The notes under the pieces were generated by a model. It ran no database searches and had not been told where the DNA came from. It saw only the letters and a list, made by a program, of their open reading frames with translations. A stretch of DNA of 64,000 nucleotides from Muribaculum sp. (GTDB taxonomy: Bacteria > Bacteroidota > Bacteroidia > Bacteroidales > Muribaculaceae): assembly GCA_023664085.1 (NCBI GenBank), contig JAMPGE010000001.1:17626-81625 (forward strand), read 5' to 3'. Both the position numbers and the translations under genes were made by a program. The first letter of the stretch is position 1; every line of letters begins with the position of its first letter. Below, piece by piece: positions 1-64,000 of this stretch.

Positions 1-384
1 CTCCGCGGTTACTTCAAATACACTACCGCGCCTATCAACTATGCGTCCTCCGAATACAAATACCTGATGGATCGTCCCGACTCATGCCATATTTACGTGG
101 CCATGACAGATTGGAGCGCTCCCTATCAGATTCGCACAAACCCCAAAAACCGTCAGCTCTTCGACAAAAACTCTCCGGAAGTGATTGCTTACGGTGAAAT
201 AATCCGCGGTAACAACACCAACGGATGGCAGGAATTCACGATCGAACTCGATTACCGTTCCACCTCGAGAGTGCCGCGCTATCTGCAGATCACCTGCGCG
301 GCGTCCAAATACGGCGACTTCTTCACCGGGGGCACCGGAGCAGTGCTCTTCGTGGACCAACTCTCGCTTGAATACGACTACTGA
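1..384 (+). CDS. PCMD (putative carbohydrate metabolism) domain protein, C-terminal part, 5' end outside window
   Basis: Frame is open from base 1 (LRGYFKYTTAP...) into ORF 67-384; motifs DSCHIY, W.EFTI.LDY and ASKYGDFFTGGTGAVLFVD resemble Bacteroidales PCMD proteins. Confidence 0.7.
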   Translation, partial: LRGYFKYTTAPINYASSEYKYLMDRPDSCHIYVAMTDWSAPYQIRTNPKNRQLFDKNSPEVIAYGEIIRGNNTNGWQEFTIELDYRSTSRVPRYLQITCAASKYGDFFTGGTGAVLFVDQLSLEYDY

Positions 385-396
385 CATCACTTCTAT

Positions 397-780
397 ATGG
401 ACTCCGACAAGTTTTCCTGGAAAGCACGTGGCCGATCCTTCCGCTACGCGGCAAAAGGAATCTCGACTCTGTTTAAGCACGAACACAACGCCCGAATTCA
501 TCTATGCGTGGCCATTGCCGTCATTCTCTGCGGTTTTATTCTGAGAATTTCCGTCAATGAATGGTGTCTGGTATCCATTTGTATAGGTTCTGTCCTTGCC
601 GCCGAAGGTTTCAACTCAGCCATTGAAACCCTTGCCGACAAAATATCTCCGGACTACGATCCTCTCATAGGGAAAGCAAAAGATCTCGCAGCAGGCGCAG
701 TACTCCTTACTGTCGGAGGCGTTGTGATTACCGGTCTCATCATCTTCATTCCCAAATTAACAACCTTAATCTGCCGATAA
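397..780 (+). CDS. dgkA: Diacylglycerol/undecaprenol kinase family protein
   Basis: SFRYAAKGI...EHNARIH, EGFNSAIETLAD and AKDLAAGAVL motifs of the DgkA family. Confidence 0.9.
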   Translation: MDSDKFSWKARGRSFRYAAKGISTLFKHEHNARIHLCVAIAVILCGFILRISVNEWCLVSICIGSVLAAEGFNSAIETLADKISPDYDPLIGKAKDLAAGAVLLTVGGVVITGLIIFIPKLTTLICR

Positions 781-1385
781 TGGGAAAATTTCACACCTAT
801 GTTTTAATCACTTTATCATTGATCTTCGTGGTCCACGGCTCCGTATTCGCTCAGGATATCTGGTATCCTGCCGACTACAGGCCGCCCTTCTATGAACCGT
901 CCCACTCACAGAAGGCGGTGGCAACATCCACCGACATTATCACTCTGGCACTCCCAGTAGCCACACTCACCGGTGTGATTATAGCCCGGGACTGGGAAGG
1001 CCTGAAACAGGGAGCCTTTACAGCCGCCGCCACTGCCGGCGCCACACTTATCCTTAAATACACCGTAAACGAGACACGCCCCAACTTTAAAAACAGCCAT
1101 TCATTCCCCTCGGGGCACACCTCCACTTCTTTTGCCACAGCCGCCTTCCTCCAGCGTCGCTACGGATGGAAATTAGGTGCCCCCGCCTATGCACTCGCCA
1201 CTTATGTGGCCTGGGGTAGGGTCTACAGCAAAAATCATCACTGGTGGGACGTGGTGGCCGGGGCCGCCATCGGAGCCGGAAGCGCCTACATTTTCACCCG
1301 TCCATGGGCCCGGCAGCACGATTTGGCCATAGCTCCTTGGTCTGACGGCACATCTCATGGATTGGCAGCTTCTTTCTCATTCTGA
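780..1385 (+). CDS. PAP2-family phosphatase with signal peptide
   Basis: C1 K....ETRP, C2 SFPSGH and C3 RVYSKNHHWWDV motifs; TAATG overlap with the dgkA stop. Confidence 0.9.
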   Translation: MGKFHTYVLITLSLIFVVHGSVFAQDIWYPADYRPPFYEPSHSQKAVATSTDIITLALPVATLTGVIIARDWEGLKQGAFTAAATAGATLILKYTVNETRPNFKNSHSFPSGHTSTSFATAAFLQRRYGWKLGAPAYALATYVAWGRVYSKNHHWWDVVAGAAIGAGSAYIFTRPWARQHDLAIAPWSDGTSHGLAASFSF

Positions 1386-1571
1386 GAGGGCTCGGCTCCA
1401 TTTTTACCCTTCCCACACGAAAAAATCACACAATCTTCACCACCTGTTTTTGCAAGCTTTGATTTTTTTTGTAACTTTACGCCAATCTATAGCCTATAGT
1501 CCGTCCCATACAATATTCAGCTTTTGGGGCGAACCTGACCTTAATCATCTTCTATCTTCCCCAAGATCAAA

Positions 1572-2564
1572 ATGAACAAAGTTCTTGACCAAAACTCAAA
1601 ACAAAATTTAAAGGAAAAGATTCGCGGATGTCTATTCGGATATGCCATAGGCGATGCCCTCGGCAAAGGCACCGAATTAATGACCGCTCAGGAAGCGGCC
1701 GTGAAATATCCCTCCGGACTTCATCACTACAATCAAATCATTCGCGATGCCCACCGCTCCCATTGGGCAAAAAACGACTTCACGCTCGACACTGAATGGT
1801 TGCTTATCCTTCTTGACTCAATCAAAGAAGACGGTTACTCTTCTCCCGAAGGATATGCCCGCAAGCTCCGCCAGATGTATGAAGCAAACCCCTTCGATAT
1901 GGAAGGCAGGTTACGTGTAGTGATTTCTCACCCCGACTTTCTTCAAAAGCCAATGGAAGTGGCCCGCAGTGCCTGGAACCGTTCCGGACGCCTCGAAGCT
2001 TACAATGAATGTCTCGGACGCGCTATGGTGCTCGGCACCTCACTCACCGACTACGCCCGTAAAGCCACCGACAATTGTAAAATCACACATTACGACCCCC
2101 GGTGCGTCACTTCAAGCGTAGTCATAGCCCACGTAGCCCACGACCTGCTTTGGGGAAACGGAGACATTTCTATCGATTTCCTTATCGAAATATGCAAGTC
2201 GCTCGATGAAAGAGCTGTTCCCTTTGTAGACACGGCGGCCAACGGCTCTCTCCAAGACTTCGATCTTGACGATCGCGACACTTACTGGTGGGCACGCAAA
2301 ACCATGGGTAGCGCCCTGTGGTGTCTGTGGCATTGCTCCTCCCCCCTTGAAGCGCTCGATATGCTCGTGGCCGAAGCCGGTGACGCCGACACCAACGCAG
2401 CCCTCGCCCTCGGACTGCTCGGCCTGAAAATGGGCTACAAAGCCCTCCCTGCCGATCTGGCCGAAGACCTCCTGCAATATGACAGGCTCGAAAATGCCGC
2501 TTCCCTTTGGGTGAATCTCCTCGAAGAATTCGCTTCCAAAGAATACGACATGAACTTAAAATAA
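1572..2564 (+). CDS. ADP-ribosylglycohydrolase family protein
   Basis: RGCLFGYAIGDALG, THYDPRC and GDADTNAA motifs. Confidence 0.88.
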   Translation: MNKVLDQNSKQNLKEKIRGCLFGYAIGDALGKGTELMTAQEAAVKYPSGLHHYNQIIRDAHRSHWAKNDFTLDTEWLLILLDSIKEDGYSSPEGYARKLRQMYEANPFDMEGRLRVVISHPDFLQKPMEVARSAWNRSGRLEAYNECLGRAMVLGTSLTDYARKATDNCKITHYDPRCVTSSVVIAHVAHDLLWGNGDISIDFLIEICKSLDERAVPFVDTAANGSLQDFDLDDRDTYWWARKTMGSALWCLWHCSSPLEALDMLVAEAGDADTNAALALGLLGLKMGYKALPADLAEDLLQYDRLENAASLWVNLLEEFASKEYDMNLK

Positions 2565-2612
2565 AAAATCAAATCCCCTCGGGGAGACTCCAGCTTCCAG
2601 TAAATAATCTTG

Positions 2613-3512
2613 ATGAAGAAAGCCAATCCTTGGATCGAAGCCATGAGACTTCGTACATTGCCCGTGAGCGTTGCGGGCGTGTTTGCCGGGTGCGCCTGCT
2701 CTCTGCTCTGCGGCCATTTCCGATGGCTTCCGGCCATTATCTGTCTCCTTTTCGCCGTTGCCGCCCAGATAGTGTCAAACTTCGCCAACGAATACTACGA
2801 TTTCAAAAACGGCCTCGACAAAAAAGGACGCGAAGGATTCCGCAGAGGGGTCACCGAGGGTGACATCAACCCGCTCTCCATGAAGCGTACGATGTTTGCG
2901 TTGCTCGCAGCCGACTGTCTTCTCGGATGCTCCCTCATTCTTTTCGGCGGGTGGATACTGCTGCCCGTGGGCATAGCCATCGCCCTGTTTGCACTCGCCT
3001 ACAGCACAGGCCCCTATCCTCTCTCCCACCATGGGCTCGGAGACTTGGCAGTGATTATCTTCTTCGGCATTGTCCCCGTGGTCTTCACCAACTTCGTGCA
3101 GCAACCTTCCCGGCCCCACTGGGCCCTCACATCCATCGTAGGAGCGGCAGTAGGAATGCTGGCCGCAAATGTGCTTATCGTAAACAATTACAGAGACTGC
3201 GACGATGACAAGGCCGTGGGCAAACACACCACCGTAGTCATCTTCGGACGAAAAACAATGGCTGCCGTATACCTAATATTCGCCATACTGGGATGTGTAA
3301 TCCTCGCCAACGTCCTCACTATGGCTATCTCTCCACTCTGGGGATATGCCATGGCTGTGCCAGCCGTTATCTACGTGATGCTTTGGAAAAAAATATGCTC
3401 TCTCCGGGGAGCGGCGCTCAACGTGATGCTCAAACGCACTGCCGTCACCATGCTCGGTGTCTGTCTGTATCTGCTGATTGCAGCCGTTATCAACAACGGA
3501 GCACTCGCCTGA
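2613..3512 (+). CDS. menA: 1,4-dihydroxy-2-naphthoate octaprenyltransferase
   Basis: W..AMRLRTLP, NFANEYYDF..GLD and NNYRD..DD...GKHT UbiA-family motifs; ATG at 2613. Confidence 0.93.
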   Translation: MKKANPWIEAMRLRTLPVSVAGVFAGCACSLLCGHFRWLPAIICLLFAVAAQIVSNFANEYYDFKNGLDKKGREGFRRGVTEGDINPLSMKRTMFALLAADCLLGCSLILFGGWILLPVGIAIALFALAYSTGPYPLSHHGLGDLAVIIFFGIVPVVFTNFVQQPSRPHWALTSIVGAAVGMLAANVLIVNNYRDCDDDKAVGKHTTVVIFGRKTMAAVYLIFAILGCVILANVLTMAISPLWGYAMAVPAVIYVMLWKKICSLRGAALNVMLKRTAVTMLGVCLYLLIAAVINNGALA

Positions 3513-3607
3513 CGATAACTTTTCCCCTATTTTCAGATAATAAACGCACAATTCCTTTAGTTCATATTACATAGACATTCTCATTAAGTCCCCTTCTCAT
3601 CAAACAT

Positions 3608-5191
3608 ATGGCAGACAACCGATATAACAAACGCCCCAACCACAACCCCGTGCCACAAGTGGACACTCTCGGCAAACTCCCCCCGAGAGACATTGACCTT
3701 GAAAACGTGGTGATCGGTGCACTTATGGTGGAGGAAGACGCATATATGAACGTATGCGACATTCTCGTGCCCGAAAGCTTCTACGATCCCGCTAACCGCA
3801 AGATCTATGAAGCAATATGCAATCTCGGCTTCAACCAGCAGCCGATCGACATGATCACCGTCACCGACAAACTACGTCAACTCGGTACTCTCGAAGAAGC
3901 CGGCGGCCCGGAACGCATAGCCCAGCTCACCGCCAAAGTATACTCCTCGGCAAACATCGGCTTTCACGCCCGCATCGTAGCCCAGAAATACCTTGCCCGA
4001 AGACTCATCACCTTCGCCTCTCAACTTGAGACGATGGCTTTCGACGAAAGCAACGACGTAGACGATCTGCTCCAACAGGCCGAAGGGAGTCTTTTCGAAA
4101 TCTCCCAGACCCAACTCAAGCGCGAAGTGACACAGATCGACCCCGTGCTCAACCTCGCCATGGAGCAGATCCAGAACGCTGCAAATACCTCTTCCGGACT
4201 TTCCGGCCTGCAGACAGGCTACACCGATCTGGACAAGATGACCTCCGGATGGCAAAATTCCGACCTCGTGATCATCGCCGCCCGTCCGGCTATGGGCAAA
4301 ACGGCTTTCGTACTCTCCATGGCAAAAAACATGGCTATGGACTATAATATACCCGTGGCAATTTTCACACTTGAGATGGCAAACGTGCAACTCGCAAAAC
4401 GACTGATGAGCAACCTTGCCGACATTGAAGGTGAAAAAATCAAAAGCGGACAACTATCCGACGAGGAATGGGACCGCCTTAACAACGGCCTGCGCGAAGC
4501 TTACAATTCCCCCCTCTATCTCGACGAAACTCCCGGACTCAGCATCACCGAACTGCGCACAAAAGCCCGTAGGCTCGTTCGCGAAAAGGGCGTGAAACTC
4601 ATTATAATCGACTACCTCCAGCTTATGAATGCCGCCGGCATGAAACTCGGCAGCCGCGAGCAGGAAGTAAGTACAATTTCCCGATCACTCAAGGCTCTCG
4701 CAAAAGAACTCAACATCCCGGTCATAGCCCTTTCTCAGCTCAACCGAAGCACCGAATCACGCGAAGACAAACGCCCCGTGCTCTCCGACCTGCGTGAATC
4801 CGGTGCCATTGAGCAGGATGCCGACATCGTTTGCTTCATCCATCGCCCGGAATATTATACCAAATCAGGTCAGGACGCCGAAGGCAACGATATCAGAGGT
4901 ATGGCCGAACTCATTGTGGCAAAGCACCGAAGCGGAGCCGTGGGCGACGTCAAACTTCGATTCGTAAACCGATTCGCCCGATTCGAAAACTGGGACGAAG
5001 GATACCGGGCCGTGCAGCAAGCCGTAAAAGACGCTCCATTAGAGCGATTCCAAAGCCGTATGGCCACCGAGAAACGCAACGCGTCCGGGGCCGCTCCCGC
5101 TCCCACCTTCGCACCCCCTGCCGACACTTTCGGCGGTGCCCCGGCCCCCGACATCTTCCCGGGTCCCGGCGAAGACAACATCCCCTTCTGA
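3608..5191 (+). CDS. dnaB: Replicative DNA helicase
   Basis: AARPAMGKT Walker A, IIIDYLQL, LSQLNR and DLRESGAIEQDAD. Confidence 0.98.
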   Translation: MADNRYNKRPNHNPVPQVDTLGKLPPRDIDLENVVIGALMVEEDAYMNVCDILVPESFYDPANRKIYEAICNLGFNQQPIDMITVTDKLRQLGTLEEAGGPERIAQLTAKVYSSANIGFHARIVAQKYLARRLITFASQLETMAFDESNDVDDLLQQAEGSLFEISQTQLKREVTQIDPVLNLAMEQIQNAANTSSGLSGLQTGYTDLDKMTSGWQNSDLVIIAARPAMGKTAFVLSMAKNMAMDYNIPVAIFTLEMANVQLAKRLMSNLADIEGEKIKSGQLSDEEWDRLNNGLREAYNSPLYLDETPGLSITELRTKARRLVREKGVKLIIIDYLQLMNAAGMKLGSREQEVSTISRSLKALAKELNIPVIALSQLNRSTESREDKRPVLSDLRESGAIEQDADIVCFIHRPEYYTKSGQDAEGNDIRGMAELIVAKHRSGAVGDVKLRFVNRFARFENWDEGYRAVQQAVKDAPLERFQSRMATEKRNASGAAPAPTFAPPADTFGGAPAPDIFPGPGEDNIPF

Positions 5192-5276
5192 CCCCACACA
5201 TAAACTCATAAACGATAATCTCATATACCTTAAATTAATAAACACTTAAACTAACATACCTTAAACTAATAAACCT

Positions 5277-5306
5277 ATCAGGGTTCGGCCTTTGCCGAAC
5301 CCTGAT
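5277..5306. terminator. Intrinsic terminator after dnaB
   Basis: Perfect 13-bp stem ATCAGGGTTCGGC/GCCGAACCCTGAT with a 4-nt loop. Confidence 0.75.
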
Positions 5307-5384
5307 TTATAATATTTTTAAGAAAATTTGAACCACTTTCACCCTATTTGTGTTTTAGAGTTAAAATATATAAAACTTAAGGTT

Positions 5385-5642
5385 ATGGATACAAAGGAAA
5401 GACACATCAGAGAAAACGAATCCAAAGCTAAAAAGGAAGCTCTGGAAGAAAGAAATCATATGACCCCCGACGAAATCGCTCAGAGCATGCCCGCCGAAGG
5501 TAAAGAAAATCATCGCAAAAATTCCAAGAAAACCAACAGACTATGGCTATGGCTTGGAGTAATAGTCCTTGTCTTCATCATTATCTACTGGCTGTTCACT
5601 ATTGGTGTGTTTGAAAGCATCACCGGAGTGACCAACGGATAA
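5385..5642 (+). CDS. Small hypothetical membrane protein (85 aa, one C-terminal TM helix)
   Basis: ATG at 5385 after an A/T-rich leader; charged N-terminus, hydrophobic LWLWLGVIVLVFIIIYWLF segment, followed by a hairpin. Confidence 0.7.
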   Translation: MDTKERHIRENESKAKKEALEERNHMTPDEIAQSMPAEGKENHRKNSKKTNRLWLWLGVIVLVFIIIYWLFTIGVFESITGVTNG

Positions 5643-5726
5643 TTTCACCCTCTTCCATATCCGGATGCCTGCCAAGGAAGTCTTTCCCATGCATCCGGAA
5701 TAAAAAAACATATCTACTGAACCATT

Positions 5727-5734
5727 TATCTTTG
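5727..5734 (+). promoter_or_regulatory. Bacteroidetes -7 promoter element TATCTTTG in front of an ORF-free unit
   Basis: Exact match to the TAnnTTTG consensus. Confidence 0.55.
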
Positions 5735-5739
5735 CCTGA

Positions 5740-5880
5740 CGTTATATATACAGAAACAGGAAAGACATTCAACATTTATCCCAACACCGGCCATTCAAGG
5801 TCCTTATAAAGGGCGTATTTCAGATTTGAAGTTGACCGGGAAGTCCTCTGGAGCCTCTGGCACTCGAGGACTTTTTTTTG
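5740..5880 (+). ncRNA. Candidate ~140-nt small RNA
   Basis: Upstream promoter element, no ATG in the unit, nested stems, and terminator AAGTCCTC/GAGGACTT plus T-tract. Confidence 0.55.
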
Positions 5881-6128
5881 CCCGCTTATTGAATTTACAT
5901 AAGAATCTTAGGGGCGTGGCATGTCACGCCCGGGCCAAGGATGCCAAATCCAGCCTTAGACCCCGTCTCATAATGAAGTTTAGACAACTTCAATAAAAGC
6001 AACCCAAGGTCGCCGCCCCTAAAGCTGATTTTTTATGAGATAGGGTCTTGGACAAAAGCAAATCAGCCGGACAGTCCCTGAAGGGCAATCCGGCTGATTT
6101 GTCTGTAAACGCGGTAACAGAAGGCAGC

Positions 6129-6284
6129 TTACTTCCCGGCGATATGATCGGATACGGAAAGGGAGGCGCGGCCTTTGGCACGACGGCGGGACAATACCTT
6201 GCGGCCGTCTTTGGTAGCCATTCTCTCGCGGAAGCCATGTTTGTTTACTCTTCTGCGATTGGAGGGTTGGAACGTTCTTTTCAT
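6129..6284 (-). CDS. rpmH: 50S ribosomal protein L34
   Basis: Manual translation [51 protein letters not shown] (below the ORF-track cutoff). Confidence 0.97.
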
Positions 6285-6371
6285 TTTTATAAAGCTTTAT
6301 ATTGTTTTCGTTATTACGCTTTTATCCACGGCACGCAATCCCATGGCGGGGTGGTGCTCCGCTTCGGACTG

Positions 6372-6438
6372 CAAAATTACAAAATCTTTTCCTTTTCACC
6401 AAAATATTTTGTAAAAAGTGGATTTATTATTAATTTTG
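6372..6438. promoter_or_regulatory. Divergent -7 promoter elements for rpmH (6372-6379, minus) and efp (6431-6438, plus)
   Basis: TAATTTTG on each strand. Confidence 0.65.
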
Positions 6439-6488
6439 CGATACTTTTTAACGTTGATTTTTCAAATCTATAAATATTCCCAGCGATT

Positions 6489-7055
6489 ATGATGAACGCT
6501 CAAGACATCAAGAACGGTTCCTGCATCCGTCTTGACAACCGTCTTTACTTCTGTGTGGAATTCCTCCACGTTAAGCCCGGAAAAGGCAACACTTTCATGC
6601 GTACTAAACTCAAAGACGTCGTTGACGGTCGCGTGATTGAACGCCGCTTCAACATCGGTGAAAAACTCGAAGACGTTCGTGTGGAACGCCGCCCGTACCA
6701 ATATCTTTACGCCGATGGTGGCGACGACATCTTCATGAACCAAGAGACCTTCGATCAGGTGCCCATCAATAAGGAACTCGTCACCGGCGCTGCCTTCATG
6801 AAGGAAGGAGACGTGGTGGAAGTGGTTTCCGACGCAAGCACCAACACAGTGCTCTACGCTGAAATGCCAATCAAGACCGTGCTCAAGATCACTTACACAG
6901 AGCCCGGACTCAAAGGAGACACCGCAACCAACACCCTCAAACCCGCCACTGTAGAGACCGGTGCCACCGTGAAAGTCCCCCTCTTCATCAACGAAGGCGA
7001 ACTCATCGAAGTGGATACCCGCGACGGCAGCTACGTAGGCCGCGTAAAAGCATAA
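6489..7055 (+). CDS. efp: Elongation factor P
   Basis: [27 protein letters not shown] and VPLFINEGE. Confidence 0.98.
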
Positions 7056-7071
7056 AACTCACTCCCCGGAT

Positions 7072-8088
7072 ATGGATTCCGCCCAAGCCAGCAACCTCAA
7101 ATTTTCAATTATTGTGCCGGTCTTCAATCGGCCCGATGAAATCGAAGACCTCCTTCTGAGTCTTTCCAGACAAACGGACACTGGCTTCGAAGTGGTAATC
7201 GTAGAAGACGGCTCCACGGTAGATTGCCGCAAACAATGCGACGATTTCGCCGACAGGGTGGATATCCGCTACTTTTTCAAAGACAACGAAGGGCGCAGCA
7301 TCGCCCGCAACTATGGTATGGACAGAGCCGGCGGAGACTTTTTCGTCTTCGTCGACTCTGACTGTATTTTACCCCCCGACTACATCGCCAACCTTAGAAG
7401 CTGCCTCGCTCGCACCGGTGCCGACTGCTTCGGCGGTCCCGACTCCGCCCACGAATCCTTCACCGATACCCAAAAGGCCATAAACTATGCCATGACCTCT
7501 TTCCTCACCACAGGAGGAATCCGCGGCGGTAAGGTCCAGATGGAGAAATTCGTGCCACGCACCTTCAATATGGGCTACACCCGGGAGGTTTACGAAAAAG
7601 CCGGTGGCTTTCGCGAAATGTTTTCCGAAGACATCGACATGAGCACACGCGTAAGGTTGGCGGGATTCTCGCCGATGCTCTTCCGCAATGTGGTCGTATT
7701 TCACAAAAGGCGTGGCAATCTCGCCAAATTCTGGCGACAGGTCCACGTTTTCGGAATGTCGAGAATCACTCTTCAGCTTCTTTACCCCGGATCAATGAAG
7801 CTCGTGCACTGGCTTCCCGCGGTTTTCGTAATGGGAGCCACGGCCCTCATCATTGCTTCGTTTTTCTGGAAATGGGCATTGATTCCTCTCCTTGTATACA
7901 TCCTCGCATTATGGATCTGGGGCATCGTCAGCACCCGCAGTATCAAAATAGGCACAATGGGCGTGGCTGCCTCAATGGTGCAACTTTGCGGCTACGGCAC
8001 AGGCTTCATACGTGCCTACGTATGGAAAATCCTTCTGCGCCACGGCCGTGACGAGCAGCAGGAAATTAGAATGCGTAAAGGAAAATAG
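7072..8088 (+). CDS. Glycosyltransferase family 2
   Basis: FSIIVPVFNR, VEDGS, FVDSD and SEDID motifs; C-terminal TM helices. Confidence 0.92.
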   Translation: MDSAQASNLKFSIIVPVFNRPDEIEDLLLSLSRQTDTGFEVVIVEDGSTVDCRKQCDDFADRVDIRYFFKDNEGRSIARNYGMDRAGGDFFVFVDSDCILPPDYIANLRSCLARTGADCFGGPDSAHESFTDTQKAINYAMTSFLTTGGIRGGKVQMEKFVPRTFNMGYTREVYEKAGGFREMFSEDIDMSTRVRLAGFSPMLFRNVVVFHKRRGNLAKFWRQVHVFGMSRITLQLLYPGSMKLVHWLPAVFVMGATALIIASFFWKWALIPLLVYILALWIWGIVSTRSIKIGTMGVAASMVQLCGYGTGFIRAYVWKILLRHGRDEQQEIRMRKGK

Positions 8089-8798
8089 TGAATCACCACC
8101 CCATGAGCGACTCTCCTCTCACCGTAAAAGATTTCGATCCCTGCGACCAGCCCAGAGAGCGGGCTCTCGAATACGGTTGCAAAGCACTTGCCGCACCGGA
8201 TCTATGGGCGATTATTCTACGCGCCGGGGTGCCCGGCACTCCCATCACCACCCTTTGCCGCAACCTCATGACTGCCGCCGGAGGCAACCTTCACAACCTT
8301 GAACGCTTTCCTCGCGAACGCATGATGGAACTCCCGGGCATCGGTATCACCAAGGCCCTTCAGATCGAGGCTGTCATTGAATTGATCCACCGCTACAACA
8401 CTGAGAAAATCGATCCCAAAGAGCCGATCAGCTCCTCCCGCCAAATTTTTGAATTCGTCAAAGAAGATATCGCGAATCTTGATCACGAGGAAGTTTGGGC
8501 ACTTTTCATCAATCGGCGCAATCAGGTCATCGACAAAATGAGAGTCACTTCAGGAAGTTCGGTGGCAAGCATTTTCGACATCAAGGCCATTGTCAGGCAA
8601 GCCATTCTTGCCAAGGCCGAAGGACTTGCCATGGCCCACAATCATCCTTCCGGCAACCTGAGGCCAAGTATTCAGGACGACGATATCACCCACAAGCTTT
8701 TTGAGGCATGCAAAGTCTTTGAATTGCGTATGCTGGACCACGTTATCGTGTCGCGCGAGGGCTACTACAGTTACTTCGACCAAGGAAGGCTTCGCTGA
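8088..8798 (+). CDS. radC: RadC/JAB-domain protein
   Basis: PRERALEYG, GIGITKA HhH, and HNHPSG..PS..D plus LDHVIV JAB motif. Confidence 0.92.
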   Translation: MNHHPMSDSPLTVKDFDPCDQPRERALEYGCKALAAPDLWAIILRAGVPGTPITTLCRNLMTAAGGNLHNLERFPRERMMELPGIGITKALQIEAVIELIHRYNTEKIDPKEPISSSRQIFEFVKEDIANLDHEEVWALFINRRNQVIDKMRVTSGSSVASIFDIKAIVRQAILAKAEGLAMAHNHPSGNLRPSIQDDDITHKLFEACKVFELRMLDHVIVSREGYYSYFDQGRLR

Positions 8799-10035
8799 CA
8801 AGCCGCGGCTTAACCTTTACCGCCCCCTTGTGCAATGTGTCGATCAGCGCGTCTTCATTGCCTCTTGTCGGGCGCAAATGGTGATTTCCCTCAGGATTCA
8901 AACCATACAGATACTTATACACCAGCACCCTTCTGCACCGGTCGTTGATTATCGACTCCGGCAGTCTGCCCGACTCCACTGCCTCCACCACACCGGCTAT
9001 TTCCCGCTCGGTGCGCGCCGGAGCCAGCACTATGTCCGCACCGCTTTCCAAGGCATCCACCGCGCTATATCCGGCGGCTCCTCCCATATTTATCGCATCC
9101 GTTATAATCAGACCTTGAAACCCCATACCCTGCCTAAGCAGTCCTTTCATTATCACGGGTGAGAATGCAGCCGGACGTCGAACCGTATCCAGCGCGGAGG
9201 CATAAATATGCCCCACCATAACCCCGCTGAGGCCCGACTTGCAATATTGCCGGAAGGGCAACAAATCCTCAGTCCACATCTCCTGCTTCGATTTGCCCAC
9301 TGTCACCAGTCCGTCATGACTGTCTCCCCGGGCACTCCCGTGCCCTGGAAAGTGTTTGGCCACGCTGACCACTCCTCCGGCCTCCAATCCTCGTGAGTAG
9401 GCCACCCCAAGTTCGGCTACCCTTCTGGGATCCATTCCGAACGAACGGATACTTCTTCCCTCCGTCGACACATCCATTACCGGGCCCAATATCATATTTA
9501 TCCCGGCAAGCCTGCTTTCCCGGGCCACTTCCCTGCCGTATTCATAGAGATCGTCGGCATCCGCCTCCGAAGAAATCTGCGAATTCCATAAAAATCCCGG
9601 GGCATCGCTCAGTCGCATCGACAACCCCTTCTCCGCATCTATGGCTATAAACAGACCGCAGTGGGCAAGAGTAGACAACGAATCGGCGATCAAAGCCGCG
9701 GAAACTACATCTCCCTTTAGAAGTACAATCCCGCCTACTCCCTGCCGATCCACATAATCGCGGATCTGATCCAGAGTAGCCTCATCGCTGCGCGTATACA
9801 CCGCAGGCATAAACAATTGGCCCACTCTCAGCTGGAGCGACATAGTACGCATCACTGAGTCGGCCCATTGCTCGGCTCTCAAGCTATCCGTCAATAATGC
9901 AGAGGGCATAGCCACACTGTCGGTGGCCATGCCCTTTTCTTTTTGTTTCACACCGCATCCCTGCAGAGCCACGACTATTGTCATGACCCAGAGCCAACAC
10001 ATGGCCCAACGTGCAGGATTGCCGGAGGTCAGCAT
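8743..10035 (-). CDS. Glycoside hydrolase family 3 N-terminal domain lipoprotein (NagZ-like)
   Basis: AIDAEKG, RSFG.DP, KHFPGHG and ITDAINM; probable start ATG at 10002 with lipobox LQGC. Confidence 0.88.
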   Translation of the reverse strand: MLTSGNPARWAMCWLWVMTIVVALQGCGVKQKEKGMATDSVAMPSALLTDSLRAEQWADSVMRTMSLQLRVGQLFMPAVYTRSDEATLDQIRDYVDRQGVGGIVLLKGDVVSAALIADSLSTLAHCGLFIAIDAEKGLSMRLSDAPGFLWNSQISSEADADDLYEYGREVARESRLAGINMILGPVMDVSTEGRSIRSFGMDPRRVAELGVAYSRGLEAGGVVSVAKHFPGHGSARGDSHDGLVTVGKSKQEMWTEDLLPFRQYCKSGLSGVMVGHIYASALDTVRRPAAFSPVIMKGLLRQGMGFQGLIITDAINMGGAAGYSAVDALESGADIVLAPARTEREIAGVVEAVESGRLPESIINDRCRRVLVYKYLYGLNPEGNHHLRPTRGNEDALIDTLHKGAVKVKPRLVSEAFLGRSNCSSPRATR

Positions 10036-11616
10036 CTATTCTTCGAGAGTTATGAATCTTGAGGCAAGATTGGGGGCGATGGGCAGTCCCAGTTTCCCCT
10101 GCGTTTCCACATATTCAAGTATGGGCACCGACACTTCTACGGCATCTCTCCATAACAACTCACTGTTGGCAAGAGGTTTCAAATCATCGTTGCCCCAGAA
10201 AAGATAGTCGATCGTGGCGTAAGTATATTCTTTATCGGGATCCATCTCCTCTCCATTGATCACTACCCGCACGAGATTGCCGTCCTTATCACTGACCACG
10301 CGGATCTCATCGCTTACGGCCTCCCCTCCTTTGCGGGCAGCTATTTCCATTGCCTTGATGAAATCGGAACCTTTGATCCGGGCTACCACAAGATGATTCG
10401 AAAACGGGAAGGTGGAAAGTATCTGTCCTTCGGTCACTTTTCCCTTTTCCATATCATGCCGTATTCCTCCTACATTCATCAGCCCGAAATCCACTCTCGG
10501 CAGATTCTTTCCGGCGTTGCGCATACTGTCTACCACCTGGGTGGCATAATGCATGGCGAAATCTCCCGCCCAATTCGGATATCCTCCCGTGCGACCTGCC
10601 TTCAGATCATACATCGACTGTGCTATAACCCGATTGTTGACCGAGTCCACCACATGCTTATAGGGAGCAATAAATCGCTTCATCTTCTTATCGAGCTGCG
10701 AATCCGGGAAGCGATCTGTGACCTTTATCAACTCATAATCATACTCCGCCGGTGTCAATTTCTTCAGCGCATCAAGATCTATCTTAATGTAGCCCAAAAG
10801 TTTGCCGTATTTCCCGGTCTGACAGATCAGAACCGGCCGTCCGTTGGCGTTCTCCACAATATTGGGATACTGGCCGGTCTGTCCGGGCTCTATCACAGTG
10901 TGGGAGTGGCCGCCGATTATTATGTCGATATCCTTTGAAGACTTGGCAAGTTCATAATCTGTGGTCTTTTCGTTTTCTTTCTTTACTCCGATATGACTCA
11001 CCACCACCACAAGATCACATTTCTTGTCGTTTTTCAGATATGCCGCTGTGGAATTGGCTGTCTCAATCACGTCGCGAAACTTCATCCCCTCATAATTCTC
11101 TTTGGAGATAAGGCTTTCGGGATCTGTATTGATACCGATAAATCCCACCTTCTTTCCGGCCACCTTCTTGATCACATACGGATCAAACATTCCCTTGAGC
11201 GGCGTGTCGGTGAAGTCATAGTTAGCCGACAGGCGGTTGGCTTCCACATCCTTATAATATTTGGCCAATTCTTTCAGACCGTTGTCGAATTCGTGGTTAC
11301 CCAAGATACGCACATCGTATTTGGCCATATTCATCAAAGGATACTCCACGTCGCCCTTGAAAAACTTGAAGTAGAGGGTGCCCTGCACCATATCTCCGGC
11401 GTCTACCAGTATCACATTCTTTTCAGCCTTGCGGATGCTGTCGATAATTGCCTGGCGCTGAAGCACTCCCCCCTGCCCGTGCTCGTCGGGATCTATCAGG
11501 GAATGGGTATCGTTGGTGTGGAGAATCACCAAATCTTCGGCCACCAGCGATGTAGACACCGCGAGCATGGCCGTCATTGCCAATCCTCCCGCCAATATTT
11601 TAAGGTAGTTTTTCAT
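10036..11616 (-). CDS. 5'-nucleotidase / UDP-sugar hydrolase (UshA-like)
   Basis: LHTNDTHS, DAGD, GNHEFD and GGHSH metallophosphoesterase motifs plus NVGGIR...PFSN C-terminal domain. Confidence 0.92.
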   Translation of the reverse strand: MKNYLKILAGGLAMTAMLAVSTSLVAEDLVILHTNDTHSLIDPDEHGQGGVLQRQAIIDSIRKAEKNVILVDAGDMVQGTLYFKFFKGDVEYPLMNMAKYDVRILGNHEFDNGLKELAKYYKDVEANRLSANYDFTDTPLKGMFDPYVIKKVAGKKVGFIGINTDPESLISKENYEGMKFRDVIETANSTAAYLKNDKKCDLVVVVSHIGVKKENEKTTDYELAKSSKDIDIIIGGHSHTVIEPGQTGQYPNIVENANGRPVLICQTGKYGKLLGYIKIDLDALKKLTPAEYDYELIKVTDRFPDSQLDKKMKRFIAPYKHVVDSVNNRVIAQSMYDLKAGRTGGYPNWAGDFAMHYATQVVDSMRNAGKNLPRVDFGLMNVGGIRHDMEKGKVTEGQILSTFPFSNHLVVARIKGSDFIKAMEIAARKGGEAVSDEIRVVSDKDGNLVRVVINGEEMDPDKEYTYATIDYLFWGNDDLKPLANSELLWRDAVEVSVPILEYVETQGKLGLPIAPNLASRFITLEE

Positions 11617-11633
11617 ATTTATCGGATTTGGTC

Positions 11634-13142
11634 TCAGTTGATAAGGTTTTCTCCGGTCATATCAGCCGGCTGGGGAAGTCCCATCAGATGCAGCAACGAG
11701 GGAGCCACGTCGGCCAGACGGCCGTTTTTCACGATTGCCTTCGGATTGCTGCCCACATAGATGAAGGGCACCGGATTAAGCGAGTGGGCAGTGTTGGGCG
11801 TACCGTCTTCGTTGGTGGCACGGTCGGCATTGCCGTGGTCGGCTATGATGATGGTCTCGTATTGATGGGCCTTGGCGGTCTCCACCACGTCCTTCACACA
11901 TCCGTCCAGACATGCTATGGCCTTCTCTATCGCCGGGTAAACTCCCGTGTGGCCCACCATATCTCCGTTGGCATAATTCACCACAATGAAATTATATTCA
12001 TCGCTCTCTATGGCTTCCACAAGCTTTTTGGTTACCTCAAGAGCCGACATCTCCGGCTGCAGGTCATAAGTGGCTACCTTCGGCGAAGGCACCAGAATAC
12101 GGTCTTCTCCGGGGAATGCGTTCTCTTTGCCGCCGTTGAAGAAGAAGGTGACGTGCGCGTATTTCTCCGTCTCGGCTATATGAAGCTGCTTCATGCCCTG
12201 CTTGCTCAGATATTCCGCAAGAGTGTCGGGCACGTCGCCCTTCTTGAAAAGTATGTGTACGCCCTTGAACGAATCGTCATAGGGCGTCATGCAGTAGTAT
12301 TGAAGATCAGGGATCGGCAGCATTCCGTCTTCCGCATGCTGGGTGAGCACCGTGGTCAGTTCTTTGGCCCGGTCGTTGCGGTAATTGAAGAAGATCACCA
12401 CGTGGCCCGCGCCTATACGGCCATCCACGTTTTCGTTGACTATCGGCAACAGGAATTCATCGGTCACATCCTCGCCATATGATTTCTCCACGGCAGCTAT
12501 AACGTCTGTGGTCTGCTCTCCCTCTCCGTACACGAGCATGTTGTAGGCTTTCTTAAGACGTTCCCAGCGTTTGTCGCGGTCCATGGCGTAGTATCGGCCT
12601 ATCACGTCGGCTATCACTCCCGCCGATTTGTCGCAATGTGCCTGTACTTCGCGCAGGAAGCCTGCGCCGCTGCGGGGATCAGTGTCGCGTCCGTCCATGA
12701 AGCAATGCAGATACACTTTATCCAGTCCGTATTCCCTGGCTGTGTCGCACAGGGCATACAGATGGTCGAGAGAGGAATGTACGCCTCCGGCCGATGTAAG
12801 TCCCATGAAATGGATGGGCACATTATGCTCCTTGGCATATGTGAAGGCACTCACTATCTCCGGATTCTTCGAAAAGCTGCCGTCGGCAATGGCGCGGTTG
12901 ATCTTTACAAGATCCTGATATACCACACGGCCGGCACCGATGTTGAGATGGCCTACTTCCGAATTGCCCATCTGGCCGTCGGGCAAGCCTACCGCCTCTC
13001 CGCTGGCCTGAAGCCGGGAGTGCGGATAATTGGCCTCAAGTGAGTCCATATAGGGGGTAGGGGTATTATAGATGGCATCGTCGCTCTTATGATCGCCTAT
13101 GCCGTATCCGTCAAGAATGATTAATAATGCTTTTTTTGCCAT
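11634..13142 (-). CDS. gpmI: 2,3-bisphosphoglycerate-independent phosphoglycerate mutase
   Basis: [30 protein letters not shown] and ADHGNA. Confidence 0.97.
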
Positions 13143-13330
13143 GACTTTTATATACTGTAGAATTTCTATTATTGAAGCGATTTAAACTTTTTACTTAAAG
13201 AATTGTATAACAGACATGCCGCATCCCTGTCGACGGGTTGCGCCACCGCTATGCAAAATTAACAAATTACTCCGACTATTTGATAGCCGGAGCAATAATT
13301 TTTATGCTTTTTTACCATCTTGATTACTCT

Positions 13331-14485
13331 TTACCAATAATCATCGGTGGATGGAATCCCTTCATATCCTCCGTCGGTATCATCGGTGCCGCGGTCGATG
13401 TAATCATACGTGTCCTCTGTGTCTGATTCGTAGCGGGAGGAGCGGAAGGAATTGTCCACTCCCTGCACAGAACCGACCACCGGCAGCGCCAACGCGAACA
13501 TAAGTATCATAACATCGCCGAACCCGAACCTTGATCCGGTATTGTGTTTGGATTCTCCGGGCGTTAGCGTCAATATCAAAAACCATATCGATCCTATCAC
13601 CGGCACCAACGAGATCAATACCCATGTTCCATTCTTGCCCTGATCATGCATTCGCCTCACGCCGAGCGACAATGAGGGTATAAACAATATCGCCATAAGC
13701 AGGAGCATTGCGCAATATCCGGCGCCCAGGGATGTGTATACATCACATCCGGAGAGTGCAGCTATCGTCATGCCCGCTCCATATACCAACACCGTGACTA
13801 TCACGTATGCCAATACCGAGAGCCAGTAGTATTTCACCGAAGTCGAGCCACTGAAGTCGGCGTAATGGCCAAAAAACGTCTGAAAGAAATATTTTGAGAA
13901 GAAACTAGTCTTTTGGGTCGACGTTATTGCTATAGGTTGATTATAGGATGTTTCACTCCCGTAAAAAGATTGTTCCCGTTGCTCCGGATCATACTCCGGT
14001 GTATAATCCGGAATCACCGGGGGCACCGGCGGTGGCGTTTGCCGCCGGGACGCTTCAAGGCGGGATGCCATTTCCTGCTCTGCCCGACGCCTTATTTCCT
14101 CAGCCTTTACCCTTGCATCTTCAGCCTTACGCAATTCCTCCTCGGCGATACGTTTCTGCTCTTCCAGCCTGCGACGCATTTCTTCAGCTTCACGTTCGGC
14201 TTCGCGCCGTAGCTGCTCTTCGGCCTCGCGCTGCCGTTGCTCTTCGGCCTCGCGCTGCCGTTGCTCTTCGGCCTCGCGCTGCCGTTGCTCTTCGGCCTCC
14301 CGTTGGCGTTGTTCCTCTGCCATTACAGATTCTTCTGTCGCGCTCTTTTCGCGTTCTGCCAACGCCTCCGCAGTAATCTTTTCTCCACAGTGGATGCATC
14401 TACGTGCTAAAACTGTCACCGATCCGCCACATAGCGGACAGACCCTATATCCGTTTTTTACCGCCATCTTATTATTATCTATCAA
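13331..14485 (-). CDS. Zinc-ribbon / coiled-coil / DUF805 membrane protein
   Basis: CPLC..CIHC at the N-terminus, EEQRQREA repeats, and YADFSG...YW plus VRRMHD.GKNG DUF805 signature. Confidence 0.8.
   Translation of the reverse strand: MIDNNKMAVKNGYRVCPLCGGSVTVLARRCIHCGEKITAEALAEREKSATEESVMAEEQRQREAEEQRQREAEEQRQREAEEQRQREAEEQLRREAEREAEEMRRRLEEQKRIAEEELRKAEDARVKAEEIRRRAEQEMASRLEASRRQTPPPVPPVIPDYTPEYDPEQREQSFYGSETSYNQPIAITSTQKTSFFSKYFFQTFFGHYADFSGSTSVKYYWLSVLAYVIVTVLVYGAGMTIAALSGCDVYTSLGAGYCAMLLLMAILFIPSLSLGVRRMHDQGKNGTWVLISLVPVIGSIWFLILTLTPGESKHNTGSRFGFGDVMILMFALALPVVGSVQGVDNSFRSSRYESDTEDTYDYIDRGTDDTDGGYEGIPSTDDYW
14215..14310. repeat. 24-bp coding tandem repeat, about 4 copies (EEQRQREA)
   Basis: GCTCTTCGGCCTCGCGCTGCCGTT three times exactly, plus one degenerate copy. 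Confidence 0.95.
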
Positions 14486-14558
14486 GTATTGATTTTGATT
14501 CTTTTATGAAATAGCCTGCCAATGTTATGGTTAGACCCGAACGACATGATATACAATA

Positions 14559-14590
14559 ACGCGGGCAAGGCTTCCCGGCCTTGTCCGCGT
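14559..14590 (-). terminator. Hairpin downstream of rplS
   Basis: ACGCGGGCAAGG/CCTTGTCCGCGT 12-bp stem with one non-Watson-Crick position. Confidence 0.6.
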
Positions 14591-14673
14591 CATTATGATT
14601 TGAAAGACTTCGGTTTTCTTCCGACTTGGTCGGAAGATGCCGACTATACATGCAGCATGCCTGCACGTAATTT

Positions 14674-15033
14674 TTATTTCTTGTCTTTCTTGAGCTCCTT
14701 GATACGGGCTTTCTTTCCCTTGAGCGCACGCAGATAGTAAAGTTTGGCACGACGTACCTTGCCGTATTTGTTTACTGTGATGCTCTCAATGAAGGGGGAT
14801 TCGATGGGGAAGATACGCTCCACGCCGATTCCGTCGGAGATCTTGCGTACTGTGAAACGCTTCTTGTCCTCATGGCCGTTGATGCGGATCACTACTCCTT
14901 TGTACTGCTGGATACGCTCCTTGTTTCCCTCTTTGATACGATAGGCCACGGTGATGGTGTCGCCGGGTCCGAACTCATCAAACTGTTTCTTGGGAGTGGC
15001 AAATGCCTCCTCTGCAATTTTGATTAAATCCAT
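14674..15033 (-). CDS. rplS: 50S ribosomal protein L19
   Basis: MDLIKIAEE...GIGVERIFP...[12 protein letters not shown]; start ATG at 15033. Confidence 0.98.
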
Positions 15034-15141
15034 TGTCTTTTTGTCTTTTAAATTATACCTTGCAATATAGCGAGCTTCCATGTCTCCCCAGAGATTACAA
15101 AGCTTCGGCAAAATTACAACTTTTTTACTTATCCACCAAAT

Positions 15142-16556
15142 TCATCGTGTTATTTTTGCGGATATTATCTTTCCTCCTATATTGCCGCTTATGATATAGA
15201 CGCCTTTTTCCAGATCCGACAACGTTATCGCTTCGCTGGAATTTCCATGAAGTGTCTTAATTTTGGCGCCTCCCAATGTGTACACATTCACGGTCCAATC
15301 GCACCGTGAGCTGACAGTCAGCTGGTCGACTTCTACATCCAGACGATCTTCCGCAACTTCCCCCACTCCGGAAGTAAGGTGTTCAGCATAATCATCATAC
15401 AGTTTGTTATTGACATACAGCAACGTGCCGTCACTGCGCTTGCGAAGCATTATAAGCTTCAACGCGTCCGTGTCAAGCCCGCGGGCAGTCACCGACGGTC
15501 CTCCCAAAAAGTTGGAGCCTTCACCTACAGGGCCTACTCCGGCTATCCAGACCATTCCGTTGCTCAACACCACCCGATACCGTGAATCATTCTTCTTATC
15601 CGGCATTATGATATTTTCCACCTTGGTAGGTTCGTATCTTCCGGAAGCAACATCTTTATAGAAAAATTCCTCTCCGGGCTGTACGTTGAACGACATTACC
15701 GGATATTCATTCGTGCCAAGACGCAGGAACGGATTTATATCGCTCCCGTTTTTCGACCACAACCCTGCCGGCAGATCATAATCCAGAGGCAAAGAGAAAA
15801 CCCTGTCGTGGTCGGCACGCAGCAAACCTACAAGCATTCCTTCAGACGCATCCGCATCAGCCCTGTCGAAGGAATAAAGACAGTGATACTCCTTGTCCGC
15901 TCCTTCTCCAAAATTCTTCTTTCCGATAAATCTCTGATAAGTGAGGAGTCCGGATTTAGGCGAATCCGAAGTGTTGCAATACACCCATTCCAAGTCTTCA
16001 TCCATTATCGATGAAACATCTTGCGTATTCAGCTGCATGATATAGTTCATGGAATTTCCCCAGAACCAAAATTTGTTGGGATAAACATGTTCATAACAAA
16101 CCTCGCCATTCTGATTCCGCATCACCAATCTGATTGTTCCCCAACCGAACGATATCGGGTGATTACCGGAATTCTCCAGCGTGTTGTTATTATACAGTAT
16201 GGTCGTCTCCGTTGCGAGATTTGGCTCGGTATATCCTTCAGAAGGTACGTCACTTGGACCTACTACTATTGTATATCCATTAAGTGCCTTATAGAGTTTA
16301 TAATCCCAGGCTCTTCCTCGATACCAGTCCTCTCCTATATCAAGGTGCGACCAGATCGTCAAGTTGCCTTTTCTGTCAGCTTTTATATTAAGAAAAGAAG
16401 GAGTTATCTCATCGGGATAAGAAATTTCATTACTCAAAATTTCCGCCGGATTCCACAAAACACCATAATCGGAATCCTCCGGCGATTCAGCGGCAAGACT
16501 TAACCAACCGAGCAGCAAGATACAAAAAAGGAAATTTTAATTAATTTTTGCCTCAT
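15142..16556 (-). CDS. Secreted protein with T9SS type-A C-terminal sorting domain; signal peptide out of frame (apparent 1-base frameshift)
   Basis: C-terminal VYTLGG...LSDLEKGVYII...KI CTD; the long ORF starts at TTG 16518, but ATG 16556 plus one extra T in the T6 tract gives MRQKLIKISFFCILLLGWLSLAA. Confidence 0.7.
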
Positions 16557-16715
16557 AATGTTAGATTTTAATTATTCTTTGCAAATATAATACATAAATT
16601 AACAATCTCCAAATTTTAACATACTATTTTATAGCAGTATCTTCATTACAAAAGCATTGGCAAAATATAAGCATTAGACAAAAAAATCAATATTTGAGAA
16701 TTCAGATATTTAAAT

Positions 16716-16863
16716 TAATGTCACTAAATTAAGAACTGTCGGGGTTCGCCTCGGAGAGGCGAGATTCGTGGTTAACCCCAGGCTTTTGCCTGGGGATCGG
16801 CAAAATAAGTAAAATAAGCCTCGAAGAGGCGATGTAGTGAGAACTCTTATTTTAGTGACATTA
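16716..16863. mobile_element. MITE copy 1 (148 bp, IS4-like terminal inverted repeats)
   Basis: TIR TAATGTCACTAAATTAAGA / TCTTATTTTAGTGACATTA (1 mismatch); flanks ATATTTAAAT / ATATTTAAT; second copy at 41835. Confidence 0.82.
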
Positions 16864-17007
16864 ATATTTAATGTATTTCCAATGTCTTATTGTCTCTCGG
16901 CTCTCAAACTCAAACTGAAATGGTTAATGCCATCGTGACTTTTTCATATTTTTGCCGGAAAGTTTACTATTTTTCAGTCTTTCCTGTTGTGGTACAGATT
17001 TTATACT

Positions 17008-17015
17008 TAACTTTG
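17008..17015 (+). promoter_or_regulatory. -7 promoter element for folP-cdaA
   Basis: TAACTTTG. Confidence 0.6.
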
Positions 17016-17069
17016 CAATGCAATTGAGAGTCTACTCTTGATTATTTTCATTGTAGATGATGTTTTCTA

Positions 17070-17954
17070 ATGAATACTTTGCTTCGAAATAACGGAATTC
17101 CCCTCTCGATCAATCTCAGGGGGGATCTTATGACTTTCGACTCTCCGAAAGTGATGGGTATCGTCAACGTTACCCCCGACTCTTTCTTCTCCGGAAGCCG
17201 CACTCCGGAAAGTGGCGCGATAGAGGCCCGTGTGGTTTCAATGCGTGAAAACGGTGCCGACATCATCGATCTCGGCGGCTATTCCAGCAGGCCCGGCGCC
17301 GACGAAGTTTCTCCCGATGAAGAATACCGCAGGCTTGCCACCGGGCTTGAAGCGATCCGAAAAGTCTGGCCCGAAGCTCCCGTCAGTGTAGATACTTTCC
17401 GTGCCGACGTGGCCCGCAAATGTATCACTGAATGGGATGTGGATATCATCAATGATATTTCCGGCGGCTCTCTTGATCCTGAAATGTGGCCTGTCGTGGC
17501 CGACCTGAAAGCGGCATATATCCTCATGCACATGCGGGGCACCCCATCCACCATGCAGTCTCTAACCGATTATGCCGATGTCACCGCCGACGTAATATCC
17601 GACCTCGCCTTCAAGGCCGACAAACTGCATTCAATGGGTGTGGCTGATGTCATCATCGACCCGGGATTCGGATTTGCCAAAACCACCGCACAAAACCTTG
17701 AAATGCTTGCCCGTCTCTCCGAACTTAAGAAAATGGGCATGCCGATCCTTGCGGGAATGTCAAGAAAAAGCATGATCTGGCGCGCTCTTGACATCACTCC
17801 CGAAGAAAGTCTGCCCGGCACAATCGCCCTCGACACCGTAGCCCTGCTCAACGGAGCCGATATCATCAGAGTGCACGACGTAAAGGAAGCCGTACAGACA
17901 GTAAGACTTCTAACTTTAATGAATCAATACTCCTCAGAGAGCGAAATAAGTTAG
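17070..17954 (+). CDS. folP: Dihydropteroate synthase
   Basis: MGIVNVTPDSFF, IDLGGYSSRPGA, DPGFGFAK, SRKSMI and IRVHDV. Confidence 0.97.
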   Translation: MNTLLRNNGIPLSINLRGDLMTFDSPKVMGIVNVTPDSFFSGSRTPESGAIEARVVSMRENGADIIDLGGYSSRPGADEVSPDEEYRRLATGLEAIRKVWPEAPVSVDTFRADVARKCITEWDVDIINDISGGSLDPEMWPVVADLKAAYILMHMRGTPSTMQSLTDYADVTADVISDLAFKADKLHSMGVADVIIDPGFGFAKTTAQNLEMLARLSELKKMGMPILAGMSRKSMIWRALDITPEESLPGTIALDTVALLNGADIIRVHDVKEAVQTVRLLTLMNQYSSESEIS

Positions 17955-17959
17955 ACCTC

Positions 17960-18721
17960 ATGTTATCTTTCGGCATCAAAGACATAATCGATGTGCTGAT
18001 AGTGGCCATGCTGCTCTTCTACCTCTACAGGTTGATGAAGCGCAGCGGCACGCTCAGCCTTTTCTACGGCGTATTGCTCTTCATAGGCATTTGGGTGGTA
18101 GCTTCCGAGATCCTCGACATGCGTATGACCGGCACTATCCTCAACCGATTCATGAGCATAGGTCTGCTCGTGCTTGTGATCCTTTTTCAGGATCAGATCA
18201 AGAGATTTCTCATCGACATCGGCAGCCACCGCAAGCTCTCGAGCATAAAACGCCTCTTTAAGCATCAGGTCAAGGACGATAAGGAACGCAAGAGAATCAC
18301 CGCCGTGGTCTACGCTTGCATGGCAATGTCGAAATCCAAAACCGGAGCCCTCATCGTATTCCAACGAAAAATGCCCCTCACCGATTACGAACGCACCGGC
18401 GATGAAATTGACGCCGACGTCAACATGCGTCTCATCGAAAACATTTTCTTCAAGAATTCTCCGCTCCACGACGGCGCCATGATTATAGCCGACGGCAGAA
18501 TCAAATCCGTAGGATGCATTCTCCCCGTGAGCCACGACATGGATATACCCAAGGAATTGGGTCTGCGCCACAGGGCCGCCTTAGGCATGAGTCAGGCCAC
18601 CGACGCCGTCTGCATCGTGGTCAGCGAAGAGACCGGCAACATCACCGTGGCCATGGACGGCTCCCTTCAGGTGAAAGTGGCAGCCAAAGACCTCGACCAG
18701 ATCCTCACCGCATCTCTGTAA
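17960..18721 (+). CDS. cdaA: Diadenylate cyclase
   Basis: Three N-terminal TM helices; SPLHDGAMI and GLRHRAALG DAC motifs. Confidence 0.95.
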   Translation: MLSFGIKDIIDVLIVAMLLFYLYRLMKRSGTLSLFYGVLLFIGIWVVASEILDMRMTGTILNRFMSIGLLVLVILFQDQIKRFLIDIGSHRKLSSIKRLFKHQVKDDKERKRITAVVYACMAMSKSKTGALIVFQRKMPLTDYERTGDEIDADVNMRLIENIFFKNSPLHDGAMIIADGRIKSVGCILPVSHDMDIPKELGLRHRAALGMSQATDAVCIVVSEETGNITVAMDGSLQVKVAAKDLDQILTASL

Positions 18722-18755
18722 ATGAACGGAGAATTTACATCCCGTGTAATAAAAT

Positions 18756-38328: not shown

Positions 38329-39006
38329 ATGACTCTTAACTCTCATAATTTATATTATCACGGCTTTCTCCTTTTCCTGACCTTGCTGTGTGCTTCTCTC
38401 GCAGGAGGATGCCACAAGTCAAAATCAGAATCCAATTCCAACCCTTTCGTTTGCGGCAATTGGCAGATCGTGGGAAAATCTCCCGATTATTCTCAGACCG
38501 ATTCCCTCCTTTTCATCATCAATCCTTCCAAGGCCACTTCCCACGGATCTGCCTTCAACGGCATATACACTTCTTCCTACGTGGAGAATGATTCTTTAAG
38601 AGCCGTCCTGATCTACGATTCCATTTCCGGCTTCAGAATCATGATGCACAGGCTTGTGGCTGTTCACGTCAACCCCACGGAATTGCATATGATCGCCCGC
38701 TTGGACGGAGACACCGCTTCCCACCGATTCAGACTGGTGCTCGAACCATACAATTCAACAGTATATACAGTCGACGAGCGATCTTCTTTGGATTCTTTAG
38801 TAAGCACGGGTAAAAAAATTCTTTTTATCGCCTCCACTCCCGGAGGCGTCAACAATCCTGATGCCCAGGTTTATACCTTCTTCATCAATGCCGCTGGCTT
38901 CTTGCAGGCTCGCCAAGAGTGTAATATATTCTACAAACACCGTCCGGCTTCGCTCCAGCCCGACACCACTCCCAACCTCGAAGAAGACCTATTCGGCGCC
39001 TGGTAA
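38329..39006 (+). CDS. Hypothetical lipoprotein
   Basis: Hydrophobic signal ending LAGGC; no recognisable domain. Confidence 0.6.
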   Translation: MTLNSHNLYYHGFLLFLTLLCASLAGGCHKSKSESNSNPFVCGNWQIVGKSPDYSQTDSLLFIINPSKATSHGSAFNGIYTSSYVENDSLRAVLIYDSISGFRIMMHRLVAVHVNPTELHMIARLDGDTASHRFRLVLEPYNSTVYTVDERSSLDSLVSTGKKILFIASTPGGVNNPDAQVYTFFINAAGFLQARQECNIFYKHRPASLQPDTTPNLEEDLFGAW

Positions 39007-39064
39007 TCCTCTATTTTCAATACCAACAAAAAAACAGGCTTGGAATCTTCCCAAGCCTGCTTTG

Positions 39065-39136
39065 TATCCCCGTGGGGAGTCGAACCCCAATCGTCGGAAC
39101 CGGAATCCGAAATTCTATCCATTGAACTACGGAGAC
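39065..39136 (-). tRNA. tRNA-Arg (CCG)
   Basis: 72-nt cloverleaf: acceptor GTCTCCG/CGGGGAT, anticodon arm TCGGA-TTCCGGT-TCCGA, T-loop GTTCGAC; promoter TAACTTTG at 39151-39158. Confidence 0.96.
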
Positions 39137-39349
39137 TTTTTTTCTGAATGCAAAGTTAATAATTTTTCTCCATTCTCAAATATTTTGAATCGCTTTCAGT
39201 CATTTTTTCTCTCTTATCTCTCTTTTCCCCCTATTTGATGCCTCTCCTTGCCTTCTTCTCGTTTCTTTTTCTTAAATTTGTAGTCAGCTTCTCATTTCCG
39301 CAGCATATCCCTTGGTTTGTTGTGAGTCGCTTTATTAATTTGTTTTTAT

Positions 39350-40018
39350 ATGGATGTCAGAATTGAAGAAGGATGGAAAAAGGCACTCTCCTCAGAGTTT
39401 CAGAAAGAGTATTTCTCTGCTCTTACCCAAAGAATCCGATCTGAATACGCTTCTAAGGATTTCAACGTTTTCCCTCCGGCTTCTCAAATTTTCGCGGCTT
39501 TCGACGCCTCTCCTTTCTTCCTCACCAAAGTCGTAATCATCGGGCAGGACCCTTACCACGGTCCCGGGCAGGCCAACGGACTTTGCTTTTCCGTGGCTCC
39601 CGGCATTCAGATGCCTCCTTCCCTCATCAATATTTTCAAGGAAGTCTCTGCGGATACCGGAGCTCCTTTCCCCCCCGACGGCGATCTTTCCCGTTGGGCC
39701 CGACAAGGTGTGTTGCTTCTCAACACCACTCTCACCGTGCGCGAGCATTCCCCAAAATCCCACACCGGTTTGGGATGGGAAAGATTCACCGATGCCGCCG
39801 TGCAGGCACTGGCCTCACGCAAAGATAATATCGTCTTTCTTCTTTGGGGAGCCGATGCAATACGTAAAGGCGCCGCCATCGACCGCAACCGTCACCTTGT
39901 GCTTACTTCCCCGCATCCCTCTCCCCTCGCCGCTTACCGCGGATTCTTCGGCAACCATCATTTTTCCCGTGCGAATCAATATCTTGTAGACCACGGGCTT
40001 TCCCCCATTGCATGGTGA
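39350..40018 (+). CDS. ung: Uracil-DNA glycosylase
   Basis: GQDPYHG, GVLLLN and HPSPLAA. Confidence 0.98.
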   Translation: MDVRIEEGWKKALSSEFQKEYFSALTQRIRSEYASKDFNVFPPASQIFAAFDASPFFLTKVVIIGQDPYHGPGQANGLCFSVAPGIQMPPSLINIFKEVSADTGAPFPPDGDLSRWARQGVLLLNTTLTVREHSPKSHTGLGWERFTDAAVQALASRKDNIVFLLWGADAIRKGAAIDRNRHLVLTSPHPSPLAAYRGFFGNHHFSRANQYLVDHGLSPIAW

Positions 40019-40072
40019 CTTCTTTCTATCTCTCCTACCAATTTTTCTCAACCATTAACCCTTACTGACAAT

Positions 40073-40483
40073 ATGACTCTGGACCAAAGACTTACCTACA
40101 CTCTTTCATTACGCCGTCAAGGCTACAATTGCGCCCAAAGCGTTCTGATGGCTTTTTCAGATTTTACAGGCCTTAATCCCGACACGGCCGCAGCCGTCTC
40201 CTCTGCCCTTGGCACAGGCGTGGCAGCGTCCGGCAACATCTGCGGAGTGCCCAATGCCATTGCCATGGTTATCGGTACTCTTCATGGTGCTGACCCTGCC
40301 GCCAAAGTCGCTGCCACCGCCGAAGCGAAACCTCTGATTGAAGAATTCCAACGTCTTAACGACAACCGCATTCAATGCCGCGACCTCAAAGGCAAAGTCG
40401 GTATCCGGCCCTGCAACGATCTGGTGCTTCTCGGTGTGGAGATCCTTCATAAGCATCTTTCTTCAAAACAACCGCAACCCTAA
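40073..40483 (+). CDS. C-GCAxxG-C-C family putative redox protein
   Basis: GYNCAQSV, ICG, QCRDL and PC cysteine pattern. Confidence 0.85.
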   Translation: MTLDQRLTYTLSLRRQGYNCAQSVLMAFSDFTGLNPDTAAAVSSALGTGVAASGNICGVPNAIAMVIGTLHGADPAAKVAATAEAKPLIEEFQRLNDNRIQCRDLKGKVGIRPCNDLVLLGVEILHKHLSSKQPQP

Positions 40484-40506
40484 TATTCAATATCCATCCC
40501 TTTATA

Positions 40507-41763
40507 ATGCCACGTCTCTTTTTTATTTCACTCTTCTTAGCGATGTTTGCCCCTTTATGGGCTTTGGACACCGCCACTGCCATCTTTGATCCATCTTTCC
40601 GGTCCCTTAAGATGCAGAAGATGGATGCCTTTATGGACATCCCTTCCATCAGACTCGGCTCCTCTGAGAAAATCATTGTGAATTTCGACGAACTCTCGGA
40701 AGTCTGGTCCGAACTGCAATGCCGACTTATTCATTGCAACGCAGATTGGCAACCTTCCGCTCTGGTTGAATCCGAATTCGTGGCCGGCTTCAACTTAGCC
40801 GATATTTCCGACTACGCTTTCTCCTCCAACACTTTTATTCATTTCGTAAACTACCGGTTTGAAATCCCTTCTCCCGATCTTGAACCTCTCCGCGACGGTA
40901 ATTATCTTGCCCAGGTGTTCAGAAGAGACGATCCCGATTCAGTCATCCTCCAATTTCGATTTCAGGTTTATACCGGTTCCGCCCACATAGCCGGAAGTGC
41001 TTCCGGACGTACCGACAGGGGTATCAACGACCAGTGGCAACAACTTGATTTTCGCGTCTCATTCAATCCCAACGAGGTGCAAAACCCCTATCAGGATCTT
41101 TCCGTATACATCACTCAGAACGGCGATCCCAATTCCCGCCGGCGTATCGCACGCCCCCTCAGAGCGGAAGGCAACTCACTCGTATTTGAATCCTTGCCGG
41201 ACCTGATTTTCCCCGCCGGAAATGAATTCAGAAGATTCGAAACCGTTAGAACCGATTATCCCGGTCTCGGCGTGGATTCCGTTTCTTTCTCCGGGTCAAA
41301 TTACCACGCTTATCTGCAAAAGGCCGACGTGCGCGCTTCTCACCCGTATATTTACGACCAGACCCAGCACGGTCGATTCATAATTGATGAATATAACTCC
41401 ACCGACCCGGATCTCGGTGCCGACTACGTCACGGTACATTTCCTTCTCGATGCTCCCGAAATTATCGACGGCGACATCTTTGTCAACGGAGAATTCTCTC
41501 ATTTCAACCTCTCTGAGCCCTACCGCATGAAATACAGTTTTGACTCAGGGTTGTACCATCTCCAACTGCCGCTCAAACAGGGTTCCTACAATTATAGGTT
41601 CGTGGCTCTGCCACGCAACGCATCCGGTCCTTCCGACCCCTCCCCCATCGAAGGTAATTTTGCAGATACCCAGAACGAATACAACATCAGTGTCTTCCTC
41701 CGCACGCCCACTGCCAGAGCAGACCGTCTCGTAGGATCAGCCACTATCGTTTCCCATAGATAA
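40507..41763 (+). CDS. DUF5103 / T9SS plug-domain protein
   Basis: IHCNADWQPS, GNEFRRFE and LKQGSYNY. Confidence 0.82.
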   Translation: MPRLFFISLFLAMFAPLWALDTATAIFDPSFRSLKMQKMDAFMDIPSIRLGSSEKIIVNFDELSEVWSELQCRLIHCNADWQPSALVESEFVAGFNLADISDYAFSSNTFIHFVNYRFEIPSPDLEPLRDGNYLAQVFRRDDPDSVILQFRFQVYTGSAHIAGSASGRTDRGINDQWQQLDFRVSFNPNEVQNPYQDLSVYITQNGDPNSRRRIARPLRAEGNSLVFESLPDLIFPAGNEFRRFETVRTDYPGLGVDSVSFSGSNYHAYLQKADVRASHPYIYDQTQHGRFIIDEYNSTDPDLGADYVTVHFLLDAPEIIDGDIFVNGEFSHFNLSEPYRMKYSFDSGLYHLQLPLKQGSYNYRFVALPRNASGPSDPSPIEGNFADTQNEYNISVFLRTPTARADRLVGSATIVSHR

Positions 41764-41834
41764 ATTTTAACTGAAGAAATGAATTACCACCGATTACCAT
41801 CCTCAGATAATTCCTCTTTCATAATTCCTAATTC

Positions 41835-41981
41835 TAATGTCACCAAATTAGGAGCTGTCGGTGTAGCCTCGAAGAGGCGATATTCGTGGTTAACCCCAGG
41901 CTTTAGCCTGGGGACCAACAAGATAAGTAAGATGAGCCTCGAAGAGGCGATGTCGTGAAAACTCTTATTTTAGTGACATTA
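41835..41981. mobile_element. MITE copy 2 (147 bp) with perfect 10-bp target-site duplication
   Basis: TIRs as in copy 1; TTCCTAATTC directly on both sides (41825-34 and 41982-91). Confidence 0.85.
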
Positions 41982-42003
41982 TTCCTAATTCCTAATTCTT
42001 TAT

Positions 42004-42603
42004 ATGCATCAGATTAAAGATACTCTCGTCTCTCTCGACCTAGTGGAAAAATTCTTTCACTGCAATCTCGACGCCTGCCTCGGTGAATGCTGCATCGAAG
42101 GCGATGCCGGAGCTCCCCTCACTCCCGATGAAGACCGCAGACTTGCACTTCTTATGCCCCACATTCTCCCTCTTCTCTCTCCTCAAGCTCAAAAAGTAAT
42201 ATCCGAAGAGGGCCATTCCTACACCGATCCCGAAGGTGATCTGGTCACAAATATCGTGGATGGCGGCAACTGTGTATTCACTTGTATGGAACCCGGCGGT
42301 ATGTGCCTTTGCGCTCTCGAAAAAGCCCGCAGAAACGGTGACAATCGCTTTTTCAAACCTATCTCCTGCGCCCTTTATCCCGTCAGACTCAAAGAATACG
42401 ACGGTTTCACCGCCGTAAACCTTCACAAATGGAAGATCTGCCGTGCCGCCGAGGTCCTCGGTAAGGCCAAAGGAATTCGTGCTTATCAATTTCTCGAACA
42501 GCCCCTCACCCGTCGTTTCGGCAAGGAGTGGTATGATGAATTGAAAATTACGGCAGATGAATGGATCAAAAACATCAATTCCAATAAAAACGAAATGAGA
42601 TGA
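42004..42603 (+). CDS. DUF3109 family protein
   Basis: FHCNLDACLGECCIEGDAGAP and KPISCALYPVR. Confidence 0.88.
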   Translation: MHQIKDTLVSLDLVEKFFHCNLDACLGECCIEGDAGAPLTPDEDRRLALLMPHILPLLSPQAQKVISEEGHSYTDPEGDLVTNIVDGGNCVFTCMEPGGMCLCALEKARRNGDNRFFKPISCALYPVRLKEYDGFTAVNLHKWKICRAAEVLGKAKGIRAYQFLEQPLTRRFGKEWYDELKITADEWIKNINSNKNEMR

Positions 42604-42727
42604 TTTCACAATCATCTCATACTCTTAGGCTTAACTAAATAAATTCTTACATGCTAGGCTCATAGGATAGCTTTACACTGCAAAGTAAATAAAAATTTTT
42701 GACATAGCAATATTCTCACCGATTTTT

Positions 42728-43801
42728 ATGAACGATATTCTCCCGTTTCTTCCAGATTCCCTGATGTTGCCCCGCCCTCTGGTCATCGCCGGCCCCTGCA
42801 GCGCTGAGTCCGAACAGCAGGTTTTAAACACCGCGTCCGCCCTCTCTCAAATCGGTGTGAAAGTTTTTCGGGCCGGTGTCTGGAAACCACGCACTATGCC
42901 CGGTGGTTTTGAAGGCGTCGGGGCTATAGCATTGCCCTGGCTTGTGAAAGTAAAGCAACTCACCGGGATGCTTGTGGCTACGGAAGTGGCAAATAAAGCT
43001 CACGTAGATTTGGCCCTTGAAGCCGGAATCGACATTCTTTGGATCGGTGCCCGCACTTCCGCAAATCCATTTGCCGTTCAGGAAATCGCCGATGCAATTC
43101 AATATCACGACATTGATATCCCTGTGCTTGTAAAGAACCCGGTCAGTCCGGACCTTGACCTCTGGATCGGATCTATTCGGCGTCTTTACAATGCCGGTCT
43201 GCGACACATTGGTGCCGTTCACCGTGGGTTCTCGGCTTTCGGCTCTCACCTTTACCGCAACATACCCGAATGGCAGATCCCCATCGAATTTCATCGACGC
43301 TTCCCTCACATTTCCCTGATTTGCGACCCAAGCCACATCGGTGGCAACGCTGACCTTATCGAGCCTTTAGCCCAGCAAGCTCTCGACATGGGCTTCAACG
43401 GCCTGATTATTGAATCTCACTGCAATCCCCCTTCCGCACTCAGCGACAGCCGTCAACAAATCACCCCCGAACAGCTCCATCGGATTCTTTCAAACCTTAT
43501 TCTGAGGGATTCTTCCGTCACTACCGAAACTCTCGAGTCTCTTAGAGCTGAAATCGACAAAATAGATAACGATATCATTCAACTTATTGCCCGCAGAATG
43601 GACGTGGCTAAAGATATTGCCGTATTTAAGAAAGAGCACGATATGTCAGTAGTTCAGATCAACCGTCATGATGAAATTATGAAGGACCGCATCCACTCCG
43701 CTCAATCCCTTGGTCTATCTCCCGAATTTATGAAGAGAGTCCTCTCTGCTCTGCATTGTGAATCCGTAAGGCAACAATTGTCCGTCATCAACAATTCTTA
43801 G
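42728..43801 (+). CDS. Bifunctional DAHP synthase / chorismate mutase type II
   Basis: IAGPCSAES, RAGVWKPRT, WIGAR and DPSHIGG; C-terminal LR.EID.ID..II..IA.RM domain. Confidence 0.92.
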   Translation: MNDILPFLPDSLMLPRPLVIAGPCSAESEQQVLNTASALSQIGVKVFRAGVWKPRTMPGGFEGVGAIALPWLVKVKQLTGMLVATEVANKAHVDLALEAGIDILWIGARTSANPFAVQEIADAIQYHDIDIPVLVKNPVSPDLDLWIGSIRRLYNAGLRHIGAVHRGFSAFGSHLYRNIPEWQIPIEFHRRFPHISLICDPSHIGGNADLIEPLAQQALDMGFNGLIIESHCNPPSALSDSRQQITPEQLHRILSNLILRDSSVTTETLESLRAEIDKIDNDIIQLIARRMDVAKDIAVFKKEHDMSVVQINRHDEIMKDRIHSAQSLGLSPEFMKRVLSALHCESVRQQLSVINNS

Positions 43802-43825
43802 CGACTCTTTTTGGCATCCAAAACT

Positions 43826-43843
43826 TAATGTCACCAAATTAAG
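43826..43843. mobile_element. Solo terminal repeat of the MITE family
   Basis: TAATGTCACCAAATTAAG between convergent genes. Confidence 0.55.
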
Positions 43844-43869
43844 GCCCCGACTCATAAAAACGGCTGAAA

Positions 43870-45324
43870 TCATAATATCGGGCTGAGTAGTCGCACTATC
43901 GACTCCGTGAGCCTTGTTATTAACGGACGCTTTCGCCACTGTGCCAACGTAAGCTTCCTGCATTTGGCAAGATCCCCGAAAAATATATCACGGCATTTTG
44001 AATTAAAATCCTTGTCGTAGACCAACAGGTTGCATTCAAAATTATTCTCAAAACTACGGAAATCAAAATTAGTGGAACCGACTGTAGCAAGTCCGTCATC
44101 GATAATCATCATCTTGGAGTGGAGCATTCCCGGCTCGTATATATACACTTTGATACCTGCCTTCAGACACAGTGTGATATAAGAATGCGTGGCATACTCC
44201 AGCATCCGCGAATCGGACTTTCCGGGTATCATGATTCGCACATCTATCTTTGCCATGGCTGCAGACTCTAAGGCATGCAGCAGCGCATCTGTAGGAAGAA
44301 AATAGGGCGTTTGTATATAAATCGATTTTGAGGCACTTCCTATCAATCGCAGGAAAACCAACGAGAGATTGTCCCATGTATTGGTCGGGCCGGATCCCAC
44401 AAGCTGCATCCCTAATTTGTTGCATAGTACACTCTCTTCGTAATCATAGTCCAAGGGTGCCACACTCTTGTTGAGAAAGAACCAATCCACTGCAAAACTA
44501 AACAGCAACGATTCCACTATATCTCCCTCCAAACGGAAATGAGTGTCTCGCCAGACTTTCCCTTCCGACTCCGACCGCGCATATCGATCCGCTATGTTCA
44601 TCCCTCCTATATAACCGATTTTATTATCAATAACAACGATTTTACGATGGTTACGCCAATTTATCCTGTTCGCAAGTTGGGGAAACGTTACCCTGAAAAA
44701 AGGATGCAACTCCACTCCCCCATTTTTCATTCTTTTGAAAAATGCACTTGATGTAGAGAAGCTTCCCACGTGGTCATATATCACCCGCACCTCTACTCCT
44801 GCCGCGGCCTTCGCTATAAGTATATCCGCTATTTGATTTCCTATATTGTCATCGCTGAAGATATAATATTGAAGATAGATAGATCGCTCTGCTTTCTTAA
44901 GATCTCTTATCAACGATGCAAACTTTTCAGACCCTGTTGTGAAAATTTCCACATTATTGTTCACCGTAAGTGGAGTTCCACACAAAGTTCCCACCATCTT
45001 TACCATTGCCTTTTGTTGAGAATCCAAATCCAAATTCTCTAATTTTGCTTTATGGCTTGAGGTTCTGGTCATCAGTTTACGCCGGTTGTGGCGTGATATC
45101 AAATGAATTCCTTTCAGACTTCTGCCAAAAAACAAATAGAAAACAAAACCCACCACTGGCAAAAAGGTCAAAGCTATCACCCATGCCAACGTGCGGATCG
45201 GATTTCTGTTTTCGCGCATCACAACGATCACACTCGTAATGATGACAAGTATGTAGACCACAGTTATCAATACAGTGATCAAATAAGAAAAATAATTTCC
45301 CCCGACATTGAGCAATAAATTCAT
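43870..45324 (-). CDS. cls: Cardiolipin synthase
   Basis: Two HKD motifs (NHRKIVVID, LHSKMMIID); N-terminal TM helices. Confidence 0.96.
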   Translation of the reverse strand: MNLLLNVGGNYFSYLITVLITVVYILVIITSVIVVMRENRNPIRTLAWVIALTFLPVVGFVFYLFFGRSLKGIHLISRHNRRKLMTRTSSHKAKLENLDLDSQQKAMVKMVGTLCGTPLTVNNNVEIFTTGSEKFASLIRDLKKAERSIYLQYYIFSDDNIGNQIADILIAKAAAGVEVRVIYDHVGSFSTSSAFFKRMKNGGVELHPFFRVTFPQLANRINWRNHRKIVVIDNKIGYIGGMNIADRYARSESEGKVWRDTHFRLEGDIVESLLFSFAVDWFFLNKSVAPLDYDYEESVLCNKLGMQLVGSGPTNTWDNLSLVFLRLIGSASKSIYIQTPYFLPTDALLHALESAAMAKIDVRIMIPGKSDSRMLEYATHSYITLCLKAGIKVYIYEPGMLHSKMMIIDDGLATVGSTNFDFRSFENNFECNLLVYDKDFNSKCRDIFFGDLAKCRKLTLAQWRKRPLITRLTESIVRLLSPIL

Positions 45325-45491
45325 CGGCCTTATCCTTTACAATAATTCGAAAGAAACGAACCATTGTTATCATAAACCCAAAATTATACAATTTTATCTA
45401 CATATCATAATTTCTGCAAACAAACATCTATAAATTATCAATAACAATCAAAAATAAGACAGACTTGAAAATTTCCGGCTAAATCATGATA

Positions 45492-45745
45492 AACCTGGAT
45501 TTATCCGTATTAATCGATATGTATCGTGATCAATCGAGACAATCGAGATGTATCGTGATTTATTGAAATAATCGAGATGTAACGTGATCAATCGAGATAA
45601 TCGAGATGTATCCGGATTAATCGAGATAATCGAAATGTATCGTGATTTATCCCGACTAATCGAGATATATCTGGATCAATCGAGATAATCAATATGTATC
45701 GGGATTTATCCGTTTAATCGAGATATATCCGGCTTAACCGGGATT
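45492..45745. repeat. Degenerate 9-10 bp tandem array (WATCGWGAT) with 29-bp higher-order unit, about 26 monomers
   Basis: AATCGAGAT-G-TATCGTGAT-C-AATCGAGAT repeated. Confidence 0.92.
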
Positions 45746-45772
45746 TTTACGTATAAATCCAATCAAAAACAA

Positions 45773-45803
45773 TGACCGTCAAAGCACAATGCTTCGACGG
45801 TCA
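45773..45803 (-). terminator. Hairpin at the 3' end of the alpha operon
   Basis: TGACCGTC/GACGGTCA stem with inner AAGCA/TGCTT. Confidence 0.65.
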
Positions 45804-45860
45804 AGTTAGTGGAAGTCCATGTAGGAATTCCCACATGGCCTTTTGTCGTGAGAGGGGGGA

Positions 45861-46364
45861 TTATTCTGCTTTTTCCTCAGCGGGAGCCTCCGCAGCTGTT
45901 GCTTCCGCAGCAGGTGCATCTGCCTTGGCAGCGGCCGATTTGCGACGTCCGCCGCGGCGGGTTGCTTTCTTCTTCTTGCCTTCTCCCTTAGCTTCAAGAG
46001 CGGCTTCGTTGAAGTCTACAAACTCGATCATGGCCATTTCCGCATTGTCGCCAAGACGGTGAGTTGTCTTGATGATGCGAAGATAGCCGCCGGGGCGTTC
46101 GGCAATTTTGTCGGAGATTGTGCCGAAAAGCTCTTTGACAGCTTCCTTGTTCTGAAGATAACTGAAGACGATACGACGATTGGTGGTGTCGTCTTTTTTT
46201 GCCCGGGTGATGATGGGCTCGGCATATGTGCGGAGTGCTTTTGCCTTGGCCAGGGTCGTGAATATTCTCTTATGCAGGATAAGAGAGATGGTCAGATTGC
46301 TGAGAAGTGCCTCGCGATGGGCTTTCTTACGACCGAGGTGATTGAATTTCTTATTATGTCTCAT
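45861..46364 (-). CDS. rplQ: 50S ribosomal protein L17
   Basis: [12 protein letters not shown]...[10 protein letters not shown]; Ala/Glu-rich tail. Confidence 0.98.
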
Positions 46365-46370
46365 CGCTGT

Positions 46371-47369
46371 TTATTCTTTGTCTAATTTGTACTTGGAGAT
46401 GTCCATTCCGAAGGATAGATTCTGACTGGCAAGCAACTCATCGAGTTCGTTGAGCGATTTGCGTCCGAAGTTGCGGAATTTAAGCAAATCGTTCTTGTTA
46501 AACACTACGAGTTCGCCAAGTGTCTCTACTTCTGCGCTCTTCAGGCAATTGAGGGCTCGCACTGAAAGATCCATATCCACCAGCTTGGTTTTAAGAAGCT
46601 GACGCATGTGGAGGGCTTCCTCATCGAATTCCTCGGTCTGTTCGGCCTCAGGTACTTCGATGGCGATTTTCTCATCTGAGAAGAGCATGAAATGCTGTAT
46701 AAGTATCTTGGCTGCTTCCTTAAGAGCATCCTGTGGAAGTATAGAGCCATCGGTGATTACTTCAATCAGAAGTTTCTCGAAGTCTGTCTGCTGCTCTACG
46801 CGGAAATTCTCTACCGAGTATTTCACGTTTTTTATCGGAGTATAGATGGAGTCGATCGCTATCAGACCGGGGTCTTCCGTGCCGAGCATTTCTCGGTTTT
46901 CATCCGCCGGTACCCATCCGCGTCCCTTGTTGATGATAAACTCCATTTTGAAGCTGGCGCTTTCATCAAGATGACAGATCTCAAGTTCGGGGTTCAAAAC
47001 CTCGAAACCGGTGAGCACTTTACCGAGATCTCCGGCTTTGAACACATCTGTGCCAGAGACAGTGACCACGTTCTTTTCCGTGTCGCTGTCTGTAGTCAGA
47101 TGCTTGAAGCGAACTTGCTTCAGGTTCAGGATGATGTTGGTCACATCTTCCTTTACGCCGGGTATTGTGTCAAGTTCGTGCGCTACTCCGTCTATCTTTA
47201 TTGCACATATAGCGTAGCCCTCAAGTGATGAGAGCAGGATACGACGCATTGCGTTGCCGATCGTCTGGCCGTAGCCGGGCTCCAACGGACGAAACTCAAA
47301 CTTGCCGAACTTATTGTCGGCTTCAAGCATGATGACCTTTTCAGGCTTTTGAAATGCTAAAATAGCCAT
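46371..47369 (-). CDS. rpoA: RNA polymerase alpha subunit
   Basis: [21 protein letters not shown]; alpha-[12 protein letters not shown] and RNFGRKSL. Confidence 0.99.
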
Positions 47370-47387
47370 TATGATCTCTATTGGTGA

Positions 47388-47993
47388 TTATTTAGAATAC
47401 AACTCGACGATGGACTGTTCCTTGATGTTTTCCGGAATATCTTCGCGGGTAGGTACATGAAGGAATTTGCCTCCCTTGATAGTCTCATCCCATTCGATCC
47501 AGGGATACTTGGAGTGGTTGAAGCCTGCAAGGCAGTCGGCAATCACTTCCAGAGATTTTGAACGTTCACGCACTGTCACTACATCGCCGGGCATTACCTG
47601 ATAGCTTGCTATATTTACTACCTTGCCGTTTACGCAGATGTGTTTGTGGAGTACGAGCTGACGGGCTGCCGGACGACTCTTGGCCAAGCCCAGACGGTAT
47701 ACTACGTTGTCCAGACGGCTTTCAAGAAGCTGAAGAAGTACTTCACCGGTAATGCCTTTTGAGCGGGCTGCTTTATCGAAGAGATTACGGAACTGACGCT
47801 CCAACACTCCGTAAGTATATTTGGCTTTCTGCTTCTCCATAAGCATAAGTCCATACTCGGATGTTTTACGGCGACGGTTGCCGCCATGCTGGCCGGGAGG
47901 ATTCTGTCTGCGTGCCAGTACCTTGTCTTCACCGAAAATGGGCTCGCCGAATTTGCGAGCTATTCTTGTTTTGGGGCCTGTATATCTTGCCAT
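47388..47993 (-). CDS. rpsD: 30S ribosomal protein S4
   Basis: MARYTGPK...[13 protein letters not shown]. Confidence 0.99.
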
Positions 47994-48206
47994 TTTTTGT
48001 TGTAATGTGTTTGTAGGTCGATATTATAACTTTATAGACGGTATCACTCTTAGCGCAGCCGCGACTGTCGAGAGGTAGATTCTTGGGGCACGTCTCGCGA
48101 TGTGCCGCCGACAGCCTTTTTTCGCATTCAAATGACCGTATCCATGCGTTTGTATATCTACCGTAAGATTGAATTTGTCTGTTGATTCCTTTTCCTAGAT
48201 TTTTTA
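47994..48206 (-). promoter_or_regulatory. Structured rpsK-rpsD spacer, candidate S4-type leader
   Basis: 213-nt spacer with nested stems 48038-43/48159-64, 48065-70/48109-14 and 48087-91/48102-06. Confidence 0.5.
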
Positions 48207-48596
48207 TCAGACTCTTCTTCTCTTGGGAGGACGGCATCCGTTGTGCGGAAGCGGAGTTACGTCTACGATCTCCGTCACCTCTATACCGGCGCCGTGCACT
48301 GTACGGATTGCTGATTCGCGGCCGTTACCCGGACCCTTTACGTATGCTTTTACCTTACGTAGCCCAAGATCATAGGCTACCTTGGCGCAATCCTGTGCTG
48401 CCATCTGAGCGGCATACGGCGTGTTCTTTTTAGATCCACGGAAGCCCATCTTGCCGGCGGAAGACCAGGAGATAACCTGACCCTCGCTGTTGGCCAGGCA
48501 CACAATGATGTTGTTGAAGGAGCTATGTACGTGAAGCTGACCCATTGCGTCAACCTTGACATTTCTCTTCTTAGCTGCGACTGTCTTTTTTGCCAT
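48207..48596 (-). CDS. rpsK: 30S ribosomal protein S11
   Basis: [18 protein letters not shown] and [13 protein letters not shown]. Confidence 0.99.
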
Positions 48597-48606
48597 TGTT
48601 TAGTTA

Positions 48607-48987
48607 TTATTTTGTAGCTTTCTTCTTGTTTGCAACTGTCTTCTTGCGTCCCTTACGTGTACGGGCATTGTTCTTTGTGCTCTGTCCACGTACCGGGAGT
48701 CCGATACGATGACGGATGCCACGATAGCAACCGATGTCCATCAGACGCTTGATGTTGAGCTGAATCTCGCTGCGGAGATCACCTTCCACCTTATAGTCGT
48801 TCTGGATTACTTCGCGCACCGCTGCGGCCTGGTCATCTGTCCAGTCCTGTACCTTGATGTCGCGATCAACGCCGGCCTTGCTCAAAATTGAATTGGCGGC
48901 GCTACGGCCTATGCCGTAGATATACGTGAGGGCTATTTCTCCTCTCTTGTTTTGCGGCAAATCTACGCCGACTATTCTTACTGCCAT
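48607..48987 (-). CDS. rpsM: 30S ribosomal protein S13
   Basis: LTYIYGIG and [18 protein letters not shown]; promoter TACCTTTG at 49012-49019 (minus). Confidence 0.99.
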
Positions 48988-49025
48988 ATATTGGTTTTAC
49001 AATTTATTTTGCAAAGGTAATAAAA

Positions 49026-49142
49026 TTATCCTTGACGTTGTTTAAGTTTTGGGTTCTTTTTATTGATGACGTATAGTCTGCCCTTGCGGCGTACAATCTT
49101 GCTGTCCGCGGTGCGCTTCTTTATAGATGCTCTGACTTTCAT
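49026..49142 (-). CDS. rpmJ: 50S ribosomal protein L36
   Basis: Manual translation [38 protein letters not shown]. Confidence 0.97.
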
Positions 49143-49159
49143 TTTGTCGTGTTGATTTT

Positions 49160-49378
49160 TTATTTGTATCTGAATGAGATTCTGCCTTTTGTGAGATCAT
49201 ATGGCGACATTTCCACTTTCACCTTGTCTCCGGGCAGTATCTTTATGTAGTGCATTCTCATCTTGCCGGATATATGGGCTGTGATTTCATGCCCGTTTTC
49301 CAACTCGACTTTGAACATTGCGTTGCTCAACGCTTCCAGAATTACTCCGTCTATTTCTATTGCAGCTTGTTTTGCCAT
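49160..49378 (-). CDS. infA: Translation initiation factor IF-1
   Basis: [20 protein letters not shown]. Confidence 0.99.
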
Positions 49379-49381
49379 GCT

Positions 49382-50191
49382 TTATGATTCTTTTTGTGTT
49401 TGCGGATGATCTTGATTGATATCTGCCAAGGAATCCTCGATGTATTTAAACGTTGTCAATATCTCCGGTGTCTCCTTCCCTATCAGGATGGTGTGCTCGA
49501 AGTGGGCCGACGGCTTGCGGTCGCGAGTGCTACATTCCCAGCCGTTGTTGGCTATGATTATGTTTTTACTTCCAAGATTAATCATCGGCTCGATACATAT
49601 ACACATCCCTTCCTTAAGAAGGGGGCCGATTCCCCGACGTCCGTAATTGGGCACCTCAGGGTCTTCATGCATACTTCGTCCTATGCCGTGGCCACACATC
49701 TCGCGTACCACACTCATGCCGTGTCGTTCGCAATATGTCTGCACTGCATTGGCGATGTCTCCGATTCTTTTTCCTGTCTTGGCAGCCTCGATTCCTTTAT
49801 ATAGACTCTCTTTGGTTATATCCAGCAGTCGCTGCTTGTTGGCATCGATTGTTCCTACGCCAAACGTATAGCAACTGTCGCCGCAATATCCATTGATCTC
49901 TACCACACAGTCGGTGCCTACTATGTCGCCTTCCCGCAATGTGTAATTGGAAGGAAAACCGTGCACCACCGTCTCGTTTACTTCAATGCAAAGAGTGCCG
50001 GGAAATCCGTGATATCCCAAGCAGGCGGGTTTACCCCCGTTGTCGAGGATAAACTCACGTGCTATGGTGTCAAGTTTGAGCGTGGTCACTCCTGGTTTCA
50101 CCCACTTGGCTACTTCGCCGAGTGTGCGGCTTACCAGATCGGACGCCACCCTCATTTTTTCAATTTCTTCCGCTGTCTTGATGTAGATCAT
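49382..50191 (-). CDS. map: Methionine aminopeptidase type I
   Basis: VVHGFP, GDS, GHGIG, IEPMI and AHFEHT. Confidence 0.98.
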   Translation of the reverse strand: MIYIKTAEEIEKMRVASDLVSRTLGEVAKWVKPGVTTLKLDTIAREFILDNGGKPACLGYHGFPGTLCIEVNETVVHGFPSNYTLREGDIVGTDCVVEINGYCGDSCYTFGVGTIDANKQRLLDITKESLYKGIEAAKTGKRIGDIANAVQTYCERHGMSVVREMCGHGIGRSMHEDPEVPNYGRRGIGPLLKEGMCICIEPMINLGSKNIIIANNGWECSTRDRKPSAHFEHTILIGKETPEILTTFKYIEDSLADINQDHPQTQKES

Positions 50192-50215
50192 TATCAGTTT
50201 GCAAAAGATCGTTGC

Positions 50216-51553
50216 TTAGAATGCTCCGTTGCCTGTGGTGCGTCCTTTGATTCGGCCGTCTTTCATAAGGCCGTCGTAGTGGCGCATAAGCAAGTGTCCT
50301 TCGATGATGCGGAGTGTATCGAGCACTACGCCTACCATGATCAGCAGGGATGTGCCTCCGAAGAACTGTGCGAAGTTTCTGTTTAATCCGCAGATGTGTG
50401 CGATGGCCGGAAGTATGGCCACTATTCCCAGGAAGATTGAGCCGGGAAGAGTGATGCGCGACATGATGGAGTCAAGGTAATCCACGGTCGGCTTGCCGGG
50501 CTTGATGCCGGGGATAAAGCCATTGTTGCGCTTCATATCTTCAGCCATCTGCTGCGGACGTACGGTGATTGCGGTATAGAAATATGTGAATGCCACAATC
50601 ATCAGGAAGTACACGAAGTTATACCAGAAGCCGTACATGTCGGTGAATGCACCGAAGAAGCCGGTCTGGTCAGTGGAGAAGCCTACAAGCGTGATGGGAA
50701 TAAACATGATTGCCTGGGCAAAAATGATAGGCATCACACCGGCGGCGTTCACTTTCAGAGGGATGTACTGACGGGCTCCACCATATTGCTTGTTGCCGAC
50801 GATACGCTTCGCATATTGCACGGGGACCTTACGGGTACCCTGTACCAAAAGCACTGCTCCGGCAATCACGGCAAGCAGTATGACGATCTCTACGAGGAAT
50901 ATTACCAGGCCACCGCCGGCTGAGTTGAGCAGACGGCTCTGGAATTCCTGCATAAAGGCTTCCGGCAGACGGGCGATGATACCGATAAGGATGATAAACG
51001 AGATGCCGTTGCCCACACCTTTCTGATCGATGCGCTCACCGAGCCACATGATAAACATGGAGCCGGCTGCCAGTACAATCGTCATGAAGACGACTGTCCA
51101 GAATCCCATGTCTACATGACCGTTGGCGCTTGCAATCTGATACTTAAGGTTCATCAGATATGCCGGACCCTGAAGAAGCAGGATAAGCACGGTCAGGTAG
51201 CGGGTATACTGGTTGAGCTTCATACGTCCGCTCTCGCCTTCGCGCTGCATCTTCTGGAATGAAGGAAGGACCATACCCAGCAGCTGGATCACGATGGATG
51301 CCGTAATGTAGGGCATGATACCGAGTGCGAAGATTGACGCCTGTGAGAAGGCGCCGCCGGAGAACATATCCAGAAGCTGCATGATACCCTCCGACGTGAA
51401 TTGCTTGAGGGCCATCAGTTCATCGGGATTTATGCCCGGCAGAACGACGTAGCATCCGAAGCGATAGATGATCACCAACAGCAGGGTGATGCCTATACGG
51501 TTGCGAAGATCCTCTACGCTCCAGATATTTTTGATTGTTTTAGTGAATCCCAT
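50216..51553 (-). CDS. secY: Preprotein translocase subunit SecY
   Basis: SIFALGIMPYITASI, GNGIS, FIPGIKPG and GGTSLLI. Confidence 0.99.
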   Translation of the reverse strand: MGFTKTIKNIWSVEDLRNRIGITLLLVIIYRFGCYVVLPGINPDELMALKQFTSEGIMQLLDMFSGGAFSQASIFALGIMPYITASIVIQLLGMVLPSFQKMQREGESGRMKLNQYTRYLTVLILLLQGPAYLMNLKYQIASANGHVDMGFWTVVFMTIVLAAGSMFIMWLGERIDQKGVGNGISFIILIGIIARLPEAFMQEFQSRLLNSAGGGLVIFLVEIVILLAVIAGAVLLVQGTRKVPVQYAKRIVGNKQYGGARQYIPLKVNAAGVMPIIFAQAIMFIPITLVGFSTDQTGFFGAFTDMYGFWYNFVYFLMIVAFTYFYTAITVRPQQMAEDMKRNNGFIPGIKPGKPTVDYLDSIMSRITLPGSIFLGIVAILPAIAHICGLNRNFAQFFGGTSLLIMVGVVLDTLRIIEGHLLMRHYDGLMKDGRIKGRTTGNGAF

Positions 51554-51565
51554 TATAAAAAGGTA

Positions 51566-52015
51566 TTATTTTTTTACTGCAACGGTACCACCGGCTGCGG
51601 TGATAGCTTCCTCGGCCTTCTTGGAGAAAGCATCGGCTTCAACATCAATCTTGCGGCTGATGCTACCGTTGGCCAGAATCTTGACAAGTGAATTCTTTGG
51701 AACCAGGCCTGCCTCACGAAGATCAGCCACGGAAATCTTGTCGAGATTTTTTGCATCTGCCAGTGCCTGCAGGGCATCAAGGTTGAGGGCTTTGTACTCT
51801 ACACGATTGATATTCTTGAATCCGAATTTAGGAACACGGCGTTGCAGAGGCATCTGGCCACCTTCGAAACCGATCTTGTGCTTATAGCCGGAACGAGACT
51901 TGGCGCCTTTGTGGCCGCGGGTGGATGTGCCGCCGTAGCCGGAGCCCGGTCCACGTCCGATTCTCTTGTCGCCCTTGTTGCTGCCGGGCGCTGGTTTTAG
52001 ATTATGAAGTTCCAT
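51566..52015 (-). CDS. rplO: 50S ribosomal protein L15
   Basis: RIGRGPGSG and GFEGGQMPL. Confidence 0.99.
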
Positions 52016-52027
52016 TTCTTGTTGTCT

Positions 52028-52207
52028 TTAGAGTTTTGTTACTTCTACAAGGTGATGCACGGTCTTTACCATGCCCATGATGGAAGGATTGTCCTCCTTT
52101 ACCACTGTGTGGTTCATCTTTCTGAGTCCGAGGGCATCCAAAGTGAGTTTTTGCACCTTGGGGGCGCCGATACGGCTCTTGATCTGTTTGATCTGAATCT
52201 GTGCCAT
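52028..52207 (-). CDS. rpmD: 50S ribosomal protein L30
   Basis: Manual translation MAQIQIKQIKSRIG...LDALGLRKMNHTV...HHLVEVTKL. Confidence 0.97.
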   Translation of the reverse strand: MAQIQIKQIKSRIGAPKVQKLTLDALGLRKMNHTVVKEDNPSIMGMVKTVHHLVEVTKL

Positions 52208-52218
52208 GTCAGTAATGT

Positions 52219-52740
52219 TTATTTGCCGTTAAACACTTTCTCCACTGTGATGCCGCGCAGACGGGCGATCTCCTGAGGAGAACGCATCTCATCAAGCGCC
52301 GCGATTGTGGCTTTTACAAGGTTGTGGGGGTTGGACGAGCCTTTTGACTTGGCAAGCACGTCGGTGATACCGGCGCTTTCAAGTACGGCACGCATCGCGC
52401 CACCGGCCTTTACTCCGGTACCTTCGGAAGCCGGCTTAAGGATGATGCGGCTGCCACCGAATTTGGCGGCCTGCTCGTGAGGAATAGTGCCTTTGTTGAT
52501 GGGCACACGGATCAGATTCTTTTTGGCTGCCTCTGCTCCCTTGGCAATGGCTGCCTGAACTTCGTTGGCTTTGCCAAGACCGTAACCTACCACACCGTTG
52601 CCATCGCCGAGCACGACGATAGCGGCGAAGCTGAAGGCGCGTCCACCTTTGGTCACCTTGGTGACACGGTTGATGGCAACAAGACGCTCCTGGAGGTCGA
52701 GGCCGTTGGAGGAATTTACTCTATTGCTTTTCTTTGCCAT
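52219..52740 (-). CDS. rpsE: 30S ribosomal protein S5
   Basis: [12 protein letters not shown] and [15 protein letters not shown]. Confidence 0.99.
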
Positions 52741-52748
52741 GATTTTCG

Positions 52749-53090
52749 TTAGAATTTAAGACCGGCCTTGCGGGCTGCATCGGCCAATGATTTAACTCTG
52801 CCGTGGAAAAGATAACCGTTACGGTCAAATACCACTTCCGTGATACCTTTTTCCATTGCTTTCTTTGCAATCTGTTCGCCCACCTTGGCTGAAATCTCAG
52901 TCTTGGTGCCTCCTTCTATGCCTTTGGAGGATGCCGAGCACAGTGTATTACCTGCAAGGTCGTCGATAACCTGTACGTAAATACCCTTGTTGGAACGGAA
53001 CACGCTCATACGCGGACGCTCTGCCGTGCCGGATATTTTGCCGCGGATGCGGGTCTTAATCTTATTTCTTCTTGCTATCTTGGATACCAT
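52749..53090 (-). CDS. rplR: 50S ribosomal protein L18
   Basis: [10 protein letters not shown] and [13 protein letters not shown]. Confidence 0.99.
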
Positions 53091-53105
53091 GATTTCCTAT
53101 TTTAA

Positions 53106-53660
53106 TTATTTAGCGCTGGCTGATTTACCAGACTTGCGACGGATAACCTCACCGACAAATTTGATACCTTTGCCCTTGTAGGGTTCGGGTTTGCGCAGGC
53201 TGCGGATCTTGGCACATACCTGGCCCAAAAGCTGCTTGTCGGAGCTCTGAAGGATGATGAGCGGGTTTTTGTTTCGCTCACTCTTGGCTTCAACCTGTAT
53301 TTCCTTCGGAAGCTTGATGTAGATAGCGTGGGAATAGCCTAATGCGAGTTCGAGCACCTGACCGGTAGCCGTGGCACGATAACCTACGCCTACGAGTTCC
53401 ATCTCCTTCTTGTATCCTTCGGAGACACCCACTACCATGTTGTGGATAAGTGCGCGATACAGTCCGTGGAGTGCACGGTGTTCACGGTCGTCGCTCGGAC
53501 GGAGCACGTGAAGCTCGTTGCCTTCCTGGCTGAGTGTGATATCGGGATTTATGTCCTGTTTGAGTTCGCCTTTGGGGCCCTTTACAGTGACTACATTATC
53601 CTTTACTGTTACTGTGACGCCGGCAGGCAGTTCAATCGGGGTTTTACCTATTCTTGACAT
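53106..53660 (-). CDS. rplF: 50S ribosomal protein L6
   Basis: MSRIGK and RKPEPYKGKGI. Confidence 0.99.
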   Translation of the reverse strand: MSRIGKTPIELPAGVTVTVKDNVVTVKGPKGELKQDINPDITLSQEGNELHVLRPSDDREHRALHGLYRALIHNMVVGVSEGYKKEMELVGVGYRATATGQVLELALGYSHAIYIKLPKEIQVEAKSERNKNPLIILQSSDKQLLGQVCAKIRSLRKPEPYKGKGIKFVGEVIRRKSGKSASAK

Positions 53661-53675
53661 TTTACTACCTCCTTT

Positions 53676-54074
53676 TTAATAAACGTAACACAATACTTCG
53701 CCGCCGATCTTACGATCTTTGGCCTCTTTGTTGGTCATCACGCCCTGTGATGTGGACAGAATGGCGATGCCGAGTCCGTTGAGCACGCGGGGCATGTCTT
53801 TGTAGCCGGTGTACTGGCGAAGACCCGGACGCGACACACGATGCAGGTTCTTGATTGCATTCACTTTGTCGACCGGATCATATTTAAGGGCGATTTTGAT
53901 GGAGCCCTGTGGGGTCTGACCTTCCTCAAACTTGTAGTTGAGGATGTAGCCCTGTTCGAAAAGGATCTTGGTGATCTCCTTTTTCATGTTAGAGGCGGGA
54001 ATCTCCACCACACGGTGTCCCGCGTGGATGGCGTTTCTCAGTCTGGTCAAATAATCTGCTATTGGATCAGTCAT
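53676..54074 (-). CDS. rpsH: 30S ribosomal protein S8
   Basis: MTDPIADYLTRLRNA (start 54074) and GGEVLCYVY. Confidence 0.99.
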   Translation of the reverse strand: MTDPIADYLTRLRNAIHAGHRVVEIPASNMKKEITKILFEQGYILNYKFEEGQTPQGSIKIALKYDPVDKVNAIKNLHRVSRPGLRQYTGYKDMPRVLNGLGIAILSTSQGVMTNKEAKDRKIGGEVLCYVY

Positions 54075-54238
54075 TTTGATTTTGATGTTTAAATTGATTC
54101 GGACTTCTCCGAACAATATTTAATACTCTCTGAAGTTTCTGTATTTTTGTCTTGTGTCGGAGCCTGCATTGTATCAGGTGAATTCTATATATGCCGGCTT
54201 AGATACAGACAAGGAGCCTGCGAAAGCAGGCCGGTAAA

Positions 54239-54541
54239 TTACCAGCTTGCTTTCTTGACTCCCGGTATAAGACCTGCGCTGGCCATCTCGCGGAATTGAA
54301 TACGGGAGATGCCAAACTGGCGCATATATCCTTTGGGACGGCCCGTGATCTCGCAACGGTTGTGAAGGCGTACCTTGCTTGCGTTCTTAGGAAGCTTTTG
54401 AAGCTTTTTGATGGCCTCGTAGTCGATATTGCCTTCTGCGTCGGCCAATGCGGCTTTCTTCAGAGCAGCTTTCTTCTCGGCGTAGCGGGCTACCATCTTC
54501 TGACGCTTAACCTCGCGGGCTTTCATTGATTCTTTTGCCAT
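54239..54541 (-). CDS. rpsN: 30S ribosomal protein S14
   Basis: [10 protein letters not shown]...[11 protein letters not shown]...GVKKASW. Confidence 0.99.
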
Positions 54542-54550
54542 ATCTGATGC

Positions 54551-55096
54551 TTAGTTTTCGTGTTTGAACGGAAGTCCGAACTTCTTAAGTAGGGCGAAGC
54601 CTTCTTCATCCGTCTTTGCGGAGGTAACGAAGGTGATGTTCATACCCTGAAGTTTGGGCACATTGTCAATATTGATCTCAGGGAAGATGATCTGCTCTGT
54701 GATACCGAGCGTGTAGTTGCCGCGGCCGTCGAGCTTGGAGTTGATTCCCTTGAAGTCGCGGATACGGGGCAGAGCCACGCGTACCAGACGCTCCAGAAAT
54801 TCATACATCTTGTCGCGACGAAGAGTCACCATAACGCCTACGGGCATTTTCTTACGAAGCTTGAAGGCGGCGATGTCCTTGCGTGAAAGAGTGGCCACTG
54901 CCTTCTGGCCTGTGATTGCTGAGATCTCGTTGATGGCAGTCTCAATGAGTTTCTTGTCCTGTGTGGCTTGGCCAAGTCCCTGGTTGATCACGATTTTTTC
55001 CAGGCGAGGCACTTGCATCACTGTGTCGTAACCGAACTCTTTCTCGAGTTCAGGCACGATCTTCTCTTTATATTCTTTGCTAAGTGTAGTGCTCAT
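54551..55096 (-). CDS. rplE: 50S ribosomal protein L5
   Basis: [18 protein letters not shown] and DGRGNY. Confidence 0.99.
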
Positions 55097-55413
55097 TATT
55101 TGATTTCCTCTCCTGTTTTAATTGAAAAACGAACTGATTTGCCATTGGCATCTTTGCGGCGGCCGATTCGAGTGGGCTTGCCGTTCTTGTCGAGGGGATT
55201 GAGGTTGGAGATGTGGACCGGAGCCTCCATCTTTACCAAACCTCCCTGAGGATGCTGCGCATTGGGCTTTGTGGCTTTGGTAACGATGTTGATACCTTCC
55301 ACGATGGCGCGTTCCTTCTTGGGGAGCACTTCGAGCACACGGCCTGTCTTGCCTTTGTCATCGCCGGCGTTGACATATACCATGTCACCCTTCTTTATAT
55401 GAAATTTTGCCAT
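55096..55413 (-). CDS. rplX: 50S ribosomal protein L24
   Basis: IKKGD.V.V.AGDDKGK and EAPVHISN. Confidence 0.99.
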
Positions 55414-55434
55414 TTTGTTTCTTTTTAAGACGGA

Positions 55435-55800
55435 TTAAAGTACTTCAGGTGCGAGCGAAACAATTTTCATGTTGGTGGCACGCAATTCTCTGGCTACAGG
55501 GCCGAAGATACGGGTGCCGCGAAGTTCGCCGGCATTGTTGAGCAATACGCAGGCATTGTCGTCAAAGCGGATATAGCTGCCGTCAGGGCGACGGATTTCC
55601 TTCTTTGTACGCACTACCACAGCTTTGGATACCGTGCCTTTCTTCACGTCGGAAGAAGGGATGGTGCTCTTTACTGTCACTACGATTATATCGCCTACGG
55701 AGGCATAGCGACGGCCGGTGCCGCCAAGGACGTGGATACACAGAGCTTCTTTTGCTCCGCTGTTGTCCGCTACTGTGAGACGTGATTCGGTCTGTATCAT
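55435..55800 (-). CDS. rplN: 50S ribosomal protein L14
   Basis: VADNSGAK and [12 protein letters not shown]. Confidence 0.99.
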
Positions 55801-55802
55801 GA

Positions 55803-56060
55803 TTACTTCACTTTTTCGATTATTTCAACGAGTCTCCATCTCTTTGTCTTGCTCAGAGGACGAGTCTCCATCAGACGCACGGTGTCGCCGATGCTGCATT
55901 CATTGTTCTCGTCGTGTGCGTGGTACTTCTTTGTCTTATTGACAAATTTTCCATATATCGGGTGCTTCTCTTTCCATTTGATTTCAACCGTGATGGTCTT
56001 GTCGCATTTGTTGCTGGAAACAACCCCGATTCTCTCTTTTCTTAAGTTTCTCTTTTCCAT
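55803..56060 (-). CDS. rpsQ: 30S ribosomal protein S17
   Basis: HPIYGKFV and [11 protein letters not shown]. Confidence 0.99.
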
Positions 56061-56085
56061 TTCTTAATGATTGTTAGAGCTTGGG

Positions 56086-56304
56086 TTAGTTTGCGGCGGC
56101 TTCTGAAGCCTGGGCTTCGAGTTCCTTTTGGCGCAACACGGTCTTCAGTCGGGCAATTTCCTTGCGATCTTTGGTGATCTGCGAGGGATTGTCGATGGGA
56201 GATATCGCGTGCGCTACTTTCAATTCGCGATAAGCTTTCTGTGCAACCTCGATTTGGGCTTGCAGCTCCTGAATGCTTAATTCCTTGATTTCTTCCTTTT
56301 TCAT
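56086..56304 (-). CDS. rpmC: 50S ribosomal protein L29
   Basis: NPSQI...RKEIARLKT; operon position. Confidence 0.97.
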   Translation of the reverse strand: MKKEEIKELSIQELQAQIEVAQKAYRELKVAHAISPIDNPSQITKDRKEIARLKTVLRQKELEAQASEAAAN

Positions 56305-56403
56305 TGTTATTTTTGTTTGTTCTGATATGGTTCAGACAGAGAGGGTCAGCCCTTTCCGTCGGTCAATCTTTTAACTAACGGAAAGGGTGACGATTTTATT
56401 GTG

Positions 56404-56835
56404 TCAAACGGCCTGAGAAGGATCATAATCTCTGCGAACCACGAATTTTGTGATCACAGGGAGTTTCTGAGCTGCCAGACGAAGTGCCTCTTTGGCTACA
56501 TCGTACGGCACTCCTTCCACTTCGATGAGGATGCGTCCCGGAGTGACTGGTGCCACGAATCCTTCGGGATTACCTTTACCTTTACCCATACGAACCTCGG
56601 CGGGTTTCTTTGTGATGGGTTTGTCGGGGAAGATGCGGATCCAGATCTGGCCCTGACGCTGCATGTAACGTGTCACAGCGATACGGGCGGCTTCTATCTG
56701 ACGGCCGGTAATCCATTTCGACTCAAGTGTCTTGATGCCGAAGGAGCCGAAGGCCAACTGGTTGCCTCTCTGGGCTTCTCCCTTCATGCGGCCCTTTTGC
56801 GAACGACGGTATTTGGTCTTTTTAGGTTGTAACAT
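56404..56835 (-). CDS. rplP: 50S ribosomal protein L16
   Basis: [10 protein letters not shown] and RMGKGKG. Confidence 0.99.
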
Positions 56836-56850
56836 TGGTCTGAAATGATT

Positions 56851-57582
56851 TTATCGGTTGTTGTTTCTCTTGTTGCGGAAGCCTCCTTTGCGGTCACCGC
56901 GGGGGCGCTGTCCCTGCTCTTTGGTGTTGATGGCGTAGGAGGGAGCCAACTCTTTCTTACCGTATACTTCGCCACGGCAGATCCATACTTTGATACCGAT
57001 CACGCCTACTTTTGTGTGGGCTTCCACCAAAGAGTAGTCGATGTCGGCACGAAGTGTATGCAGAGGAGTACGGCCTTCCTTAAACATTTCGCTGCGTGCC
57101 ATTTCAGCGCCGTTGAGACGGCCGCTGACCTGGATCTTGATGCCTTCGGCACCGGAACGCATAGTGTCTTGCACGGCTTTCTTTACGGCACGACGATATG
57201 CGATCTTGCCTTCCACCTGACGGGCGATATTGTTGGCCACGAGTTCGGCGTCGAGATCTGGACGCTTGATTTCGTGGATATTGATCTGCACTTCTTTGTC
57301 GGTGAGCTTTTTAAGTTCTTCCTTGAGTGCGTCTACATCTTTGCCGCCTTTACCGATGATGAAACCGGGGCGAGAGGTGCACAAAGTGATAGTCACCATT
57401 TTAAGAGTACGCTCGATGATGATTCTCGAGACACTGGCCTTTGCCAGACGAGTACGCAGATACTTGCGGATTTTGGAATCCTCGAGCAGAGTCTCGCCGT
57501 ATTTCTTGCCGCCGTACCAGTTGGAGTCCCAACCGCGGATGACGCCAAGACGATTTGAGATTGGATTAACTTTCTGTCCCAT
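56851..57582 (-). CDS. rpsC: 30S ribosomal protein S3
   Basis: [18 protein letters not shown] and [11 protein letters not shown]. Confidence 0.99.
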
Positions 57583-57589
57583 CTTGAGC

Positions 57590-57994
57590 TTAGTCTTTAT
57601 TGTTGTTAATGGTGTCTACGAATAGAGTGACGTGATTGGAACGCTTGCGGATACGGTAACCGCGGCCCTGGGGCGCGGGACGCATACGTTTCAGCATGGG
57701 GGCGCAATCTACGAAGACAGTCTTCACATAGAGTTCGCCGGCTTCAGCTTTACGTTCGTTTTTCTGCTCCCAGTTAGCGATTGCGGAGCGAAGCAGCTTC
57801 TCCACTTTGCGGGAAGCCTCTTTATTTGAGAATTTGAGAATGCCGAGAGCCTTAAACGCTTCAACGCCGCGAATCATGTCGACCACAAGGCGCATTTTGC
57901 GGGGTGAGGAGGGCACGTTGTGCAGCTTGGCGAAGTATTCGCTCTTGCGGGCCTCCTTGATGGCGTCGGCAGCTTGTCTTTTTCTTAAACCCAT
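57590..57994 (-). CDS. rplV: 50S ribosomal protein L22
   Basis: [13 protein letters not shown] and [16 protein letters not shown]. Confidence 0.99.
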
Positions 57995-58035
57995 TGTATT
58001 TTATTTGCTATTTTCGAGTTGATTGTTTAGGGCCA

Positions 58036-58305
58036 TTATTTTTTCTTGTTGCCGGCGTGGCCACGGAATGTACGTGTGGGAGCAAATTCACCCAGTTTAT
58101 GACCAACCATATTTTCGGTCACGTATACGGGGATGAATTTGTTGCCGTTATGCACAGCGAAAGTGTGTCCCACGAAGTCGGGGGAAATCATGGAAGCACG
58201 GCTCCAAGTCTTGATAACAGACTTTTTGCCGCTCTGCTCCATGGCAGCGACTTTCTTCTCGAGGGCGACGCTGATGAATGGTCCTTTCTTTAATGAACGA
58301 CTCAT
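58036..58305 (-). CDS. rpsS: 30S ribosomal protein S19
   Basis: [10 protein letters not shown] and [13 protein letters not shown]. Confidence 0.99.
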
Positions 58306-58325
58306 AGTTAGATTTCTTCAGTAAA

Positions 58326-59192
58326 TTACTTTTTCCTTCTTTCAATGATTAACTTCGAGCTTTGCTTCTTGGGCGAGCGTGTCTTGAGACCCTTAGCATA
58401 AAGGCCGGTGCGAGAACGGGGATGACCGCCGCTCTGACGACCTTCGCCACCACCCATCGGGTGGTCTACAGGGTTCATAACCACACCACGGTTGTGGGGG
58501 CGACGACCGAGCCAGCGTGTGCGACCTGCTTTACCGCTCTGTTCCAAGCCATGGTCGGAGTTGCCGACCACGCCTACGGTGGCGCGGCATGTGAGAAGCA
58601 CTTTACGAGTCTCTCCGGAAGGTAATTTAATGATCGCATAGTTGCCTTCGCGTGAAGTCAGCTGAGCGAACGTACCGGCACTGCGTGCCATAGCGGCACC
58701 CTGACCGGGACGAAGTTCAATACAATGGATAAGAGTACCTACGGGTATCTTGGCGAGGGGAAGTGTGTTGCCTACCTCGGGTGCCACATCGGGACCGCTC
58801 ATCACGGTCTGGCCTACTTCGAGTCCGTTGGGGGCGATCATGTAAGCCTTGGAGCCGTCTTTGTAATAAAGCAGGGCGATGCGGGCGGAGCGGTTGGGAT
58901 CATATTCGATGGTCTTCACCACTGCAGGTACGCCGTCGTTTGTTCTCTTGAAATCGATGAGACGCAATTTTCTCTTGTGGCCGCCACCACGATAGCGAGT
59001 GGAGAGGTGGCCGGAAGAGTTGCGGCCGCCAGTGGAGCGTTTACCAACGATAAGAGATTTCTCTGGTGCGTTAGCAGTCGATTTGCGAACTTCTGTCTTG
59101 CCGTTGACGGAGACAGCTTCTTCGCGTTTGAACACACCAATAATCTTGTGTCTTTGGCCCGGTGTTGTGGGCTTGAATTTTCTTACTGCCAT
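58326..59192 (-). CDS. rplB: 50S ribosomal protein L2
   Basis: IEYDPNRSA and [17 protein letters not shown]. Confidence 0.99.
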
Positions 59193-59199
59193 TGGTCGT

Positions 59200-59490
59200 T
59201 TAAATATTGCTGTAGTAGTCTATCTGTTGTCCTTCAGCCACGGTGACGTATGCTTTCTTGAAAGCGGGTTTACGGCCGCGGATGAGTCCGCTGCGAGTCC
59301 AGCGGTTTTTGCGCTTACCTGCGTATAAAGCAGTGTTTACACTCACGACGCGAACATTGTAGAGTTTCTCCACTACGTCCTTGATCTGGAATTTGTTGGC
59401 GTCTGCCGACACAGCGAATGTGTAGCAATTTTGCTTCTCGCTGTAAGCAGTGGCCTTTTCCGTTACTATCGGTTTGATCTGGATTTCCAT
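59200..59490 (-). CDS. rplW: 50S ribosomal protein L23
   Basis: PIVTEK, NKFQIK and KKAYVT. Confidence 0.98.
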
Positions 59491-59510
59491 GATTCTTGGT
59501 CTGCTTGAAG

Positions 59511-60143
59511 TTAAAGTTGGTTGATTAACTCGACGCTACCTTCAGTGAGCAGAATTGCGTCGTTGTTGAGCACTGTGTAGGCATTGAGGTCCATAGCACG
59601 CTGGAGCAGTGCGTTGGGCACGTTGCGTACGGAAAGCAGCACATTGTCGTCTTTTTCGGCAAATACCAAGAGCACCTTCTTGTCTTCAAGTTTGAAGTTT
59701 TTGGCGATGTTCATATAGTTCTTTGTCTTGGGGGCGTCGAATGTGAAGTTTTCCACCACGATGATCTGTCCGTCGTTGACCTTTGAAGTGAGGGCAATGC
59801 GACGTGCCAGAGCCTTCATCTTTTTGTTGAGTTTCGAACGATAGTCGCGGGGACGGGGACCGAATACGCGGCCGCCGCCACGGAGCACCGGAGAGTTGAT
59901 GTCGCCTCTACGGGCGCCGCCGCCGCCTTTCTGACGGATGAGTTTGCGGGTAGATCCGCTTACTTCGCTGCGCTCTTTGCTCTTGTGGGTGCCTTGACGC
60001 TGGTTGCCGAGGTATTGTTTTACGTCGAGATATAAAGTGTGGTCTGCATTGCCTTCGCTAAGATCGCGGGCAAACACTTCGTCGTTGAGGGTCACTTTGC
60101 GACCCGTGTCTTCTCCTTTGATGTTAAATACAGCTACTTCCAT
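59511..60143 (-). CDS. rplD: 50S ribosomal protein L4
   Basis: [13 protein letters not shown] and [11 protein letters not shown]. Confidence 0.99.
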
Positions 60144-60760
60144 TATTTCTCAACTAAAACGATTGAACCTTTGGAACCGGGAATGGAACCCTTAATCATT
60201 AACAAATTGTGCTCTGGGATAACTTTGATTACCTGCAGGTTCTGCACGGTAACGCGTTCGTTGCCCATTTGTCCGGCCATGCGCAGTCCTTTGAACACTT
60301 TGGCAGGATAGGAGCAGGCGCCTATAGAACCGGGCGCACGCAGACGGTTGTGCTGACCATGAGTGCTCTGACCGACACCGCCGAATCCATGACGTTTTAC
60401 CACGCCTTGGAAACCTTTACCTTTGCTGGTGCCTACTACGTCGACGAATCCGCCTTCCTGGAAGAGCTCTACAGTGAGAGTTTCGCCCAGAGCGGGGACT
60501 GTTTCAAACGACTTGAACTCGGCCAAGTGGCGCTTGGGAGTCACTCCTGCTTTCTTGAAAAGGCCAGCTTCGGGCTTGTTGGTGTGCTTCTCGGTCTTGT
60601 CCTGGAAGCCTACCTGAACTGCCTCGTAGCCATCTTTCTCAAGAGTCTTGATCTGAGTAACCACACAAGGACCTACTTCGATAACAGTGCACGGAACATT
60701 TTTTCCGTCGGCACTGAAAACGGATGTCATTCCGATTTTCTTTCCTAATAATCCTGGCAT
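60143..60760 (-). CDS. rplC: 50S ribosomal protein L3
   Basis: GKKIGMT and [13 protein letters not shown]. Confidence 0.99.
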
Positions 60761-60841
60761 TTCTTACTTTGTAGTTTGGATTGTTATTGTTTATATCCGC
60801 GGCGCGCGCGGCGCCGCGGTTTTGTTTTCTTTTGGGGTTGC

Positions 60842-61147
60842 TTATACCTTGATGCTTACGTCAACACCGCTGGGGAGTTCGAGTTTCATCAGAGCATCGA
60901 TGGTCTTCGTGGTAGAAGAGTATATGTCGATAAGACGCTGGAAGGATGAAAGCTGAAACTGCTCACGGCTTTTCTTGTTGACGAAGGTGGAGCGGTTGAC
61001 TGTGAAGATGCGCTTGTGGGTAGGCAGAGGTATGGGACCGCTGACGGCTGCGCCTGTGGACTTCACTGTCTTCACGATCTTCTCGGCGGATTTGTCTACC
61101 AGATTGTGATCGTATGATTTCAGTTTGATTCTAATTTTTTGGCTCAT
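60842..61147 (-). CDS. rpsJ: 30S ribosomal protein S10
   Basis: IRIKLKSYD and GPIPLPT. Confidence 0.99.
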
Positions 61148-61164
61148 ATGTTATGAATGACGTA

Positions 61165-63288
61165 TTATTTAATCAGATCCACACGGCCCTGTACTTCTGT
61201 GAGCACATTGCGCGCGATTGATGAACTTACTTCAGAGTAGTGGCTGAAAGACATTGTGCTGGTGGCGCGTCCGGAAGTGATGGTACGCAGAGCGGTTACA
61301 TAACCGAACATTTCTGCCAGAGGAGCTTTTGCCTTAACGATGCGTGCACCGCTGCGGCTTGTCTCCATGCCTTCCACCTGACCTCTACGTTTGTTGAGGT
61401 CGCCGATTACGTCGCCCATGCTTTCTTCGGGAGTAACTACCTCAATCTTCATGATAGGCTCCATAAGAACCGGTCCGGCCTTTTCAGATGCTTTCTTGAA
61501 GGCCTGGATTGCACAGAGTTCGAACGAAAGCTGGTCGGAGTCCACGGGGTGGAAGCTACCGTCGATCAAAGTCACTTTCAGTCGCTCTACGGGGTAACCT
61601 GCGAGCACACCGTTTTTCATAGCGGTCTGGAAGCCTTTCTGTACGGAAGGAATATATTCTTTGGGCACGTTGCCGCCCTTAACCTCGTCGATAAACTGGA
61701 GGCTTCCTTCGAAGTCTTCGTCGGCAGGCTCTACACGAACGATGATGTCGGCGAACTTACCGCGACCACCGGTCTGCTTCTTGAATGTCTCGCGAAGTTC
61801 AACCGGTTTGGTGATAGCCTCTTTGTAGGTAACCTGCGGGCGACCCTGATTACATTCTACCTTGAATTCGCGACGCAGACGGTCGATGATAATGTCAAGG
61901 TGAAGCTCACCCATGCCGGAGATGACAGTCTGACCTGTCTCTTCGTTGGTTTCCACACGGAAAGTGGGGTCTTCTTCTGCCAATTTCTGCAGACCTACAC
62001 CGAGTTTGTCGAGGTCTTTCTGAGTTTTGGGCTCAACTGCGATACCGATTACGGGATCGGGGAATTCCATAGCCTCGAGAACGATGGGAGCGTCTTCGGC
62101 ACAGAGGGTGTCACCCGTACGGATATCCTTGAAACCTACGCCGGCACCGATATCGCCGCAACCGATACGCTCTTTGGGGTTCTGCTTGTTGGAGTGCATC
62201 TGGAACAGACGTGAGATACGCTCCTTCTTGCCGGAACGGGTATTGAGCACGTAGCTGCCGGCATCGATAAAACCGGAGTAAACGCGGAAGAAGCAGAGAC
62301 GGCCTACATAGGGGTCGGTAGCGATCTTGAACGCGAGAGCGGCCATGGGAGCTTCGGGAGAAGGCTCGCGGGTCTCGATCTCGTCAGGATCACCTACGGC
62401 GTGACCTTCGACAGCGCCTGCGTCTTCGGGACTGGGCAGATAAGCGCAGACAGCGTCGAGCAAGGTCTGCACACCTTTGTTTTTGAAGGAAGAGCCGCAG
62501 ATCATGGGGTTTACAGCCATCGAGAGGGTGGCTTTGCGGATGGCGGCCTTGATTTCGTCTACGGTTATTGTGGAGGGATCGTCGAAATATTTCTCCATGA
62601 GAGCCTCGTCGGTTTCGGCAAGAGTCTCAAGCATCTTGTCGCGCCATGTTTCGGCTTCTTCGCGGAGGTTGTCGGGAATTTCGTCGATGGTGTATTCGGC
62701 ACCCATGGTCTCGTCGTGCCAGAAGATTGCCTTCATGGTGACGAGGTCGACAACTCCCTTGAAAGTTTCCTCAGCACCGATGGGGATCTGGATGGCCAGC
62801 GGAGTTGCGCCGAGCACGTCCTTCACCTGACGCACCACTTCGAAGAAGTTGGCGCCGGAGCGGTCCATTTTATTTACGTAACCTATACGGGGCACGTTGT
62901 ATTTATCAGCCTGACGCCAAACGGTTTCGCTCTGGGGTTCCACGCCACCTACAGCGCAGAAAGCAGCCACGGCACCGTCGAGCACACGCAGGGAGCGTTC
63001 CACTTCTACGGTGAAATCGACGTGTCCCGGAGTGTCGATCAGGTTGATTTTATACTTATCGTTGTTATAGTTCCAGAAAGTAGTGGTGGCGGCGGAAGTG
63101 ATGGTGATGCCGCGTTCCTGTTCCTGAGCCATCCAGTCCATGGTGGCGGCGCCATCGTGCACCTCACCGATTTTATGGGTCAGACCGGTATAGAAGAGGA
63201 TACGTTCTGAAGTTGTAGTCTTACCGGCATCAATATGGGCCATGATGCCGATATTTCTCGTGAACTTAAGTTCGTCGTGTTTAGCCAT
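61165..63288 (-). CDS. fusA: Elongation factor G
   Basis: [29 protein letters not shown] and GMGELHL. Confidence 0.99.
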
Positions 63289-63309
63289 TATTCAAAAGGG
63301 TAAAACCAA

Positions 63310-63786
63310 TTAAAATCTGAAGTGAGCGAAAGCACGGTTGGCTTCGGCCATACGGTGCATATCTTCTTTTCTCTTGTAGGCACCGCCCTGGTCATTGAAA
63401 GCGTCGACGATTTCAGCGGCGAGCTTGTCGGCCATAGTCTTGCCACCGCGTTTGCGGGCGAAGATGATAAGATTTTTCATTGATATGGACTCCTTGCGGT
63501 CGGCACGGATTTCGGTAGGCACCTGGAAAGTGGCGCCACCGATGCGGCGAGATTTAACCTCAACCTGGGGAGTGACATTTTCGAGTGCTTTCTTCCAGAT
63601 CTCGAGAGCTGACTTTTCTTCCTGGGGAAGTTTGGCCTTCACGTTCTCAAGAGCAGTGTAGAAGATGGTGTAGGCGGTATTTTTCTTACCGTCGAGCATC
63701 AGATGGTTGACAAATTTTGTCACTCTTACATCGTGAAAAACAGGATCGGGGAGTATAACCCTTTTCTTTGGTTTTGCTTTTCTCAT
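63310..63786 (-). CDS. rpsG: 30S ribosomal protein S7
   Basis: Start ATG 63786 (MRKAKPKKR); [15 protein letters not shown] and [10 protein letters not shown]. Confidence 0.99.
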
Positions 63787-63993
63787 TTTGAGATGTTTAA
63801 TGTTTTGATTTTGGCTGCTTTCAAGGCGTAGGTCCAAATGAAGCCATTTCAGTCAACAGAACTGCAAACGATGGCTCGTTGCCTCGCCCTGGTCTTCAAC
63901 ACCACTTTTTTTTGAAAGCGGAGTTTACTCAACCGTAGCCGTCCAAGAAATCAAAAACTGATTGATTTGATTTGTTGAAATTTGGCGGCTACT
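63787..63993 (-). promoter_or_regulatory. Structured spacer upstream of rpsG, candidate S7-type leader
   Basis: Nested stems 63803-11/63948-56, 63813-16/63937-40, 63817-24/63912-19 and 63842-47/63871-76. Confidence 0.45.
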
Positions 63994-64000
63994 TTATTTT

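Follow-up and report, generated by a model that had tools for sequence, protein, structure and literature searches.

A probable IS4-subgroup MITE family in Muribaculum carries a three-hairpin module that also occurs outside it

Two short and closely similar intergenic segments in the Muribaculum sp. DNA analysed here, a stretch of 64,000 nt that we call the window, raise two questions: which kind of mobile element placed them there, and where the row of three hairpins that fills their interior came from. The first-pass annotation of this DNA had read them as copies of an apparently undescribed composite MITE, with IS4-type ends around a REP-like hairpin triplet, and had suggested in addition that the hairpins are of the HuH type, that the element possibly uses two transposition chemistries, or that it spreads an RNA-structure cassette. 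Our answer is that they represent a new IS4-subgroup MITE family, an element of a known kind (MITE) with an unusual modular passenger. It does appear to be undescribed as far as Rfam and the literature are concerned, with ISfinder outside the comparison: positions 16600-17000 of the window gave no Rfam match at E ≤ 1 on either strand, and we found no literature report of a Muribaculaceae MITE.

The features of the window are collected in Table 1. Both copies lie exactly where they had been placed, and aligned end to end they are 88.5% identical. Each begins with TAATGTCAC and is closed by its reverse complement, and reading of both ends confirms a terminal inverted repeat (TIR) of 19 nt in both copies (TAATGTCACTAAATTAAGA on the left, TAATGTCACTAAAATAAGA at the opposite end). 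The target duplication (TSD), 10 bp long, is perfect on both sides of copy 2 and differs at two of its ten positions around copy 1, just as first described. The neighbouring genes likewise agree with the earlier account: copy 1 sits between divergent ORFs, one of 458 aa on the minus strand and one for a pterin-binding enzyme on the plus strand, and copy 2 between co-directional genes for a T9SS plug-domain protein and a DUF3109 protein. In the interior, a stem of 5-6 bp that carries a GGA or GAA loop comes first, then a G+C stem of 8 bp whose loop has 4 nt, and then the first type again (hairpins 1, B and 3 of Table 1), the stems being conserved between the two copies and the loops variable, as had been noted; single-strand folds of both copies are better than those of shuffled sequences (z = -4.4 to -6.8). 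The truncated left end listed in the table covers positions 1-56 of the nhmmer model, and the solitary 18-mer is either a remnant or a chance match.

Table 1. Coordinates of the MITE copies and of related features in the window.
Feature	Position	Strand	Detail
Left TSD of copy 1	16706..16715		ATATTTAAAT; 2 mismatches vs 16864-16873
Copy 1 of MITE	16716-16863		148 bp
Left 19-bp TIR of copy 1	16716..16734	+	
Hairpin 1 of copy 1	16747..16761	+	6-bp stem, GGA triloop
Hairpin B of copy 1	16776..16795	+	8-bp G+C stem, TTTT loop
Hairpin 3 of copy 1	16818..16830	+	5-bp stem, GAA triloop
Right 19-bp TIR of copy 1	16845..16863	-	
Right TSD of copy 1	16864..16873		ATATTTAATG
Truncated left end of a further copy	20216..20270	+	TIR and degenerate hairpin 1, then unrelated sequence
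Left TSD of copy 2	41825..41834		TTCCTAATTC; within CTAATTC heptamer tract
Copy 2 of MITE	41835-41981	+	147 bp; older subfamily
Right TSD of copy 2	41982..41991		TTCCTAATTC
Solitary TIR-like 18-mer	43826..43843	+	2 mismatches; between convergent genes

The window copies are members of a large family. In the 2.16-Mb assembly (66 contigs, the window being on contig C11), the genome-wide BLASTn search that the first-pass annotation had proposed, together with an nhmmer profile search, brought up 45 copies of full length and about 25 that are partial or lie at contig ends, making up about 0.4-0.5% of the genome. The full copies are 147-149 bp long, without an internal ORF of 60 aa or more, and all 45 are intergenic; 117 TIR-like sites were counted genome-wide, and 19-bp TIRs are found in 38 paired sites. 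When the k bases directly before each of the 45 copies were compared with the k bases directly after it, k = 10 gave 22 perfect matches, a number that rises to 30 if one mismatch is allowed and to 37 if two are, and there was no signal at k = 8, 9, 11 or 12. The consensus of the target has TTAA at positions 4-7 of the duplication, with TAA recurring 7 bp to each side. About 14 copies, copy 1 among them, form a subfamily at 95% identity or more, and 7 form a second one at 98% or more; there are also several pairs at 96-99% (copy 2 and its nearest relative, C6:9870, for example, at 98%) and old singletons at 77-92%. Such subfamilies of different age point to repeated bursts of the element. The family also includes a 218-bp variant with duplicated hairpin units and a 119-bp variant without hairpin B.

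The commonest class of tandem repeat in this genome has a period of 7: 90 arrays of at least three copies, which span 4.5 kb in total, compared with 8 arrays at period 6 and 26 at period 8. Of the 84 merged arrays, 21 lie within 60 bp of a MITE copy, and 12 of the 45 full copies have such an array no more than 40 bp away; the preference for 7-bp-period arrays ties together two unexplained intergenic features of the genus. The arrays are built of varied units (CTAATTC, GAGGTAA, CCATCAA, AAGTCTT and others), two instances in the window being at 41808-41838 and 41981-41998. We also note 61 period-7 arrays, and at most seven of any other period, in 215 kb of congener DNA (loci L006-L128), and that such arrays flank MITEs and the naked cassettes described below alike.

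Could the two window copies resemble each other by chance, or stem from faulty assembly or from a local duplication? The repeat certainly disturbs the assembly: many contigs stop exactly 54-55 nt inside a MITE copy, and therefore the repeat must be what breaks them. This would speak for an artefact, which is refuted, however, by 45 full copies with unique flanks on at least 30 contigs, by the exact 10-bp duplication and by the paralogous empty sites that we describe next, and we regard such an explanation as having practically no chance of being correct.

Empty sites, which the first-pass annotation had named as something to look for, were found both within the genome and among relatives. A dispersed repeat on contigs C26 and C38 (G000:C26:170-520 and C38:11063-11413) holds a MITE with the duplication GAATTTAAAA, and at C11:327318-327414, C40:12679-12818 and C8:1-120 the same repeat is uninterrupted, with a single GAATTTAAAA. 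Outside this genome, the two genes that flank copy 2 are adjacent in six congeners, with spacers of about 10-160 bp, and the element was not found in the genomes of those six; here, element and duplication take up 157 bp of a 240-bp spacer. This orthologous empty site rests on synteny and spacer length, because the congener DNA is only 65-70% identical. At the level of strains, an exact-pattern scan of 185k species genomes met the MITE-specific left junction nowhere outside the own genome, and the 3' end of the upstream gene and the MITE core had no exact-pattern match in JGI metagenomes, which gave no strain-level pair of filled and empty alleles. As a separate observation, the dispersed repeat measures at least 150 bp and exists at least seven times, the MITE being present in part of these copies and missing from the others. 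The motif GTTAATTTTTATCAACTACTT is often found close to it, and the same motif adjoins a number of further MITE copies.

Which enzyme might have moved these copies? The 19-mer end is present in 23 of 201 same-genus genomes scanned, and in G190 two such ends stand 1,490 bp apart (L060:30-1519, a sequence identical to JAMPAV010000001.1), flanked by a perfect 10-bp repeat, TACTAAGTAT. This IS encloses one ORF of 455 aa, at L060:122-1486, and its right end (IRR) is identical over 22 nt to the left end of the MITE, that is, to the first 22 nt of copy 1. The 455-aa transposase scores 88 bits against Pfam DDE_Tnp_1 and 117.7 bits against NCBIfam transpos_IS4_1 (cut-off 115), and has D130, D210 and E317 (spacings 80 and 107) together with Y310-R313-E317-K324, residues that are conserved in 34-35 of 35 homologues. 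The hallmarks of the IS4 family are D(60-110)D(100-150)E and Y(2)R(3)E(6)K (PMC2266710), and members of its IS4 subgroup have ends of the form -AATR--------WTW-, a duplication of 10-13 bp and a size of 1,400-1,650 bp (PMC2266710, Table 1); the partner IS agrees with the subgroup in its TAATG...TTA ends, its 10-bp duplication and its length. Compared with E. coli InsG, the transposase is 22% identical (E = 2e-11), and the IS4 end that the annotation had given could be checked against the annotated E. coli ends in MG1655 (TAATGCCAGTCAGTTAAGCA and TAATGCCGATCAGTTAAGGA), where it matches the MITE end at 15 of 20 positions. The proposal of a DDE-mobilised MITE with IS4-type ends is thus upheld by a same-ended IS4-family IS with a 10-bp duplication in a congener.

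The expectation of a cognate IS4-family transposase held only in part: it is intact in the congener G190, and none was found in the own assembly, where the cognate transposase gave no match at E ≤ 1, the DDE_Tnp_1 profile gave one sub-threshold match only (19.9 bits), and TIR pairs are 78-237 bp or otherwise more than 16 kb apart, with no IS-sized pair among them. Absence of the transposase from the genome is not established by this, because the assembly seems to be without contigs below about 5 kb and may have lost a 1.5-kb repeat contig. Among 201 sampled congeners only one has the cognate transposase, and homologues at 60-97% identity come from metagenome assemblies, mostly as contigs of about 1.49 kb. 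In addition, a 1,528-bp element at L166:2619-4146 (CAYUAK010000016.1) has the same 18-nt ends around the gene of a DDE protein that shares only 19% identity with the 455-aa transposase, and therefore the end sequence is common to quite divergent IS4-like elements.

We propose that the element is very probably a non-autonomous MITE of an IS4-family, IS4-subgroup IS, with a hairpin interior acquired separately. Ends identical over 19-22 bp to those of the 1,490-bp IS, a strict 10-bp duplication, about 70 intergenic copies and both paralogous and orthologous empty sites are observed. A DDE transposase supplied in trans would bind both ends, and the 148-bp unit would be excised by cut-and-paste, a mode established for IS4-family members. 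Reinsertion would proceed through a 10-bp staggered cut, with preference for A/T-rich targets that have TTAA at duplication positions 4-7 and that often belong to 7-bp-period tandem arrays. The interior would then be a module of about 92 nt that pre-existed in the genus and became enclosed between the ends, rather than what remains of an IS after deletion.

Ends of this type are not tied to one interior. In other Muribaculaceae MAGs the same IS4-type ends frame unrelated interiors of 92-557 bp (92, 99, 103, 113, 125, 135, 145, 194, 430, 482 and 557 bp), and most such elements have 10-bp duplications centred on TAA or TTA. The MAG CAMWMK01 has a 147-bp MITE with these ends and the same three-hairpin layout, although none of its three stems has the sequence seen here. 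In order, it has a GGA-looped stem of 5 bp, a linker whose last bases are GTTAA, a stem of 7-8 bp that opens with CCCC, a linker of 22-24 nt and a second GGA-looped stem of 5 bp. Some same-ended MITEs, those of the 99-bp, 113-bp and 135-bp types, are without an obvious G+C hairpin. In the congener G116 we observed a 194-bp MITE with the same ends (L069:1501-1694), whose cargo is two GTAG-tagged palindromes of classic REP-like appearance, GGACGCGC-N4-GCGCGTCC.

The cassette, in turn, is not tied to these ends. In the own genome all 56 cassette matches fall inside MITE matches, and in four cassette-rich congeners (G014, G020, G023 and G007) the ~92-nt cassette occurs without IS4-type ends, at least 36-49 times among the matches listed per genome, or in about 40-100 copies; it is also found in a second genus of the family. 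Of 71 such cassettes with long flanks, 10 are inside an element of 164-173 bp that has GGGTGTTCAGTT ends and is flanked by TA, 16 keep one end of this type and 45 keep none, and a profile of the whole TA-flanked MITE shows the decay of the arms to form a continuum. No duplication was seen around 62 cassettes without the left-arm motif of the TA frame, at all offsets and for lengths of 4-10 bp. Relatives' cassettes without IS4-type ends are co-oriented with tandem genes in a ratio of 31:14 (p = 0.016), a bias that could reflect RNA, replication strand (ssDNA) or ascertainment.

Several side observations belong here. The TA-flanked cassette MITE was met at loci L012, L036, L093, L096, L102, L106 and L116 in G014, G020 and G007; its TA flanks suggest a TA duplication, and its ends resemble those of IS-X, a second IS that is unassembled and was seen, with ends GAGGGTGTTGCAGAACTACCC, at 8 contig ends. 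In the own genome, IS-X and its miniature derivatives of 128 bp and 36 bp sit at the position of hairpin B in MITE copies (C49:9307, C57:34-54, C11:327546-327566, C31:18557-18792, C12:33460-33696 and C10 at about 18090-18125); hairpin B is missing there rather than split, and the slot is occupied by IS-X-type elements in five copies other than copy 1. None of 101 congeners scanned yielded a full IS-X body, and the single internal match, in G083, was discarded as a solo end beside a non-transposase ORF.

One way to read the occurrence of the cassette in several settings is that it is a selected self-standing module, the Muribaculaceae counterpart of REP/BIME, that has been captured repeatedly by unrelated DDE ends. 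The capturing ends would be the IS4-type with its 10-bp duplication and the GGGTGTT-type with its TA flanks; capture might recur as the cassette aids the synapsis or the persistence of elements shorter than the persistence length of DNA, and the cassette could alternatively also move alone as single-stranded DNA. We consider this reading, in its full form, unlikely.

A single-stranded route also underlies the earlier suggestion that the hairpins are HuH recognition structures, of the RAYT or IS200/IS605 type, and that they serve a second chemistry beside the DDE route; this seems to us quite improbable. It would fit that 45 of the 71 relatives' cassettes match neither terminal 12-mer of the TA-flanked frame and that the 62 cassettes without its left-arm motif have no TSD, as HuH insertion expects. 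However, many naked cassettes are explained by decay of the TA-flanked MITE, because about a third of them retain at least one of its arms. GTAG, which is the REP tag (PMC3733652), precedes hairpin 3 in almost all of the relatives' cassettes, and the copies in the own genome have TGAG or TAAG at this place. The Y1_Tnp genes of the own genome and of four cassette-rich relatives were inspected. A Y1-like ORF of 369 aa on G020:C147 does have same-orientation cassettes on both sides, but cassettes flank only this one of 12 Y1-like genes and none of its 11 homologues in five cassette-bearing genomes. Although a lagging-strand mechanism could yield the 31:14 orientation bias of the relatives, the confinement of all 56 cassette matches of the own genome to MITE matches speaks against such a route there and leaves the idea of two chemistries unsupported.

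Nor did the own genome supply the RAYT or IS200 gene flanked by the annotation's hairpins A and B that had been looked for. It has two Y1_Tnp matches, neither associated with the MITE. One is a RAYT-like ORF of 197 aa with a HUH motif (G000:C10:17261-17854, equal to L002:2762-3355). Seven GCGAGCC-N4-GGCTCGC hairpins, distributed over its two sides, take the place of hairpins 1, B and 3; they belong to another family, which the genome has in 45 copies. The ORF scores 61 bits against NCBIfam REP_Tyr_transpos, and the two Y1-like proteins considered for the HuH route, at 61 and 33 bits, stay below the RAYT cut-off of 80. Taken by itself, this ORF with its own hairpins looks like a REPtron-type arrangement in Muribaculaceae. 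Ends of the IS200/IS605 type had also been considered for the element and were rejected on account of its TIRs, its 10-bp duplication and the lack of association with Y1 genes.

What, then, is conserved in the cassette? The covariation analysis that the first-pass annotation had recommended was made on an alignment (A2) of 59 cassettes from five genomes, which includes both IS4-type MITE families. Standard pairs occupy 96.4% of the cells, 10 of 19 pairs have changed on both sides, and 61 double-changed cells were counted, against 8.5 ± 2.6 in column shuffles, none of the 500 reaching 61, and no more than 15 in controls with the partner slid by 1-3 columns; the cell counts overstate the number of events, because the independent stem variants, by inheritance, are only about five. 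Double-sided changes across species are found in five of the six pairs of hairpin 1 and compensatory changes in four of the eight pairs of hairpin B; hairpin 3 is nearly invariant, with 99.3% of its cells paired. While the stems vary, the G and the A in the loops of hairpins 1 and 3 change hardly or not at all. Single mismatches in the stems are G·T in 32 cases and A·C in 29, and from this near equality we see no sign of selection on one transcribed strand.

These stems could nevertheless act in a transcript, the cassette then being a structured RNA module (a 3' stabiliser, a terminator or a processing site) that is spread by the MITE and selected as RNA, an action known for MITEs and REPs of other bacteria (PMC3733652). 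The covariation itself would agree with such a role, but the balance of G·U over A·C just mentioned lacks the excess that a transcript should leave. All MITE copies are intergenic and many lie within 100 nt of a stop codon, yet against co-directional neighbours 14 are in the same and 11 in the opposite orientation, which is no bias, no T-tract follows any of the hairpins, and no terminator-like site was called. The relatives' cassettes offer somewhat more, with their 31:14 co-orientation and with only 8 of 79 between divergent genes. Against this stand also the lack of an Rfam match reported above and the loops themselves, GNA triloops being a motif of DNA stability and not of RNA (PMC3201870). 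We found no positive evidence for the RNA-structure cassette of the first-pass annotation, and give an RNA role only a small chance.

The reading that we prefer, if with somewhat less than even confidence, is that the cassette works at the DNA level. In DNA, d(GNA) triloops on a closing C·G pair have unusual stability (PMC3201870, PMC13037366), and we infer that the C(GNA)G-triloop and G+C hairpins of the cassette may form stable hairpins or cruciforms. Such structures could provide a hinge for the synapsis of two ends only 148 bp apart, and/or could serve as a REP/BIME-like site that is tolerated by the host between genes. The near equality of G·T and A·C mismatches is a hint in this direction. 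Two observations speak against it: the same-ended MITEs of the 99-bp, 113-bp and 135-bp types do without an obvious G+C hairpin, and a strand-specific effect, on RNA or on ssDNA of the replication strand, could lie behind the 31:14 bias of the relatives' cassettes.

Irrespective of how the cassette works, a few aspects of these findings deserve attention. Muribaculaceae are dominant and mostly uncultured gut bacteria whose mobile DNA has barely been described, and a MITE family that causes many contig breaks bears on assembly quality for them. A concrete and testable trio of transposase, end and target is now at hand. We consider the passenger module the more interesting part: a hairpin triplet that is found naked, IS4-framed and TA-framed makes a tractable case for the origin of REP-like sequences, and also lets one ask how MITEs gain foreign interiors and whether internal hairpins help short transposons to move.

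Lastly, the family can be set beside three known systems. With E. coli IS4 and the IS4 subgroup it shares the end signature, 15 of 20 positions of the IS4 left end and the 10-bp duplication, and its partner IS is like the subgroup (PMC2266710) in length, single ORF, D(80)D(107)E and Y(2)R(3)E(6)K. It differs in a transposase distant from InsG, in its Muribaculaceae host, in a partner IS family so far confined to metagenome-derived assemblies and without a name, and in that the element studied is a non-coding derivative rather than an IS.

With BOX of Streptococcus pneumoniae, Correia/NEMIS of Neisseria and BrickBuilt of Porphyromonas gingivalis (PMC4596501) it has in common that it is short, non-coding, intergenic and high in copy number, with TIRs, a strongly folding interior and modules that can be repeated, here in the 218-bp and 119-bp variants. 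In contrast to these, the ends and the duplication length indicate an identified IS4-family partner, and the module also occurs outside the element and in an unrelated MITE frame. We know of no description of a module so shared for BOX, Correia/NEMIS or BrickBuilt.

The likeness to REP/BIME and to REPINs with RAYT (PMC3733652) lies in clusters of short G+C-rich intergenic palindromes, in tens to hundreds of copies, in the mosaic with conserved linkers, in GTAG beside hairpin 3 in relatives, and in the lack of duplications around copies without flanking TIRs. Unlike them, the present genome has no RAYT gene flanked by the cassette hairpins, its hairpins travel only within a DDE-type MITE, and the unit, rather than an inverted REP doublet, is a fixed ~92-nt triplet whose triloops are GNA. 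What is distinct from IS4, from the modular MITEs and from REP/BIME is one conserved module that occurs in two unrelated frames and alone.
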